Made by a program: the position numbers and the translations under genes. A DNA stretch of 64,000 nucleotides from Candidatus Nanohaloarchaea archaeon (GTDB taxonomy: Archaea > Nanohalarchaeota > Nanosalinia > Nanosalinales > Nanosalinaceae), in contig JACOQA010000001.1 in NCBI GenBank assembly GCA_014297435.1, positions 64,001 through 128,000 on the forward strand. The letters run 5' to 3'. The notes under the pieces are model-generated. The model made no database searches, was not told the DNA's origin, and saw nothing but the letters and a program-made list of their open reading frames with translations. Each line of letters opens with the position of its first letter. Position 1 is the stretch's first letter. This document shows positions 1-64,000 of this stretch, piece by piece.

Positions 1-1
1 A

Positions 2-97
2 ATTCCATTCCTTTCAAAGCTCATAGAACATGAACCAGAGGTGATAGATCAGTTAGAACTTGATGAGGATGATGTCGAGTTTATTGAGGAATTTTAA
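2..97 (+). CDS. 3' end of a truncated CDS (hypothetical)
   Basis: Open frame from the window edge, IPFLSKLIEHEPEVIDQLELDEDDVEFIEEF*, acidic; converges on the next gene. Confidence 0.55.
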   Translation: MPFLSKLIEHEPEVIDQLELDEDDVEFIEEF

Positions 98-399
98 CCT
101 ATACATGTCATTTCAAGCCGCTCATCCACTTTAAACATAGTTACGTTATAGCAGCTCTTGTCGTCCCAGTACTTAACTGTCGTACTGTAAGACTCGAAGA
201 AACCTACGGCTTTTTTGAAGTTCTTTCTTGCTTTGGGAGAAGTTCCAGCCTTTGCGGCTTCAGTTTTGACGGATGAGACTACATAAGCGGTATCATCTAT
301 ACTGTAATCCTGTTTGTTTACCTCCGTGATTGTTGAGGCGACTCCTATAACGACGAGCCCGATTACTATCGAAGATATAAGCATAAACTGACCTTTCAT
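94..399 (-). CDS. Small minor pilin-like protein (class III signal peptide)
   Basis: MKG|QFMLISSIVIGLVVIG hydrophobic N-terminus; last gene of the pilus operon. Confidence 0.7.
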   Translation of the reverse strand: MKGQFMLISSIVIGLVVIGVASTITEVNKQDYSIDDTAYVVSSVKTEAAKAGTSPKARKNFKKAVGFFESYSTTVKYWDDKSCYNVTMFKVDERLEMTCIG

Positions 400-2174
400 C
401 TAGTCCACCTTAAGGAGACTTTGTATGGAATATAGGTGGTGTCTGAGATCCCGCCCACCACTTTTGTTCCTATTGATGATGATTTTTCGGATCCAAATTG
501 TTTGTTATGGCCCTCAAGCCAGTAGATCAGAGAGGATATAAGCTTGTAGTCTGCCTCATCGTAGTTCTGATAGTCAATTCTAACCAATTGTCCATTTTGA
601 TCTTCAAAACTAGTTCTGTAATTAATCAGCTCTGCTTTGCCTTCAGGCATGAAATCAAACATTGCTACATCTCCATCCTCTAAACTCTGTGTGTCCGGGA
701 AGAAAGCTCTGTAGCTTTTATTTTCGACTTCAAGCGTTTCGCCGTTCAAGTAAGGTCCTTCTCTTTCATCGCCGTAATCTCCATCCCTATCGAAGTCGAT
801 GCTGAGGGCTCGGGCATTCTCTTCATTACAGACTGTTACTGAATTACCCATCTCCGTATTTATTACGTTATAACTTACGGTGCCAGGCTGCTGGTGGAGA
901 GGGAACTCGAATGTACCTTCCGTGAATGCATCGGAACCGGTTGAATAGCACGCGGATTCAGGGTGTCCTGGATTAGTTTGGGGGTTGGCGGGTTGCATGT
1001 TCCAGTTTGTCGCGTTCCAATCATCGGTATCGTAGATTCTGTCGCTTGAAGTCATTAGCTGTTTCTGATCAAACATGGTTCCTGAGTTGGAGGCAACAAC
1101 TTTGCCTCCTGTGCGTAGCGAGATTTGGCTCGTATCGCCTTCTAGACCTTTGAAATAAGTCTCTATCTTCTCAGAGTTCCTTGAACCGGTGAATAGAGCG
1201 GAATCAACATTTTTTTCTTTAGACATATCGATCCATTTCAGTCCTGAATCATCCAAAAACCCCGTATTAAGTTCGGATCTCTCTATATCCATTAGAAGCA
1301 TTATTCGACCTCCGTTCTCTAGGTAATCCTTCAGCTTAGATCTGTAATTGTTTAGGTAGTCTTCAGATTCCCTACTGAAAACGAGCACATCATATATACT
1401 CAGGTCGGTGTTCAGTTTGGTCGTATCTACTCTCTGGGTTGTTCTTATGCCGTTAACATCTTCAGCTAAAACTTCTCGAATATCTGTAGGTATGTCCGCT
1501 CTATGGAGCACCATTTGGTTCTGGTCAAGTTTTTTGATGTCAAAGGAACGGTCAGTCGGACCTGTCCATTCGAATATCTCGTCAAGGTAATAAGGTCCTT
1601 CGGATGTAGAGAACTGGCATGTAGACTGGTTGTCAATCCATAGAGAGTCGTAGTCTAGCGTATTATCGAAACCTCCGGTTACATCCGGGTCCGTGTCCGC
1701 AACGTAGATTCTTTCACCGTACTTCCCGGAGTTCTCCTGGACGGTTCTTAGTATCGGCTCCTTTGTCTCGATCTCTTCCAGATCGTCCGAGCACTGATCT
1801 CCATTTTCGACTCTTTCGAGATCAAAAGGTTGAGAGCCAGGAACATTGGAGCTGGTGTTGAACCCTATAGTTGATTCCTTGAGCGGCAGGTTTTCTACTG
1901 TCCCCGATACTTTTAGTTGTTCAGAGCTCAGTTCTTCGACCGCATACTGCAAAGACTCGGTATCATCTCTCTTCATGAAGCTTTGCATATCGCCAGTGAT
2001 CTTCAGGGTCTGACCGAGATCGTTTGCAGTTGTTTCTATCTGAAAGTTCGACCAGTTCTGCGAAGGCTCGGGCGCAGTGTTCCCTAGTGCAAAGATGAAT
2101 AGTGTGATTATCGCAAGCATGGCTTCTATGATGTAGCCCACTCCTTTCCGTTTCTTACCTATCACCATGTCCAC
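396..2174 (-). CDS. Large pilin-like/adhesin protein (class III signal peptide)
   Basis: KKRKG|VGYIIEAMLAIITLFIF; large acidic extracellular domain. Confidence 0.7.
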   Translation of the reverse strand: MDMVIGKKRKGVGYIIEAMLAIITLFIFALGNTAPEPSQNWSNFQIETTANDLGQTLKITGDMQSFMKRDDTESLQYAVEELSSEQLKVSGTVENLPLKESTIGFNTSSNVPGSQPFDLERVENGDQCSDDLEEIETKEPILRTVQENSGKYGERIYVADTDPDVTGGFDNTLDYDSLWIDNQSTCQFSTSEGPYYLDEIFEWTGPTDRSFDIKKLDQNQMVLHRADIPTDIREVLAEDVNGIRTTQRVDTTKLNTDLSIYDVLVFSRESEDYLNNYRSKLKDYLENGGRIMLLMDIERSELNTGFLDDSGLKWIDMSKEKNVDSALFTGSRNSEKIETYFKGLEGDTSQISLRTGGKVVASNSGTMFDQKQLMTSSDRIYDTDDWNATNWNMQPANPQTNPGHPESACYSTGSDAFTEGTFEFPLHQQPGTVSYNVINTEMGNSVTVCNEENARALSIDFDRDGDYGDEREGPYLNGETLEVENKSYRAFFPDTQSLEDGDVAMFDFMPEGKAELINYRTSFEDQNGQLVRIDYQNYDEADYKLISSLIYWLEGHNKQFGSEKSSSIGTKVVGGISDTTYIPYKVSLRWTR

Positions 2175-2989
2175 ACCTCGATTCTTATCGGTTCCTCCTC
2201 CAATGAGGCGAATCGTTGGAACTTTACCACCGATGAACTCGTGTCGATTCGGGCTCCGAACGTCTTGAGATGGTCTTCTAACAGTAAAAGCGAACCTTGG
2301 TTGTCTGCTCTGTTTTGAAAGCTTTCAATAGTGTAGCCAGTTTTGTAAATTTCCTGACCTCTCTCGAACCGAGCGGCTGTATCAAAATCCCAATCATCTA
2401 TACTAGCATAAATAGCGTCATAAACCCCATCATGTGCTGTGACAAGGAAGTGATAGTCGACACCTTCTAGGTCTGCGATACCGTACCGAACCTTGTTATC
2501 GGCGCTCGTATAAACAGGGTCGTTAGGTTCGTCAATATCAGGGTTTGATGGAGGATCGCCTCTCGTGAAGCTTCTATTGGTGTCTATAGTCGGTCTCCAG
2601 GTGAACCTGAACCTGAACTGGTTCTTGATACCCATCAAATCCCTGAATGTGGAGTAGTTGAGTCTCTTATCGGTAAAGTTAACTGATGCAAGTCTTCTGA
2701 TCTTTTCTCTTTCCAGTTGAAGGAAGCTATTCGCAAGCCCGAAGCTTTCAATATTTCTTAAGGTCGAGGGGTTTTTCTCCCAGTCGGAGCCTCCTGAACC
2801 GAAGGAGTGGCTTCCCGGTGCTGAAAGTATTACATCCATAACGCTTTTTGCTTCGAGGTTTAAACCTGATTTGTCGGCCTGATCGCTGTAGGAGGGAAGA
2901 AGGGTGGATGCAGATGTTATCAGAACGCCTACAGCTATCAGATAAAGTAATGCCGAGGCGAGAAATTCGATATTTATTTGTCCTTTCAT
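2162..2989 (-). CDS. Minor pilin-like protein (class III signal peptide)
   Basis: MKG|QINIEFLASALLYLIAVG with E at +5. Confidence 0.75.
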   Translation of the reverse strand: MKGQINIEFLASALLYLIAVGVLITSASTLLPSYSDQADKSGLNLEAKSVMDVILSAPGSHSFGSGGSDWEKNPSTLRNIESFGLANSFLQLEREKIRRLASVNFTDKRLNYSTFRDLMGIKNQFRFRFTWRPTIDTNRSFTRGDPPSNPDIDEPNDPVYTSADNKVRYGIADLEGVDYHFLVTAHDGVYDAIYASIDDWDFDTAARFERGQEIYKTGYTIESFQNRADNQGSLLLLEDHLKTFGARIDTSSSVVKFQRFASLEEEPIRIEVWTW

Positions 2990-2990
2990 C

Positions 2991-4013
2991 TTAGACCCCC
3001 GAGAGACCTACCATGTACATGAATACTAAGAATGCTATTGGGATCATCACAAGAGCGTGTTTTACGCCTGCGGAGGGACTTCCTTCTCCAATTTGTCCGG
3101 CTACTGCGCCTGTACATATTCCTTGAACCATAAGCATCGCAAAGAGAAGAGATTTGTAGTAAGCCATAGCTCCGTACTTGAATTTTTGCGCTGTCTGACT
3201 CGTGAATGATTCCAGGGTGTTGGGGACGAAGCCGAACACTCTCGCCATCTCGCACATAGGCTGAGCGTAGCTTATGCCGCCGCTACAGTAATTAGGAGAG
3301 CCTCCTGAACCGCCTAGGAACTCTGTGTTCTGTAATGCGCCCTGACCCGGGTTTCCAAGACCTAGAAGCTGCGAAAGCATGTAATAAATACCTACTGTAA
3401 TTCCAATGAACAGGAAGTATATAACGTACATAATGAAAATCTGCTGCTTGATCTTCGAGTTCTTTTCTTGAATAACTTCTTTCAACTGCGCTGAGTCCTC
3501 TGCAATAGACTCTAAAGTCTTTGTGATGTTGCCTCCACTCTTGAAACTCTGTAAAAGAATAGAGATCGACTCCTGGATAACGGCAGATTCATCCATTCTT
3601 TTAGAGAAACGATCCATGACCTCTGGAAAAGGAACTCCCCAGGTAAGTTCGTTATGAATCTGTTCAATTTCTTTGTTCAAACGACCGTAATCTGTTTCTT
3701 TTGCCGAATCAAAGGATTGAATGATTGTCATTCCGCCTCTCTTCGATTCTGCAAGATCCTTAAGGAAAGAAGGGAATTGATCTTCTACTTCTCTGATCGC
3801 CCTGTTTTTGAGGAAAGATATTATGCCGTATGGAAGTATTGAGACGATTAAACCTAGTATAAGTATAGATCCTCCTATCTGTTGAAGTCCAGATATGTAA
3901 GAGATGATTCCGAGAAATACGAGGAAAGCTCCGGCGATTATCGAACCAAGGATTATCTTGTCCTCGGTTGAACGACCCTTCTGCAGTTTTTCCTCCTTGA
4001 AGAATTCTAACAC
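2991..4013 (-). CDS. Type II secretion F-domain (TadC-like) pilus platform protein
   Basis: Multi-TM; FPSFLKDLAESKRGG...YGRL...WG.PF.E T2SSF motif; downstream of the ATPase. Confidence 0.85.
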   Translation of the reverse strand: MLEFFKEEKLQKGRSTEDKIILGSIIAGAFLVFLGIISYISGLQQIGGSILILGLIVSILPYGIISFLKNRAIREVEDQFPSFLKDLAESKRGGMTIIQSFDSAKETDYGRLNKEIEQIHNELTWGVPFPEVMDRFSKRMDESAVIQESISILLQSFKSGGNITKTLESIAEDSAQLKEVIQEKNSKIKQQIFIMYVIYFLFIGITVGIYYMLSQLLGLGNPGQGALQNTEFLGGSGGSPNYCSGGISYAQPMCEMARVFGFVPNTLESFTSQTAQKFKYGAMAYYKSLLFAMLMVQGICTGAVAGQIGEGSPSAGVKHALVMIPIAFLVFMYMVGLSGV

Positions 4014-4017
4014 GTTA

Positions 4018-4890
4018 TCACCTTATGCCTCCGGGCGCCATACCCTTAACCATCAGTATGAACATGCCTGAGATTATGGGAAGACCGAAAAATATTGCAG
4101 CCATCTGGATAAGGACAATTTTTGAACCGCCAATATTAGTAAATGAGCTCATTACGACGCTCATTGAGGTAAAAACAATAGATCCTACAATTACTACTGT
4201 AATATACATTTCTACGACAAGTGAAAGTTCTTCAGCGAATGACTCAACTCTTCTTTGATAGTCGTTCATTAGAGTCTTGGCTCTTTCCTGTAAGAAAGCT
4301 CTAAGAGATCCTCCGGAGGTAAGTGAGTGGTTGATTCCCCAGAGTAGTTCCTCGAAATCATCGCTCGGTGTTCTATCTGCAGCACGTTCAAGCGCTTCAG
4401 AAACATCCATTCCAAAGTTGTCTATGTCTCTGCTTATCTTCTCAGCTTCCTTCGATACTTCCCCATACTCTCCTGTAGAGGAAAGGATTTTGAAGAGCTC
4501 GGATATGTCTGTACCGGTTCCGGCAAGCGTTGACATGTACATGGTAGCGAAAGGTAGAGTGTCTCTGATCTTTGAAGCTCTCTGTTTCTTAAGCACTGAG
4601 GGGTATAGGTAGAAGAAGACTAAGCTTCCTGCTGAGATTAGTATCGAAAGAACCAGACCTATAATTATGCCAGAAGGTCCTGAAACAAGAGTCAGAGGTA
4701 TGCCAAGCACGAAAAGACTGAATACAAAGCTCATCAGAGTCGAGAAAAACATCATGCTGAGGTACTCTGGCAGCGAAATCTCTATATTAGCCTTGGCTAG
4801 TTGAGGTCTTAATTCCTCAAACGTCTCGACGTAGTCAAGGGTGTAAGTACCTATTTGATCGTAGCAGAAGTTTGCGTACTTCTCTAGCAT
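4018..4890 (-). CDS. Type II secretion F-domain (TadB/C-like) membrane protein
   Basis: LPFATMYMSTLAGTG...YGEVS.E...FG.DV.EAL...A.RTPS motif. Confidence 0.85.
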   Translation of the reverse strand: MLEKYANFCYDQIGTYTLDYVETFEELRPQLAKANIEISLPEYLSMMFFSTLMSFVFSLFVLGIPLTLVSGPSGIIIGLVLSILISAGSLVFFYLYPSVLKKQRASKIRDTLPFATMYMSTLAGTGTDISELFKILSSTGEYGEVSKEAEKISRDIDNFGMDVSEALERAADRTPSDDFEELLWGINHSLTSGGSLRAFLQERAKTLMNDYQRRVESFAEELSLVVEMYITVVIVGSIVFTSMSVVMSSFTNIGGSKIVLIQMAAIFFGLPIISGMFILMVKGMAPGGIR

Positions 4891-6599
4891 CAGTTTCCAA
4901 TTCCTATTTCGGTATGCTCAGAATTTAAGCTTTCCCCGACCTCTTCTAGAATAGACTGAGGGTCAGAGTAATAACGTGATATAATATCGCCTACATCGCG
5001 ATAATGCTTTTTCTGTTCGTCTTGCATCCATTTGAGCACATGTTGTCTTCTCTTTAGCTCTTCCTGGATTTTTTGTTCATCTCCACCAGTTTCTTCCACA
5101 ATTTCCTCTAGAAGAAGGGAATTGTTTTCTATCTGGTAGGTATCACTCTTAGAGTCCCATCCAAATACTTTGTTAGCATCTATACCAGTTCTCTTGTTGT
5201 ATTCTTCTACTTCATAGATTCCGGTTATTCTTCTGATGTACTTGTTCCCTCTTCTAATACGTTTGATAAGCATGATCGCGTCCAAGGTCTCGATCAGAGA
5301 AGGCGATAGGTTGATCGGGTTAGTAGTAAGACGGTCCATAAGCATGTCAAGAGAGTCGGCGTGGATTGTAGAGAGACCTGTGTGTCCGGTTGCCATCTGC
5401 TGGAATAGGATGTAGGCTTCCTCACCACGGACCTCACCGACAATAATGTATTCGGGTCTCTGACGTAGAGACTCCTTCAATAGGTCGTCCATTGAAACCT
5501 CTCCCCCTTCCTCAACGCTTGAGCCGAATCCTGATCGCGCTACCTCGGGAACCCAGTGGTCGTGTGGAAGTCTTAGCTCCGGTGTGTCCTCGATGGATAC
5601 AATCTTCTTCTCAGGTCTAATGAATAGTGAGAGGGCGTTAAGCTGTGATGTTTTTCCGGCACCTGTGGTTCCACATACTAGAACAGATTTTTCGTGCTCA
5701 ATAAGTGTCCATAGGTAGGACAGCATTCTCGCATTTTCGGTTTCGAAGTCCATCATGTGGATAGGTGTTAATGGATCTTCTGTGAACCGTCTGATAGTGA
5801 AGTTTGAGCCTTTTCTTGCGATGTCGGTGGCTAAAGTTGCCTGAACACGTGAACCGTCTGGTAATGATCCGTCAAGCAATGGTTGGGATACGGAGATTGA
5901 TCTTCCACATCTCTGTGCTAATTTCATAACGAAAGAATCCAGTTTGTCGGTATCTTCCCATACAATATCTGTCTTAACGGATCCGAATTTGGGGTTTCTG
6001 TGGTAGGCGTATACGGGAATGTTTGTACCGTCACAGGAGATATCCTCGACCTCGGTATCATTCATTAGAGGTTGGAGCTTTCCTAGTCCGGCAAAATCTC
6101 TCTTTGCATAGTATCGGATGATTTCTCTCTGCCTGTCGCTCAATGATATCTCATATTTATCGACAATTTGATCCATTCGTTCTTCTAGGTAATCTTCAGC
6201 TTCCTCTGTTTCTAGATCTGTGAAATCTAGATTAAAGCTTCTTTCTAATATTTCCTTTATTTTAGTGAGTATTCTCTCTGTTTCAGGCGTTAGTTCGGGT
6301 TCGATAACCCTGTATATTAGCTCTCCCGCATCATCGTCCCAAGTTATGTGTGCCCAGGCGTATACCATTTCGCCTTCTTCCGGGTCTTCCGGTACGAGAG
6401 GATAGGTTATGTTCACGTCTGAAAGACCTTCCTCGGTTCCTTCTTCATCGTCTTCCATTGATTCCCGAAATCTTCCGGGTGTTGGTACTTCTATTCCTCT
6501 AGAAGGTCCGGTGTCTTTCTCTTCTTCCTCTTCTTCGAACTGTTCGGGGTGTTTTATTTTTCTAAGTTTTTCCGCAAGACTCAGGAACTTGTAACTCAT
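4890..6599 (-). CDS. Type II/IV secretion ATPase (VirB11/TadA/FlaI family)
   Basis: Walker A GTTGAGKT, SIEDTPEL, LRQRPEYIIVGEVRG, MATGH. Confidence 0.95.
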   Translation of the reverse strand: MSYKFLSLAEKLRKIKHPEQFEEEEEEKDTGPSRGIEVPTPGRFRESMEDDEEGTEEGLSDVNITYPLVPEDPEEGEMVYAWAHITWDDDAGELIYRVIEPELTPETERILTKIKEILERSFNLDFTDLETEEAEDYLEERMDQIVDKYEISLSDRQREIIRYYAKRDFAGLGKLQPLMNDTEVEDISCDGTNIPVYAYHRNPKFGSVKTDIVWEDTDKLDSFVMKLAQRCGRSISVSQPLLDGSLPDGSRVQATLATDIARKGSNFTIRRFTEDPLTPIHMMDFETENARMLSYLWTLIEHEKSVLVCGTTGAGKTSQLNALSLFIRPEKKIVSIEDTPELRLPHDHWVPEVARSGFGSSVEEGGEVSMDDLLKESLRQRPEYIIVGEVRGEEAYILFQQMATGHTGLSTIHADSLDMLMDRLTTNPINLSPSLIETLDAIMLIKRIRRGNKYIRRITGIYEVEEYNKRTGIDANKVFGWDSKSDTYQIENNSLLLEEIVEETGGDEQKIQEELKRRQHVLKWMQDEQKKHYRDVGDIISRYYSDPQSILEEVGESLNSEHTEIGIGN

Positions 6600-6994
6600 T
6601 AGTTAGACCTCAAAGAGATTTTGTTTCCCTGTTTGAAGATTTTTACGCTACCTCCAGGGCTTGATCCCTGAAGATCGTAAATCGCATCTAGACTTTCTAT
6701 ACCTACCGAATAATTTCTGAAGTTAGTGAAGACATATATTTGATCCTTTAAACCAAGTCTGTAAGTCCCTCCGGCTATTCTATCTGGTAAATCAACTGTT
6801 TTTGAGCCATTGGTGTTTTGCAGACTTATCATGGAACGTTTTACGTTGTTTGCGATATTGATTGACTGTTTTTCTCTCGTTGTATCAAAAGCTTCTTTCT
6901 TGTACTGATTGATTATTGTTATGCTTCCGACGGCTATCATAACTCCCATTCCAAATGTCAAAACTGATTCAACTGCAAGATATTGTCCTTTAAT
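6599..6994 (-). CDS. Minor pilin-like protein, probable ATT start
   Basis: Extending the listed ORF 11 codons gives (M)KG|QYLAVESVLTFGMG; AGGTGA SD 7 nt upstream; in-frame stop further upstream. Confidence 0.7.
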   Translation of the reverse strand: MKGQYLAVESVLTFGMGVMIAVGSITIINQYKKEAFDTTREKQSINIANNVKRSMISLQNTNGSKTVDLPDRIAGGTYRLGLKDQIYVFTNFRNYSVGIESLDAIYDLQGSSPGGSVKIFKQGNKISLRSN

Positions 6995-7001
6995 GAGTTC
7001 T

Positions 7002-7676
7002 TCACCTGAAGCTTATCCGGATATTTGTATTTTTACGTCTGAGTTTTTCGCCTGAAGGCAGCTCTACTCTCTCGTCGCCCTCTTCCCAGACTGTGCCTTG
7101 GTTTGCTATTCTTATTGTGGCTTCGCCGGCTGAAAAGCTCTGTCCTTGAGAGGTAATATTTACTTTTTCTAGAACTGTAGAGGTTGTTGTTTCAGCCTTC
7201 AGATTTCTGAATTCGATTCTATACTCCATTACAGCGCTTCCAGGACCTCCTGCAGGTTTCACTCCTATAACGCCTGGTCTTTCGTTCCCTTTCAAACCAA
7301 ATGGTCCTGAGCCAAAGCTGAGTCCTTGAAGGCTCTTGCCTTGAATTAAAGTCCAGGTATCAAGTGCGTAAGGCGGGTTATCGGCGTTAGTAGTGATCTG
7401 GATGAAGTTTTCTGATTCGTTTATTGAAATTCTGAAATTCCTAGAGTTAGAGACTGATTCGCCCAAAGTCAATACCTCTGCTGTGCCTGTACCTTCATCA
7501 CTTACTCTGTTAATCTCGCGGTACAGGTCTACTATTTCATTCTCCACGTTATTGAGTTCCGATTCGCTCTGTGATTTCTCAAGGAGTGGTGTGCCCCAAA
7601 CATACGCGGATGCAACTGAGCCTATAACCACAGAAGTTATCAGGACTGCAGTGACTGCTTGGGTCTGTCCCTTCAT
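7002..7676 (-). CDS. Minor pilin-like protein (class III signal peptide)
   Basis: MKG|QTQAVTAVLITSVVIGSVASAYVWG. Confidence 0.75.
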   Translation of the reverse strand: MKGQTQAVTAVLITSVVIGSVASAYVWGTPLLEKSQSESELNNVENEIVDLYREINRVSDEGTGTAEVLTLGESVSNSRNFRISINESENFIQITTNADNPPYALDTWTLIQGKSLQGLSFGSGPFGLKGNERPGVIGVKPAGGPGSAVMEYRIEFRNLKAETTTSTVLEKVNITSQGQSFSAGEATIRIANQGTVWEEGDERVELPSGEKLRRKNTNIRISFR

Positions 7677-7728
7677 AACTTAATATGCTAAGAAGTTAGA
7701 ATATAAAGGAAAGGGAGTTAGGACCTGT

Positions 7729-8292
7729 CTAGCAGGTCGTTGATCCGGAGCTCTGAGGCGAGCAAGTATGCTCCCAAGTGAATCCGCTGACATCGTCATA
7801 GTTGATTTGGACTGTCAGCTGGCTTGTTGGCTTCGGGAATTTGAAACCTGTGTCACAAGTGTAGGTTTCTGATTCGTTCAGCACACCATTAGTCAGGTCA
7901 TCTGAGCCCATTTGGAAACACTCAGTATCTGTTGTATCTCCTGCCGCCCAGAACTGGCTGTAACCTGAGTCGTCCCGTATCACATCCCATGGTAAGGCGC
8001 TTTGTTCTCCTTCCGGTATCGCGTATAATGAAACTTCTTGTGAAAGGTTAACAGCTCTTGAACCAGTGTTAGCTATGTTTATCTTGATACTTTGGTCGTC
8101 CGAGTCTTCATAAACGGATCTGTATGTCAGACCGGTGTTGCTGGCCTTTTGTCTGGCCTCTAACTGCTGGACGTTGTCTTGTCCCTGTCCTGCAAGTTGT
8201 TGGTAGAGTCCCCACGCTGAGGCTACTGCGCCTACGGTGATTAAAAGTAATAGTACAACTGCGATTACGGGTGTAATACCTTTTCGTTTCAT
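7729..8292 (-). CDS. Archaeal type IV pilin (probable major pilin)
   Basis: MKRKG|ITPVIAVVLLLLITVGAVASAW, classic archaeal pilin N-terminus. Confidence 0.85.
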   Translation of the reverse strand: MKRKGITPVIAVVLLLLITVGAVASAWGLYQQLAGQGQDNVQQLEARQKASNTGLTYRSVYEDSDDQSIKINIANTGSRAVNLSQEVSLYAIPEGEQSALPWDVIRDDSGYSQFWAAGDTTDTECFQMGSDDLTNGVLNESETYTCDTGFKFPKPTSQLTVQINYDDVSGFTWEHTCSPQSSGSTTC

Positions 8293-8340
8293 GATTATTA
8301 TCCTCTTGTCATGAGTTTATGATTAAACTGTTTAAATAAT

Positions 8341-8838
8341 TCAGCAGAAGTTCCCTCCTGAATTGAAGCAGTTCATGGTATCGGACGTTTCATATGTCCC
8401 TGTGATTCTAACAAGTTTAGAGTTTCCATTTGAGGGGAATGGTTCTGTGGTGTTGATCGGAATCATGTTCTTTGGATCTATGTAGACCTGCCCGCTTTTA
8501 GAGTTGAGAAATTCCCATGAGGTAGAATCATCTGACAGAGGTCTTCCCTCAATATAGATGTTCCATAGCCTGTCTCCATTAGGTTGCTGTATTTCTAAAC
8601 TTCTTTCTCCTGTATTTCTTACATTAATAATTATATGTCCTTGAGAGCCTTTGTAGCCGTTCTCTATGTTCATAGAGGATTGGATCTGTCTGCGATCTTC
8701 TGATACCTTGTCTTGTGAATTCTGCTGAACGTTCTCCTGAATGCTCTGTAGAAACACGAAAGCTGAACCTGTAGCTGCAACGCTTATTCCTAGAAGCAGA
8801 ACTGCTCCAATAACAGGGGTTAGTCCTTTTCTATTCAT
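8341..8838 (-). CDS. Archaeal type IV pilin
   Basis: MNRKG|LTPVIGAVLLLGISVAATGSAF; paralog of the downstream pilin (VRNTG vs IANTG). Confidence 0.85.
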   Translation of the reverse strand: MNRKGLTPVIGAVLLLGISVAATGSAFVFLQSIQENVQQNSQDKVSEDRRQIQSSMNIENGYKGSQGHIIINVRNTGERSLEIQQPNGDRLWNIYIEGRPLSDDSTSWEFLNSKSGQVYIDPKNMIPINTTEPFPSNGNSKLVRITGTYETSDTMNCFNSGGNFC

Positions 8839-9550
8839 CGTTCATTTTGTCAAACTTCTTTCTGAGCTTCCTGATGTTGTCGTTGTTCGAGCCTGAACCC
8901 CTAGAGTTCTGGTTGTTCTGTCTCTGGTTCTGCTGTCGGGAATTCTGATTCTGTTGACCTCTACCTCTCTTCTGTCTTCCTTGACCTCCCTGTTGGTTAC
9001 CTTGATTTCTGTTGACGTTCAGGTCGGGTCCTGAAGATTTGGATCTCTGCTCGTTACCGCCCATCATATTCCCTTTGTTCTTTGAGGTATAGGATCTCTT
9101 GATGCTCTTATTCAATTCTTCTAGGTTAGTAATAACCTGTTCGTTCGACTGTTTGATATCGTCTGCAACACCCTGCATTTCGTTGCCTACCGCCTCAGCA
9201 ACTCTGTTATGTACGTCGTTGATTACTTCTCCTTCTAGATCGGTTTCTGAGGCTTCGTTAAGAAGATCCATGAAAGAATTCATGTTTTCCACCACTTCCT
9301 CCATTCGGTGGGTGAGGTCTTCTACGGAGTTCTTTAGTTCGTGTGTGGACTCGGTCATGTCGTTGACGATCTTCTGGTTTGATTTCATGATATCGAGAAC
9401 GTCTCTTACCAGTTCGTCGTTTCTTCCTCCCTGAGTCTTCTGGGCTTCCATCTCATCGATTCTTCTTTCTAGCTTTCTGATAGGTCCTACGGGAACGACC
9501 TCATAATCGTCCTCTTCTCCTCCACCAAGTTCCACTTCATCATTTGACAT
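8831..9550 (-). CDS. Hypothetical coiled-coil protein with Q/N/R-rich tail, first gene of the pilus operon
   Basis: Heptad-rich core and low-complexity C-terminus; stop overlaps the pilin start. Confidence 0.75.
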   Translation of the reverse strand: MSNDEVELGGGEEDDYEVVPVGPIRKLERRIDEMEAQKTQGGRNDELVRDVLDIMKSNQKIVNDMTESTHELKNSVEDLTHRMEEVVENMNSFMDLLNEASETDLEGEVINDVHNRVAEAVGNEMQGVADDIKQSNEQVITNLEELNKSIKRSYTSKNKGNMMGGNEQRSKSSGPDLNVNRNQGNQQGGQGRQKRGRGQQNQNSRQQNQRQNNQNSRGSGSNNDNIRKLRKKFDKMNDE

Positions 9551-9804
9551 GCTCTATAATCCTCCGTTATACACCAAAAACTTCCCCGAGCCCGTATTTA
9601 TAACCTGTCCAAAATCAACGAGAAAAGTTGCAAATTTTGAGTAAAAACAATATTTAGTAGGTTAGAATAAGTCCTAACAGCTTATTTGGGTAATTTAGTG
9701 GAGATTCAGAAAAGTGTGAAGTTATCTGTTTCTCAGAAATCAGTTGGTTGAACGTAGGTTAAACTTCTCAATTGGGAAAAAGAATGAATGGAGGAGGGAG
9801 TTTT

Positions 9805-11475
9805 TCACATCATTCCGCCCATTCCTCCCATACCTCCGCCAGGCATTCCGCCTCCAGGACCTCCGGGCGGTCCGCCGGCTTCGTCGTCTCCGCCCATTCC
9901 GGAAGCAGAGATGACATCGTCTATACGGAGAATCATTTCTGATGCTTCTGAAGCGCTCTGAACTGCCTGTGTCTTCGTCTGCTTAGGCTCTACAACGCCT
10001 TGGTCAAACAGCTTCTGGGATTCGCCTGACGTAACATCGATTCCTGCCCAGGTCTCTCCAGCATCATGCTTGTTTCTCAGGTCGACAAGTGTGTCTATTG
10101 GATCGTAACCTGCATTTTCGGCAAGAGTTCTTGGAATTACTTCCATCGCATCTGCAAATGCGTTTATAGCTAGCTGTTCTCTTCCTCCTACTGAGTCTGC
10201 GTAGTCACGAAGTTCCTTTGCAAGTTCAACTTCTGTGGCTCCGCCGCCTCCGACAACTCTTCCGTTTCTAAGTGCGGAGGATACGCCGCCAATCGCATCT
10301 TCCATAGCTCTCTCGATTTCGTCGACAACGTGTTCTGTTCCGCCTCTGATAAGCAGTGATACGGATTTAGCTTCCGGACAGTCGTTGATAAACGTCATGG
10401 CGTCGCCGCCGATACGTTTTTGTTCGACTGTTCCTGCTTTACCTAGATCGCTTTCCTCGATATCTTCGATAGAGGTGACTATGTTTGCGTTGGTTGCCTT
10501 TGCCAGTTTATCCATGTCTGTCGAGCTGACTCGTCTTACGGCAAGGATTCCTTTCTTAGCTAGGTAGTGCTGTGCTATGTCGTCGATTCCTTTCTGGCAG
10601 AGTACGACATTTGCTCCAGATTCTGCGATTGAATTGACCATATCTTTCAACTGGTCTTCTTCCTGTTCGACAAAACTCTGCATCTGTGAAGGATCTGAGA
10701 TGTTGATCTCGGCGTCAGTTTCTGTCTCCTTGACTTCAATTGCGGAGTCTAGGAGCGCAATTTTTGCATCAGAGATGCTATCGGGCATTCCAGAGTGGGT
10801 TTTCTCCTTGTCTAGAATGACTCCTTCTACGAGTTCTGTCTCTTCGATTGAGCCACCTTGGCTCTTCTCTACTTTGATCATGTCTCTGTCAATAACGAAA
10901 CCGTCATCTGTTTCCTCTGCAACATCTTTAACTGCGTCAACAGCTAACTCTCCGAGGTATTCTCGGGAGGCTTCGGCGCTTTTGCCTGTCATCGCAGTCA
11001 TAGCGACCTTTCTCAAGGTTTCGTTATCGCTTAGTTCTACTTCTTCTGCTATATCGTCTAGTACCTGTGTGGATCTCTGCCGAGCCATCCTGTATCCTTT
11101 CGTTATTACGGTTGGATGGATTTCTTGGTCGAGAAGTTCTTCAGCTTGTTTGAGGAGTTCTCCGGCCAGAACTACGGCGGTTGTGGTTCCGTCTCCAACT
11201 TCTTCTTCCTGTGTCTGTGCTACCTCCACCATCATCTTGGCTGCGGGATGGTCGAGATCCATCTCTTCAAGTATTGTTACGCCGTCGTTTGTCACTACTA
11301 GGTCTCCTACGGAATCGACCATCATCTTGTCCATCCCTTTCGGTCCTAGCGTGGTTCTCACGGCTTTTGAAACACTTTTACATGCTGCAATATTGTTTTC
11401 TTGAGCATCTTCTCCTGTTGTTCTTTCCGCGTCTTCAGACATTATGAAAACTGGTTGTCCGCCTAGTCCTGGCAT
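9805..11475 (-). CDS. ths: Thermosome subunit (group II chaperonin)
   Basis: [19 protein letters not shown]-rich tail. Confidence 0.97.
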
Positions 11476-11515
11476 AGAAGTTTAATCACCTATTTTTGTT
11501 GATGTATGTTAAAAT

Positions 11516-11559
11516 TTTAAAGATATCTCTAGTTTCAGATTCTAAACTATTCTAGAGAT
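11516..11559 (-). promoter_or_regulatory. Thermosome TATA box with adjacent nested inverted repeats
   Basis: TTTAAA 11516-11521; ATCTCTAG(11525-32)/CTAGAGAT(11552-59) and TAGTTT/AAACTA. Confidence 0.45.
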
Positions 11560-11577
11560 CTATTTTGAAATTTGGTG

Positions 11578-11636
11578 GTCGGTGATGAAAGGGTTTGATC
11601 TCCTGAAGTTGAAGCTGATCAAGTAATCATTGAATT
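11578..11636 (+). ncRNA. Candidate box C/D sRNA
   Basis: Intergenic perfect C box GTGATGA (11582-88), 14-nt spacer, CTGA (11603-06), then degenerate C' and CTGA/TTGA boxes. Confidence 0.4.
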
Positions 11637-11742
11637 GCTCAAAGTCCTCAAAGTAATAATATTCTATATAGAAGTTTCTGATCGTTAGAGCTGGACTTAA
11701 CGCAAAATATCCTTGCCAAATATTTCTTCTTTATTCCAGGAA

Positions 11743-13599
11743 TTACTCTGTGAATTCAGTAAGCTCCTCTCTTAGTAACTCTGAGATCGTAGCCCCGTCG
11801 GCATCCACCTTCTTTTGTAGTTCTCCCATTAGAGGTCCTTGAGCGCGCATACCTTGTTCCTCCACCATCTCTTGATTATTATCAATAACCTCTCTCACAG
11901 CATCACGTATTTCTTCATCATCTGCTTTACTTTCTCTAACGTCTTCTATTATCTTGGCGGGATTGGCTTGATAATCTTCTATCATCGATTTCAGAACGTC
12001 CTCTACGTCGCCTTTTTTGATATCCTCTGATTCTAGAGCTGAGAAAAGTGCTTCATAATGTCGTTCCTCTAGTTTATCGATCTCAAATCCTTCAGATTCA
12101 ACGCCTGCCTCTATATTGGTAAATATGTTGGCAGCAAGTTTAGAGTCTATTTTGTCCTTGAAATCTTCGAACAGTGCCAGTTTTCTTGACTTCACTATCT
12201 GACTTGCGAGTTCTTCTCCTATTTCTTCTTTGTAAATCTCTCTTCTTTCTTCTAGAGTTTTGGGCAAGTTCTTGTCGATTTCTTCAACCTTTTCGTTCTC
12301 AACTTTGATTGCAGGGATATCGGTTTCCGGATACATTCTCGCTGCGCCAGGTAGAGGTCTTGAATAACTGGTGGTGAAGTCCTGTTCGGCTGCTCTAGTC
12401 TCTTCCGGTACTTCTCCGGAATAAAGCATTTCGGCACGTCTTTTGACTTCTTGAGCGGCGTTCTTCGCCTGTTCTTTAGGTGCAGCTATAATAGCAAGAA
12501 CATCCCCATCCTTTCTATTGAAAACGTCTTCTAGTTCGTTAAACTCTTTTTCCAGACCGTATCCTTCGATGTCTTCGTCTGTATGGATTATGCCTCTAGG
12601 ACCCTGATTTCTGGCGTAGTCCACAAGTTCTTTCGCTACGTATCGATCTCCAGAAATACTCTGTTTCATCTTGTCAGTCATTCCAGGCATTTTTATCGCG
12701 TAAACTGCTCCATCATTCTCTAAAACAGTTGAGACGATCTGGTTTTCTGTATCCTCAAAGATATGGGTTACATTATCTCCTACAACCTCTGCTTGCGGAA
12801 GTTCTTCCCCAAGTTCCACCAGACTTTTCTGTCGTTCAACCTCAAGTTCAATCAACTTGTCAATATTTTTGACGTCCTGGAATCCCTTTATCTCGACTCT
12901 TGAACCCTCTTCTATAGAAACGTTGACGTCCTGTCTGATTGTTCCAAGCCCTCTCCTTGCCTTTCCTGTAGAACGCAGAAGCATACCTATCTTTTCCGCA
13001 ACTTCACGAGCGTGTTCAGCATTTTTGATAGAGGCATCGGTCCCTACCTCAATCAGAGGAACTCCTAGACGGTTCAAGTCATAAACTGCCTTTTCTTGGT
13101 CTCTTTCATGTATTCCTGCTGACTCTTCCTCAAGTTCAATATCATCTATTTTTACTCTGCCTGATTCGGTCTCTAGTTCGCCGTCAAGTCCGATCATTGC
13201 AGTTCTCTGGAAACCGGAGGTGTTTGAGCCGTCGACAACTATCTTTCTCATGACTTGTATCTCGTCAGGTATATCAGCCTCAATCATTCGGGCAAAGGTT
13301 AGAGCTGTGTTGAGAGCTTCCTCATCCATAGAGTGTGGAGGTTCCTCGTCAAGTTCTACCAGGCAGTTGTTCCTCTTATAGTATTTGTAGATAAACTTGG
13401 TGGATTTCTGGGCTTCTTTCTCTGCAGCTTCATCTGATTCTCCGCTTTCACCTTTAACCGCTCTCAAACGCCTTTGCACTCTCGCATCAGCATTTTCGTC
13501 AACTAAATCCACAGGACAGCTGCAGAAAAGTTTCTCTTCTGTATTAAGCTGCTGATGGATTTCAATCCCACATTTAAACCCTAGACCTTTGTAATCCAT
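11743..13599 (-). CDS. gatE: Glu-tRNA(Gln) amidotransferase subunit E
   Basis: GIEIHQQL..KLFCSCP, MRKIVVDGSNTSGFQRT, RPLPGAARMYPETD. Confidence 0.97.
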   Translation of the reverse strand: MDYKGLGFKCGIEIHQQLNTEEKLFCSCPVDLVDENADARVQRRLRAVKGESGESDEAAEKEAQKSTKFIYKYYKRNNCLVELDEEPPHSMDEEALNTALTFARMIEADIPDEIQVMRKIVVDGSNTSGFQRTAMIGLDGELETESGRVKIDDIELEEESAGIHERDQEKAVYDLNRLGVPLIEVGTDASIKNAEHAREVAEKIGMLLRSTGKARRGLGTIRQDVNVSIEEGSRVEIKGFQDVKNIDKLIELEVERQKSLVELGEELPQAEVVGDNVTHIFEDTENQIVSTVLENDGAVYAIKMPGMTDKMKQSISGDRYVAKELVDYARNQGPRGIIHTDEDIEGYGLEKEFNELEDVFNRKDGDVLAIIAAPKEQAKNAAQEVKRRAEMLYSGEVPEETRAAEQDFTTSYSRPLPGAARMYPETDIPAIKVENEKVEEIDKNLPKTLEERREIYKEEIGEELASQIVKSRKLALFEDFKDKIDSKLAANIFTNIEAGVESEGFEIDKLEERHYEALFSALESEDIKKGDVEDVLKSMIEDYQANPAKIIEDVRESKADDEEIRDAVREVIDNNQEMVEEQGMRAQGPLMGELQKKVDADGATISELLREELTEFTE

Positions 13600-14162
13600 T
13601 ATTCTATCACCTCTAAGTGCTCTTCTGCATTCTCTCTATCCTCTATTTCTTTATAAGCCATCAGAATATTGTAAGCATCGCTTACGGCTTCATGGTATTT
13701 TTCTTTGTCTGATTCAAGCAATAAGAGTTCTTTATCCACTTCAAAAACTTTTTCTTCTCTTAAATTTCCATTAAGGGCGTCCCGAATCTTATCCGCAGTC
13801 ATGAAATATTCGTCAGATATACGAGAAGCGATTTCAGCAGTTCTCTCGGCTTCATCCTCGTTCTCAAAAAAGTAAAGGTTTCTGTCTTGATACCATCCTT
13901 TTTTCTCGACTTCGAGGTGTTTAAGGGCTTCTTCAGCCGTAAAGGCAGCTATATCATCTAGAGTGTTGATTACTACTTCCTGATCTGAGACTGAATAGAG
14001 CTCTTCTGAAGATGAGGTATTTATGGCGTCGGTGTTGACCTCATCATCAAGCTCTCTTCTTGCTCTATCCACGACTTCTTTAGGTTCTGTATCGTGTTCT
14101 GAGACGTCAAGTTTTCTGCTCTTTATCCCTGTCAGGGACATGTCAACTTTAGCTTTCGACAA
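13599..14162 (-). CDS. Hypothetical protein (start uncertain)
   Basis: Acidic ORF translationally coupled to gatE. Confidence 0.65.
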   Translation of the reverse strand: MSKAKVDMSLTGIKSRKLDVSEHDTEPKEVVDRARRELDDEVNTDAINTSSSEELYSVSDQEVVINTLDDIAAFTAEEALKHLEVEKKGWYQDRNLYFFENEDEAERTAEIASRISDEYFMTADKIRDALNGNLREEKVFEVDKELLLLESDKEKYHEAVSDAYNILMAYKEIEDRENAEEHLEVIE

Positions 14163-14691
14163 TGTTTTTCACCTTTAATTCCAGTTCTTCTAGACTTATT
14201 CCGTCGTTTTTAATTATTATATCGCTTAAAGCCATAAGTTTTCCTACGCCGTTCTCTATCTCTCTAATGTCGCGCTCTTCGAAGTCATCTCCTTTCTTGT
14301 CTTCTTCTCTCTGCCTCTCCTCACGCCTTTCTTTCCTTGTTTTGCGTGGCGCCCAGGTCGCGACCATCTTTATTTCGGATTCTAACTCGTTCTCGAATCT
14401 TTGTTTTTCGTTCCAACCTCTCATTCCGGTGATAACTATTTTTCCCTGCTCTTCAATCATCTCTTCGAGATAAGGAATCGATAGCTGGGCTATCGCATCT
14501 CCGCCATGCTCATCCCTCATTTCGTTGACGAACTCTCCTGTCTTCTCAGTAGGAATATTTCTTTTATTCATCTCGATCCTGACAACTTCGCCCATATCAA
14601 GGACTGTAAAATCAAGTTGTTCCTTCATTATGTCGGCTACGGTTGTTTTTCCGGATAAGGGCATCCCTGTTACTCCGTATATCTCTGTCAT
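14149..14691 (-). CDS. UPF0200-type nucleotide kinase (archaeal dephospho-CoA kinase-like)
   Basis: GVTGMPLSGKTT P-loop, DMGEVVR, F.ERD.RE...GVG. Confidence 0.8.
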   Translation of the reverse strand: MTEIYGVTGMPLSGKTTVADIMKEQLDFTVLDMGEVVRIEMNKRNIPTEKTGEFVNEMRDEHGGDAIAQLSIPYLEEMIEEQGKIVITGMRGWNEKQRFENELESEIKMVATWAPRKTRKERREERQREEDKKGDDFEERDIREIENGVGKLMALSDIIIKNDGISLEELELKVKNIVES

Positions 14692-14897
14692 TCTGCTATC
14701 AGCTCGTCTATTTCATCTCTGATGTCTTTGCAGTAATTGAAAAAATCATCTTCATCATCTACTTTTTCAGGATAGGACTCAAGTTCCCATGGTTCGATTT
14801 CCGGGTAAATATTTCTTTTCTCCTTCAATGTATCGATGTAGAGGTTGGCGAACTCGTAGACTTGGTGCCCCCAGTCGCCCTTTGGTAGTTTAACCAT
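14688..14897 (-). CDS. Small hypothetical protein
   Basis: 69 aa, acidic, overlaps both neighbours in the operon. Confidence 0.6.
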   Translation of the reverse strand: MVKLPKGDWGHQVYEFANLYIDTLKEKRNIYPEIEPWELESYPEKVDDEDDFFNYCKDIRDEIDELIAE

Positions 14898-16188
14898 TAA
14901 ACGTTGACCTCCTGTTGATTTCTCCGTTAATATCGGTTTGGAACAGTTCCTTAGCTTCCTCCATCGACTCTGAGTTAGCTAGGCTCCACATCAATTTCAC
15001 ATAAGCCAATTCGGGATGCATATCTCCCGCCTCAATAATTCCAGCCTCCTGTATCTTAATGCCTGCGCTGTAGACGTTCATGTCTGTTCTGCCGTTAATG
15101 CACTGTGAAGACATCGCTACCAAGGACTGATCTGCAAGTTCTTCGAGCTTGTTCAGAATCTTTTTGTGGTGTGATGTTTTTTCGTCGAATGAGTCAACAG
15201 GCATATGTCCTAAGCCGGTTCCCTCTATAATCACTCCGCCATAATCTTGTTCGATCATGAACTCCAGCTCTTCCGGTTTCATTCCGGGTCGTACCTTCAG
15301 CAGTCCTACGTCGGTGGTAAGATCGAATTGAGGATTGTATTCACTTCTTTTTGTCTCAAAGTTCTTTTGGATTTCATCTTCCTCGTAGTTTACTATTCCC
15401 AGTGGTTCGGAGTTTATAGGTTCAAAAGCATCTCTTTTCGAAGTGTGCATCTTTCTGATCTTAGCTGCGTTCATTATCTTGCAATTTGTGTCGCTAGATG
15501 AGCTGTGCATACAAATCCCCACCCCTTTAAAACCTGTTTCGATCAGGAAGTCTGCTGCACAGTGAAGATTCATTACTGCGTCTGTACTCGGTCTGTCGCT
15601 GCTTCTTTGGGAGCCTACTAAGATCACTCCTGTGTCAATATTGTTTAACATAAGAGAGAGTGCTGCTCCTGTGTAGCTCATGGTGTCTGTTCCGTGTCCA
15701 ACGATTATGCCATCGTATTCATCTTTAACTTCATCGATCTTTCTTGCTATCTCCTGCCAATGCTCTGGCTCCATGTTTTCAGAGAGCATTTGTGCAACTA
15801 GTTCAGAATATATGTTGCACTTTTCTGCTAGCTCGGGATACATCTCTACTAGATCTTCAGGGTCAAAGGCGGGTTTTACGCCACCTTCCTCGTATGATAC
15901 TCTTGAGGCGATAGTTCCTCCGGTGTGAAGTACAAGGATGTCTGGTTTGTCTTCGCTATGAGGCACTTCTGGCTTCTCTACTTCTTTTGATTCTCTCTCC
16001 TCCACTAACTCAATTTCTTCAGGTTCTAGACCAATATTGTAGCCTGAGGCTAATTTGAGAACTATTGAATCTGGATCTCCGCTCTCAGGTTTCGGCATCA
16101 ATCTTCCTTCTCTGCCGTTAACCTTTACGAGATCGCCTTTCTCAATATCTTTTTCTTCAAGAAGATCATGGATTTCGTCTGAGTACAT
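14890..16188 (-). CDS. gatD: Glu-tRNA(Gln) amidotransferase subunit D
   Basis: LKLASGYNIG, HTGGTIASRV, HGTDTM, GSQRSSDRPS; start moved to MYSDEI. Confidence 0.96.
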   Translation of the reverse strand: MYSDEIHDLLEEKDIEKGDLVKVNGREGRLMPKPESGDPDSIVLKLASGYNIGLEPEEIELVEERESKEVEKPEVPHSEDKPDILVLHTGGTIASRVSYEEGGVKPAFDPEDLVEMYPELAEKCNIYSELVAQMLSENMEPEHWQEIARKIDEVKDEYDGIIVGHGTDTMSYTGAALSLMLNNIDTGVILVGSQRSSDRPSTDAVMNLHCAADFLIETGFKGVGICMHSSSSDTNCKIMNAAKIRKMHTSKRDAFEPINSEPLGIVNYEEDEIQKNFETKRSEYNPQFDLTTDVGLLKVRPGMKPEELEFMIEQDYGGVIIEGTGLGHMPVDSFDEKTSHHKKILNKLEELADQSLVAMSSQCINGRTDMNVYSAGIKIQEAGIIEAGDMHPELAYVKLMWSLANSESMEEAKELFQTDINGEINRRSTFNG

Positions 16189-16290
16189 AAATTTGGTCGG
16201 GCGTTTAAACCTTAATAAATCAACCCGCGACACCAAATTGTAATACGAAAATAGGTAAATCGCAAAAATAATGGTTTTTGTAATACAAAT

Positions 16291-17022
16291 TTATCTGAAG
16301 TTCTGGACATCTATCTTCAGGAAGTCCGCGCCAGTAGGAAGCTGGTAAAGAACATCATACTTGAATCCATAATCGCTTGAAACCGTAGCCTTGATTCTCC
16401 CCGTACCTATGTATTCGCCGAGTTGTTCAGCCTCTGTGTATCCTGTTCCATAACTTGAGCTTGGCTCGGCATTAAGCTTAACGGTTATATTGCCATCAAG
16501 ATTCTTATTAGATCCTTCAGAGCTCTTGAACTCGTAAAGAACGACTAGTTTTGAGGTGTTTATGTTTTGAGGGGAGCCACTAGAACCAACATTCTTAATA
16601 CAAGCCTTAATATGATCATTTTTCATCAAATAACAGGGCGTGCCATCTATTGTGGTCTTATTCACCTTCACATTAGCCGAGGAGCTCAGGATTATGTTCC
16701 CATCTCTTTTCGAAGTTTGGGGGGATATCACGCTTGCGTCCGTACGAAGTTCGTAGATGAGAGATTCTGTATCATTGTTGAAGTATAGATCTCCTCTATC
16801 AAAGCTTACATCCATGGTTCTGGTCGAGCCTTCACCTTCTGAGACCACCTCTTGAACATTTGAGTCTACAGTCTGCATGAAGTTCTGGGCTTTCCTTATG
16901 GAGTTGGCATCCTGCATGTTTTCAAGTGCGGGAGCACCAACTGTAATCGCTCCAGAGATCGCAGTTACCGTAACGCCCACATAGATTGCCATGGTCGCGA
17001 TCTCCGAGACTCCTTTCGACAT
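16291..17022 (-). CDS. Minor pilin-like protein (class III signal peptide)
   Basis: MSKG|VSEIATMAIYVGVTV; VVSEGEGS resembles VSDEGTGT of 7002..7676. Confidence 0.7.
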   Translation of the reverse strand: MSKGVSEIATMAIYVGVTVTAISGAITVGAPALENMQDANSIRKAQNFMQTVDSNVQEVVSEGEGSTRTMDVSFDRGDLYFNNDTESLIYELRTDASVISPQTSKRDGNIILSSSANVKVNKTTIDGTPCYLMKNDHIKACIKNVGSSGSPQNINTSKLVVLYEFKSSEGSNKNLDGNITVKLNAEPSSSYGTGYTEAEQLGEYIGTGRIKATVSSDYGFKYDVLYQLPTGADFLKIDVQNFR

Positions 17023-17052
17023 AATTAATTGTCATTTTTGCTGTCTTAAATA

Positions 17053-17601
17053 TTAATGGAGCTGACTGTTGATCCAGGTCTCCCCATTATCCCTCATGCG
17101 CGACCATACAAAGATACGGGGATTAGAGAAATTGAACGACTTGTCGATGTCCAGAGAGCTTGCAGTAACCCTTACGTTTGAAACTCCTTCTGGAAGACTA
17201 ATCTCTTTGGATTGTTTTGATTCAAGAGTTAGGTTCGACCATGAGCCATCCAGTTTCACTCCAGGTCGCAACAAAGATTCACCATAGTTTAAAATCATGG
17301 CTTTATCGGCATAGGGCAGCACGGCAAAATCAAATCCTCTATAGTCTATTCCTTTAGTACTGGTCTGTCTCTCTAGAAATCTATGCGTGTTGTAGATTTT
17401 TTTCTCCAAATAAATTACTGAACTATTTTTCTCAAGTCCGCTTCCAAAGGCTTTAGCTGGCTGATCAACCGAATTCGAGAAATAATTTTTGAAATAAGTT
17501 TTTTCTCCGCTTTCGACGAAGTTGCCGAATGAATATACGGTTAGAAGTATGAAGCTTGCAAAAACTATGGCTGAGAGTATGAATATCTGACCTTTCTTCA
17601 C
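17053..17601 (-). CDS. Minor pilin-like protein (class III signal peptide)
   Basis: MKKG|QIFILSAIVFASFILL. Confidence 0.7.
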   Translation of the reverse strand: MKKGQIFILSAIVFASFILLTVYSFGNFVESGEKTYFKNYFSNSVDQPAKAFGSGLEKNSSVIYLEKKIYNTHRFLERQTSTKGIDYRGFDFAVLPYADKAMILNYGESLLRPGVKLDGSWSNLTLESKQSKEISLPEGVSNVRVTASSLDIDKSFNFSNPRIFVWSRMRDNGETWINSQLH

Positions 17602-18173
17602 CTGTAGCTCGCCACCCTTATTTCACGGCTTGAATTTTCAAAGTAGGGGAAGTTGACCGTGTAAACGTTTTCCCTACTAGGAATAGAACCTTCTGTCCAA
17701 TATCTGTTGAACGAAAGGGAAACTTCTCCGTTACCTGTAAGATTTAGCCACCCGTGTGTTGGTTCAGGGTTTTTAGAGTAATAGCCGGTTCTGCTAATAT
17801 TTTCCAAGATTTTCTGTCCGTTAAAGCTTAAATTAAGGTTTTCAGCGTTCTTTATCCATATCTGAATATCGGAATTATCAGAACTATCTAAATGGATCTG
17901 ATCTGGAGAATCTAGTTCGTAATAACTTGAATTCATATGAATAATAGACACTGAAGCATTGAAATTAGCAGGCAAGACTTCTTCAACGTCTTTTTCAATT
18001 TTCTGAGGTTTTAAGTCAAGCCTACCTCTTTCTTGAAGTGTTTCGAGTTTTTCTACCACGCCTGTCATTTCAAAGTCGGGCTGTTGGCTGGTCTGAGGCA
18101 GTACAACCAAGATCATGGTAAGTATGAGTGTTGAAGCTATAACTGCCTCTAAGGTATGTATGAAACCTTTCAC
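17598..18173 (-). CDS. Minor pilin-like protein (class III signal peptide)
   Basis: MKG|FIHTLEAVIASTLILTMIL. Confidence 0.7.
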   Translation of the reverse strand: MKGFIHTLEAVIASTLILTMILVVLPQTSQQPDFEMTGVVEKLETLQERGRLDLKPQKIEKDVEEVLPANFNASVSIIHMNSSYYELDSPDQIHLDSSDNSDIQIWIKNAENLNLSFNGQKILENISRTGYYSKNPEPTHGWLNLTGNGEVSLSFNRYWTEGSIPSRENVYTVNFPYFENSSREIRVASYR

Positions 18174-19336
18174 CAGACATTCAACCTCATTTCTAGGTCT
18201 GTCAGGCTTCCGTTTCTGTAGAAACCGGTCAAGAATTTTTGTCTTGAAACGACTTCTTGTAATGGTGTCGGATAGCCCATTGAAGCTAATTTGCCCGAAT
18301 TATCGGAAATAGAAAGATTAAAGTTTTCTGGACTTATATCAAGTGCTTCTTCCAAATCTTGATTCGACTTATTGTTTAAGTTCTTAATTTTATCGACGGA
18401 AACAGTAGAAAAGCTTTCCAAAGGTCCAAAAACTATTCTTCCTTGTTTATAGGAGTTAATTCTTTTTTTACCGTAAGAATGGTCTTTGTCATGAAGCCTT
18501 ATCCTGAGGCGCTCTGAGTCTATTTCGGCTAATACAGTTGAGCTATCTGGTTTTGAAACCTTGGCATTTAGTTTTCCAATGAAGCTAATTCCATAATTGG
18601 AAGCGACAGTAAATCCTGAGGTTTTTCCATCCTTGAATAAACCTGTTCCAGCTAGTTCTGTTGTAGAATCATCTTTCGCCCAGTAGAGTTTTGACATGTT
18701 TTTCAATCTGAAAGATAAACCTGAAGCGTTCTCGATTATAATTTCCTTGGAGTTATTATAGATCTTTAAGCCGGCGTCTTCCAGCTCTGCATGCAAAAGA
18801 TTGTTCTTGATGTCAAAAGTTCCTATGCCGAGGTCGGCAGATGAAGAAAGAACTTCTTTACCGTTTATTCTCATCGATTCCAGTCCGTTTCCACCAGTCA
18901 TTACTGAAATAAATGAGTTGTTCATCCAATCGTTGATCTCGATATCGCTATAGAGATCTCCTGTCAGGTTTTCTGCATAAAGATTTATCTCTCTCGTACT
19001 GTCCGTTTTGTCTAATATCATTATGGTTCTGTTCTCGTGTAGCTCTGCTGCTTGTTCTTTGAGGCTTGCGTTTCTGTAATAATTGTTGAAGAAATGTCTG
19101 CGATCTACGGGTACGTTAGAAATTGAATTTGGAGATTCCATTATTAGGGATTTTCGACCAATCGGGCTGGAAGTTTCTGATATTAGTTGGTTGGATGTTT
19201 CAAGAGCGATGTTTTCCAGGTTCCCTGTGTTTCCTCCGGTCTGGTAACTAGATAGAAAAATAATGCTTGAGAGGAGTGTAACTATCATCAGACCGAGTCC
19301 TATTGACCAGTCGATGTTTACCGTTTGTCCTTTCAA
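18170..19336 (-). CDS. Pilin-like protein (class III signal peptide)
   Basis: MKG|QTVNIDWSIGLGLMIVTLL; many N-x-S/T sequons. Confidence 0.7.
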   Translation of the reverse strand: MKGQTVNIDWSIGLGLMIVTLLSSIIFLSSYQTGGNTGNLENIALETSNQLISETSSPIGRKSLIMESPNSISNVPVDRRHFFNNYYRNASLKEQAAELHENRTIMILDKTDSTREINLYAENLTGDLYSDIEINDWMNNSFISVMTGGNGLESMRINGKEVLSSSADLGIGTFDIKNNLLHAELEDAGLKIYNNSKEIIIENASGLSFRLKNMSKLYWAKDDSTTELAGTGLFKDGKTSGFTVASNYGISFIGKLNAKVSKPDSSTVLAEIDSERLRIRLHDKDHSYGKKRINSYKQGRIVFGPLESFSTVSVDKIKNLNNKSNQDLEEALDISPENFNLSISDNSGKLASMGYPTPLQEVVSRQKFLTGFYRNGSLTDLEMRLNVW

Positions 19337-20244
19337 TTAATATTCACCTTGTCTGAACCAGTTTTCTCGATGGAAATCGAGTATCTTCCGGATGATAGGT
19401 CCAGATTGGAGGTAATACCGGTTTCAGGTCGATAAATTACTCTAACCAGAGGATTGGTGTATATAGTAAAACCAAAGTTCGGCTTTAGTTTGTTGAGAAG
19501 ATTTCTATTGTTTATGAGCTGCTTTCTATTATTGATGGTGCTGTAACTGCCTTCTGTGAAAGGCAGGATGAAATTTGCCTGGTTATAACTTCTTGTAAGT
19601 CTCAAAACATTGTCTTTACGTATTTTTCGCTCAGCTTTCAAGAAGCTTGGAGCAACTATTCCGGAAATATAGTTTTCTGAATCTGAAACTAAGTAAGGGA
19701 AGTCTGCTGGAGGCATAATACTTTTTTCTGATGAGAGTTGTTGGCTGTCAAAATAGGTTGTGTCGGAAGAGCTCAGATTAAAATTCATCTCCAAAGTTAC
19801 ATTTTCAGGGCTTTGGTAGCTCCCACAAATCTTTGTATCGAAAACTGAAGGTTTAGAAACGTGTGCATTATCTTTCGATGAAACGGAGAAAAGAACGGTT
19901 GAGTTGGATGGACAAGATCCTTTTGAGGTGGTTGTCGCCATCCTGCCAGTACATACGTTCAGATTATACGAATCGAAGACCGAGAAATGTGCTTTCTCTT
20001 CACGTGATGAAAGATAGAATCCGGTATTAGCGTCGCACGATGTACCTATACTTGAGTCTTCTATTCCAGAAATACAGACGTTATTCGAGAAAAAATCAGG
20101 TTCTGCAGGGTGGCTATAGGCTTCACTACTGTCAAAAGAGATAACAGGTTCATAGTTTCCGCAGTCCTCGGCGTACTTCACGTCCAATGCCGCAGAGCTG
20201 GGAAGCAGAAGGCAGACAGCTAGTAAAATTTTATACATTTTCAT
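19333..20244 (-). CDS. Secreted protein with three Cys/His repeats
   Basis: Sec signal MKMYKILLAVCLLLPSSAA; 3x C...S.....H......C. Confidence 0.75.
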   Translation of the reverse strand: MKMYKILLAVCLLLPSSAALDVKYAEDCGNYEPVISFDSSEAYSHPAEPDFFSNNVCISGIEDSSIGTSCDANTGFYLSSREEKAHFSVFDSYNLNVCTGRMATTTSKGSCPSNSTVLFSVSSKDNAHVSKPSVFDTKICGSYQSPENVTLEMNFNLSSSDTTYFDSQQLSSEKSIMPPADFPYLVSDSENYISGIVAPSFLKAERKIRKDNVLRLTRSYNQANFILPFTEGSYSTINNRKQLINNRNLLNKLKPNFGFTIYTNPLVRVIYRPETGITSNLDLSSGRYSISIEKTGSDKVNIN

Positions 20245-20426
20245 AAGTAGAAAATTTGTCTTTTCTCCGTTATTAAACCTATACGACCTCATCAGTTCAA
20301 TGACGTTAGGGAAAGATGGCGGGAATACCTCAAGTTATCTAGTTAAACTCTGAACTGTCGAACTAGTTCACACCTTTAAAATTCATAACATAGGAGAAAA
20401 TCGGTTTTAGGCAAGTTCAATCAAAT

Positions 20427-21344
20427 CTAATTAGGATTAATTTTGATAGCAACCTCTGAATTCCGAAGTCCGCTGTTTCCTATTCTGAGACTTCCACGTT
20501 CTCTTATCGTTTCTGTGTTTTCTAAGGTCGTATTAGGTCTATAAATGACTTTTACGAGAGGCAATTTGTTTAAAACATCTCCAAAGCTAGGTTCTACTTG
20601 ATTCATTAATATTCTGTCGTTTATCTCCTTCTGTCGTTCTTCGATATCACTTCTTCCACCATTTGAGAAAGGGACTAGGAAGGTTGACCTATCTTGTAAG
20701 GTCATAGAGATCGTTTCAGTCTCTGGATAAGAGAGTTTTAGGAATTCTCCATATCCGACAATTCCCAGAGGCTGCTCAGAAGTGATGTAGGGATATTCGA
20801 CCGGCGCTTTCAGCTCCTCTCCTGTCGAGATATTTGAATCGCTTGCAGAGATTTTCCCTGAAACTCCTTCAACCTCTAAGGTAACGTTTTCCGGTATTTT
20901 GCTCGTTACGCACAGACTTTGATCGTAGGCGTCATTTTCGAACTGTGGTGAGGCGGCATGCGTGTTGGTCTCCCCTGTGACGGAGAGAGCTTTCGTTCCG
21001 TTCGTGCAACCGGGTTCTATCGATGCTTGAAGCCTTCCTGAGCATAAACTGTACGTATAATGGTTTTCAAATATGCTTAAATGGGAATTTGTCTTGTTTT
21101 CGAGAGAGAAGAGCGGTTCATTGTCTGAGCCACATGACAGACCGATCTCAATCTTGTCGGCGCCTTCAACGCATAACTGGTTCGGGTAATAACCTGGTTC
21201 AGCTACATGCCCTCCATCAGTCTTATTCAGAGATAAGAGGCTTTCAGTTCCGCTTTTACAGCTGTTTTCGACTGAGACATCTATCGCCGAAACGCTGTGA
21301 GTTAGAGCCAATATTAGCCCTAACAAAATATATTTTCTCTTCAC
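20427..21344 (-). CDS. Secreted protein with three Cys/His repeats (paralog of 19333..20244)
   Basis: Sec signal; shared PENVTLE, PF..G...I..R...IN.R.L.N...P.FG, PLV.VIYRP. Confidence 0.75.
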   Translation of the reverse strand: MKRKYILLGLILALTHSVSAIDVSVENSCKSGTESLLSLNKTDGGHVAEPGYYPNQLCVEGADKIEIGLSCGSDNEPLFSLENKTNSHLSIFENHYTYSLCSGRLQASIEPGCTNGTKALSVTGETNTHAASPQFENDAYDQSLCVTSKIPENVTLEVEGVSGKISASDSNISTGEELKAPVEYPYITSEQPLGIVGYGEFLKLSYPETETISMTLQDRSTFLVPFSNGGRSDIEERQKEINDRILMNQVEPSFGDVLNKLPLVKVIYRPNTTLENTETIRERGSLRIGNSGLRNSEVAIKINPN

Positions 21345-21411
21345 GTTAACCCTATTGTCTTAAGTCGAATAAAAGATCAACTTTATATCCCATTGATTCT
21401 CAGTCTTTGAT

Positions 21412-21996
21412 ATGGGTTTAGCAAGAGTCGGAGTCATTTCAATATTTGTAATATTTTTGGCTGCTTTTGTGACTGCACCAACTGTACAGCACCATCCTTT
21501 CTCCGAGCTCTTTCCGCCTGACCAGGATTTAAATTTCGGTGAATACGATGCATTCAACTTGACAGAGCTTGATTTGTCTGACGGTTCAATTTTTACAGGT
21601 AATGTGGTAAGAAACCAGGGGAACACTATCGATATAATACGCTTTATTGACAGCGGTCTTATAGAGATTCCTAACGGGGGTATTGAAGTTTCTGGCTCCA
21701 GTAAGTTCCAAAATAACGTTGAGTTTAGAAGCTCCGGTGACACTGTAAAACTGAACGGCACTGGAGGAAACCATACATACATGGAGTTTTACAAAGAATC
21801 CTCAAATCCTGGGGTGAGATCTGCTTGGGTCGGCTATGGAAGTGCTTCACGATCCGCATTCACTATCAAGAATGAACTCGGAGATAAGATCGAACTCAAG
21901 GGAGGAAAGGTTGAAGCCGCGGGAGGAGTAGACCTAAAGGGCAACAATTTAACTTCTTCCACCGGAGGTGAGATTTGTGTCGGAAGATACTGTTGA
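21412..21996 (+). CDS. Exported protein with tail-fibre-like segment
   Basis: N-terminal hydrophobic helix; NHTYMEFY...RSAWVGYGS...IKNE; ends GEICVGRYC. Confidence 0.65.
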   Translation: MGLARVGVISIFVIFLAAFVTAPTVQHHPFSELFPPDQDLNFGEYDAFNLTELDLSDGSIFTGNVVRNQGNTIDIIRFIDSGLIEIPNGGIEVSGSSKFQNNVEFRSSGDTVKLNGTGGNHTYMEFYKESSNPGVRSAWVGYGSASRSAFTIKNELGDKIELKGGKVEAAGGVDLKGNNLTSSTGGEICVGRYC

Positions 21997-23167
21997 AATA
22001 AAGAAAGAAGAACTTGAAGAACTAATAGAGAAAAAGGTGGAGGAAAGAGTAGAGGAGCGTGTTAGAGAAGAAATTGAGGATGAGCCTCAGAAAAATGATG
22101 TAGATGAGGGAATATCCCGTAGAGGCTTCTTGAAGAAGCTTGGGGCAGGAGCTTTAGGTTTTGGAGCTATTTCTCTGCCTTCTGTTTCTGCACTTGATAT
22201 CAGAAGTGACGGTCTAAGTTATTATGGAGGTCAAAACAGTAATCTAGATTTCGATATTGATAACTCGGGTAATGTAAATCTATTAGGTTCCTTGAGTCTT
22301 GGAGGCAATCTGAAGGCTAAGGATGGAGAATTGATTTGGGATGAAGCTAAATCGCAGATTCCGTCTTCTGTAGTTGATCTGTCTGGAATCAACCATGATA
22401 ATTTATCCGGTGTTTCCGCTGATGACCACCACCCTGATCCAAGGTATGGCATAAGAAATTTAGAGCTTCAGAACACTGAGATGGATGATTCTTGGGTTTC
22501 CGGACAGTCTGGAGGACAGATTGGGTGGGATGCCTCAGTAGGGTTCTTTGTCCACTACGGCAGTTCTGGCGGTGGTGTTGGGAAAGGTTACGGAACCCTC
22601 TTAGATACAAGCAATCTACAGTTAGGCTCCAACCTGTATTTTAGTGGAGGAGAGTCTGAAGATGTAAGACCCTCTTTAGCAATTGATCAAGGTTCGGGTA
22701 GTGGTCTAGATGCAGATACAATTGACGGCAAACATGCTTCAGAATTAGGGGGGGAATTCAGGTTTGGACACGGTCTCAGAGCTAGAGGCTCATTTAGTGG
22801 GAACACGAATGCTCCTTCGGACAGTGTACAAACTTTGACTCAACCCCATAGATCTTTCTCTGGGGCTGTAAATGCAAAAATAGAGTTGGAAGCTAATGGC
22901 TCACAAAGCGGAACCGCAAGTGCAGATGCAGGAATAGAGGCAACTTTGCAAACTTCTGGAGGTGCAACAATACTCGCTGGAAACACTACAGCTACGGGTA
23001 ACGAGTTCTCATCTACGTTTAAGCAAACCCAAACAAATATTAATTTGACTCCAAATGATGAAATTACGGCCCGGGTCCATGTAACGAATGTTGCTGACGT
23101 ATATGCATCTAAAGATGCCCAGGCGACTGCGAGTGCAAATGGTACTGCTTCATTATGGGTTGAATAA
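21977..23167 (+). CDS. Tat-exported fibre/adhesin-like protein
   Basis: GGAGGTGA SD then GTG at 21977; SRRGFLKK twin-arginine signal; GSGSGLDADTIDGKHAS motif; beta-rich C-terminal domain. Confidence 0.7.
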   Translation: MSEDTVEIKKEELEELIEKKVEERVEERVREEIEDEPQKNDVDEGISRRGFLKKLGAGALGFGAISLPSVSALDIRSDGLSYYGGQNSNLDFDIDNSGNVNLLGSLSLGGNLKAKDGELIWDEAKSQIPSSVVDLSGINHDNLSGVSADDHHPDPRYGIRNLELQNTEMDDSWVSGQSGGQIGWDASVGFFVHYGSSGGGVGKGYGTLLDTSNLQLGSNLYFSGGESEDVRPSLAIDQGSGSGLDADTIDGKHASELGGEFRFGHGLRARGSFSGNTNAPSDSVQTLTQPHRSFSGAVNAKIELEANGSQSGTASADAGIEATLQTSGGATILAGNTTATGNEFSSTFKQTQTNINLTPNDEITARVHVTNVADVYASKDAQATASANGTASLWVE

Positions 23168-23169
23168 AG

Positions 23170-23610
23170 GTGGGAAAAATGCGAGAGATAAACGATAAGA
23201 TTTTCCATTTTATATCAGGGGAAAGTGTGCAAAATGGGGATATAGAGAGGAATTTGAATGATGAAGGTCAGGACGTTTTGGATCGTCTGTACAGGGGAGG
23301 TCATATGATGGCTGTAAGAGATGGTTCAAACCTCAACAGTATTTGGAATTACAGCTTGGTGAGCGGCGATTTGGAGCTGAAGACGGTTTGGTACAGGCCT
23401 GAAACCAGAGGGGGCTACGGGAAGTGGGATGAGCTTTATATCTTGATGGAGCATGAAAACGTAAGCCTGATTAAATCAGAAACTCCTACAGCCGAGTTTG
23501 CAGATAAACTTGTGTCTAGAGGTGGAGATGATAAATTCTTCAGGAGAATAGGGAAAAAGAAGGTTAAAATAAGGAAAGAAGATCTAGAGGAGGATGTCGA
23601 CATTGCATAG
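23170..23610 (+). CDS. Hypothetical protein
   Basis: 146-aa ORF tightly packed in the operon. Confidence 0.6.
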   Translation: MGKMREINDKIFHFISGESVQNGDIERNLNDEGQDVLDRLYRGGHMMAVRDGSNLNSIWNYSLVSGDLELKTVWYRPETRGGYGKWDELYILMEHENVSLIKSETPTAEFADKLVSRGGDDKFFRRIGKKKVKIRKEDLEEDVDIA

Positions 23611-23893
23611 GTTTGAGTCAGAAGTATCGAATAAAATGATTGAGAAAGATGACTTTTTCGCGACAAGATTTGAAATTACGGAGATTGACGAACAGTTTGA
23701 TGAAGCCTATTTTTCAATAGTCTGTAATTCATGTAATCTGGCAGATAATAAGATATTTTTGAGATCTCCGCCTCATACATTGAGGATTACTTGTGATTAT
23801 TGCGGGCAGGCTCATAGAATTCATTTCGAATCATATGACAAGTTTATAGATTATATCAAGTCTGAAACAAGCGTTAGTGTTCACGAAAATTAA
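23594..23893 (+). CDS. Small zinc-ribbon protein
   Basis: CNSC...CDYCG; GGAGG SD upstream. Confidence 0.6.
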   Translation: MSTLHRFESEVSNKMIEKDDFFATRFEITEIDEQFDEAYFSIVCNSCNLADNKIFLRSPPHTLRITCDYCGQAHRIHFESYDKFIDYIKSETSVSVHEN

Positions 23894-23950
23894 TGCAAAT
23901 CTTTGAGGGGCAAAGTATACAAAGTCTTACAATAAATTGTATTGATACCA

Positions 23951-25297
23951 ATGTCTACTGATGTAGTTGTATTTATAGACGCTCTATCTCCGAGAGAGCT
24001 GGAAGGCTTTTTGGAGGAGAATTATCAGGGAAATATGGATGCCGATGTACCCCGTGTAACACCAAGAGTTATGTCAAGTATATATACCGGATTAAGTCCG
24101 GCGGAAAACGGTATGATGTCTATATCCAAAGAGGGTGGAGAAGATGCTACAAGACCCAAGAAGTCCACTTTTATTGATCAGGCTGTAAGGGAGGGAAAGA
24201 AGGTTTTGTCCATGGGAATGCCTTTCAGCGTACCGTTCAAAATTGATTCTGTAGAGGCAGAAGAATTTGAATCTCTACTTCAGGGAGGTGCACTTCAGGG
24301 AGAATCATATACGTTACCTGGACAAGCTTCAGATATATTGAATGTTCCTGCGCCATCCGCTGACATGATTAAGGACCACCCTGATACAACTTATTCAAGT
24401 TTTCTGGATCAGACAAGACAGTTTTTCCTGAGAGCTAAAGAGAATATAAGGAGAGATGATTTCGACGTAGTCTTTCTTGGTTATCGGCTTGTAGACTCTT
24501 ATTGCCACTTTCAGCATACAGAGGAGCGAAATGGGAAGCCTTACAGGCAGCATCTTATTGATAATGTTCAATCGCTTTTGAAGGAGATAGATAATCAGAT
24601 TGACGGCGACTTAATGTTTTTCTCTGATCACGGTCAGACCGAGTTAACAGATACATTCAGGGTAAACAAATGGTTGAAAGAAAATGGCTGGCTGGATTAC
24701 AGAGTTGATTACGACTTTATAGATGATTTAACCAAGTATCAGCAGGGTGAAAAACACCCTGTAAATGAAAGGGTTGAAAACCAGGTAACTTTGAATCAGC
24801 CGGGTGTGAGGTTGGATGAAGAGAACTCGAAAGTTGTATGCTCAGATCCTTTTGACTCATGCTTAACTTTGCTATGTGATAGAGAAGATTTTGATGAAGA
24901 GAAGTTTAGAGAGGAGTTAATGTCGACAGGGATGTATCGTTCCGTCAAGTACAAGTGGGAAATTTACGACGAGGACGCTGACTTTTACGAGACAGTTCCC
25001 GATATAATTCCCGATAGAGCCGAAGGGGTATTTGTCTCCGGCAACCTACACAAGAATCCGATCGGAATGGGGTACTACAGAACCGGTGTACACGACAGAA
25101 CTGCGTGTTTCGGCGCCACCAAAAAGTTGAATATCTCTGATAAGGAAGAAATTAAGCCAGAGGACATGTATGATGTAATAACTGATTTCATTGATCTAGA
25201 GTTGACCGAGCCGCCTTTAGACGAGCAAGATATCAATGGCTGGAACGATGAAGAGGTAAAGCTTGCAAGAAAGAGACTGGAGGGAAATAAGGAATGA
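23951..25297 (+). CDS. Alkaline phosphatase superfamily (nucleotide pyrophosphatase/phosphodiesterase-type) protein
   Basis: VFIDAL, VTP...SIYTG.SP, DSYCH, SDHG, GVHD metal ligands. Confidence 0.85.
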   Translation: MSTDVVVFIDALSPRELEGFLEENYQGNMDADVPRVTPRVMSSIYTGLSPAENGMMSISKEGGEDATRPKKSTFIDQAVREGKKVLSMGMPFSVPFKIDSVEAEEFESLLQGGALQGESYTLPGQASDILNVPAPSADMIKDHPDTTYSSFLDQTRQFFLRAKENIRRDDFDVVFLGYRLVDSYCHFQHTEERNGKPYRQHLIDNVQSLLKEIDNQIDGDLMFFSDHGQTELTDTFRVNKWLKENGWLDYRVDYDFIDDLTKYQQGEKHPVNERVENQVTLNQPGVRLDEENSKVVCSDPFDSCLTLLCDREDFDEEKFREELMSTGMYRSVKYKWEIYDEDADFYETVPDIIPDRAEGVFVSGNLHKNPIGMGYYRTGVHDRTACFGATKKLNISDKEEIKPEDMYDVITDFIDLELTEPPLDEQDINGWNDEEVKLARKRLEGNKE

Positions 25298-26232
25298 CCT
25301 GGAATGGAAGAGCCAGCTGGAGGAATGCCAAACCTATTGGAGGATCACAGACTCAAAAAGTAGGAGAAGCAGTTTCTGCCTTAGAAAAAGCCATTGAGGA
25401 AAATGAGAAGGTACTATTCCTTTGGACGGGTGGTAAGGAGGCACAGGTTATTGCAGATTTACTGCTTTATGAGGTCGGTGAAGAAGATGGTGTTTCCCCT
25501 GTACCTTTTGGGGTTATCGATACTGGCAACCAGTTCGAAAGTATGTATGATTTTAGAGAGGAGTTCTTGGCTGCCGATGGCGACAAAGGAGCTAACACTG
25601 TTGGACCGTTCGAGGGTATAGGAAATAAGGTTATAGTTGAGAGACATGACGAGTTTTTGGAGAAAATAATTGAGAATGAAAATGATCCTCGCGGATATCA
25701 TGGAAAACACTCCGGAGAATGGAAATGTCCTGAATGCCGGCAGAAAGCCAAAAGAGATAACACTACTATTATCTGCGAGGGTTGCGGTGAAACAAAACTT
25801 GAATCTGTACAAAGACAGAATCTTTCGCCCGAAGAATGGGGTGTTCCTGAATCGTGTGGCGCACTAAAGGTCGAGCCATTGAAACGTTTCGTTAAAGATC
25901 ATGGTTTCACTACCATGATTACGGGCATTCGAGGTACTGATATGATCGAACAGGGTGACTCCGATTCTAGAATTTTTGAGGAAAAAAACGAACCCGCAAA
26001 TTATTCACGGATTAACCCGTTGATTAATTGGAGTGAGGAGAATGTGTGGGCTTACATTAAAGCTGAATCTGTTTCATATCCGGAGCTTTATGACCAGGGT
26101 TACAGGCATACTGATTCGAAGTGCTGTACATCTAAGGAAGATCGTGGTGGCGCGGATGAATACGGTGAGGGCGGCATAGATGCCGAAAAGGCTGCAGCTA
26201 AGAAAGATCTTCAGGACATGGGGTACGTATAA
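25294..26232 (+). CDS. PAPS reductase / sulfate adenylyltransferase (CysD-like) family protein with Zn-ribbon insertion
   Basis: WTGGKEA PP-loop variant, IDTGNQF, LKVEPL, ITGIR, RINPL..W.E..VW.YI, LY.QGYR, C-terminal L.DMGY. Confidence 0.85.
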   Translation: MTWNGRASWRNAKPIGGSQTQKVGEAVSALEKAIEENEKVLFLWTGGKEAQVIADLLLYEVGEEDGVSPVPFGVIDTGNQFESMYDFREEFLAADGDKGANTVGPFEGIGNKVIVERHDEFLEKIIENENDPRGYHGKHSGEWKCPECRQKAKRDNTTIICEGCGETKLESVQRQNLSPEEWGVPESCGALKVEPLKRFVKDHGFTTMITGIRGTDMIEQGDSDSRIFEEKNEPANYSRINPLINWSEENVWAYIKAESVSYPELYDQGYRHTDSKCCTSKEDRGGADEYGEGGIDAEKAAAKKDLQDMGYV

Positions 26233-26380
26233 TTGTTCAATCTGAGTTAATATAGTGGACTCAAATTTTTGCAGATAATTAGTTTAATCCTTCTGAGAAA
26301 TTGACGCGCAATCAACAGTAAGCTGGTTGCATTGGTTCCTGTGGCAAAGTTATATAGGTTCGATTCCCTTACAATCAACT

Positions 26381-26617
26381 ATGGTATTAAGTCCAGGTTT
26401 AGGAGAGATCGTATTGATCGGAGCTGCGGTACTATTCCTCATAATGGGTCCTAAAAAGCTTCCTCAGTTTGCCAGATCTTTAGGTGAATCAAAGAAAGAG
26501 TTCAAGAAGTCTATGAACGAGGCACAGGAAGTAGTTGATGAAGCCGAAGAAGTAGGAGAGGAAATGAGACCTGATGCAGAATCTGAAGTAGAGGATATAA
26601 AGTCTTCAAGTGAATGA
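26381..26617 (+). CDS. tatA: Twin-arginine translocase TatA
   Basis: G.GE...I....L...GPKKLPQFARSLG....EFKK; start moved to ATG 26381. Confidence 0.92.
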   Translation: MVLSPGLGEIVLIGAAVLFLIMGPKKLPQFARSLGESKKEFKKSMNEAQEVVDEAEEVGEEMRPDAESEVEDIKSSSE

Positions 26618-26623
26618 TCGGGG

Positions 26624-27310
26624 ATGCAGCAGTTAGAAGATCATGTAATAGAGCTTAGAAGGCGGCTAATACGTATATCAATATCTCTAGTAATAGCCAC
26701 TGCTTTATCCTTCTATTTCTCGCCTGACATACTTATCTGGCTTCAAAATGATCTTTCAGTAGAGGTACACGCTTTGAAAGCGTTCGAAACTTTCTACACT
26801 GAGTTGATGATAGCCTTGATTCTTGGATTCTTCATAAGTCTTCCATACACGATTTACCAGATAATCAAGTTCATGAAGCCAGGGCTTAAAGAAAGAGAAT
26901 ACAAGGTTATGAGAAACTATCTTCCTTTCTCAATAATACTGTTTCTCGGCGGAGCGGTTTTCGCATACGAATTTGTTATTAAGGCAAGTTTTGCCTTCTT
27001 TGAAGGAGTAGGTCAATCTGCCGGCGTAACCTCGGTATGGGGTCTAAAAAACACTCTAGGTTTTGCGATGAAGATTTCAGGATTTACAGGGGTATTTTTC
27101 CAGTTACCTATAGTTTCAGTAGTTCTCGCTAGGGCAGGAATACTTGAATCCGAGATGATGGTCAAGTACAGGAACTATTTCATTGTGGCTGTGCTTCTAT
27201 TCTCAGCCATGGCAACTCCTCCGGATTTGATTACGCAGATTCTGATAACCTTGCCTGTCATAGGACTCTATCAAGTCAGTATCTTCTTGGTGGGAAAGAT
27301 TCAGAACTGA
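26624..27310 (+). CDS. tatC: Twin-arginine translocase TatC
   Basis: LEDHVIELRRRL, F.KPGLK.RE, FQLP, ATPPD. Confidence 0.93.
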   Translation: MQQLEDHVIELRRRLIRISISLVIATALSFYFSPDILIWLQNDLSVEVHALKAFETFYTELMIALILGFFISLPYTIYQIIKFMKPGLKEREYKVMRNYLPFSIILFLGGAVFAYEFVIKASFAFFEGVGQSAGVTSVWGLKNTLGFAMKISGFTGVFFQLPIVSVVLARAGILESEMMVKYRNYFIVAVLLFSAMATPPDLITQILITLPVIGLYQVSIFLVGKIQN

Positions 27311-27365
27311 GGCTCTTTTAAAAAGTTAGGGTTTCCACTTCCTAATATGCAACGTGATAAACACT

Positions 27366-28682
27366 ATGAAAGTATACACTATAGGCGGTTACGAGGAAGT
27401 CGGCCGCAACATGACAGCAGTGGAAGTTGACGGCGAAGCCGTCATCTTCGACATGGGATTCGAAATGGAAGAAGTAATCAACGCCGATGGCGAAGTCGAC
27501 CAGATGACAACCAACCAGACTTTAGAAACAGGCGCAATCCCGATCGACGAAGTTCTCTACGAAAACGACGTAGAAGTAAAAGCAATCATCATCGGACACG
27601 GGCACCTCGACCACGTAGGAGCAATTCCAAAACTGGCAGGAGCATATGATGCGCCGATTGTTTGCACACCTTACACGAAGAAAATTGTCGAAAACAACAT
27701 CGAAGGTGACAGGAAAAACATCGACAATGATGTGATCGGAGTCGAGAAAGGAGAAGATTACAGTGTCTCCGAGAATCTTGACTTGGAGTTCATGCACGTC
27801 AACCACTCCATCCCTCAGGCAACACTCTCACTTCTTAAAACACCTGAAGGCGGAGTAGTCTACGGAAACGACATGAAAATCGACTACAGCCCTGTAATCG
27901 AGGAAACAACAGACATCGAAAGACTCAAATCCGCGGGAGAAGAAGGTGTCAAACTAATGATCCCCGGAACAACAAACGTATGCGATGAAGGAAGATGTCG
28001 TTCTGAGAAATCTGTTGAACAGGAGCTTGAAGACGTAATGAACTCCTGTTACGCCAACGGCGGCGCGGTAGTAATGTCAACATTCTCCTCACAGATCTCA
28101 AGACTGAACTCGATCATCGACGCAAACAACGGAAGAAGAAGAATCGCGTTCGTGGGAAGAAGCCTGAAGGAGTATACTCAGGCAGCTGAAGAACTAGGTC
28201 TGATCGATCTTTCTGAAGTTGAAGTAGTTTCGTACTTCGACGAGGTTCAAGATCTTATGAACCGTGTTTCCGGAAACAAGGACGAATGGTTGATCGTAGC
28301 AACAGGAAACCAGGGAGAACCTGGAGCACAGATGGACAAGCTTGCTACAGGACAGTACCCATTCGACTTCGAGAAAGGAGACCATGTAATCTTCTCCTCG
28401 AGAACAATCCCAACACCTCCGACAGAGGCAAACAGGTACAACCTTGAGAAGAAGTTGAAAGAGAAAGGAGTAAGAGTTTATCCTGGAGTACACACATCAG
28501 GACACGCGAAGAAAGAAGACCACAGAGACTTCATCAACCACCTACAGCCTGATAACATTGTTCCTTCCCACGGAACAATTCAGAAGCTTGGGGACTACGT
28601 TGAACTAGCAAGACAGGAAGGCTACACTCTAGAAGACGACGTCTTCATCGGAGAGAACGGAAGAGTAATCGAGATCGAGTAA
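27366..28682 (+). CDS. rnj: Ribonuclease J (beta-CASP)
   Basis: IGGYEEVGRNMTA, HGHLDHVG, NHSIP, TGNQGEP, HTSGHA. Confidence 0.93.
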   Translation: MKVYTIGGYEEVGRNMTAVEVDGEAVIFDMGFEMEEVINADGEVDQMTTNQTLETGAIPIDEVLYENDVEVKAIIIGHGHLDHVGAIPKLAGAYDAPIVCTPYTKKIVENNIEGDRKNIDNDVIGVEKGEDYSVSENLDLEFMHVNHSIPQATLSLLKTPEGGVVYGNDMKIDYSPVIEETTDIERLKSAGEEGVKLMIPGTTNVCDEGRCRSEKSVEQELEDVMNSCYANGGAVVMSTFSSQISRLNSIIDANNGRRRIAFVGRSLKEYTQAAEELGLIDLSEVEVVSYFDEVQDLMNRVSGNKDEWLIVATGNQGEPGAQMDKLATGQYPFDFEKGDHVIFSSRTIPTPPTEANRYNLEKKLKEKGVRVYPGVHTSGHAKKEDHRDFINHLQPDNIVPSHGTIQKLGDYVELARQEGYTLEDDVFIGENGRVIEIE

Positions 28683-28701
28683 ACTTCTTTCTCTCCACTT
28701 T

Positions 28702-29178
28702 TTATTTCTCTATTCTTAATCTGTCTCCTTTACTAATTGAATGATTCTCGGCAAAGCCCTGATTTAGCTCTACCACATACTGCGCGGGCTCCTCGCTTCT
28801 ATAAGACGCAAGATTTTCCTCAGCTGTGTTCGGTTCAGGTTCAGCTTTCTCGATATTGATTACGGTATAGTTTGAATCGAGGAAGATAATGTCTAGCGGT
28901 ATGTACGTGTTTTTCATCCAGAACCATCTATCATCATCTTCCTGGTATTTGAAAAGCATTCCGTGATTTTTGGTAAGGCTGGTTCTGTTCATGAGTCCCT
29001 TCCGTCTTTCTGAGGAAGTATCCGCAACCTCGAGACTTACTTCTGCTAAAGTATCATTACTTGAGACAAAACTAGCATCAATAGTTTCATCGTTTAGCAG
29101 GTAGTTAGTAATGCCCATGCCTATCAGGGCGGCTGCAAACCCTACAGAAACCAGTTTAAAGATTTCTGATTTTTCCAT
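28702..29178 (-). CDS. DUF192 family protein
   Basis: EVADT..ER.KGLM.R, GMLF, FWMKNT.IPLDIIF, YVVELN.G. Confidence 0.9.
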   Translation of the reverse strand: MEKSEIFKLVSVGFAAALIGMGITNYLLNDETIDASFVSSNDTLAEVSLEVADTSSERRKGLMNRTSLTKNHGMLFKYQEDDDRWFWMKNTYIPLDIIFLDSNYTVINIEKAEPEPNTAEENLASYRSEEPAQYVVELNQGFAENHSISKGDRLRIEK

Positions 29179-29371
29179 AAAACTTACCTATCTTTGAAGA
29201 TAACTTTGGAAGGATTTGAGGTGTGAAGAAAATTGTCAGTATAATTGATATGAATAGTGCCTCCCCGAATCCAAGACTGAAGGGGAGCGGTATAAACAAC
29301 ATAGAAAGCTCTTGTCTCCGCTCCGTTAAATCTTCGTTGGTTATAAAGAGGTTTTTCTCAATTTTTTTATC

Positions 29372-31054
29372 ATGGAACTTGAAGAACTCGCCCGCAAATA
29401 TGCCTTAAAGAATGCCTCCGAGTACGGAGGGGAATGCAACCCTGGAGCAGTAATCGGACAGATCATGAGCGAGGAAGACTTCGATCCTCAAAAGGTCCAG
29501 CAAGTTGCAGGAAAAGTATGTGGTGAAGTTAACCAGCTTTCTGTAGAAGAAATTGAAGAAGAGCTGGAAAACTACGATTATGAGGAGAAAACGCATGAAC
29601 ATGATCCAATACCTGATCTGGATGTCGATGAGGATGAAGAGGTGGTTGTGCGTTTCGCTCCGAATCCGAATGGTCCTCCCCACATAGGTCACGCCAGAGG
29701 CATGGTTATCAACGGTGAGCTTAAGCAGAAGTATGAAGGAAAGCTTATACTAAGATTTGATGACACCGATCCAAGGAACAAGAGACCTCTGAAGACCGAG
29801 AGCGCCGACGCATATAAGATGTATCAGGAGGATTACGACTGGCTTGGTTACGAGGTCGATGAGGTTCGTTATAGTTCGAAAAACTTTGACAAGTATATCG
29901 AGTACGCTGAAAAATTGATAGAGAAAGAGAAAGCCTACGTATGCTTCTGTTCTCAGGAAGAAGGCAGCAAGTACCGCAGAGAAGGAGAGGCATGTCCTCA
30001 CAGAGGTAAGTCAGTTGAGGAAAACATGGCTGACTGGGAAGAGATGAAGAACGGTGAAATAAATGAAGGAGAAGCCGTCCTCAAAGTTAAGACAGATCTT
30101 GATCACAAGAACCCAGCTGTACGAGACTTCGCAGCTTTCCGGATTATAGAGGATCCAGACCATCCAATAACTGGTGACAAATACCGTGTGTGGCCGATGC
30201 TAGATCTCGCAGGAGCATTGGAAGACCATTTCATGGGAACTACTCATATCGTACGTGGAAAAGACCTTAGAGCCTCAACAAAGAGACAGAAGTACATTTA
30301 CGACTACTTCGACTGGGAATACCCAGACATTCGTTACTGGGGTAATATTCAGATCTCCGGTTTCGACGCTCCTGTATCTGGCTCCACTCTTGGAAACATG
30401 ATTGAACAAGGAGAGCTCGATGGATGGGATGATGCACGTGCTCCAACGTTGAGAGCGTTGATGAAGAGAGGTTTCCAGCCTGAAGCAATCCAAGAATTCT
30501 TTATAGATCTTGGCGTAACGGAGAAAGATATTGAGGCTTCAGCAGAAACACTGGAATCGGAGAACAGAGATATAGTCGATGAGAAAGCAGCCAGATACTT
30601 CTTCGTAAGTGATCCTATCGAATTAACAATTGAGGATGTCCCAAACGATGTACAACCGGAAATGCAGGTACATCCAGACTTCCCCGAAAGAGGCACCAGA
30701 AAACCTGAGATAGAGAGGCAGGGCAAGGAGATCAAGTTACTGGTCGAAAAGAATGATCTTGAGGAGGGATTTCTCAGGTTGAAAGGTCTCTGTAACTTAG
30801 AAATAACTGATGTTGAGAAAGGCAGGGCAGTATACCGTGAAGGAGACCACAAACTAGCTCTTGAAAAAGAAGCGGATATAGTTCACTGGTGTCCTAGAGA
30901 TTCTGAAGAAGCAAAAGTATCTATGCCTAATGGTTCTATCGTTGAAGGTGTTTTAGAGCCCTCGAATATCGACAACGGCGAGGTAGTACAATTCGAGAGG
31001 TTTGGATTCGTTCGGCGTGAGCGAAATTCGGAGTTCTACTTCGCTCACCAATAA
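29372..31054 (+). CDS. gltX: Glutamate--tRNA ligase (archaeal, likely non-discriminating)
   Basis: RFAPNPNGPPHIGH, LRFDDTDP, THIVRGKD, QFERFGF. Confidence 0.96.
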   Translation: MELEELARKYALKNASEYGGECNPGAVIGQIMSEEDFDPQKVQQVAGKVCGEVNQLSVEEIEEELENYDYEEKTHEHDPIPDLDVDEDEEVVVRFAPNPNGPPHIGHARGMVINGELKQKYEGKLILRFDDTDPRNKRPLKTESADAYKMYQEDYDWLGYEVDEVRYSSKNFDKYIEYAEKLIEKEKAYVCFCSQEEGSKYRREGEACPHRGKSVEENMADWEEMKNGEINEGEAVLKVKTDLDHKNPAVRDFAAFRIIEDPDHPITGDKYRVWPMLDLAGALEDHFMGTTHIVRGKDLRASTKRQKYIYDYFDWEYPDIRYWGNIQISGFDAPVSGSTLGNMIEQGELDGWDDARAPTLRALMKRGFQPEAIQEFFIDLGVTEKDIEASAETLESENRDIVDEKAARYFFVSDPIELTIEDVPNDVQPEMQVHPDFPERGTRKPEIERQGKEIKLLVEKNDLEEGFLRLKGLCNLEITDVEKGRAVYREGDHKLALEKEADIVHWCPRDSEEAKVSMPNGSIVEGVLEPSNIDNGEVVQFERFGFVRRERNSEFYFAHQ

Positions 31055-31151
31055 CCTTCTACATTACCCCATAATTGGGTTTTCTTTCAATTGTCTGTTT
31101 GTATCAGTATTTAAGTGGTGGCGCGGTCAGTGTAATCCCCGGTGAGCGCCC

Positions 31152-31313
31152 ATGAAGCCCGAGAACACGGAGAAGAGCAGATCAAGATCGATCGCTAGAA
31201 AAGCAGAAAAGCTAGGTCGTGACGTTATAACCGGTGAAAGAATCTTTACAAACGATTCATATGTTAAGACCAATGAGGGGTACTGTCTAAGAAAGAATCT
31301 TTCCGGTATTTAG
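31152..31313 (+). CDS. Small hypothetical protein (53 aa, absent from the ORF track)
   Basis: MKPENTEKSRSRSIARKAEKLGRDVITGE...; GGTGA SD at 31141, TTTAAG upstream, pyrimidine tract after the stop. Confidence 0.5.
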   Translation: MKPENTEKSRSRSIARKAEKLGRDVITGERIFTNDSYVKTNEGYCLRKNLSGI

Positions 31314-31394
31314 ACCCTTCAAACACATCCTCCTTCATTTCTTCAACCCTTCATAAGCCAATTGAAACAATCTTTATCTTACAGAAGGAGGGTT

Positions 31395-31548
31395 TGGGAA
31401 TGCCGGGGTTCGAACCCGGGACCTCTGCGTATCTCACACTTCTGGAAACCTGTTTAATCATTGGAAGACCGGCTATCCAGAATCGCCGGAACTCCTCATC
31501 GCTCATAGATGTTATGAGCGCAGCGCTCTACCACTGAGCCACATTCCC
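31395..31548 (-). tRNA. tRNA-Met(CAU), probably elongator, with 82-nt intron (31431-31512) at 37/38
   Basis: Cloverleaf GGGAATG/CATTCCC-A, anticodon arm CTGCG-CTCATA^A-CGCAG, BHB CTCA/TGAG with TA^A and AT^A bulges, T-loop GGTTCGAACCC. Confidence 0.93.
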
Positions 31549-31596
31549 TCGTAAATATAGGATGACACTAAACCTTTTTTAATTCCAACAGAACTT

Positions 31597-31908
31597 CTAG
31601 AGGTCTTTAGCCTGCCTGTAAATATCCCAGTTAATATTGCTTAGATCAGACTTCTCGTACTCTGTCATGACGCCACATTCTTCGCAACCGACGTAGTCTG
31701 GTGGTTCTTCAGGGTTATCTTCTTTCGACTCCCAGACAAGCACAACGGGATAATCTTCACTCGCCCATTCACATTTGTAGTGAGAAACCGGTCTGTCAAG
31801 AACCAGTTTGTCTATCTTATTCCACGTTTCAATTGATTCTTCTTCCTCTTCCAGAATCCGAGTTGCGATTCCGTGTTCTTCAGAACCTCGCAGATTTTCG
31901 GTAGACAT
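31597..31908 (-). CDS. Hypothetical protein with CxxCG motif
   Basis: Acidic ORF between two tRNA genes; start moved to MSTENL. Confidence 0.6.
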   Translation of the reverse strand: MSTENLRGSEEHGIATRILEEEEESIETWNKIDKLVLDRPVSHYKCEWASEDYPVVLVWESKEDNPEEPPDYVGCEECGVMTEYEKSDLSNINWDIYRQAKDL

Positions 31909-31948
31909 TACTAAACAAATGGAGAACAAACTATATTATGGTGGCGAG

Positions 31949-32022
31949 TGGGTTCGCCCGGATTCGAACCGGGGATCTCCGCCATGTCAAGGCGGTGTCA
32001 TAACCAACTAGACCACGAACCC
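31949..32022 (-). tRNA. tRNA-Val(GAC)
   Basis: GGGTTCG/CGAACCC-A acceptor, CCGCC-TTGACAT-GGCGG, GGTTCGAATCC. Confidence 0.96.
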
Positions 32023-32138
32023 TCTATATTTTCGGTACTTAACTTACTTTTTTGTACCTTGTAGTACCTATGTTTCCGGATGGTCAGGTTACGCTTAAAT
32101 AACTCGGAGAATACAAGTACATAGAGTGCGTGGGGAAA

Positions 32139-32288
32139 ATGGTAAAATGCGACAACTGTGAACGAGACCTGAACGTTGATCCCGTGGACAAACCAGAAGT
32201 CGACTGGGTAAAAGTAGTATGCAGCGAATGCGGAGAAGTCAAAGACATCTCCATGATTAGATTATCTGCCACCACCTCACGGAAGTAG
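32139..32288 (+). CDS. Small zinc-finger protein (49 aa, absent from the ORF track)
   Basis: MVKCDNCERDLNVDPVDKPEVDWVKVVCSECGEVKDI... Confidence 0.7.
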   Translation: MVKCDNCERDLNVDPVDKPEVDWVKVVCSECGEVKDISMIRLSATTSRK

Positions 32289-32304
32289 CCCCGGCTATGG
32301 AAAA

Positions 32305-32655
32305 ATGGAAGGTTTAAAATACATTCTACGCTCAAAGAGTACTGTGGCAGATGAAAGCAGCGGATTTAGGATAATACAGTTAACGGTGAAGGCACTTTTA
32401 GTTGAAGTTATAGCTATCTTCGGTGCGGTTGCCGCTGTGTTTATGCAACTCTCATTTCTGACGGCGCAATCCCTCTCAAAAATCGTGAATATAGCTATAC
32501 CTCTAGTAATTTTGACATACGCAGCTATGTGGCATGGTTACAAGAAAGACAAAGAATACCTAAAACAGAAATACGGGAAAACGCCTTCTGCAAAGCCCAT
32601 TAAAGGGATTGGCCTATTCCTCTACTCAAGGCAAAGAGCGAAAATAGTAGAGTAG
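32305..32655 (+). CDS. Hypothetical membrane protein (start uncertain)
   Basis: Two hydrophobic segments. Confidence 0.5.
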   Translation: MEGLKYILRSKSTVADESSGFRIIQLTVKALLVEVIAIFGAVAAVFMQLSFLTAQSLSKIVNIAIPLVILTYAAMWHGYKKDKEYLKQKYGKTPSAKPIKGIGLFLYSRQRAKIVE

Positions 32656-32706
32656 TAGATGCCAGAACGGTTTTAAGCTTCTTACATCAAACTTTTCTTG
32701 GTAAAT

Positions 32707-33240
32707 ATGGTTAACAAGTGGCAGGACTACGAAACAGGTCCGGAAGCACCGGATGTAATTAACGCAGTAATCGAAAACCCTTCAGGCGAACAAAATAAAT
32801 ATGAGTATGACAAGGAAAAAGAATCCGTTGTTCTAGATAGAGTGCTTTACTCTTCGATTCAGTATCCGGGCGACTACGGTTTCATCCCGCAAGCCTATTA
32901 CGAAGACGAAGATCCGATGGACATCCTAGTCTTGACAACACATTCAACATTCCCTGGATGCGTTATCGAGGTAAGACCTGTAGGAATTCTTTACATGGAC
33001 GATGGCGGAGAGCAGGACGACAACATCATCGCCGTACCCACTGAAGACCCGAGATGGAACAACGTAACCGATCTTGACGACGTAAACGAGCACAAGAAGA
33101 AGGAGATCAAGGAGTTCTTCAAGACCTACAAGAACCTCGAACCCAAGAAAGAGGTCAAGATCGAGGGATGGGGCGGAAAAGAAGAAGCTAAGGAAGCAAT
33201 AGAAAGAAGTCAAGAACTTTACGAAGATAAGTTCGAGTAA
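32707..33240 (+). CDS. ppa: Inorganic pyrophosphatase (family I)
   Basis: NKYEYDK, LDRVLYS...YP.DYGFIP, D.DPMD. Confidence 0.96.
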   Translation: MVNKWQDYETGPEAPDVINAVIENPSGEQNKYEYDKEKESVVLDRVLYSSIQYPGDYGFIPQAYYEDEDPMDILVLTTHSTFPGCVIEVRPVGILYMDDGGEQDDNIIAVPTEDPRWNNVTDLDDVNEHKKKEIKEFFKTYKNLEPKKEVKIEGWGGKEEAKEAIERSQELYEDKFE

Positions 33241-33270
33241 AATTGAGGTGAAAGCCCTCTTCGCTTTCTA

Positions 33271-33522
33271 TTATTCTAATCTTCCTCTTATGACTTCAGT
33301 AACTTCCTCCAGATCATAGATTAGGGCTCTCTCTACACTAATATTTCCGTTAAGCTTCCTGACCTCATCAACGTAAAAATTATCCTCGTTCTCGAAAATA
33401 ACATACTTGTGTTTTACAGCGCTCAAACTAGGATTATCTCCCTCCCAGTATTTCTCAAAGACTTCATCAGCCAGTTCATCTTCAAGGTCTGAGTAGTATT
33501 CAAGTCTAGAGTGTGCTGCCAC
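33271..33522 (-). CDS. Small hypothetical protein
   Basis: Acidic 83-aa ORF after the ABC operon. Confidence 0.5.
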   Translation of the reverse strand: MAAHSRLEYYSDLEDELADEVFEKYWEGDNPSLSAVKHKYVIFENEDNFYVDEVRKLNGNISVERALIYDLEEVTEVIRGRLE

Positions 33523-33549
33523 TTCGCAAATATGGTTGCCAAAATTATT

Positions 33550-34353
33550 TTAGCTACCGGTACTCGAATACCTTGAAACCCCGAAACTCCAGAAACGGTA
33601 TGCCAAGAGATAGAAGAAAGGTCCGGCAAATAGCGAGACCAACTGCATGGCACCCCAAGAGCCTTTCTCAAGGAAAACTGTTGCAGGGAAGAACGTTGCG
33701 AATGCGAAAGGAATCAACGTAACCAGAAGGATCTGAATCCCCGAGCTATAGATGCCGTAGGGGTACTTCCGGAAATCACTTAGGTTGAATAATATCCAGA
33801 CGATTTGCTGGCTTTTCCCAAGCCAGAAAGCGGATGTTGAAGCAACCAGATATATAGCGCCGAATATTAGAACTCCTGAAACAATAGCTGGTATGGCGTA
33901 CAGCAGTTTCAGAGCTGTTACCTCAATTCCTAACTGTGTTCCTGAGTAAACCACCATCGCGATACTCCCAATTAGCTTGGCTATATTGCTGTCGTTAACG
34001 CCATCGGCGTAAACCTGGAAGAGAGGATTTAACGGTCTTACAAGAAATCTGTCGAAGTCTCCCGTAATAACGTAATTTTCTCCGAATCTGTAAGTGTTGA
34101 GGAAGAATATGTGGTGGAGGTTCATCACTATTCCTCCGAAACCTGCCAGGAAGAGCATCTCGTCGAAGCTCCAGCCGTAGATAGTCTCTACCTGTGTAAA
34201 GAGGAGTCCGAGGAATGCGACAGATATACCTATCTCGATAAATCTCCCTAATAGGCTGAGATAGGTGTCTCCGTGGTAGATAAGTCTTGTCTTTACGTAT
34301 TGCTTGAAATACAGAGCATAGATTCTCAAGTATCTCTTAATCATCTCTTTCAT
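33550..34353 (-). CDS. ABC-2 family (DUF990-type) permease
   Basis: G.FD.FLVRPLNPL, F.KYP..IY; ATGA overlap with the upstream permease. Confidence 0.88.
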   Translation of the reverse strand: MKEMIKRYLRIYALYFKQYVKTRLIYHGDTYLSLLGRFIEIGISVAFLGLLFTQVETIYGWSFDEMLFLAGFGGIVMNLHHIFFLNTYRFGENYVITGDFDRFLVRPLNPLFQVYADGVNDSNIAKLIGSIAMVVYSGTQLGIEVTALKLLYAIPAIVSGVLIFGAIYLVASTSAFWLGKSQQIVWILFNLSDFRKYPYGIYSSGIQILLVTLIPFAFATFFPATVFLEKGSWGAMQLVSLFAGPFFYLLAYRFWSFGVSRYSSTGS

Positions 34354-35138
34354 CCGCCTTGCACCGTTAACTGTTTTCTGGCTTTCCGCCAGAGGAAAGC
34401 GCCTACGATCAGAAGGATCGCTGTCCATGTGATTTGGTGTAGCATAAGTTTTAGGGCTTCAGTGCCGGTTGCCGAGCCCATGAAGATCCTGACTGGTGTG
34501 TCAGTCATTCCCTTAAAAGGCAGGATATTGAATATTGGGGCTATTGATGCAGGAAGTAGGTATAGAGGAAACATTTTGCCGGAGAAAAGGCTTATAGCAA
34601 GATTCCTCATCATCCTGATACTCCATCCTACCTTCGTCCAAAATACCATTACTGATGTTATGAATGCTAGGCTGAAAACAAGGTTGAAAGCTAGGAACAG
34701 GCTTACAAGGAATAATAGTAGTTGAGAGACTGAAGGTACTGCGACATTAAAGAAAAGCCCTCCTGCAACTAGTATAGGAGCAGCAATAACTATTGATTCG
34801 AAGATCTTCCAGCCTGCTTCATGAGTATACGTGTAACCTCTTATGGACATAGGTCTCTTTAATTCGTCTGTTATAGAACCGTCTCTGATCTTATTTCCTA
34901 GAAACATTTCTGTCTGGAGATTGGTCGCTCTTCCAACGGCCTGACCAATCGCTAAGTAGCTCATGACCTGTACAAGCCCACCCTCTATACTTCCTGATGA
35001 GGCGATAGCGCTCCAGATGGCGTAGTAAAGCACAAGAGTCAATAGAGAGTTGATTACGTTGACGAAAGCTACTGTCTTGTAGGCTGCTGCTTCCTTTAAT
35101 GCGATTTTCAGCGACTGGAAGTATTTTCCCCAGTACAT
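34350..35138 (-). CDS. ABC-2 family (DUF990-type) permease
   Basis: IRDGSI..EL.RP, FSG.MFPL, LPF, ends VQGG. Confidence 0.88.
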   Translation of the reverse strand: MYWGKYFQSLKIALKEAAAYKTVAFVNVINSLLTLVLYYAIWSAIASSGSIEGGLVQVMSYLAIGQAVGRATNLQTEMFLGNKIRDGSITDELKRPMSIRGYTYTHEAGWKIFESIVIAAPILVAGGLFFNVAVPSVSQLLLFLVSLFLAFNLVFSLAFITSVMVFWTKVGWSIRMMRNLAISLFSGKMFPLYLLPASIAPIFNILPFKGMTDTPVRIFMGSATGTEALKLMLHQITWTAILLIVGAFLWRKARKQLTVQGG

Positions 35139-35141
35139 AGA

Positions 35142-36122
35142 TTACAGTCCCTCGTTGTAGATCTTCCTGACAACTGAATCGATATCAGGCTCTTTTATCT
35201 TGAAGTCGATAACCTCGTAATCTTGAAGTATTTCCGACATCAAGTCGGCTGCAGAAACTTTTTCTCTGTTAAAAACAACCTCTGTCTCGCCATTTTCTTT
35301 TTCCACACTTTCAACACCCTCTATGGTAAGTTTAAACTCTTCAGGGTTCTTAACATCCATCACTAATCTCCTAGATGTAAAGCGGTCGATCAGGGAGTCA
35401 AGTTGACCGTCATAGATCTTTTTGCCTCCGTCCAGCACGACCACTCTTTCACATAGATCTTCTATATCGTCCATATCGTGTGTTGTCAACATTACTGTAG
35501 TATCTTTCTCTCGGTTCATCTTTCTGATAAAGTCACGGATTCTCTCTTTTACAGCGATATCAAGACCGATTGTCGGCTCATCCAGATAGACAATTTTTGG
35601 GTGGTGGAGGAATGCTGCAGCCAGTTCACACCGCATCTTCTGTCCAAGACTTAACTTTCTGACAGGTTGGTCCCAAAATTCGGAGAGCTGTAGTACTTCG
35701 TCAAACTCTTCTATCCTTTTGTCATAGTCTTCATCTGTAACTTCGTAGATTTCTTTAAGAAGACGGAAAGATTCTTTGACGGGTAGATCCCACCATAGCT
35801 GAGTTTTTTGGCCGAAGACAACGCCTATGTCCATCGCGTTCTTCTTTCTCTCTTCGTAGGGATTGCGACCATTTACTTCGATCTCACCTTCTGAGGGTTT
35901 GAGGATTCCGGTCAGCATTTTGACTGTGGTAGATTTTCCTGCGCCGTTTGAACCAATATAACCTACTATCTCTCCCTCATTGATCTCGAGGTTTAGGTCT
36001 TCTACGGCTTTCACTTCTTCGTATTCTCGTTTGAAGAAGTTTTTCAGGTATCCTTTGACACCCTCTCCCTGCTGGTAGATCTTGAATGTCTTCGAAAGGT
36101 TTTCAGCCCTGATTAATGTCAT
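35142..36122 (-). CDS. ABC exporter ATP-binding protein
   Basis: GSNGAGKST, LSLGQKMR, YLDEPTIGLD, TTHDM. Confidence 0.93.
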   Translation of the reverse strand: MTLIRAENLSKTFKIYQQGEGVKGYLKNFFKREYEEVKAVEDLNLEINEGEIVGYIGSNGAGKSTTVKMLTGILKPSEGEIEVNGRNPYEERKKNAMDIGVVFGQKTQLWWDLPVKESFRLLKEIYEVTDEDYDKRIEEFDEVLQLSEFWDQPVRKLSLGQKMRCELAAAFLHHPKIVYLDEPTIGLDIAVKERIRDFIRKMNREKDTTVMLTTHDMDDIEDLCERVVVLDGGKKIYDGQLDSLIDRFTSRRLVMDVKNPEEFKLTIEGVESVEKENGETEVVFNREKVSAADLMSEILQDYEVIDFKIKEPDIDSVVRKIYNEGL

Positions 36123-36637
36123 AGTCCATTCTTTTTGAGAATGCTTTTTAATCGCTCCTAAACATCCAAAAAACATTATATGTTACTATTATCTAATAAT
36201 AATTATGTCTTCTTTGGATCCCCGCTCTCCAAAAGACGCCCATCAAAGACTTCACCTCGACCTTGCATACAATGAGAGCGGCGAATACAGTACTGAAACC
36301 GTGGAATAAGACTTCCAGGGACTACGGGTTGACTTTTGAGATCTCGAGCTAAATCAGTAAAGTGAAGGTAAGTTTTCAGGCACATTCATGTGTTGTCATG
36401 GCTTTATTACCGATCAAATCGATTCCTTCAGGTCTATCGAAGATATATACTGCGAAAGCGTCCGTATTAAACCTTTGTAGCGGTTCGAGTAAATAGTCTC
36501 CCTCGAAACACTCATCAGGTTGTCTCTGTGAACAATGGTAGTCGGAGAGAATTTTTTTGGTCTCCGAAACTATTCCTTCGTAATTAAACAGGTTTTCACT
36601 GATAATAGGGTGTTTTCGAAATAGTGGTAAGTCTCCA

Positions 36638-38311
36638 CTACTCTTCTACCGTCACCGGAACGCCTTTCTCTTTTAGGTGCTCGACCTGTCTTTTCACAAA
36701 GTCTTCCTCGTTCGAGCCCTTGGTCGCGATGATGTAGACTTGGGCGTCGCCGAAAGGACGCATAACTCTTCCAGCTCTCTGTGTTGCCTGTCTTCTTGAA
36801 CCTCCCTGTCCTGAGGCAATAATACCTACCTCGGCGTCAGGGAGATCAAGTCCTTCATCTCCGATCCTTGAAACGATCACGGTATCGATCTCATCGTTCC
36901 TGAACTTCTCGAAGTAATCTTCTCTATCCTCGAAATCTGTCTCTCCCGAGATGAATGGGATGTCGAACTCTTCGGAAAGCTCTTCGCCCTGTTCAATCCA
37001 GTCGCAGAAAAGAATTGTTTTATCGTTCTCGTGTTTTTCGAGTAAGTCTTCGATGTACTGTGTCTTTCTCGGGTTCTTCGAGGCAATAATCGCCTTCTTG
37101 AAACCTGAGGCTTGGTTGTACTTGTTTCTGTAGAAGTCGCTTTCCCACTCAACGAGCTGGATCTCGACATCCGGCTTCAACACATAATTATCCTGGAAGA
37201 AGCGAGCCCAGTCGGCACCTATCTCTCTTCCGATCAAGGCGAAGATTTCCTTCTCCTTCGAGTCCTCTCTTACAGGCGAGGCTGAAAGACCGATTCTTCT
37301 AGTAGATTGAAGGGATGCTGTTTTTCTGAAAAGCTTCGAAGGAATGTGGTGAACCTCATCGAAGATGATGAGACCCCAGTCGTTCCTGAATAGCGAGGTT
37401 TTCTCCCCGGCCATGTGGTAAGTTGCGATTGTAACGTCGTTCATCTGTTTCTCGTCGCCGTGGTACTCTCCGATCTGATCCTCGGTCAAAGTAGTTTTGT
37501 CCAATAGTTCGCGTTTCCACTGACCGACAAGAGAACGCTGAGGTACTAAAACCAGAGTTGGTGCGTCAACCTTCGCCATCAAACCAATAGAGGTGACTGT
37601 CTTTCCTGAACCTGCAGGGTTCGCAAGAACGGCCGCCTTCTTCTCATAAGCTCTTTCAACATACTCTTTTTGGTAGTCCCTGAGTTCAATTCCATCGAGG
37701 TCTGCGCCGATCTTTTCATCGACTTCTCTAAATTTAGAATTGTCCTCGACAGGATAACCTTTCTTCAGTAGGACCTCTTTAATCTTCGCTCTGCTTTTAG
37801 CACCCATCGCAATTCTTGAGGCTTCGTCAGTGAGATCAACTACAAGGTTCTCTCTTACATCTTCGATGGAACGAGCCCACTCCATTCTCTCCTTGTTTGA
37901 AGCTTCAAGAGTGTGGTAGGTCCCTCTGTGTTCGATTGAGAACACTTCCTGTCTCTCGTAAGTTCTTTCAAGCCAGGAAAGAAAGTTGGGGTAGCTTCCA
38001 AGAATTCTAGTATATTTCTCCTTCATCTCTTCGAGCGATAGATCGGAGTTCCAGATATCCATCTGTTTAACTTTGTACTTGTAGTGGTCGCCGCTCGATG
38101 TGTCCATGTGAGCGATCTCCGACATCTCATTCAAGGTCTCATCATCAGGATTCGAAAGAATGATTTCTCTCTGGGGCTCAAAGAAAACAACGTTCTCTTC
38201 CGAGCTCTCCTCTACGGAATCGGATTCGCCGGTTTCTTGATTTCTTAACTGTTTAATTTCGTCGATAAGTTCCTCGCGCGAAAGGTCTTCAAGCGCCTTT
38301 TCGTTGGTCAT
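36638..38311 (-). CDS. XPB/Rad25-like SF2 DNA helicase
   Basis: LRDYQ, PAGSGKT, DEVHH, GLSASPVRED, DEGLDLPD, QRAGRVMRP. Confidence 0.88.
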   Translation of the reverse strand: MTNEKALEDLSREELIDEIKQLRNQETGESDSVEESSEENVVFFEPQREIILSNPDDETLNEMSEIAHMDTSSGDHYKYKVKQMDIWNSDLSLEEMKEKYTRILGSYPNFLSWLERTYERQEVFSIEHRGTYHTLEASNKERMEWARSIEDVRENLVVDLTDEASRIAMGAKSRAKIKEVLLKKGYPVEDNSKFREVDEKIGADLDGIELRDYQKEYVERAYEKKAAVLANPAGSGKTVTSIGLMAKVDAPTLVLVPQRSLVGQWKRELLDKTTLTEDQIGEYHGDEKQMNDVTIATYHMAGEKTSLFRNDWGLIIFDEVHHIPSKLFRKTASLQSTRRIGLSASPVREDSKEKEIFALIGREIGADWARFFQDNYVLKPDVEIQLVEWESDFYRNKYNQASGFKKAIIASKNPRKTQYIEDLLEKHENDKTILFCDWIEQGEELSEEFDIPFISGETDFEDREDYFEKFRNDEIDTVIVSRIGDEGLDLPDAEVGIIASGQGGSRRQATQRAGRVMRPFGDAQVYIIATKGSNEEDFVKRQVEHLKEKGVPVTVEE

Positions 38312-38416
38312 GCCACACCTTCTGTAACACAAACCTTAAATCCTTGATCAAGGTCAGATTCTCTCAAAAAGCAAATTTTGTCAACGGTTTAAATCTGGCG
38401 CATACCTATATTAGAT

Positions 38417-39016
38417 GTGAAATCGGAGCTTATCCAGAAACTATCAAAGATTGAAGACTTCGAGGAGCCAAAGGTCTCACTCGAGCAGTATTTAACCCCT
38501 CCAGAACTGGCGGCAGATATACTTCATACAGCATTCATGCAGGAAGATATAGAAGGTAAAGAGGTACTGGATCTTGGTACGGGGACGGGAATTCTCGGTA
38601 TAGGTGCAGCTCTTCTAGGTGCGGATGTTAAAGCTGTGGACAAGGATAAGGATGCGCTTGAGATCGCTGAACAGAACGCTGAGAAACTTGGTATGTCGGA
38701 GTTCATTAGTTTTGAACACTTGGATATCGAAGAAGTTGAGGGAGAATATGATACGGTGGTGATGAACCCTCCTTTCTCTGTGCATTCAGAGATAGGTATT
38801 GACTTCCTGAAGAAGGCTGTAGACGTTTCTAACGTGGTTTACACGGTTTCTCATCCTGGTCGCAGAAAGGCTATAAAAGGTTTTCTCGAGAACTCAAACC
38901 ATAGCTTGGAAGCGCTGGAGCAGTACACGGTTAAACTGCCGGCGACCTATGGCTTCCACACAGAGGAAGCCCGCGAAACCGAGATCGACGTTATCATAAC
39001 GAGGCGAAACAAATAA
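38417..39016 (+). CDS. METTL5-family RNA N6-adenine methyltransferase
   Basis: LEQYLTP, DLGTGTG, MNPPF. Confidence 0.9.
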   Translation: MKSELIQKLSKIEDFEEPKVSLEQYLTPPELAADILHTAFMQEDIEGKEVLDLGTGTGILGIGAALLGADVKAVDKDKDALEIAEQNAEKLGMSEFISFEHLDIEEVEGEYDTVVMNPPFSVHSEIGIDFLKKAVDVSNVVYTVSHPGRRKAIKGFLENSNHSLEALEQYTVKLPATYGFHTEEARETEIDVIITRRNK

Positions 39017-39258
39017 TGGAGCTTTCGACAATCGATAAGGAAGGACGAATCATCATCGACATGCAGCAAAACCATACTCTAGGCAATCTTATCAGGAAAG
39101 CTGTCTGGGCGCAGAATGAAGAAGCAGCATACGACAAAGGTCACCCTCTAGGAGACGAATCCAACCTGATCATCGAGTCCGACGAACCTGAAGAAGTTCT
39201 TGAGGACGCGATTGAACAGGCAAGAGAGTGGATGGACGGAGTAGAGTCCGCTTTCTAA
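39016..39258 (+). CDS. rpoL: RNA polymerase subunit L (Rpo11)
   Basis: HTLGNLIR, AAY...HPL; conserved context. Confidence 0.85.
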   Translation: MELSTIDKEGRIIIDMQQNHTLGNLIRKAVWAQNEEAAYDKGHPLGDESNLIIESDEPEEVLEDAIEQAREWMDGVESAF

Positions 39259-39347
39259 CACTATTTCTGCTACTTCTAGCTTACTCCTGTTTTTATGCAG
39301 CGATTCTCTAAGAAGATTGAAAAGGTATCCTATCCAATTTCGAAACA

Positions 39348-40070
39348 GTGAATACTGAGGATATAGTTGAGAAACTTTCAGCAGTTAAAAGTAGCCGCGA
39401 GTTCAAGGAGTACTACTTTTTTGCCATCGCGTTAATACTCGCATTCGGAACTCTACAGACTGCAGGATCGGTAACGAATACCGATAGACCTGTGGTTACG
39501 GTTGTTTCATGTTCTATGTATCCTGATTACGACGTCGGAGATATAATCGGGGTTCAAGGAACCGGTTACGAGAACATAGAGGTTGGTGACGTTATCGTCT
39601 ACGATGTTCCTAAAAAGGTCGAATTTACTGTTGGTGGAGAGAGACACGTCCTTAATGATTCTAACGCTGCCGACTATACTGAGGCGGGAGCTGTTAAGCT
39701 TCTTCAGGTTGAAGGCGATAGTAAGGCTGCAATAGTCAGTATAGACGGTCAGAACGTTAAGATGATTGAAGGAAAGAGCTTTGATTACGGAGGGCAGTCA
39801 TTCGAGGTAAACAGTATTTCGGGAATGGATATACCGGTTATTCACAGGGTTATCAGGAAGAACTCTGATCATCTGGAAACACAGGGAGATAACACTTTAG
39901 GTCAACACGAGTTTGAGAAAAATATTGAGCCGGAACAGATCTATGGTGAGGCCGTTTTCAAGATTCCGCGCATAGGTCTGGTTAAGATACTGGCTATAGA
40001 CATTCTAGGCATCGGTAATAACGCACCTCTAACTATTGATTCTACTCCGGACTGTCAGGTCAGACCTTGA
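39348..40070 (+). CDS. Signal peptidase I (Sec11 type) with insertion
   Basis: VVSCSMYP...GD, GDVIVY, PVIHRV, TQGDN. Confidence 0.88.
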   Translation: MNTEDIVEKLSAVKSSREFKEYYFFAIALILAFGTLQTAGSVTNTDRPVVTVVSCSMYPDYDVGDIIGVQGTGYENIEVGDVIVYDVPKKVEFTVGGERHVLNDSNAADYTEAGAVKLLQVEGDSKAAIVSIDGQNVKMIEGKSFDYGGQSFEVNSISGMDIPVIHRVIRKNSDHLETQGDNTLGQHEFEKNIEPEQIYGEAVFKIPRIGLVKILAIDILGIGNNAPLTIDSTPDCQVRP

Positions 40071-40110
40071 CCCATACTATTTAAAGTTAAAGCCGGTAAA
40101 CCCTACAGAT

Positions 40111-40458
40111 ATGGAATTTTGTGACGAATGCGGAGGAATGCTTGTTTCGACAGGTGATGAAGAAAACGCCTCTATGAAATGCAGGAACTGTGGGGAAGCA
40201 CAGTCAGTTGACGGTGAAGAGATGAAGGTCACCGAGGAAAAAGAAGAAGATCCTATGGACAGACTGAATGTTTCTTCTGAAGAAGATCAGGAAACAACTA
40301 GACCTACTACAATGAGGGAATGTCCTTCATGTTCAGAGAATAAACAGGACGAGAAAGAGCACGAATGGTGGATGGAGCAGACAAGAGCTTCAGATGAACC
40401 TGCAACAAGATTTTACGAATGTACTGAATGCGGGAACGTGCACAAGGAGTACGACTAG
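40111..40458 (+). CDS. tfs: Transcription elongation factor TFS
   Basis: FCDECG, CRNCG, QTRASDEP.T.FYECTECG. Confidence 0.92.
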   Translation: MEFCDECGGMLVSTGDEENASMKCRNCGEAQSVDGEEMKVTEEKEEDPMDRLNVSSEEDQETTRPTTMRECPSCSENKQDEKEHEWWMEQTRASDEPATRFYECTECGNVHKEYD

Positions 40459-40460
40459 AG

Positions 40461-41042
40461 TTATTCTATCTCTATTTCGTTTCCTTTATCCATCTGTTCG
40501 GCTAGAAAGTTAACTGAAGCTCTCAAGTTCTTAATTTGGCGCTGCATATCTTTTTTCTCCTCGTCAAAATCGCGTTTATTCAGTTTCTTATCAAAGTCAA
40601 ACTCCATATTGTTTTCCTTGACTATCATGCGATCCTCCAGGTCATTTACTTGTTCTTCTAGGTCTTGGATTCTCTTGTTGGCAGAGCTCATGAACTTCCG
40701 GGTTCCTTTAATATCTTTGACCAGTTCCTCAATGTTTTTCTCTAGATCGGAGTTCAGGAAGTCCTCTAGCTCTCGCTGCTTTTTCTCTACTCTTCTCAAA
40801 CGTTCATCCAGTTCTTCTATCTCCGAATCGTTCGACCCTTCTTCAATTAGATTTCTCTTTAACTGTTGGATCTCGTGTTCCTGGTAATCTAGCTCGTCTT
40901 CCAGAAAACGGGAGTAGTTGTCGACAAAGTCCTGTAAAGCTGAGTCTACAGCGTTGACATGGGATTCTATCTGGTCGAGTCTTTGTTCGACGGTTCCAAG
41001 TTCTTCTACTGCTTTCTCGCCTTTCTCCCCGAAGAGATCCAT
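40461..41042 (-). CDS. Hypothetical coiled-coil protein
   Basis: Continuous heptad pattern. Confidence 0.7.
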   Translation of the reverse strand: MDLFGEKGEKAVEELGTVEQRLDQIESHVNAVDSALQDFVDNYSRFLEDELDYQEHEIQQLKRNLIEEGSNDSEIEELDERLRRVEKKQRELEDFLNSDLEKNIEELVKDIKGTRKFMSSANKRIQDLEEQVNDLEDRMIVKENNMEFDFDKKLNKRDFDEEKKDMQRQIKNLRASVNFLAEQMDKGNEIEIE

Positions 41043-41140
41043 AACCTGTTTTTAGGTCAGCCTGTATTTGAAACATCTTCATCGGTTACGTGTCTCGGGA
41101 TATAGGTATAGTTAAAACATTTGGACTGGAAAATCGGTGT

Positions 41141-41473
41141 ATGCCAGATCAACAGCAGAGAAGAGCCGCAGCAAAGCCTAAAACTATAGACGAGGTAGAT
41201 TCACAAAGAGACATCCGTGTCCGTATAACCGGCACTGTTATCGATTTAGAGGAGGAGTCAGTCACTCTGGATGATGGTACAGGTTCTGTAGAAATATTCA
41301 TGCAGGAAGATGATATAGCCGAAGTTGAGGAGAGTCAGAAAGTAAGAGTGCTTGGAAGGGTTCTTCCGACGCCAGACGGCTTTGAGGTACAGGCCGAAGT
41401 TGTTCACGACCTTTCGAACGTTGATTTCGATAAATTCAGTAAGGTTAAAAAAATTGTTAACACTTCCGAATAA
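41141..41473 (+). CDS. OB-fold RPA-associated small subunit
   Basis: RVRITGTV, LDDGTG, VRVLGRV; immediately upstream of PCNA. Confidence 0.75.
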   Translation: MPDQQQRRAAAKPKTIDEVDSQRDIRVRITGTVIDLEEESVTLDDGTGSVEIFMQEDDIAEVEESQKVRVLGRVLPTPDGFEVQAEVVHDLSNVDFDKFSKVKKIVNTSE

Positions 41474-41490
41474 CAAGGTGTAGTAAAATT

Positions 41491-42246
41491 ATGTTTAAAG
41501 CAGAGCTAGAGGAAGTAGGTCTGATTCAGGACTCCATGAAAACCATCTCCGATCTTATCAGCGAGGGTCTTTTCCAGTTGACAGAAGACGGACTAAAGCT
41601 TGTCGCAGCCGATCCAGCGATGGTAGCACTTGTCGACTTCAAGATAGAGAAAGACGTATTCGAAACATACGAACTCGACGAAGAAGAAAAAGTAGGTCTC
41701 AATCTCGAGAACCTTTACTCAATTCTCAGAAGAGCAAACTCCGGCGACACAATCACGCTAGAACTAGAAGAGGACGAATCAAAGTTCCACATAAAGATGC
41801 AGAACGGAAGCACCAGGAACTTCTCACTGCCGATCCTGAACCTTTCCGAAGACGATATACCGGACACTGAATCGCTTAACCAGTTCAACGTTGACGCTGA
41901 CCTTGAAACGAAAGTTCTCGAATCCGCTATCAAGGACGCTATGGTTGTAGGCGACTCAGTAACTGTTTCTGCTGATGATTCAAGCATTAACATCGTTGCG
42001 GAGGGCGACCAATCCAACGTAGACTTTACGATCACGGAAGGATCAGAAGGAGTAATGGAGATCGATGGATCAGAGGCATCCTCGATGTTCTCACTCGACT
42101 ACCTCTCCTCTATGGTCAAGGCTAAGAAGCTTTCCGACACCGTAGAGCTAAGATTGGGAGATGACTTCCCTATGCGGCTCAATTTCGAAGTACCTGAGAA
42201 GGCAAGACTGAGCTTTGTATTGGCTCCAAGAATCGAAGAGGAATAA
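41491..42246 (+). CDS. pcn: DNA polymerase sliding clamp PCNA
   Basis: A.DPAMVALV, SMFSLDYL, LG.DFPM.L, LAPRIEE. Confidence 0.96.
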   Translation: MFKAELEEVGLIQDSMKTISDLISEGLFQLTEDGLKLVAADPAMVALVDFKIEKDVFETYELDEEEKVGLNLENLYSILRRANSGDTITLELEEDESKFHIKMQNGSTRNFSLPILNLSEDDIPDTESLNQFNVDADLETKVLESAIKDAMVVGDSVTVSADDSSINIVAEGDQSNVDFTITEGSEGVMEIDGSEASSMFSLDYLSSMVKAKKLSDTVELRLGDDFPMRLNFEVPEKARLSFVLAPRIEEE

Positions 42247-42312
42247 CTTCCTCTATCAATATTTTCTTCCTTACAAACAACTTCTTACTTACCGGAATAC
42301 AAATTCTCTTCT

Positions 42313-42702
42313 ATGGCTCTAGATGAAGATCTAAAGGAACAGCTTACGGAAAAAGAATATGAAGTACTTAGAAATAGAGGTACAGAACGCGCAGGAACAG
42401 GCGAATACTTGAAGAAAGATGACGAAGGATTTTACCGATGTAAGGTCTGCGGAAACAAGATATTCTCGAGCGATACCAAGTTTAGTTCGGGTTCGGGCTG
42501 GCCTAGTTTCTATGACGCTATCGAAGATTCTGTTGACCTCAGAGAAGATGAGAGAGGTGGCATGAAAAGAACCGAGGTAATCTGCGCTGAATGCGATTCT
42601 CATTTAGGTCATGTGTTTGATGATGGTCCTGAACCTACCGGAAAACGGTATTGCATTAACTCGGTAGCACTGGATTTCGAAGAAGACAAAAACAACGAGT
42701 AA
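42313..42702 (+). CDS. msrB: Peptide-methionine (R)-S-oxide reductase
   Basis: GTER, SGSGWPSF, HLGHVFDDGP, RYCINS. Confidence 0.96.
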   Translation: MALDEDLKEQLTEKEYEVLRNRGTERAGTGEYLKKDDEGFYRCKVCGNKIFSSDTKFSSGSGWPSFYDAIEDSVDLREDERGGMKRTEVICAECDSHLGHVFDDGPEPTGKRYCINSVALDFEEDKNNE

Positions 42703-42714
42703 TTGGTTTATCTT

Positions 42715-43137
42715 ATGACCGAGTATGCTGTTCCGGCCACAGGCGCGCTAATTCTAAACGATGAAGATCAAATATTCTTGATGAAATCTCCTAAATGGGA
42801 GAATCAGTGGCTGGTTCCGGGAGGCAAAGTTGAGAAAGGCGATTCGATGCATGAAACAGTAAGGAAGGAGATCAAGGAAGAGACTAACCTAGATCTAGAA
42901 GATGTAAAGTTCATGGAAGCGGTTGATGGCGGAAATCCCGATGATTTCGAGAGAGATACGCACTTCATATTCCTTAACTTTGTCTGTAGAGCTGCGACAA
43001 ACGAAGTTGAACTAGATCAAAGAGAAGCTGTCGAATATGTCTGGATAGAACCTGAAAAAGCCTTAGAAGAACTTAAGTTGAATGATGGCACGGCGGATTT
43101 CATCGAGACATACCTTGAAGTGAACCCAGACTTTTAG
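42715..43137 (+). CDS. NUDIX hydrolase
   Basis: PGGKVEKGDS..ETV.KEIKEETNL Nudix box. Confidence 0.9.
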   Translation: MTEYAVPATGALILNDEDQIFLMKSPKWENQWLVPGGKVEKGDSMHETVRKEIKEETNLDLEDVKFMEAVDGGNPDDFERDTHFIFLNFVCRAATNEVELDQREAVEYVWIEPEKALEELKLNDGTADFIETYLEVNPDF

Positions 43138-43160
43138 CTTTTCCTTTCCCACAAATCTGT

Positions 43161-44546
43161 ATGGGGGAGCAGGAGGGAGAAAAGCCACAGGACTGGAAAA
43201 TAAGGCAGTACTACGAACAGGAAGAGTTGGTAGAGCGTGTAGTAGAACTGGCTGAGTACAGAGAGGTTGCACCGACTTATCCGCACGGCTACGGCAAAAG
43301 ACCAGACGCAGTTAACTTCCCTGGCGATTTTGAACATTTTGTAGGTCAAGGCGCTGTAGCTTTCCACCTGTCGGTCGAGAAATGGCGCAACCCTCTTCTA
43401 ATAGATAAAGTAGACAACCAAGATAACCTAAGGACAGGCTGGGATCTGGTAATAGACATAGACTGTGATTATTCTTTTGAACTTGCAAAAGATACGGCAG
43501 ATTTAGTTGTTAAGGAGCTCGAACAGCACGGAATCGAAAATATCGGAGTGAAGTTCTCTGGAAACCGTGGATTCCATATAGGTCTAAGGGGAGAAGCTTT
43601 TCCAAAGAAGCTGGACGAAAGGGACATTTCAGAGCTCTATCCAAGGCTGCCTAGAGGTATAGTAAATTATATACGCTATAATCTTGAAGATGAGCTGAAG
43701 AAAAAGGTAGTGGAACATGGTTTTGCTGATGAAATGACTAAAGATGATGGAGATCAGAATCCTTTCCTCGTTGCCGACATAGAGAACGACTGGGGTTCCC
43801 GCCACCTTTTCAGGATGCCTTATTCCCTACATGATGGTTCTTGGTTGGTATCTCTTCCAATAGAGCCGGATGAGATTCAGGAATTTGAGAAAGAAGATGC
43901 TGAGATGGGAAACATAGATTTTGATACTGAGTTCCTGGGAAGCTTCGAGGAAGGAGAAGCTACTAACCTCGCAGTTCAAGCTATGGACTTTTTAGCTGAA
44001 AGAGAGACTGAAAAGGAAAAGGAGAGAAGGAAGAGAAAGGAAAGAGATTTTGACAGGCCTGACGAAGCTATACCTGAGGAATACTTTCCTCCGACAATTG
44101 AGAACGTTCTGGACGGACTGAAGGACGGTAGGAAACGAGGTCTCTTTATTCTGATTAATTTCTTTCACTGTCTCGGCTATTCTTGGGAGCAGATTGAGAC
44201 AAAGATCTGGAACTGGAATGATGAGAACCATGAGCCGCTTAGAGACAGCTATGTAAAGACGCAGCTGAGGTGGCATAGGCAGAGAGATGAGGAGGTTCCT
44301 CCGCCCAACTACGATTCGAATGGCTACTACATGGACATGCAAGTTTATGAGGGCGATAATTTGGAGCAAAAGGTTTCAAATCCTGTAAGCTATTCTTTCA
44401 GAAAGTATAATGGCGGTGAAGCCGAGGAAAATGAGGAAGAGGACGATAAATTTGAGTGTCCGTACTGTGGGAAGGATTACAAGCAGGAGGGCTACTTCAA
44501 GAAGCATGTGCAGAAGTGTCAGGGAGAAGAAGTGAAGAAACTTTGA
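43161..44546 (+). CDS. priSL: Fused DNA primase PriS-PriL with C-terminal Zn finger
   Basis: WDLVIDIDC, KFSGNRGFH, RHLFRMPYSLH, then PriL-like FPP.I...L.GL.DGRKR..F.L.NF. Confidence 0.88.
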   Translation: MGEQEGEKPQDWKIRQYYEQEELVERVVELAEYREVAPTYPHGYGKRPDAVNFPGDFEHFVGQGAVAFHLSVEKWRNPLLIDKVDNQDNLRTGWDLVIDIDCDYSFELAKDTADLVVKELEQHGIENIGVKFSGNRGFHIGLRGEAFPKKLDERDISELYPRLPRGIVNYIRYNLEDELKKKVVEHGFADEMTKDDGDQNPFLVADIENDWGSRHLFRMPYSLHDGSWLVSLPIEPDEIQEFEKEDAEMGNIDFDTEFLGSFEEGEATNLAVQAMDFLAERETEKEKERRKRKERDFDRPDEAIPEEYFPPTIENVLDGLKDGRKRGLFILINFFHCLGYSWEQIETKIWNWNDENHEPLRDSYVKTQLRWHRQRDEEVPPPNYDSNGYYMDMQVYEGDNLEQKVSNPVSYSFRKYNGGEAEENEEEDDKFECPYCGKDYKQEGYFKKHVQKCQGEEVKKL

Positions 44547-44586
44547 AAGAACAATAAAAAGCTTTGAGCCAGAAGCCATTTACAGA

Positions 44587-45177
44587 ATGTCGGAGGATGC
44601 ACTGACCTTCAGCGAACTTAGAAAAATAGAGAAAAAGGAGAAAAGACAGGAAGAACTCTCCGTACTCGACGACAGCTTCTTTCTAAAGGTTTCACAGTAC
44701 CTAGATCTGAAGGATGGTGTGGATGAAAGAGAGTACAGGAATGCAAAACGTGTATTTGACAAGATAATAGGTCTTCGACAGGAAAAGATAGTTAAGAATG
44801 CAAGAATCTCTGTTAAAACCGGCGTGAAAGCTTCCGAGCTGAACCTTCTTCCGAGAGAACAGTCCCTCTTCCTAGATCTGAAAGAAATGTTTGAAGACTA
44901 TTCGGAAGAAGTGGATGAAGTGCTGGAAGGCGGTACTGTTGAAACTCCGGATATCGAGGAGGAGCCGGAGACGGAACCAGAACCTGAGTCGGAACCTGAA
45001 CCAGAAGTTGAAGAAGATGAAGGTGGTGTAGAGATCAAGATAGTCTCGCAGGTACCTGAATTTATGGGAACTGATCTCGAATCTTATGGTCCTTTCGAGG
45101 AAGGAGATCAGGTAAATGTCCCGGAAGAGAACGCGGAGATACTTGTAAACCGTGGAAATGCTGAAATGGTAGAATAA
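44587..45177 (+). CDS. GINS subunit (Gins51-like)
   Basis: Helical A domain (LRQEKI), acidic linker, B domain VPEFMGTDL..YGPF..GD...VP..NA.IL; follows primase. Confidence 0.85.
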   Translation: MSEDALTFSELRKIEKKEKRQEELSVLDDSFFLKVSQYLDLKDGVDEREYRNAKRVFDKIIGLRQEKIVKNARISVKTGVKASELNLLPREQSLFLDLKEMFEDYSEEVDEVLEGGTVETPDIEEEPETEPEPESEPEPEVEEDEGGVEIKIVSQVPEFMGTDLESYGPFEEGDQVNVPEENAEILVNRGNAEMVE

Positions 45178-45178
45178 T

Positions 45179-45811
45179 ATGACAAAAGTCTTTGCCCTAG
45201 GTGGATCAGTATTTACAGAAAACCTTGACAAACTGGAAGAATACGTTGAAGCATTCGAGGGCTTTGACGAACAGATCGCAATCGTAACTGGCGCAGGCTC
45301 ATTGAAAACACACATCAACGCAGTAGATGCAGCCAACCAGGGAGAGCAAGACCTTATAGGTATCAAAGCAACCCGTTTGAACGCCCAGACCTTGAAGACA
45401 GCGATGGACTGCCATCCAAAAGTTCCGGAAAAACCGGAGGAGATACAGGAGATAGCTTCTACAGGAAAAGACTTCGTTATGGGCGGTATGGTTCCAGGTT
45501 ACTCGACTGATGCTGTTGCTGCGACAGTAGCGGAACTTCTCGACGGTGAACTAATAATCGCCACTTCGGTCGACGGAGTTTACACCGCGGATCCAGAAAG
45601 AGAAGATGCTGAAAAGCTGGATGAGGTTTCTATAGACGAGTTAAGGCAAATTATTTCGGGTAATAACGAGGCAGGAGGACACGAACTCGTAGACTTCGTT
45701 GCTTTAGAAATCATAGAAAGATCGAAGATCGAAACTACGGTAATGGAAGGACTGCCTCAGAACGTTGAAAGCCTTGAAACCATTGAATCGACGAGGATCA
45801 AGTCCTTGTAA
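45179..45811 (+). CDS. pyrH: UMP kinase (archaeal type)
   Basis: ALGGS, D.IGI.ATRLNA, GG.VPGYSTDAVAA, VDGVYTADP. Confidence 0.9.
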   Translation: MTKVFALGGSVFTENLDKLEEYVEAFEGFDEQIAIVTGAGSLKTHINAVDAANQGEQDLIGIKATRLNAQTLKTAMDCHPKVPEKPEEIQEIASTGKDFVMGGMVPGYSTDAVAATVAELLDGELIIATSVDGVYTADPEREDAEKLDEVSIDELRQIISGNNEAGGHELVDFVALEIIERSKIETTVMEGLPQNVESLETIESTRIKSL

Positions 45812-45846
45812 AAGCCCTTTTAAAGTTTAGTAGGGAGGTTTAGTCT

Positions 45847-46149
45847 ATGGTAAAGATCCCAAAAGAACAGAACCGTTACTGTCCGCACTGCGACACACAT
45901 ACAGAACAGACCGTTAAGGAAGTAACTAACGTGAGTGCTTCCCCTATGTCGAAGAAGCACAGGAAGCGACAGAGAAAGATCGACCACGGATATGGATCAT
46001 TCCCGTACGAGAACCCGGCAATCCGGTCGAGAGGAAGAAAGAACCCGACATCCGAGAAGAAAGACCTTAGATATACTTGCAAGGAATGTGGGAAAGGACA
46101 TATGCCTAAAAACCCTATCAGGACCTCAAAGCTTGAGATTGAGAGGTAA
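45847..46149 (+). CDS. rpl44e: 50S ribosomal protein L44e
   Basis: KIPK...RYCPHC..HT, K.DLRYTC.ECGK. Confidence 0.93.
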   Translation: MVKIPKEQNRYCPHCDTHTEQTVKEVTNVSASPMSKKHRKRQRKIDHGYGSFPYENPAIRSRGRKNPTSEKKDLRYTCKECGKGHMPKNPIRTSKLEIER

Positions 46150-46155
46150 GATAGG

Positions 46156-46329
46156 ATGGCAAACAACTTCTTCAAGGTAAGCTGCGGAGAATGCGGAAAC
46201 GAACAGAGAATTTTCTCCAGAGCTTCCAGCGAAGTAGAATGCCTCGTCTGCAGTTCAACGATCGCTAAGCCTACCGGCGGCAAAGCCGAGATCAACGGTG
46301 AGATCGTAGAAGAGCTCGCAGTAGAGTAA
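46156..46329 (+). CDS. rps27e: 30S ribosomal protein S27e (absent from the ORF track)
   Basis: FFKVSCGECGNEQ.IFS.AS..V.CLVC...IA.PTGGKA. Confidence 0.95.
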   Translation: MANNFFKVSCGECGNEQRIFSRASSEVECLVCSSTIAKPTGGKAEINGEIVEELAVE

Positions 46330-46411
46330 TTCCTTCTCTAATTTCTATCCTTTTAATCTAAATTCGTTCTAAGCCACTGTCTTTTAAAGTTCGGTTTTCG
46401 TTTTTTGGAAT

Positions 46412-47167
46412 ATGAAATGGTACAAAGACAGGCCTGACGTCGGAGACTTCGTCGTCATAACAATTACAGATGTTGACAAGAACTCGGCTTACGCAGACCT
46501 CGACGAATACGAGGACGTAACCGGACTGATCCACATCTCAGAGGTCTCACGTTCATGGGTTCAAGATATAAGAAAAGAAGTAGATGAAGGCGAAAAAACC
46601 GTTGCACAGGTAGTAGAAGACGATGACGGAACACTGGATCTTTCTCTCAAACGTGTTAACGATTCCCAGAAACGGAACGCGATGTCCCGCTGGAAGAAAG
46701 AACAGAAGGCCGAAAAATTCATCGAAGACCTAGCCGAGAAGATCGGAGAAGACAAGGAAGAGATGTACGAAAGGGTTGTCTTCCCACTACAGAGAGAGTT
46801 CGGCTCCGCATTCCACGGCTTCGAGATAGCTGTAGGAGAGGAAGAAAAACTCGAAGAAATGTTTGATTCTGAAGTTGTCGACGGAATTCAGGAGGTTGCG
46901 AGAAACAACATCAACCTTCGACAGGAAAAGCTTGAGGGCGAGATCGAACTCTCATTTACTGAAGGTGATGGAGTTGCCAAGATCAAGGAAGTGTTCGAAG
47001 ATGTTGGTGATGGTGTAGAGGTAAAGTATGTTTCCGCTCCTAAGTACTCGATTACTGCCTGGGGTAGAAATCAAGAGCTTGCGAAGAACAGGATGGACTC
47101 CGCAGTAAAACAGTTCAGGCAGAAAGCCGATGAGCTGGACGGAGAGTTCGAGTTCTCGAAGGCATAG
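46412..47167 (+). CDS. eif2a: Translation initiation factor 2 alpha
   Basis: S1 domain LDEY..VTGLIHISEV, DLSLKRV, YVSAPKY. Confidence 0.93.
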   Translation: MKWYKDRPDVGDFVVITITDVDKNSAYADLDEYEDVTGLIHISEVSRSWVQDIRKEVDEGEKTVAQVVEDDDGTLDLSLKRVNDSQKRNAMSRWKKEQKAEKFIEDLAEKIGEDKEEMYERVVFPLQREFGSAFHGFEIAVGEEEKLEEMFDSEVVDGIQEVARNNINLRQEKLEGEIELSFTEGDGVAKIKEVFEDVGDGVEVKYVSAPKYSITAWGRNQELAKNRMDSAVKQFRQKADELDGEFEFSKA

Positions 47168-47172
47168 ATACC

Positions 47173-47322
47173 ATGATTAAAAAATGCCCCGAGTGTAATT
47201 CATACACGTTAAAGGACAACCACTGTGGTGCTGATACGGAGACATCGAGACCTCCAAAATTCTCTTTCCCCGATAGGATGGGAAAATACCGCAGGAAAAC
47301 TAAACGAGAGGAGATAGAATGA
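47173..47322 (+). CDS. nop10: Nop10 (H/ACA RNP protein; absent from the ORF track)
   Basis: KKCPEC..YTL...CG..T...RPPKFS..D..GKYRR. Confidence 0.92.
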   Translation: MIKKCPECNSYTLKDNHCGADTETSRPPKFSFPDRMGKYRRKTKREEIE

Positions 47323-48080
47323 CAACAAGGCTACAACTTGACAAAGAATTAGACGTAGAAAACCCTGTATTCATCGAAGGGCTTGCAGGAATAGGGCATA
47401 TAGGAAAAACCACGGTATCTTACTTAGTGCATCATCTGAATGCAGAAAAGGTCGGCGAACTGTACTCACACCACTTCCCTCCATACACGATCGTAAACGA
47501 CAACAAGACAGTGGATCTCCTCAAGAACGATATCTACCAAGTTCAGAGAGAAGACGACAGGGACATGGTCATAATTGAAGGAAACGCACAGGCATCAACT
47601 CCTGAAGGACATTACGAGGTCGCAGAAAAGATAATGTCTTTAGTGGACGATGTAGGTTCTTCGGAGATCCTGACTATAGGAGGATACGGAACAGGAGACG
47701 TTGTAGAAGAACCCGATGTATTCGGAGCAGTAACCACAGAGAAAGTCAAAAACGAATACACGGAATGCGGAGTAGAGTTTGACCATGATGTAGGTCAGAT
47801 TGTTGGTGCGTCCGGTCTAATCCTTGCGTTAAGCAGGGAAAGAGAGATACCGGGTATCTGTCTTCTAGGTGAAACACCGGGATTCCTGCTCTCAGATCCT
47901 AAAGCCACAGAATCAGTACTTCAAGCCATTGAGAATATCCTCGGACTCGATATCGATTACTCCGATCTTGATAAAAAAGTCGAAGAGAGCCAAGAAGTAC
48001 TTAAAAAACTTCAGAACCTTCAACAGAAACAGAGCCAGGACTCCGGCGAATCACAGCAGGACCTGGGATACATAGGTTGA
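47319..48080 (+). CDS. PAC2 family (proteasome assembly chaperone-like) protein
   Basis: IEGLAGIGHIGK, S.HFPP, IVGASGL, CLLGETPG...DP; conserved position after nop10. Confidence 0.9.
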   Translation: MTTRLQLDKELDVENPVFIEGLAGIGHIGKTTVSYLVHHLNAEKVGELYSHHFPPYTIVNDNKTVDLLKNDIYQVQREDDRDMVIIEGNAQASTPEGHYEVAEKIMSLVDDVGSSEILTIGGYGTGDVVEEPDVFGAVTTEKVKNEYTECGVEFDHDVGQIVGASGLILALSREREIPGICLLGETPGFLLSDPKATESVLQAIENILGLDIDYSDLDKKVEESQEVLKKLQNLQQKQSQDSGESQQDLGYIG

Positions 48081-48084
48081 TAAA

Positions 48085-48249
48085 ATGAACATGACACGTT
48101 ACGAAAGAGCAAGAGTTCTGGGCGCCAGATCGCTCCAAATCTCGAAAGGAGCACCAACATTCGTCGAAGCAGACCCAGAGGAAGAACCTATAGAGGTAGC
48201 GAAGAGAGAGCTTGAGAAAGGAAAGCTTCCGATCACAGTCAAACACTGA
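48085..48249 (+). CDS. rpoK: RNA polymerase subunit K (Rpo6; absent from the ORF track)
   Basis: TRYERARVLGARSLQIS.GAP...PIEVA..EL..GKLPITV. Confidence 0.95.
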   Translation: MNMTRYERARVLGARSLQISKGAPTFVEADPEEEPIEVAKRELEKGKLPITVKH

Positions 48250-48359
48250 CTTCTCTATCTACTTTTCAATATCTCTAATTAAGACCGATATTTTCTCTAG
48301 ATCCAAATTAGTGCAGATTACTTCCAGTTTCTTAAACCAGTTGATCGAACTTATCTTAC

Positions 48360-49484
48360 ATGAAGATAGACTCAATCGAATTGAGAAAAATAATCGATTC
48401 TAGAACCCGTGAAACAGTCGAAGCCGAAGTTAATGGCGTCTCAGGCAAAGCGCCTTCAGGTGCATCAACAGGGTCCCACGAAGCAAAAGCTTTCGTTCCT
48501 GACGGTCTTGAAAACATGGAAGACCTCCTGAAAGAGATGGAGGGGCAGGATCTAACACAGGAAGAATTCGATGCCAAGCTGCGCAAAATAGATGGTACGG
48601 ATGATTTCTCTAGACTCGGTTCGGTTGCTATCGCCGCAAGCTTAGCTTTCAAGAACGCATCAGGTTTTAATCATTCAAACAGCTTCCCGCTACCTTTAAG
48701 TAATGTTATAGGTGGAGGCGAGCATGGAGGTAACACAAGCATACAGGAGTTTTTGGTTCTGCCTGTTGAGGCAGAAACATTTTCTGAAGCCGTTAAGATA
48801 AACACGGAGATCTATCAAGATCTTCAGGAACGTTATTCGAGAAAGATTATGGGTATTAACGATGAAGGGGCTTTAATTACTTCCATGGATGATGAGCAAA
48901 CTTTGAAGGCGTTGAAGAAGGTTGCAGATGAGCATGGTGCTAGGATAGGATTGGATATTGCAGCTACAGAGTTTTATGAGAATGGTAGGTATAAAATGAG
49001 CTCTATTAATCAAAGGCTGGAGCCAAAAGAGCACTTGGCTTTTGTGCAGCACTTGATCGATGAGTTTGACTTAGTTTATGTCGAAGATCCTTTCCACGAA
49101 GACGATTTCAACAGACATGCAAAATTGGCGTCTCAAAACCCCGAGGTTATGATCTGTGGTGACGACGTATTCGTAACCCAGAAAGAAAGATTGCAGGAAG
49201 GTATCGACAATCGAGCCTGTAACTCACTGATTGTTAAACCTAACCAGGTTGGAACAGTATCGGACACAAGGGAAACTGTCGAGCTAGCGAAGGAAAACGG
49301 TTACACGCCTGTAATTTCCCACAGATCGGGAGAGACGTGTGACCACACGATATCAGATCTTTCACTTGAACTAGAATGTCCGGTGATTAAAGCAGGTATC
49401 GCAGATATAAGGATAGCAAAATTGAATCGCCTGATCAAGCTTTGGGATAAACAAAAATCTCCTGTTGTGAATAACAGGTTGTAG
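48360..49484 (+). CDS. eno: Enolase (compact form)
   Basis: IIDSR, APSGASTG.HEA, IQEF, EDPF.E.D, GDD, KPNQVGT, SHRSGET. Confidence 0.93.
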   Translation: MKIDSIELRKIIDSRTRETVEAEVNGVSGKAPSGASTGSHEAKAFVPDGLENMEDLLKEMEGQDLTQEEFDAKLRKIDGTDDFSRLGSVAIAASLAFKNASGFNHSNSFPLPLSNVIGGGEHGGNTSIQEFLVLPVEAETFSEAVKINTEIYQDLQERYSRKIMGINDEGALITSMDDEQTLKALKKVADEHGARIGLDIAATEFYENGRYKMSSINQRLEPKEHLAFVQHLIDEFDLVYVEDPFHEDDFNRHAKLASQNPEVMICGDDVFVTQKERLQEGIDNRACNSLIVKPNQVGTVSDTRETVELAKENGYTPVISHRSGETCDHTISDLSLELECPVIKAGIADIRIAKLNRLIKLWDKQKSPVVNNRL

Positions 49485-49556
49485 ATCAGGGAAAGAAGGG
49501 GGCGGCAGAGGCGGCTTCCGACTTCTTATTTAACTTTTATTATTTAAACCGGGTGT

Positions 49557-50165
49557 ATGAGCGAAGAAGAACTTCTAGTCGATCGCGACAAATACTTGAA
49601 GCACGGTGTACATATCGGAACGAAGTCGAAGCACACCGACATGGAGCCATACATCTTCCACGTAAAGAAGAACCAGCTAGCAGTACTAGACCTAAATACT
49701 ACAGACGAAAAGATCAGAGAAGTCGGAAACTTCCTATCCGAATACGACCCAAATGAAATTCTGGTTGTAGGAAGAAAAGAACTTGCAAGAAAGCCTATCA
49801 ACGCTTTCTCAGAAGCACTGGGGACCAAGCTTATCGCAGGACGCTTCATGCCAGGAACACTAACCAATCCTGAGTCCGACGACTTCATGGAGCCTGAAGT
49901 TGTAATCGTTACAGACCCTGAAGAAGATTTCCAAGCTATCAAAGAAGCAGCACAGTCGAACATTCCCGTGGTTGCGATCGCTGACTCCGGGAACGAACTG
50001 GAAAACATCGACCATGTTATCCCAGGGAACAACAAGGCAGAGAACTCGATCGGTCTTATCTACTACCTACTAGCTGAACAGGTAAAAGAAGCTAGAGGAG
50101 ACGACTTCGATTACGAGCTGATCGACTTCAGACCTGAACTAGAAATGGAAGACGAAGAGGAATAA
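49557..50165 (+). CDS. rps2: 30S ribosomal protein S2
   Basis: YL..GVHIGT, GRFMPGTLTNP, IPGNNK. Confidence 0.96.
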   Translation: MSEEELLVDRDKYLKHGVHIGTKSKHTDMEPYIFHVKKNQLAVLDLNTTDEKIREVGNFLSEYDPNEILVVGRKELARKPINAFSEALGTKLIAGRFMPGTLTNPESDDFMEPEVVIVTDPEEDFQAIKEAAQSNIPVVAIADSGNELENIDHVIPGNNKAENSIGLIYYLLAEQVKEARGDDFDYELIDFRPELEMEDEEE

Positions 50166-50239
50166 AGTCTCTTCATTTCTTCTCTACCAAATTTTAACTT
50201 CTTACCGTCGAAATGTTCCTCTAGAGGTTCTTGAGATAC

Positions 50240-50779
50240 ATGAACATTCTTTTGATTGTGGGAACAACCAGAGATGGAAGGAAGACTATCAGGGCGGCTG
50301 AAGCCGCAAGAAACCGTTTTGAACAAGAAGGTCATGAAGTAGAGTTCTTCGACCTTAAACAGAAGGAAATACCTTTCTTAGGGAACAGAACTTACATAGA
50401 AGAAGGACAAGTTCCGGAAGATATTCAGGATTTAAGTAACAAGGTCGAAGAGACGGACTGCCTGTTGATCATAACCCCTGAGTACAACCACTCTATTCCC
50501 GGCGCTTTGAAGAACGCTTTAGACTATCTTTACCCTGAGTACAACGATCTTCCGTTTGCTTACATAACTGACTCTGCTGGAGGTTTTGGAGGCGTAAGAG
50601 CTATGTCTCACCTTAATGATATCACGTTAGCTTTAGGTGGATATCCGGGACCATCCCTACAGATATCCAACATAAGTGAAGTACTTTCGAAGACAGGTGA
50701 AATAACTGAAGACGACTTTGAAGAACGACTTGATTCATTTGTAGAAGATGTTGAAAGTCAGGTTGCCAAACTCGGATAG
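50240..50779 (+). CDS. NADPH-dependent FMN reductase
   Basis: GTTRDGR, TPEYNHSIPGALKNALD, GG.GG.RA. Confidence 0.92.
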   Translation: MNILLIVGTTRDGRKTIRAAEAARNRFEQEGHEVEFFDLKQKEIPFLGNRTYIEEGQVPEDIQDLSNKVEETDCLLIITPEYNHSIPGALKNALDYLYPEYNDLPFAYITDSAGGFGGVRAMSHLNDITLALGGYPGPSLQISNISEVLSKTGEITEDDFEERLDSFVEDVESQVAKLG

Positions 50780-50824
50780 ACCCGAATATTTAAACTCGGG
50801 CTTTCACCAGTAGTTACTAGGATA

Positions 50825-51754
50825 ATGTTTGGATTCGGGGACAAAGACAAGGACAAGCTTGAGGAGAATATGGAGGAAATCAAGAATCTTATCAACCAGG
50901 ACGATTCAGCTGGACAGCAGAAGTCTCAGTCCGGTGAAGACTTTGAACAAGCCTTCGACTCGCCCGGATCTATGGAAACAGAGAGTCCGGATCAAGGGTT
51001 TGAACCTGTAAAAGATTCTCAACCACAAAATTCAGGTTCTCAAGAAGATCTTGAAGAGAACATACAAGAAGAGGTCGAGAAGTTCTCTGAAACCGTGGAA
51101 GATGAAACAGAAACAGCCCAAAACCAGCAATCTCAAGCCCCGCCTCAACAAAACGCGCCTCAAAAGAATCAAGAAACACAAAGCTTTGATCAACAACCTG
51201 TAAATCCTCAGCCACAGCCAAGTGGAGCTCAAGAAACCAGCAATCAGGTGCCAGAACCGAATACACAGAGCTTTGAGGATTCAGAAAAGCAAAAACCTGC
51301 TCCGAATACTCAACAGAGGGCTCAGTCTGATTTCGATGAAGAGTTCCAGAGCCAGAAAGGTCAGGAACAACCTACTAAACAGAGAGCACAGAGAACTCAA
51401 GAGCCAGAAAAGAACCAGCAGCGCCAAAAACAGGCGAGAAACAGATCCAGAAAAAATAACCAAGATTCCAGAAACCTTGATGAAAAGATTCCGGAACCTC
51501 CGAAAACGAAAGAGCTTGATGTCCCTGAGATCGAGAAAGGTCCGTTATTCATAAAGAGGCAGAAGTTCGAGAACGCACAGAGAATGATACAAGAGATGAG
51601 GTATCTTTCCGATGAGATCCAGAGTGTTATTAACATGCTTGAACAGGGTCTTGAAGAGGACAGAAAGACGGAGAAAGAGGCTCGAGAACTACTCCACAAC
51701 TTCGATGAGAACCGGAGAAATGTGGAACAAATTATACATCCCGGTGAAGAGTAG
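50825..51754 (+). CDS. Hypothetical protein with long Q/E/P-rich disordered region and C-terminal coiled coil
   Basis: Low-complexity middle; GPLFIK followed by heptads. Confidence 0.75.
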   Translation: MFGFGDKDKDKLEENMEEIKNLINQDDSAGQQKSQSGEDFEQAFDSPGSMETESPDQGFEPVKDSQPQNSGSQEDLEENIQEEVEKFSETVEDETETAQNQQSQAPPQQNAPQKNQETQSFDQQPVNPQPQPSGAQETSNQVPEPNTQSFEDSEKQKPAPNTQQRAQSDFDEEFQSQKGQEQPTKQRAQRTQEPEKNQQRQKQARNRSRKNNQDSRNLDEKIPEPPKTKELDVPEIEKGPLFIKRQKFENAQRMIQEMRYLSDEIQSVINMLEQGLEEDRKTEKEARELLHNFDENRRNVEQIIHPGEE

Positions 51755-51755
51755 A

Positions 51756-51932
51756 ATGGGTATTGAAGAAGCCAGAAACCTCAAACAACAGCTTGTAGAA
51801 GAGCTGGAAGCCATTCAACCGGAAACTGAGTCAAGGAAACATGAGCTAAATCTTCTTATCCGTGATCTTGAGGAAGAACTAGACTATATAGAATCGAGTA
51901 AATTAGCTGAGTTCGATCCGGAAAGAACCTAG
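51756..51932 (+). CDS. Small helical hypothetical protein (58 aa)
   Basis: ATG 1 nt after the upstream stop; MGIEEARNLKQQLVEEL... Confidence 0.6.
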   Translation: MGIEEARNLKQQLVEELEAIQPETESRKHELNLLIRDLEEELDYIESSKLAEFDPERT

Positions 51933-52051
51933 AAAGGAACGTTTTTCTTCTCGTTAAGGAAGGGGGAAAAATTTTATTAGCAGGATTGTCTTTGTCTATC
52001 TGAGCCACTCCCTCTTGATTCCATATAAAAAACTTTGATTCTAGTTTGGAT

Positions 52052-52084
52052 ACAAGCCTTGATGATCCAAGGTTGTGAAAGGTG
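52052..52084 (+). promoter_or_regulatory. Kink-turn in the L7Ae 5' UTR (autoregulatory element)
   Basis: GCCTT-GAT-GA-TC...GT-GA-AAGGT; stem covers SD AGGTG; TATAAAA at 52024-52030. Confidence 0.7.
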
Positions 52085-52095
52085 TTTAACCAATA

Positions 52096-52470
52096 ATGGC
52101 ATACCAGAAATTTGAACCATCGGATACTCTAGCAGAACAAACCTACAACGCAATCGAAAAAGCTGACGACTCAGGGAAGGTCGTTGTCGGAACCAACGAA
52201 GTAACAAAGGCTATTGAAAGAAATGAAGCTGAGCTTGTTGTTATCGCAAACGATGTTTCTCCTGAAGAGATCGTTATGCATCTTCCTGCACTTGCAGACG
52301 AGAAAGACACAGCATTCACTTTCGTACCTGAGAAAGAAGAGCTTGGTCTTGCTGCAGGAATCGGTGTACAGTCGGCAGCTATCGCAGTCACTTCTGTCGG
52401 ACAGGCAGAGGACGAGATTGACGACGTAAAGCTAAAATCCCGTGAACTGCTTGAAAAAGACGAGGAATAA
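52096..52470 (+). CDS. rpl7ae: 50S ribosomal protein L7Ae
   Basis: GTNEVTKAIER, LVVIA.DVSPEEIV.HLP, ELG.AAG. Confidence 0.96.
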   Translation: MAYQKFEPSDTLAEQTYNAIEKADDSGKVVVGTNEVTKAIERNEAELVVIANDVSPEEIVMHLPALADEKDTAFTFVPEKEELGLAAGIGVQSAAIAVTSVGQAEDEIDDVKLKSRELLEKDEE

Positions 52471-52476
52471 CGTATA

Positions 52477-52653
52477 ATGGTCGCAGCAAAAGTCGTAGAG
52501 GTAATGGGGGATCAGGGTCACAGAACGGTCCGAAAGCTCCGATGCCGAATCCTTGAAGGAGACGAGGAAGGAAAGATCCTCGTAAGAAACGTAAGAGGAC
52601 CTATCAGGGAAGACGACGTTGTCCACATTAAAGAGACGGAGATGGAGGGATAA
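52477..52653 (+). CDS. rps28e: 30S ribosomal protein S28e (absent from the ORF track)
   Basis: A.VVEVMG...V....CRILEG...G.I.VRNVRGPIRE.D. Confidence 0.93.
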   Translation: MVAAKVVEVMGDQGHRTVRKLRCRILEGDEEGKILVRNVRGPIREDDVVHIKETEMEG

Positions 52654-52656
52654 AAG

Positions 52657-52809
52657 ATGGAATGTGCATACTGTGGAGAAGAACTCAAGAAGACTGAAGG
52701 AAAGATGTTGGTTCTTTCCTCAGGTGAGAAAGTTCACTTCTGCTCCGGTAAATGTGAGAAGAACTTCAAGAAGGGCAGAAGCCACACTTACGGAAACAAG
52801 GACGAGTAA
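52657..52809 (+). CDS. rpl24e: 50S ribosomal protein L24e (absent from the ORF track)
   Basis: CAYCG......G.M.V...G....FCS.KCEKNF. Confidence 0.93.
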   Translation: MECAYCGEELKKTEGKMLVLSSGEKVHFCSGKCEKNFKKGRSHTYGNKDE

Positions 52810-52903
52810 AGTCCTTCCGTTTTTACCATTTTAATTTCTCTCAACTTCACGCCTCTCAATTTATAACTTTAAAGTTCTCTCAGTTACTAGGAGGGAACCC
52901 TCG

Positions 52904-54658
52904 ATGCCTCGACAACCGATTCTATCAGTTCTAGGACATGTTGATTCAGGAAAGACAACCTTACTTGACAGAATTAGAGAGTCAAAGATTACTGAAGGCG
53001 AGGCAGGCGGAATCACCCAAATGATAGGTGCTACAGAGGTACCTCTCGAAACAGTTGACGATGTATGTGGTCCACTTCTAGACCAACTGGATACGGAATT
53101 AACAATACCAGGAATACTCTTCATCGATACTCCAGGTCACGCAGCCTTTTCATCCCTAAGAAAACGTGGAGGCTCCATAAGCGACATCGCAGTACTTGTA
53201 ATAGACATCCGGCAGGGAATTCAGCCCCAGACAGAGGAAGCGATACGGATTCTCAAGGACTCAGGCACGCCTTTCGTAATAGCTTTGAACAAGATCGATA
53301 CTCTTCACGGCTGGCAAAGCGAAGATCAGATCTTCTCAAAAAACATCAAGAACCAGAACGACAGGAACAAGAATGCATTAGACGAGAAAGTCTACGAGAT
53401 AATGGGCGAGCTTCATGAAAACTACGAAATAACGGCGGACAGGTTCGACCGTGTCGATTCATTCCAGGAGAAGGTAGCGATGGTTCCTATCTCAGCTATG
53501 ACTGGTGAAGGGATACCTGAACTACTGATGGTTCTTGCTGGACTCTCACAGAACTACCTGGCGGACAGACTAGAAGTGCACGAAGGTGTTGGCAGAGGCA
53601 CAGTACTCGAAGTATCACAGGAAAAAGGTCTCGGAACAACAATCGACGTAATTCATTATGACGGTCTAATTTCCAAGGAGGACAATCTTGTATATGGTAC
53701 TTCTGATGGTGTTGAAGTCACGGAGATAAGAGCTTTACTAGAACCTAAACCGCTACAGGAAATACGTGTTGATAAACACTATGATCGTGTTGATGAGGTT
53801 CACCCTGCTTCAGGTATAAAGATTGCAGGGAAAGAACTTGAGAACGTTATTTCAGGCGCACCCGTAAGAACTGCTTCTGATGAAGAACTTGAAGAAGCAA
53901 AAGAAGAAGTTGAGGAAGAGCTTGAATCGGTTGACTTCGAAACCCAGAAACATGGGGTTGTAGTAAAGGCTGACTCTCTCGGCTCTCTTGAAGCAGTGAT
54001 GAGGGAAATAGGAGATATATCGGTTCAGAAAGCAGACGTCGGTCCTATAACAAAGAGCGATGTAATTAATGTACAGAACGAGGAGCCTGAGGAAAGAGCT
54101 ATACTGGCTTTCAACGTTAAGATGACCGATCAAGGCGAAAAAGCTATCGAAGACGAAGGAATCCAGGTTTTCTCGAGCGAAGTTATCTATGAAATTGTCG
54201 AAAACTACGAGGAATGGAAAGAAGAGCTTAAGGAAAAGAACAGGGAGGAAAGACTTAACTCGATATCAAGACCAGCTAAGATAAGGTCGATGCCTGATCA
54301 CGTCTTCAACCAGTCAAAACCAGCCGTTGTAGGTGTGAAAGTTGTTGAAGGTGTCTTGACTCCGGGAAGCGTTTTGATGTCAATGGATGGCGACAGGATC
54401 GGACGTGTAAAATCGGTTCAAGCCGAAAACGATTCCCTGGATAAGGCAGAAAGAGGTACAGAAGTAGCAGTTTCGATCTCCGGCGCAACAGTCGGAAGAA
54501 GCTTTGAAGAAGGAGACACAATGATTGTAGATGTTTCGGGCGACGATTACCGTGAATTAAGGCAGCTTGACGATCTTTTAGAGGAAGGAGAGAAAAATGT
54601 TTTAGAAGAGATTGTCGAGATAAAGGATAGTAAGGATCCTCACTGGAAAATCGGATAA
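52904..54658 (+). CDS. infB: Translation initiation factor IF-2 (aIF5B)
   Basis: GHVDSGKT, GEAGGITQ, DTPGH, NKID, KADSLGSLEA. Confidence 0.97.
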   Translation: MPRQPILSVLGHVDSGKTTLLDRIRESKITEGEAGGITQMIGATEVPLETVDDVCGPLLDQLDTELTIPGILFIDTPGHAAFSSLRKRGGSISDIAVLVIDIRQGIQPQTEEAIRILKDSGTPFVIALNKIDTLHGWQSEDQIFSKNIKNQNDRNKNALDEKVYEIMGELHENYEITADRFDRVDSFQEKVAMVPISAMTGEGIPELLMVLAGLSQNYLADRLEVHEGVGRGTVLEVSQEKGLGTTIDVIHYDGLISKEDNLVYGTSDGVEVTEIRALLEPKPLQEIRVDKHYDRVDEVHPASGIKIAGKELENVISGAPVRTASDEELEEAKEEVEEELESVDFETQKHGVVVKADSLGSLEAVMREIGDISVQKADVGPITKSDVINVQNEEPEERAILAFNVKMTDQGEKAIEDEGIQVFSSEVIYEIVENYEEWKEELKEKNREERLNSISRPAKIRSMPDHVFNQSKPAVVGVKVVEGVLTPGSVLMSMDGDRIGRVKSVQAENDSLDKAERGTEVAVSISGATVGRSFEEGDTMIVDVSGDDYRELRQLDDLLEEGEKNVLEEIVEIKDSKDPHWKIG

Positions 54659-54667
54659 AAAAATTTT

Positions 54668-55459
54668 CTATTCTGTTTTTGATCTGAACTTCTGACGTGT
54701 TTCAGGTCCGAAGTGCATTAATTCGTAATGAGCTCTAAATTCTTTTGATAGACCCCAACTCATAGGATGATAATAAGGTCCTAAAACTGCGTGCTGTGCT
54801 CCGGCAACATGACCCCAATTATGGATAAGCTGGTTGCCTACGTACTCCCAAGAACGAGTATTAGATACAGCGAAAACATCTTCCTCAACCTTTGTGCCTT
54901 TGTAATCTCCGAACTCGGTGTCAAAAGGTCCCGCTAAACCAGTATACCCATTCTCCATAGTGGATCCTAGCATCCTCTTAATCTCTTTGTAGGCTTCGTT
55001 ATCTTCGTTGTCAAGTTGTTTCACTCCTGATGACTTGATTTTCTCCATGACTTCCTCATCGGGTTCGAGCCTGTAGAAATTGAGATCTACCTCTATGTCT
55101 CCCAGAGATTCGAAGTAGGGCTCAAGTTCAGTAGCTGCATCTTCAAGACCTTTCGGCTCCATGCTTATTCCGACCATTTCGGGATTAAACGGTAGATCGG
55201 ATCTCTGTCCTCCAACTGCTTCATCAAAAACGTAGATATTAACCTGGTTCTCTCCTTTCATCACTTCCTGTGCTTCTTCAGTACCGTGTTTGCTTGAGAG
55301 ACCTAATTCATCGACACCTATCTGTCTATAGGCATTGATAGCGGTATCGGAAGAATGGAATCCGGTCCAGTACTTTAGACCTATACCTGTCTTGCCGAAA
55401 AACTCTCTACGACTCATCGAGGTCAGAGGATTAAACGAACCACGTTCATCGTCTTTCAT
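54668..55459 (-). CDS. Hypothetical metzincin-like protein with variant zinc motif
   Basis: HNWGHVAGAQH followed by Met-turn-like HPMSW; SRREFF near the N-terminus. Confidence 0.55.
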   Translation of the reverse strand: MKDDERGSFNPLTSMSRREFFGKTGIGLKYWTGFHSSDTAINAYRQIGVDELGLSSKHGTEEAQEVMKGENQVNIYVFDEAVGGQRSDLPFNPEMVGISMEPKGLEDAATELEPYFESLGDIEVDLNFYRLEPDEEVMEKIKSSGVKQLDNEDNEAYKEIKRMLGSTMENGYTGLAGPFDTEFGDYKGTKVEEDVFAVSNTRSWEYVGNQLIHNWGHVAGAQHAVLGPYYHPMSWGLSKEFRAHYELMHFGPETRQKFRSKTE

Positions 55460-55635
55460 CCTTCAGAGAATATGGTTAGAAACCTTTAGAATCTTTGGAT
55501 GGACTCCTTGCCTTTTCACTCCCCGAACACCGTTAGAGGCATTACAGCCAACACTCTATATGTTTTACAGTGTTAAACAACGTTTAAATAATTAGAATTT
55601 TCCAACTCACCACTCTTTTCGAGATAGGAACACTA

Positions 55636-56193
55636 TTAAGAATTACTTCTTACATATCGGTTGACCATTTCCTGCATCTTCTCAATATTCTCGTCGCTGT
55701 AGGAACGCATCAACAAATCAAGTTCAGTTTCTTCGGAATTAACCTGCTCTAAATCATATTCTAATTCCATAGACAATCCTGAACCTGAATAAACGCCGTC
55801 TTCCGTCTCCTCTAAACCAAAGCTTCCTGTAGCAAACTTCATAAACTGGTCAACAGCCTCAGTCGTTCCAGGAACAGTTTCTTGATATCTAACTTCTCTA
55901 ATATCTGCCACCTCATTAACATCAATAGCATCAGCTTTCCAAACAGTTAGATTTGAAGGAGGAATATCTGCTTCTACCATATCTTCTACCATTTCATCTA
56001 TATTATCTGTTCTTACTGCTCTAACGCTTCCTGGAATAACAGTTTGCTCTTCCGAATGAGATTCTACGTGATACTCAAATCTCTTTCTCTCATCCTCGCT
56101 ATCATAGGCATCAACAACTACAAATTCATCTGCACCTTCATCTCCTTCTTCAAGCCACTCCTCAAAAGATTCTCTCCTATTTTCCTTAGGCAT
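55636..56193 (-). CDS. Hypothetical acidic protein
   Basis: 185-aa ORF with A/T-rich codons, next to tRNA-Ala. Confidence 0.7.
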   Translation of the reverse strand: MPKENRRESFEEWLEEGDEGADEFVVVDAYDSEDERKRFEYHVESHSEEQTVIPGSVRAVRTDNIDEMVEDMVEADIPPSNLTVWKADAIDVNEVADIREVRYQETVPGTTEAVDQFMKFATGSFGLEETEDGVYSGSGLSMELEYDLEQVNSEETELDLLMRSYSDENIEKMQEMVNRYVRSNS

Positions 56194-56294
56194 ATGTTAC
56201 TTTCAGATAACAAAATTTAAATACATTTGGCGAGTGGCTGATAACATCAACACCAAACCAGAGAAGAGGAAGAAATCCGAATACGGGGTAAGTT

Positions 56295-56369
56295 TGGACT
56301 CTCTGGGATTTGAACCCAGGGCCTTCTCCGTGCCAGGGAGACGTTCTCGCCAGACTGAACTAAGAGCCC
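56295..56369 (-). tRNA. tRNA-Ala(GGC)
   Basis: GGGCTCT/AGAGTCC-A with G3:U70, TCTCC-CTGGCAC-GGAGA. Confidence 0.95.
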
Positions 56370-56444
56370 TTACTCTGTATTAAACCAAATATTGAGGTAA
56401 AGCCTAAATAACCCATGAACTCTCAGAGTATATTAAGTGTTTAA

Positions 56445-57179
56445 TCAGGAAGAAATATTCTTGGTTTCACTGACGTATTTATCGGCGAGTCTTGTAGGTT
56501 CAGGAAGCTTATATCCGTCACATAATTCTTGAACTATATCTACAGAGGTTTCAGCGGAGACTCTGTGACCGGGAGATATGTAGAGTGGGTTGATTCTTTT
56601 TGATTTAGGATACTGGCGTGATTGGAAAGAATATCCAATAGTTGATTCATTCGCTGTCTCTACTTTGCTATCTGCCTGAATCGGCACACGTTCTCCCTGT
56701 TCAAGATTATCTACTTTTCCTGTTGTTCGACCACAGAGAAGGTTTTTGGCTACTCCGATACTCGGTTTATCGTAAAGAACTCCTACATGTGTGGCGATAC
56801 CGGCTTCTCGGAAATGTATGTGTCCGGAGCCGTCAAGCATCAAGAGATCAGGTTCAATATGCAATTTGTCAAGTGCCGCGACCATTGAAGGCATCTCTCG
56901 AAAAGCCAACAAGCCAGGGATGTAAGGCATTTTCAGTTCTGATACTCCGTGAACCTTCTCAATTACTTCACCGTCTTTCATGGCGACAGCAGCACTGAAA
57001 GCTTTTTCGTCCAGAAATGCCTGATCTATACCGACAACCATTTTGTCTCTAACATTTTCTGCGTTAAAACATTTGCTGTCCTTGGAAAGTGCCTTGCTGC
57101 TTATTTTTCTCTGAAGCTCTTCCATCTCCTCTCTGTTGGATGCTTTTTCTGGAAGGAACTTTTCGTTCGTAATTCTCAT
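56445..57179 (-). CDS. nfi: Endonuclease V
   Basis: GIDQAF, PYIPGLLAFRE, LDGSG.IH.R.AGIA.H.G, SIGVAK, PLYISPGH, KLPEPTR.AD. Confidence 0.95.
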   Translation of the reverse strand: MRITNEKFLPEKASNREEMEELQRKISSKALSKDSKCFNAENVRDKMVVGIDQAFLDEKAFSAAVAMKDGEVIEKVHGVSELKMPYIPGLLAFREMPSMVAALDKLHIEPDLLMLDGSGHIHFREAGIATHVGVLYDKPSIGVAKNLLCGRTTGKVDNLEQGERVPIQADSKVETANESTIGYSFQSRQYPKSKRINPLYISPGHRVSAETSVDIVQELCDGYKLPEPTRLADKYVSETKNISS

Positions 57180-57380
57180 AATTAGGTCTGTCGCCCGTAG
57201 TGAACACCTACGACTTCTATAGTTCTCAGGTTTTCAGTTCTTCTCGTACATTCTTCGACGTTTAAAACATCCACCTTGCATTCGTAACAACTCGTTATTT
57301 CGAATATGTAAGAAAATCTTTAAGTATAATTCGAAATGTTAGAATAGAATTGTTTTAATGTTTGTATTTCGATATAAAAT

Positions 57381-57404
57381 TACGAGTTTCGAAGTTAATT
57401 TAAA
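57381..57404 (+). promoter_or_regulatory. Putative Lrp operator plus TATA box of dapA
   Basis: TACGAGTTTCGAA 5 nt upstream of TTTAAA; same arrangement before the lrp gene. Confidence 0.45.
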
Positions 57405-57445
57405 GATTCGGCAAACACTGTACGAATACTGGTGAAATCGAAAAA

Positions 57446-58387
57446 ATGACAGAATTTGAACCTACGGGTATCTACCCTGCGGTACCTACCGCAATAGACG
57501 ATGATGGGTCTATAAATTACGATGCACAGCAAAACCATCTAGACTATCTAGAACGAAACGGTGTGCAAGGCGCTGTATTGGCAGGTTGTACGGGTCATGC
57601 AGCAACTCTAGGCGATAGACCGGGCGAAGACTTCTACGATGAACACGTTGAGTTTGTCGCGAAAAATACTGAGGCAACCGATCTTCCAATAATCGCCGGG
57701 GACGGTATGAATTCGACAGCACAGACTATAGAGCTGGCGCAGAGGATTGAGGAAGAAGCGGATATCGAAGCACACTTAATGATATCGCCTTACCAGAACT
57801 GTCCTCCACAAGACCTGAACGTGAGGCATTACGAAGAGGTTGCGTCGGAGCTTGACGAACCTATCATAGCTTACAACGTGCCGGGAAGAACAGGCAGAAA
57901 CCTTGAGCCGGACACTATTATGGAACTTGCAGATACTCCGGGAGTTATCGGAGTAAAGGAAGCATCAAACGATCCTGAACAGATAAGAGAGATCGGTAGA
58001 AGGCTGGAAGAGATTGGTAATGAAGACTTCTTCTTTGGTTCTGGAGATGACGCCAGAAACCACTTGGTATATGATGTCGGAGGTAGCTTCGCCATCAGTG
58101 TATCTGGGAACATCGCTCCAGAGGAAACAGTAGAGGTATGGGAAAAAGGCTACCGGAATAATGATTCTGAAATAGCAGAACAGCTCAACAATGACATGGA
58201 TGATATCCACGAGGCTATGTTCCAGGAGGGGGAGAAGAACCCGATATCTGTTCAGTATGCGGTCAATCAGTTAGGTTTCGACTTCGGAACCCCAAGAATG
58301 CCGCTTGACAGAGAGCCTAGAGAAGATGAAGAGTTCAACAATAGAACAGAGATAGAGGATGTTATGGCGAGTCACGACCTTATCTAA
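57446..58387 (+). CDS. dapA: 4-hydroxy-tetrahydrodipicolinate synthase (DapA family)
   Basis: GCTG (GxTG), YNVPGRTG, Schiff-base GVKEAS, SGDD, NPI.V. Confidence 0.8.
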   Translation: MTEFEPTGIYPAVPTAIDDDGSINYDAQQNHLDYLERNGVQGAVLAGCTGHAATLGDRPGEDFYDEHVEFVAKNTEATDLPIIAGDGMNSTAQTIELAQRIEEEADIEAHLMISPYQNCPPQDLNVRHYEEVASELDEPIIAYNVPGRTGRNLEPDTIMELADTPGVIGVKEASNDPEQIREIGRRLEEIGNEDFFFGSGDDARNHLVYDVGGSFAISVSGNIAPEETVEVWEKGYRNNDSEIAEQLNNDMDDIHEAMFQEGEKNPISVQYAVNQLGFDFGTPRMPLDREPREDEEFNNRTEIEDVMASHDLI

Positions 58388-58794
58388 TCTATCTCTCTCT
58401 TCTTCATTATCATAAAGGTCCTTGTGGACTTTACGTCTTCGAGTTCTCTTATTCTGTCTACGACCTCGTTTATCTTCTCTGAAGAAGATCTTGACAGCTC
58501 TATCGAAAGATCATATTCTCCAGCAAGTTCCTTAATTTTTAGCTTAGACGGAAAGTTCTCGATGAGTTCATCGATGTCAGCTTGTGTTGAAAGCTCAACC
58601 ATAACTTCGGCAGATACTTCTGAGTCTGATGAAACCTCAACGGTAAACTTCTCAATCACACTTTTCTCCTGCAATCTTTCGACACGGTTCCTTACTGTTC
58701 CCTCTGAAACACCTATTTTTTCAGCGACTCTGGTGTACGAAGCTCTTCCGTCTTCTTCAAGTATTTCCAGGATTTTCCTGTCGGTCTCGTCCAT
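58384..58794 (-). CDS. Lrp/AsnC family transcriptional regulator
   Basis: MDETDRKIL..L..DGR.SY..VA..IGVSEGTVRNRV; GEYD. Confidence 0.95.
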   Translation of the reverse strand: MDETDRKILEILEEDGRASYTRVAEKIGVSEGTVRNRVERLQEKSVIEKFTVEVSSDSEVSAEVMVELSTQADIDELIENFPSKLKIKELAGEYDLSIELSRSSSEKINEVVDRIRELEDVKSTRTFMIMKKREID

Positions 58795-58819
58795 AAAAAT
58801 ACTTTTTGTGTAGGAAATT

Positions 58820-58843
58820 GTTAAAGTTTCTTCGAACTTCGAA
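58820..58843 (-). promoter_or_regulatory. Putative Lrp operator plus TATA-like box of the lrp gene
   Basis: Minus strand TTCGAAGTTCGAA-GAAAC-TTTAAC. Confidence 0.45.
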
Positions 58844-58845
58844 GT

Positions 58846-59478
58846 CTAGTAGTCGACAAGTGTTACTTCCTCGACTTCTTCGACTCCGCCCTCATCGCCT
58901 ATAGTCACTGAGTATGCTTTTCCTGTCTCCTCTCCCGCAGCGTTCAAGACCTCGGTTCCCAGAAGCGAGTTTTGACCAAAGTCTTCGTGTACGTGACCGT
59001 TCATCCACAATGCGGGACGTTCTTTCAGTATCATTTCACGGAACTGTTCGAAACCGATTCTTCGTCCTGAATGGATTCTGTCGCCTAGCTTGTGTGGAGG
59101 GTAGTGTGAACCTACTATGACTTTGTCGGCATCATGATCCTCCACGAGTTCTTCGAACTGTTGCTTAACGTCGTCAGGGAAGTCGCCGCCAATCAAGACC
59201 AGAAGGTACTTGTCGTCGATATCTGCTTCCAGAAAGTCGTATACTGGTACGTCGTCGCCTTGAATAAAGTCCTCGGAGAACATCATGTCTCTGTTTCCTG
59301 TTGTGCCTAGTCCAGGAATTTCTATCTCTTTGAATAGTTCTTCGGCGTAGTCTTCGTCCATGTAGTCGCCTAGGTTTAGGAAAAGATCGTATTCTCCGGA
59401 GTTTGCTTCTTCTATAGCTGCTTCTTTTAGGTCTTCCTTCGCGTGGAAGTCGCTGGTGACGAGGATTTTAAGCGCCAT
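58846..59478 (-). CDS. Calcineurin-like metallophosphoesterase
   Basis: SDFH, GD, GNRD, SHYPP, GHVHE. Confidence 0.9.
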   Translation of the reverse strand: MALKILVTSDFHAKEDLKEAAIEEANSGEYDLFLNLGDYMDEDYAEELFKEIEIPGLGTTGNRDMMFSEDFIQGDDVPVYDFLEADIDDKYLLVLIGGDFPDDVKQQFEELVEDHDADKVIVGSHYPPHKLGDRIHSGRRIGFEQFREMILKERPALWMNGHVHEDFGQNSLLGTEVLNAAGEETGKAYSVTIGDEGGVEEVEEVTLVDY

Positions 59479-59534
59479 AAAACTAAAGTTGAGCCAATAT
59501 TTTTAACTCCACTTCACGTCTCTTCGAACAGAGA

Positions 59535-60119
59535 ATGAAACAAAAATTCTTCCTCGAAAAGCTTCCCGAACGTTTTACGTGGCGTGAGTGCTATGAACTA
59601 TATCTTCTTGTTGAAGGAGAGCGACCGGGCGCGCTTGTGATGGATCCGGACTCGAAGGATGTAGAACTGCTTAAGGATTTCTCGCACAAATTCGGTCTTC
59701 ACTTCTCGGTCGAATCTTCCGACCGCGGTCTTTCGAAACAAGGTTTTTTCGCTTCCCGTGAAAAAGAAAGATTGGAGATTTTGAAATCTGAGGGAAGGTT
59801 TTACGGTCTTTCCGACCGTGCGGTAGGAAGGTTTCTGGGTTATCCGGAAACATCTATAGAATATTTCGAGGAGAATATAGGAGGGAAACCTATCGAACAA
59901 GAGGTTAGGGAAAAGCTATCTGAAATGATTGAAGACGAAAGTGTTGACAAGAAGGATGCTGAACTTCTCGAACTTGTCTGTTTCGTTCCAGCACCTACCA
60001 GGGAATCAGTGAATGAAGCTTTGAAGGTGGCTGAAAGCAGGAAAGAACGTTTGAATAAGAAAGAAACTGGAACGAAATTGTTAGAAAAACTGATGCAGAA
60101 CTGTATCTATAGCGTTTAG
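59535..60119 (+). CDS. Hypothetical protein
   Basis: 194-aa ORF with a G.FLGYP motif. Confidence 0.7.
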   Translation: MKQKFFLEKLPERFTWRECYELYLLVEGERPGALVMDPDSKDVELLKDFSHKFGLHFSVESSDRGLSKQGFFASREKERLEILKSEGRFYGLSDRAVGRFLGYPETSIEYFEENIGGKPIEQEVREKLSEMIEDESVDKKDAELLELVCFVPAPTRESVNEALKVAESRKERLNKKETGTKLLEKLMQNCIYSV

Positions 60120-60871
60120 TCGTCAGAACCAGCTTTGCTCTGGGTTTCGCTTTTGTCAATCTCTACCGATTCATCGAAGTAGTCTTCTTCGTAAACATCT
60201 CTCAACATTTTCATCCTCGCTAAATAATCGGTTTTGAGACCGGAATCTTCCAGAAAATCGTTCAGAGAGTCGCATTTATCTCTTATCTTACTTTTCGTTA
60301 CAGCGTACTCGCTTTCATGTAATTCTCCTGCTGTTGGAGCTTTCCCTGTTTCGTAAAGCCTTTCTCGTCCGATATGTTCGATTATGTCTTTACCATATTC
60401 TTTCCTGTTCGGCTCGAAGCCAGCCATTATCAGGGCGTTATTCATGTGTCCAAAGTATTCTTGGTAGGTCATTCGGCATCCTAGATCGTTATCTTTTAGA
60501 TATTCGCCGGTTGGTGTTCCGTTCGTTAGTTCGCCGACAGCTTTTAGGATACCCACAAGTTTCTGTCGATCCTGCCACTTACTATCCTGTTTCTCGAGTC
60601 TTTCCTCGAACTTTGAAAGCATTAAAGGCGGCGCGTGTCTTTCTACAGTATATTCATTTACTTTGGCGATTCTGCTGGTTTCCAGCAAGCCAAGTTTGTC
60701 CTCGTTTTCTCCCCAGAAAAGATGTTTCTGTTCTCCCTCTATTTCTACTTCTTTGAGTCTTTCAAGTGCTTCGAGCAGTTTGTCGTCTATCCCATCTTTC
60801 TGTATATCGAACTTTGCGACTAATTTGGCGTACTCGTCACCGATTTGGATATTAAACTTTTCTTTCGCCAC
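60116..60871 (-). CDS. Protein with homing-endonuclease-associated repeats
   Basis: PT..Y...........Y...FG..N.AL..AG.EPN and a second degenerate copy (KAPT...N.FL..SG); GTG start inferred. Confidence 0.65.
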   Translation of the reverse strand: MAKEKFNIQIGDEYAKLVAKFDIQKDGIDDKLLEALERLKEVEIEGEQKHLFWGENEDKLGLLETSRIAKVNEYTVERHAPPLMLSKFEERLEKQDSKWQDRQKLVGILKAVGELTNGTPTGEYLKDNDLGCRMTYQEYFGHMNNALIMAGFEPNRKEYGKDIIEHIGRERLYETGKAPTAGELHESEYAVTKSKIRDKCDSLNDFLEDSGLKTDYLARMKMLRDVYEEDYFDESVEIDKSETQSKAGSDD

Positions 60872-60911
60872 TTCCAGTAACGAGAACAGAAGATTTAATA
60901 CTTTTTGGTAG

Positions 60912-61235
60912 TTACTCTTCGCTGTGTTCGAGGGATTCCAGTCCATAACTCATAGTTGCGCCAGCTCTTACTTGTGCAGCTATCTGGATTGTGTGTGCGA
61001 TCTCTTCGTCTGTAGCTCCGTATTTGATAGCTTTCTGACCGTGCGTATGTACACAGTACTGGCATTGTGTGGCTGCAGCTGCTGCTAAACCTAACAGCTC
61101 TCTCGTTTTGTCGTCAAATACTGTCTCATCAGCGATTGAACTTTTCCAGTCCTTATAGTAGTCCATCATTTCTTCGGAGTTTTCTCTAAACTTCTTCGCC
61201 GCGTCCATGTGGTCCTGGTTGAATGGTGAACTCAT
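60912..61235 (-). CDS. Carboxymuconolactone decarboxylase / AhpD family protein
   Basis: D.KTRELL.LAAA...QCQYCV..H...A...GAT.EEI; start moved to MSSPFN. Confidence 0.9.
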   Translation of the reverse strand: MSSPFNQDHMDAAKKFRENSEEMMDYYKDWKSSIADETVFDDKTRELLGLAAAAATQCQYCVHTHGQKAIKYGATDEEIAHTIQIAAQVRAGATMSYGLESLEHSEE

Positions 61236-61432
61236 TGAAGAGGTGTGCGATCTCTTAGAATAAAAAGCAGTATCGAGCTGAACATCTTCGATAGAAAATC
61301 TAATTATTCTGTCGATAAACTGGTTCAAACGGGCTGATAATCTATTGACTACCAACCAGGAATGTGGTCAGGCTTTTTGAGATTATAAGGAGATTGAGTA
61401 ACAGCTTGTCTCGGAAAAACTAAAATTCTGGC

Positions 61433-61753
61433 TTATTCGATGGATATTCTGTAGTAAGCGGGTTTATGACCTTTTGATTTTCGGTCAGATACGTTTCCGC
61501 CTAGAGACCTCCCTTGATATTTTTTCTCTGGTTTTATTATCCATTCCCATCCTGGAATATCTCCCTCTTCCCTTGCATTCTCAAGCTGCTCTCTCAGATT
61601 TCTAGAAATCTTACGAAGGTCGCCTTTGATCTCTTCGGTCTCGGAGCCCTTGAGTTCACGGGAGAAAAGCTCGACCTTCAGAACAGGTCCTGACTGCTTC
61701 CTGACATTCTTAACGCCTTCGATCGTTCTTATACTCTTGATAAGCTCTTTCAT
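61433..61753 (-). CDS. Hypothetical protein downstream of tRNA-Ile
   Basis: Start moved to MKELIK because the listed ORF runs into the tRNA. Confidence 0.65.
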   Translation of the reverse strand: MKELIKSIRTIEGVKNVRKQSGPVLKVELFSRELKGSETEEIKGDLRKISRNLREQLENAREEGDIPGWEWIIKPEKKYQGRSLGGNVSDRKSKGHKPAYYRISIE

Positions 61754-61775
61754 AGGAACTGCTCTTCCAAAGAAT

Positions 61776-61926
61776 TGCTCCACCCGGGATTCGAACCCGG
61801 GACCGCCGCCTAACTTAAGACTCCAGCCGAGCTGGTAATCTAGGCAACGCACAGGCTTTCTCAAGCAACTGTTTTCTGTGCGAGGTCCGTATAAGGACGG
61901 TGCTCTAACCCCTGAGCTAGTGGAGC
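61776..61926 (-). tRNA. tRNA-Ile(UAU) with 78-nt intron (61812-61889) at 37/38
   Basis: GCTCCAC/GTGGAGC-A, CCGTC-CTTATA^A-GGCGG, BHB CTTA/TAAG with TA^C and TT^A bulges. Confidence 0.9.
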
Positions 61927-61932
61927 TGTTTA

Positions 61933-61965
61933 TGTAGTCGGCCGCTATCCGGCTCTCATCCTACA
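61933..61965 (-). ncRNA. Kink-turn hairpin / minimal C/D-like RNA in the tRNA-Ile leader
   Basis: TGTAG-GAT-GA-GA-GCCG-GATAG-CGGC-C-GA-CTACA. Confidence 0.55.
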
Positions 61966-62006
61966 GAATGGCTTGAGTCCTGTAATCTAAAAAAGGCTTC
62001 CGAAAT

Positions 62007-63356
62007 TCAGGTTCTGGAATAGAACTCTTTGGCTTTGAGAGGCTCTCCGTATTCTTCGATTATCGGCTGCAGCATGAGGTGCTGCCGGAACATTTCCCAG
62101 CTTGAGTGTGCGTCTGTTGAAGCCACATATTCCAGTCCGCCGTCCTTCGAACGAGAAGCTAGCTTTCTCGTAAACATTTCCGCATCTTCAGGTGCATAGA
62201 AATTTTCGGCATCTGAGAACTCCTTTCTTAGTTTGCCTAATATTCTTCCGTTAGCTTCTAGGGTCGCATCTGTTATCTCTGCAAAGTCCAATATATCATC
62301 CATATACTCTTCTCTTACATGATCGCGGGTTGAAGGGTTTGTAAGTATTAGATCCCAATGAGAATGGATGATCGGGGTGTCGGATGATTTTTGGTTTGAG
62401 GCGTACTCATGGAAATCGTCTTCTTCGGAGTACTTTGAATAGATCCCTTCAAGCCTTTCTAGCTCATTATCCTCCAGGTGAGATGTGTTATTCATCTCAA
62501 GTATCGCTCGCATGTAATCTGCCTGGTATCTTTCTACAGCTTCCTCGAGCTCTTCGTCTTCGAGGTGACTGAGGTCAGCTTTCCTTATGTACTGCGTTTG
62601 TTTATCATGCATGTTTTCTTGGATAAAACCTTCTGGGAGATTGTGGACACTTATTACGGCATGATCTAGATCATTTTCGTTCAGGAGTTTTTCTATTCCG
62701 TTGTCAAGCCAGCTCTCATAATCCTTCTCAATGCTCATGGTGGCGGGCTTAAGAGCTTCCTTCGGTGTCTGACCCAGGGTTGCAAGGTTTTCTTCTCCGG
62801 CAGCCTTTACTATAGAGTCTCTCGACAACTGTCTGATTGTGTCGTCAGGAACCTCACTGGTAGGTTCAGGAATTCCTATTTCAAGTGCGTCTCTGTAGTA
62901 TTCCCTTATCCCTTCTAGATATCCATCAAAGTCATTGAAATGTTCTTCCAGCTCTTCGTCTATATTGTTGCTGAAAAGAGCGATTGAATCATTCAGGTTC
63001 TTTAATTGATCTTCAAGGTTAGCGACCTCTCCATTCATGGCTATTTCATAAGCTTTATTTCCGTTAGAAGTGTAGAGTATGACTGCGTCGGCGTCTTTCC
63101 TGGAGTGGTCGGCTACTCCTATCTGGATACCCATTTTTTCCGCAGTCTCAATTATTTGCTTTATATTCTCGCCGTCGGAGTAACTTGAGTGAACATGGGG
63201 GTCGAACTCCCATTTTTCTGTATCAATATATTTATCCATAAGCTCTTCGAAGCTAGGTTGCTCCTTCCCAATGCTTTCTCTGGCATCTTGGGGTGCTGCC
63301 GTGAACTTGTTCTGACCGGATTCCCCCCATCTGTTAAAGAGACCAATAAGTGCCAT
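62007..63356 (-). CDS. PHP-domain phosphoesterase with large insertions
   Basis: DPHVHSSYSDG, ADHS, ISVH, SHWD, LEANG, STDAH. Confidence 0.8.
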   Translation of the reverse strand: MALIGLFNRWGESGQNKFTAAPQDARESIGKEQPSFEELMDKYIDTEKWEFDPHVHSSYSDGENIKQIIETAEKMGIQIGVADHSRKDADAVILYTSNGNKAYEIAMNGEVANLEDQLKNLNDSIALFSNNIDEELEEHFNDFDGYLEGIREYYRDALEIGIPEPTSEVPDDTIRQLSRDSIVKAAGEENLATLGQTPKEALKPATMSIEKDYESWLDNGIEKLLNENDLDHAVISVHNLPEGFIQENMHDKQTQYIRKADLSHLEDEELEEAVERYQADYMRAILEMNNTSHLEDNELERLEGIYSKYSEEDDFHEYASNQKSSDTPIIHSHWDLILTNPSTRDHVREEYMDDILDFAEITDATLEANGRILGKLRKEFSDAENFYAPEDAEMFTRKLASRSKDGGLEYVASTDAHSSWEMFRQHLMLQPIIEEYGEPLKAKEFYSRT

Positions 63357-63486
63357 GGTACACTATTGTGTAATTAAATACAATCAGATTGTTATACCTG
63401 ACTGTAACCATAAGGGGGTCCGGGACATCTTAATAAATCTTCCAAGGAAACCTCAAATTGTAACTTTTCTAGGTGAATACTAAACA

Positions 63487-64000
63487 ATGCAGATGACCAA
63501 CCAGCAACAGCAACAGTATGACCGCGGGATCACGACCTTCTCGCCCGACGGAAGACTCTTCCAAGTAGAATACGCAAAAGAAGCAGTTAAAAAGGGAGCG
63601 ACAGCTCTAGGACTAGTCTACGACGACGGCGTAGTTCTAGCAGCCACAAGAACAAACTCCAGACTAAAGGTGAGAAACCCGGAGAAAGTTTTCAAAGTGG
63701 ACGACCACGTAGGCGTAGTAAACTCCGGGCTTGTAGCCGACGGAAGAAAGCTAGTCGATGAATCAAGAGATGAAGCACAGAGATATCTTGCAACATACGA
63801 TGAAAACATTCCTGCCTCAGTACTCGCAAAATTCGTCGCCGACAGATGCCAACATTTCACACAGTATGGAGGAGTAAGACCGTACGGAATCTCCACGATT
63901 ACAGGCGGAATCAAAGACGGAGAGCCAAGAGTCTACCAGACCGATCCATCAGGAACACTCAACCAGTGGAACGCAGTAGCAATTGGCAAGGGAGGGAACG
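63487..64000 (+). CDS. psmA: Proteasome alpha subunit (truncated at the window end)
   Basis: YDRGITTFSPDGRLFQVEYAKEAV, SGLVADGR, TQYGGVRPYG, TDPSG. Confidence 0.96.
   Translation, partial: MQMTNQQQQQYDRGITTFSPDGRLFQVEYAKEAVKKGATALGLVYDDGVVLAATRTNSRLKVRNPEKVFKVDDHVGVVNSGLVADGRKLVDESRDEAQRYLATYDENIPASVLAKFVADRCQHFTQYGGVRPYGISTITGGIKDGEPRVYQTDPSGTLNQWNAVAIGKGGN

What the first reader, a model, noticed from the sequence alone, without database searches (positions are those of the whole stretch)
31431..31520. tRNA-Met(CAU) intron encodes a box C/D guide aimed at its own wobble C34
Seen: the intron reads ACATC-TATGAGCG-ATGA-[GGAG..CCGGC..GCCGG..TTCC hairpin]-A-ATGATTA-AACAGGTTTC-CAGA-AGTGTGAGAT. 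TATGAGCG is the exact reverse complement of tRNA positions 30-37 (CGCTCATA), and its fifth nucleotide upstream of the D-like box ATGA pairs with C34. The boxes covary: the consensus G-C pair (RUGAUGA/CUGA) becomes U-A (AUGAUUA/AUGA), which preserves the K-turn. Established: the D+5 rule, and the Haloferax volcanii tRNA-Trp intron acting as a C/D guide for Cm34; in that organism Cm34 of elongator Met is guided by a separate sRNA. Inference: this intron is a self-guide. It has no C box upstream of the guide in the linear RNA, so it may be a circularly permuted sRNA completed only when the excised intron circularises, with GTGAGAT as a weak second C box. A second guide (complement GAAACCTGTT) has no identified target.
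Basis: partly seen in the sequence, partly recalled or inferred. Interest (0 to 1): 0.85.

Follow-up and report, generated by a model that had tools for sequence, protein, structure and literature searches.

The report
tRNA-Met intron carries its own methylation guide
The intron of this nanohaloarchaeal methionine tRNA gene holds a one-kink-turn guide RNA placed to direct ribose methylation of the tRNA's own wobble cytidine, a job that other archaea are reported to give to a separate small RNA.

Summary
An elongator tRNA-Met(CAU) gene lies on the minus strand (window 31395-31548) with an 82-nt intron at 37/38 (31431-31512). The intron reads: 5-nt spacer, UAUGAGCG (perfect complement of tRNA 30-37), AUGA, a flush hairpin, a 3-nt bulge, GAUUA. 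That is a kink-turn with a guide upstream of its D-type box, and the fifth guide nucleotide pairs with C34.

The module is found across the phylum: 48 of 70 Nanohaloarchaeota genomes carry the pattern, and all 28 full-length pre-tRNA-Met genes recovered by BLAST carry the module. The tRNA-Trp intron of the same genome has the same design. The genome encodes L7Ae, Nop5 and fibrillarin, has no other candidate guide for Met C34, and lacks TiaS, so the tRNA is Met and not Ile2.

GUGAGAU is the bulge-helix-bulge splicing strand. CAGA belongs to a loop-tail pseudoknot that is swapped compensatorily in one relative. The "second guide" is not conserved, and the spacing that a circular form would need varies from 13 to 45 nt.

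Best reading: a one-K-turn box C/D guide for Cm34, a permuted half of the four-box tRNA-Trp intron. This is a new variant of a known kind. Methylation itself is untested.

The parts
31395..31548 (-). Elongator tRNA-Met(CAU) gene with intron. Exon 1 is 31513-31548, exon 2 is 31395-31430.
   Evidence: Rfam tRNA model 59.2 bits. ARAGORN with introns calls Met(cat) i(37,82). G1:C72 and anticodon stem CUGCG/CGCAG, unlike the initiator at C9:98292.
31513..31520 (-). Target stretch, tRNA positions 30-37 (CGCUCAUA). C34 is at 31516.
   Evidence: Read. Pairs with the guide in the MFE fold.
31431..31512 (-). 82-nt intron at the canonical 37/38 position.
   Evidence: length 82. Homologous introns of 42-292 nt in relatives.
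31500..31507 (-). Guide UAUGAGCG. Its fifth nucleotide upstream of AUGA (G at 31504) pairs with C34.
   Evidence: Core UAUGAGC, UGUGAGC or UGUGAGU in 47 of 47 unique introns, the changes keeping G.U pairs.
31496..31499 (-). D-type box AUGA.
   Evidence: AUGA in 35 and CUGA in 12 of 47 unique introns, always directly followed by the flush stem.
31463..31495 (-). Hairpin forming the canonical (C) stem of the K-turn, GGAG...CUUCC, with an inner CCGGC/GCCGG stem.
   Evidence: Stem position 1 is G:C or G:U in 47 of 47. Position 2 is paired in 47 of 47 with 5 pair types, position 3 in 46 of 47, position 4 in 40 of 47.
31476..31482 (-). Hairpin-loop strand UUCUGGA of a loop-tail pseudoknot.
   Evidence: Pairs with UCCAGAA over 7 bp. 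Seen in 13 of 47 unique introns. Strands swapped in L008/L052, and extended on different sides in L009 and L010.
31455..31462 (-). C-type box with its bulge: AAU (3-nt bulge) + GAUUA.
   Evidence: Bulge GAU in 42, AAU in 4, UAU in 1 of 47. GAUU pairs only with AUGA, GAUC only with CUGA. This part was not in the pattern used to collect the loci.
31440..31446 (-). Tail strand UCCAGAA of the pseudoknot.
31433..31436 (-). UGAG, the intron strand of the central 4-bp helix of the bulge-helix-bulge splicing motif.
   Evidence: 41 of 47 unique introns pair 4 of 4 here. A constrained cloverleaf+BHB fold gives -51.5 kcal/mol against -56.8 for the guide conformer.
52138..52413 (+). L7Ae gene, the K-turn-binding protein, in the same window.
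   Evidence: PF01248, 89.7 bits, at G000:C1:116138-116413.

Best explanation
The intron of the elongator tRNA-Met gene is a box C/D-type methylation guide reduced to one kink-turn.

Proposed mechanism:
1. AUGA (D-type) and AAU-GAUUA (C-type), joined by a flush hairpin, form a K-turn that L7Ae should bind. Nop5 and fibrillarin then assemble on it.
2. The 8 nucleotides upstream of AUGA pair with tRNA positions 30-37, which places C34 at the fifth pair from the box, where fibrillarin methylates the 2'-OH (Cm34).
3. This pairing excludes the bulge-helix-bulge fold, in which 32-35 pair with UGAG near the intron 3' end. Methylation and splicing therefore use alternative conformers, and methylation most likely comes first. 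Because the guide pairs with exon nucleotides only, the excised intron could also act in trans.

What is shown: the sequence anatomy, its conservation and covariation across the phylum, the same design in tRNA-Trp, and the presence of the three protein genes.

What is inferred: L7Ae binding, methylation of C34, the order of events, and how a single K-turn gives site specificity (possibly two such RNAs on one Nop5 dimer, or help from the pseudoknot).
For: 1. Anatomy and register read. Chance of the guide in register is 145 of 300000 shuffles.

2. Conservation not imposed by the search.
- BLAST with the whole pre-tRNA against 41 genomes of the order gave 25 full-length pre-tRNA-Met plus 3 fetched later. 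All 28 carry guide, D-type box, flush hairpin, bulge and C-type box.
- A pattern holding only exon, guide and D-type box hit 51 places in 185,579 species genomes. Of these, 42 are tRNA-Met genes in nanohaloarchaeal-type records and all 42 also have the hairpin and C-type box; 9 are non-tRNA chance hits.
- In the phylum, 48 of 70 genomes have exactly one match, against 1 hit for the reversed-pattern control. Among high-quality genomes it is 25 of 28.

3. Covariation: C-stem pairs and box coupling, as listed under the parts.

4. Same design in other tRNAs.
- The own tRNA-Trp intron reads UUCUGGAGG-G-AUGA-GG[loop]CC-AAU-GAUUA, with N+5 = C34.
- 20 of 22 relatives' Trp loci match this design, 1 is a CCGA/GAUGAC variant and 1 shows none.
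- In genome G028 the introns of tRNA-Lys(UUU) and tRNA-Leu(UAA) carry analogous modules with N+5 = U34.

5. Machinery: fibrillarin, Nop5 and L7Ae genes are present. Two four-box C/D sRNAs in the same genome also use a flush hairpin between D' and C'.

6. No rival guide: of 35 places in the genome with [AG]UGAG[CU]N followed by NUGA, only the intron has a K-turn partner, and none has a C box in the 25 nt upstream.

7. Four-box tRNA-Trp introns of other archaea place the C34 guide directly upstream of the terminal D box in the same register. One (L154) uses AAUGAUUA/AUGA as its terminal boxes.

8. Cm34 of archaeal elongator tRNA-Met is an established guide-dependent modification (passages of PMC2584109; PMC4033218).
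Against: - No second box pair (C'/D') is conserved. In the M. jannaschii system a single-site complex was active but lost site specificity, and both motifs were needed for specificity (abstract of PMC1635284).
- The boxes deviate from consensus (AUGAUUA/AUGA). Sister lineages have a C.C opposition at the coupled position.
- No Rfam C/D family matches the region at E<=1.
- The guide duplex is only 8 bp and, in cis, is closed by a 5-nt loop.
- The Nop5 ORF here is 249 aa. It aligns only to residues 120-376 of a solved 388-aa Nop5, so the N-terminal part has no counterpart in this ORF.
- There are no RNA or modification data. No public run holds this stretch.
- 22 of 70 genomes of the phylum lack the pattern. 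These include two near-complete ones, G008 and G051; in G008 I could not locate an elongator tRNA-Met.
Confidence: 0.72

Rival explanations
1. One reading: the intron is a circularly permuted four-box C/D RNA. After excision and circularisation, GUGAGAU (C') comes to lie upstream of the guide and CAGA serves as D', which completes the second K-motif.
For: - In this one sequence the spacings fit: AUGAUUA-10 nt-CAGA-AGU-GUGAGAU|13 nt-AUGA.
- Compared with four-box tRNA-Trp introns, the module order here (guide-D-stem-C) is a circular permutation.
- tRNA introns are among known archaeal circular RNAs (passage of PMC7994747).
- In some relatives (L016/L059, L057; Trp L099) a second C-type box plus hairpin precedes GUGAG or GGAG (seen by eye).
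Against: - UGAG is required for, and covaries with, the BHB helix.
- CAGA lies in a helix with the hairpin loop and is replaced by CUGG in the swapped relative L008/L052.
- CCAGAA or UUCUGG occurs in the tail of only 13 of 47 introns.
- The distance from intron start to the D-type box is 13-45 nt, not about 12.
- Trp introns with the same module end ...GGAGAU, with no room for two boxes.
Confidence: 0.08
2. The K-turn and the anticodon-masking helix serve pre-tRNA folding, stability or splicing control. For example, L7Ae binding could hold the anticodon loop in an alternative helix until processing, with no methylation of C34.
For: - Only one K-turn is present, and single-site complexes lacked specificity in vitro.
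- The guide helix and the BHB helix are mutually exclusive, with predicted energies 5.3 kcal/mol apart, -56.8 against -51.5.
- The Nop5 ORF lacks a counterpart of the N-terminal part of solved Nop5.
Against: - The register is fixed. The fifth nucleotide from the D-type box pairs with position 34 in four different tRNAs with four different guides (Met, Trp, Lys-UUU, Leu-UAA). A masking helix alone would not need this.
- The same register occurs in four-box Trp introns of other archaea (experimental support for such introns is cited).
- The fibrillarin and Nop5 genes are retained.
Confidence: 0.12
3. An ordinary BHB intron whose complementarity to the anticodon loop and box-like words arise by chance or from the usual anticodon-intron pairing.
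For: Archaeal introns at 37/38 normally pair with the anticodon loop, and UGAG near the 3' end does so here.
Against: - The guide is a second, separate complement of 30-37, seen in 145 of 300000 shuffles.
- Together with the K-turn it is conserved across the phylum with stem covariation.
Confidence: 0.02

Closest known systems
tRNA-Trp intron box C/D guide of Haloferax volcanii, Pyrococcus and other Euryarchaeota (sR50 type)
   Same: - The guide sits in the 37/38 intron of its own target.
- It pairs with the anticodon loop so that the fifth nucleotide upstream of a D-type box meets C34.
- It competes with the BHB fold.
- It depends on L7Ae, Nop5 and fibrillarin.
Sources: literature passages; real four-box examples L154, L183, L195, L202, L208.
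   Different: The known introns have four boxes and two guides (Cm34 and Um39), with the C34 guide flanked by C' upstream and the terminal D downstream. Here there is one K-turn and one guide, the terminal stem is capped by a loop so that the C-type box follows the D-type box, and the host tRNA is Met.
Trans-acting guides for Cm34 of elongator tRNA-Met: sR-tMet (haloarchaea) and sR49 (Pyrococcus)
   Same: Same target nucleotide and the same modification logic. They act on the intron-containing precursor (PMC2584109, passage; PMC4033218).
   Different: Those are separate genes. PMC2584109 states that the Met guide is 'always exonic' and the Trp guide 'always intronic'. Here the Met guide is intronic, and no separate guide was found in the genome. 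The unusual C'/D' motif of sR-tMet is recalled from memory and was not checked.
Synthetic half-mer or hemi box C/D RNPs (Hardin and Batey 2006; half-mer crystal structures reviewed in PMC6239191)
   Same: One K-turn plus one guide. Such RNAs assemble with the core proteins and were crystallised, and a single-site complex was active (abstract of PMC1635284; passages of PMC6239191).
   Different: Those are engineered, and the single-site one lost site specificity. Here the arrangement is natural, conserved across a phylum, and tethered to its substrate in cis.
Human SNORD97/SCARNA97
   Same: Box C/D guides for Cm34 of elongator tRNA-Met (search listing and start of abstract of PMC6601510).
   Different: Eukaryotic, separate genes, four-box snoRNAs.

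Membership tests
Archaeal box C/D sRNA | C box (RUGAUGA) and D box (CUGA) that form a K-turn: flush stem, 3-nt bulge, tandem G.A pairs | tested here: met
   AUGA + flush hairpin + AAU bulge + GAUUA. Stem covariation and box coupling across 47 unique introns. The boxes deviate from consensus at one coupled position. Binding by L7Ae was not tested.
Archaeal box C/D sRNA | A second, internal C'/D' motif (bipartite, four-box architecture) | tested here: not met
   No conserved second box pair. The candidate CAGA/GUGAGAU is explained by the pseudoknot and the BHB. By contrast, two four-box sRNAs exist elsewhere in the genome.
Archaeal box C/D sRNA | Guide directly upstream of D/D', complementary to a stable RNA, with the target at the fifth pair | tested here: met
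   8 bp with tRNA 30-37, and N+5 = C34. Conserved register in 47 of 47. 145 of 300000 shuffles.
Archaeal box C/D sRNA | Genome encodes L7Ae, Nop5 and fibrillarin | tested here: met
   (227.9, 178 and 89.7 bits). Caveat: Nop5 is 249 aa and aligns only to residues 120-376 of 3id5_A.
Archaeal box C/D sRNA | 2'-O-methylation of the predicted nucleotide | not testable with these tools
   No RNA or modification data. No run holds the stretch.
Archaeal box C/D sRNA | Match to a curated Rfam C/D family | tested here: not met
   cmscan of 30000-33500 at E<=1 returned only two tRNA matches.
tRNA-Trp-type intron dual guide (Cm34 + Um39) | Two guides in one intron aimed at positions 34 and 39 of the host tRNA | tested here: not met
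   Only the C34 guide is conserved. The stretch after the C-type box varies.
Archaeal BHB (hBHBh') tRNA intron | Two 3-nt bulges separated by a 4-bp helix, with the splice sites in the bulges, at 37/38 | tested here: met
   CUCA(32-35):UGAG, with bulges UA|A and AU|A (read). 41 of 47 relatives keep 4 of 4 pairs. The constrained fold is feasible at -51.5 kcal/mol. The splicing endonuclease gene was not searched.
tRNA-Ile2 (CAU, agmatidine) | TiaS present and a third CAU tRNA besides initiator and elongator Met | tested here: not met
   No TiaS_FLD match in a 99%-complete genome, while the 4 archaeal controls all ring. Only two CAU tRNAs were found. A tRNA-Ile(UAU) gene is present.

The most novel reading that the evidence does not exclude
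Nanohaloarchaeota carry out wobble-ribose methylation with natural one-K-turn ('hemi') C/D guides built into the intron of the very tRNA they modify. This holds for Trp and Met throughout the phylum, and for Lys-UUU and Leu-UAA in at least one lineage. The module is a permuted half of the classical four-box tRNA-Trp intron. If it is active and site-specific, then a single K-turn tethered in cis to its substrate, or two pre-tRNAs sharing one Nop5 dimer, is enough for accurate C/D-guided methylation. In vitro work with free RNAs suggested otherwise.
Probability: 0.4. Interest if true: 0.75.

Novelty: new variant of a known kind. Interest (0 to 1): 0.62.

Why it matters
A 2008 survey of archaeal tRNA guides stated that the Cm34 guide is always intronic for tRNA-Trp and always a separate gene for tRNA-Met (PMC2584109). 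This locus, and the phylum around it, is an exception to that statement.

More interesting for the mechanism, the guides here have one K-turn and one guide only, although the same genome also makes ordinary four-box sRNAs. That gives a natural test case for a long-running question: why do C/D RNPs need a bipartite RNA for specificity?

It also adds to tRNA decoding in reduced DPANN genomes. There is no TiaS, AUA appears to be read by tRNA-Ile(UAU), and Cm34 on tRNA-Met is the modification generally thought to sharpen AUG reading (recalled).

Tried and rejected
- Rfam scan of the region at E<=1: only tRNA matches.
- Second-guide target. GAAACCTGTT has 8 exact places in the genome, one of them the complement of the intron's own tail, and 237 places in total when one mismatch is allowed. 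None was followed further, because the stretch is not conserved in relatives. The assembly holds no 16S rRNA, so rRNA targets could not be checked.
- A loose genome-wide scan for D-type box + flush stem + C-type box gave 238 hits, mostly chance, so it was useless as a background estimate. It did lead to the two four-box sRNAs.
- RNA evidence. The look-up of sequencing runs found no run holding more than 0.07 of the sampled words. Read laying was therefore not used, and nothing can be said on expression, circular junctions or habitat.
- The MAFFT alignment of 13 pre-tRNA cores misaligned the pseudoknot strands. I did not run the count of structure pairs on it and counted pairs per sequence in scripts instead. 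In one search the per-sequence shuffle controls for the pseudoknot are weak (for the own intron, 50 of 200 shuffles reach 7 bp). The case for it rests on the conserved placement, the strand swap in L008/L052 and the differently extended helices in L009 and L010.
I looked at 10 archaeal-labelled loci only, and 5 were tRNA-Trp introns.
- G008, a complete genome of the same family with no BLAST or pattern hit: none of its 7 tRNA matches longer than 100 nt is Met. Its elongator tRNA-Met was not located.
- Pfam NOP5NT search for a separate Nop5 N-terminal domain: no hit, but the controls stayed below the cut-off, so it is uninformative.
- Reading GCGAUGA as a C box was rejected, because sister lineages have CUGA at that place.
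- Literature searches for a prior description listed none among the results shown (18 listed of 19 matching papers, 25 of 508, 15 of 630 and 20 of 96). Supplements are closed, and Additional files 3-5 of PMC2584109 could bear on the Met intron. PMC92551 and PMC275556 are not held.

Full report
WHAT IS THERE. The finding lies on the minus strand. Rfam's tRNA model matches window 31548..31395 at 59.2 bits with an 84-nt insertion in the anticodon loop. ARAGORN in intron mode calls tRNA-Met(cat) with an 82-nt intron, while its default mode misses the gene. Exon 1 is 31548-31513, the intron 31512-31431 and exon 2 31430-31395. The intron reads ACAUC / UAUGAGCG / AUGA / GGAGUUCCGGCGAUUCUGGAUAGCCGGUCUUCC / AAU / GAUUA / AACAGGUUUCCAGAAGUGUGAGAU. 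UAUGAGCG is the exact complement of tRNA 30-37, and the fifth nucleotide upstream of AUGA pairs with C34. This 8-bp helix is part of the minimum-free-energy fold. In 300000 shuffles of the intron, a guide of at least 7 bp in that register beside [AC]UGA arose 145 times, and 12 times with Watson-Crick pairs only.

WHICH tRNA. The genome is 1.0 Mb in 15 contigs, 44% G+C and 99% complete. It has two CAU tRNAs among the 38 tRNA sequences I read: this one, and an initiator with A1:U72 and a GGG/CCC anticodon stem. No TiaS domain was found, although all four archaeal control genomes ring. ARAGORN also finds an intron-bearing tRNA-Ile(UAU) in the same window. The CAU tRNA is therefore elongator Met and not Ile2.

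WHAT THE BOXES ARE. AUGA is followed directly by a stem (GGAG.../...CUUCC). The other strand of that stem is followed by three unpaired nucleotides (AAU) and then GAUUA. This is the layout of a kink-turn: canonical stem, 3-nt bulge, tandem G.A pairs, a U.U pair, then U-A where consensus C/D boxes have G-C.

Relatives were collected in two ways.
- BLAST with the whole pre-tRNA against 41 genomes of the order found matches in 35. From these I extracted 25 full-length pre-tRNA-Met genes and later 3 more. All 28 carry the module.
- A pattern holding only exon, guide and D-type box was scanned over one genome for each of 185,579 species. It hit 51 places. Nine are not tRNA genes. The other 42 are tRNA-Met genes in records labelled Nanohaloarchaeota or 'uncultured archaeon', plus two with odd bacterial labels. 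All 42 also show the flush hairpin, the bulge and the C-type box, none of which was part of the pattern.

Within the phylum, 48 of 70 genomes have exactly one match, against one hit for the reversed control pattern. Among genomes at least 90% complete it is 25 of 28.

Across 47 unique introns (42-292 nt):
- stem position 1 is G:C or G:U in 47;
- position 2 is paired in 47 with five pair types, position 3 in 46 and position 4 in 40;
- the bulge is GAU in 42, AAU in 4 and UAU in 1;
- AUGA goes only with GAUU (35 of 35) and CUGA only with GAUC (12 of 12).

One AUGA/GAUUA intron (L076) has the long inner hairpins typical of CUGA-type introns, so the coupled change probably happened more than once. 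In genome G039 the Trp intron has AUGA/GAUUA and the Met intron CUGA/GAUCA. The coupling therefore lies within each motif and is not a genome-wide habit.

THE SAME DESIGN ELSEWHERE. The tRNA-Trp gene of the same genome has a 55-nt intron...UUCUGGAGG-G-AUGA-GG[CAUUCAG]CC-AAU-GAUUA-..., and again the fifth nucleotide from AUGA pairs with C34. Of 22 relatives' Trp loci (two pairs are the same place fetched twice), 20 show this module, one has a CCGA/GAUGAC variant and one (L108) shows none. In G028, a different family, the introns of tRNA-Lys(UUU) and tRNA-Leu(UAA) carry analogous modules whose fifth guide nucleotide pairs with U34. A review notes that Pyrococcus has separate sRNAs aimed at the wobble position of Leu(CAA), Leu(UAA), Met and Trp (PMC7994747).

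The machinery is present: fibrillarin, Nop5 and L7Ae genes. The genome also has two ordinary four-box sRNAs (AUGAUGA-14 nt-CUGA-flush hairpin-AUGAUGA-12/13 nt-CUGA), so the hairpin between D' and C' is a local habit. No other place in the genome combines a Met-C34 guide with a box in register and a C box or K-turn partner (35 places examined).

WHAT THE OTHER ELEMENTS ARE.
- GUGAGAU is not a C box. Its UGAG pairs with CUCA (32-35) to make the central helix of the bulge-helix-bulge motif, flanked by the bulges UA|A and AU|A. In 41 of 47 introns all four pairs are kept, with UGGG as a frequent variant.
- CAGA is not a D box. UCCAGAA in the tail pairs with UUCUGGA in the hairpin loop. Thirteen introns have this pair at the same places. 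In L008/L052 the two strands have changed places, and in L009 and L010 the helix is extended on different sides.
- The 'second guide' varies freely between relatives.
- If circularisation completed a second motif, the distance from the intron start to the D-type box should be fixed near 12 nt. It ranges from 13 to 45, and this locus has the minimum, which explains why the idea looked good here.

RELATION TO KNOWN tRNA-Trp INTRONS. Five four-box tRNA-Trp introns from other archaea show the order stem-C-guide-D'-loop-C'-guide34-D-stem, with the C34 guide in the same register. In one (L154, labelled Thermoplasmatota) the terminal boxes are AAUGAUUA and AUGA. The nanohaloarchaeal module, guide34-D-[stem closed by a loop]-C, is therefore the terminal C/D half of that architecture. 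It is circularly permuted at the level of the gene, and the C'/D' half and the second guide are absent.

HOW IT MOST LIKELY WORKS. L7Ae binds the K-turn and Nop5-fibrillarin assembles. The guide opens the last two pairs of the anticodon stem and pairs with 30-37, and fibrillarin methylates C34. The RNA then refolds into the BHB form and is spliced. The two conformers are mutually exclusive, with predicted energies of -56.8 and -51.5 kcal/mol. Because the guide pairs only with exon nucleotides, the excised intron could also act in trans.

The weak point is the single K-turn. With free RNAs a single-site complex was active but not site-specific (abstract of PMC1635284). Half-mer RNAs do assemble in pairs on Nop5 dimers in crystals (PMC6239191), so two pre-tRNAs per complex is one way out. 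Cis tethering and the pseudoknot are others. All of this is inference: no binding, methylation or RNA data exist for this locus.

NOVELTY. A 2008 survey stated that the Trp guide is always intronic and the Met guide always a separate gene (PMC2584109). Later reviews repeat sR-tMet for haloarchaea (PMC4033218) and mention only tRNA-Trp for intronic guides (PMC11408192). Four full-text searches listed no description of nanohaloarchaeal intron guides, but supplements and several older papers could not be read. I file the finding as a new variant of a known kind.

Noticed in passing
window 61776-61926 (-): ARAGORN calls an intron-bearing tRNA-Ile(UAU) with a 78-nt intron; the Rfam tRNA search did not list it. 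Together with the missing TiaS domain, this suggests that AUA is read by a UAU anticodon and not by agmatidine-CAU. I saw no K-turn or guide module in its intron by eye.
   Followed up: partly
own genome G000:C12:24712-24840 (+), outside the window: The 55-nt tRNA-Trp intron has the same one-K-turn module (guide UUCUGGAGG, AUGA, short hairpin, AAUGAUUA) and no four-box architecture. This differs from the tRNA-Trp introns of other archaea seen.
   Followed up: yes
window 31440-31446 and 31476-31482 (-): The two pseudoknot strands of the Met intron equal the core of the Trp guide (UUCUGGA) and the Trp anticodon loop plus the first intron bases (UCCAGAA). This could be a relic of descent from a Trp intron, or cross-talk between the two introns. 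Unexplained.
   Followed up: no
L131 and L132 (genome G028, same order): The introns of tRNA-Leu(UAA) and tRNA-Lys(UUU) carry a guide, a D-type box (UUGA / CUGA) and a C-type box (AUGAUGA / GUGAUUG). The fifth guide nucleotide pairs with U34 of the host tRNA.
   Followed up: partly
L016/L059, L057 (tRNA-Met) and L099 (tRNA-Trp); L097 (tRNA-Trp) possibly similar: Near the intron 3' end lies xUGAUCG-AACUU-CCAG-AAGUU-CGUGA(G). Its flanks could form tandem G.A, U.U and C-G pairs above a capped stem, giving a possible second L7Ae site. Its 3' half overlaps the BHB strand. I found no canonical stem for it, and it is absent from the window's intron.
   Followed up: partly
own genome G000:C1:201192-201941 (L002:1372-2121), outside the window: The Nop5 ORF is only 249 aa and aligns (9-249) to residues 120-376 of a solved 388-aa Nop5 (3id5_A). 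The N-terminal part, which binds fibrillarin in solved complexes (recalled), has no counterpart in this ORF. The fibrillarin gene follows about 300 nt downstream.
   Followed up: partly
own genome G000:C1:12613-12680 (+) and C9:202989-203050 (+), outside the window: Two four-box C/D sRNAs share an identical 14-nt first guide (GGUACUGACAUCGU) but have different second guides. Both have a hairpin K-turn between D' and C'. Their targets were not sought, because the assembly has no 16S rRNA.
   Followed up: no
L116, L118, L121 (G008) and L088, L092, L095, L097 (tRNA-Trp): A recurring GGUUACGCU / GUUACGCU word lies near the 5' end of introns of several different tRNAs. It may be a shared intron module. 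Unexplained.
   Followed up: no
window 31948-32022 (-): tRNA-Val(GAC) lies about 400 nt upstream of tRNA-Met. This Val-Met pairing is kept in most relatives, and in some (L010, L015, L020, L022) the Val gene also has an intron.
   Followed up: no
L047 and L063: Two public contigs labelled Colwellia polaris and Candidatus Magasanikbacteria carry a nanohaloarchaeal-type tRNA-Met gene with the intron module. The labels look like binning or naming errors.
   Followed up: no
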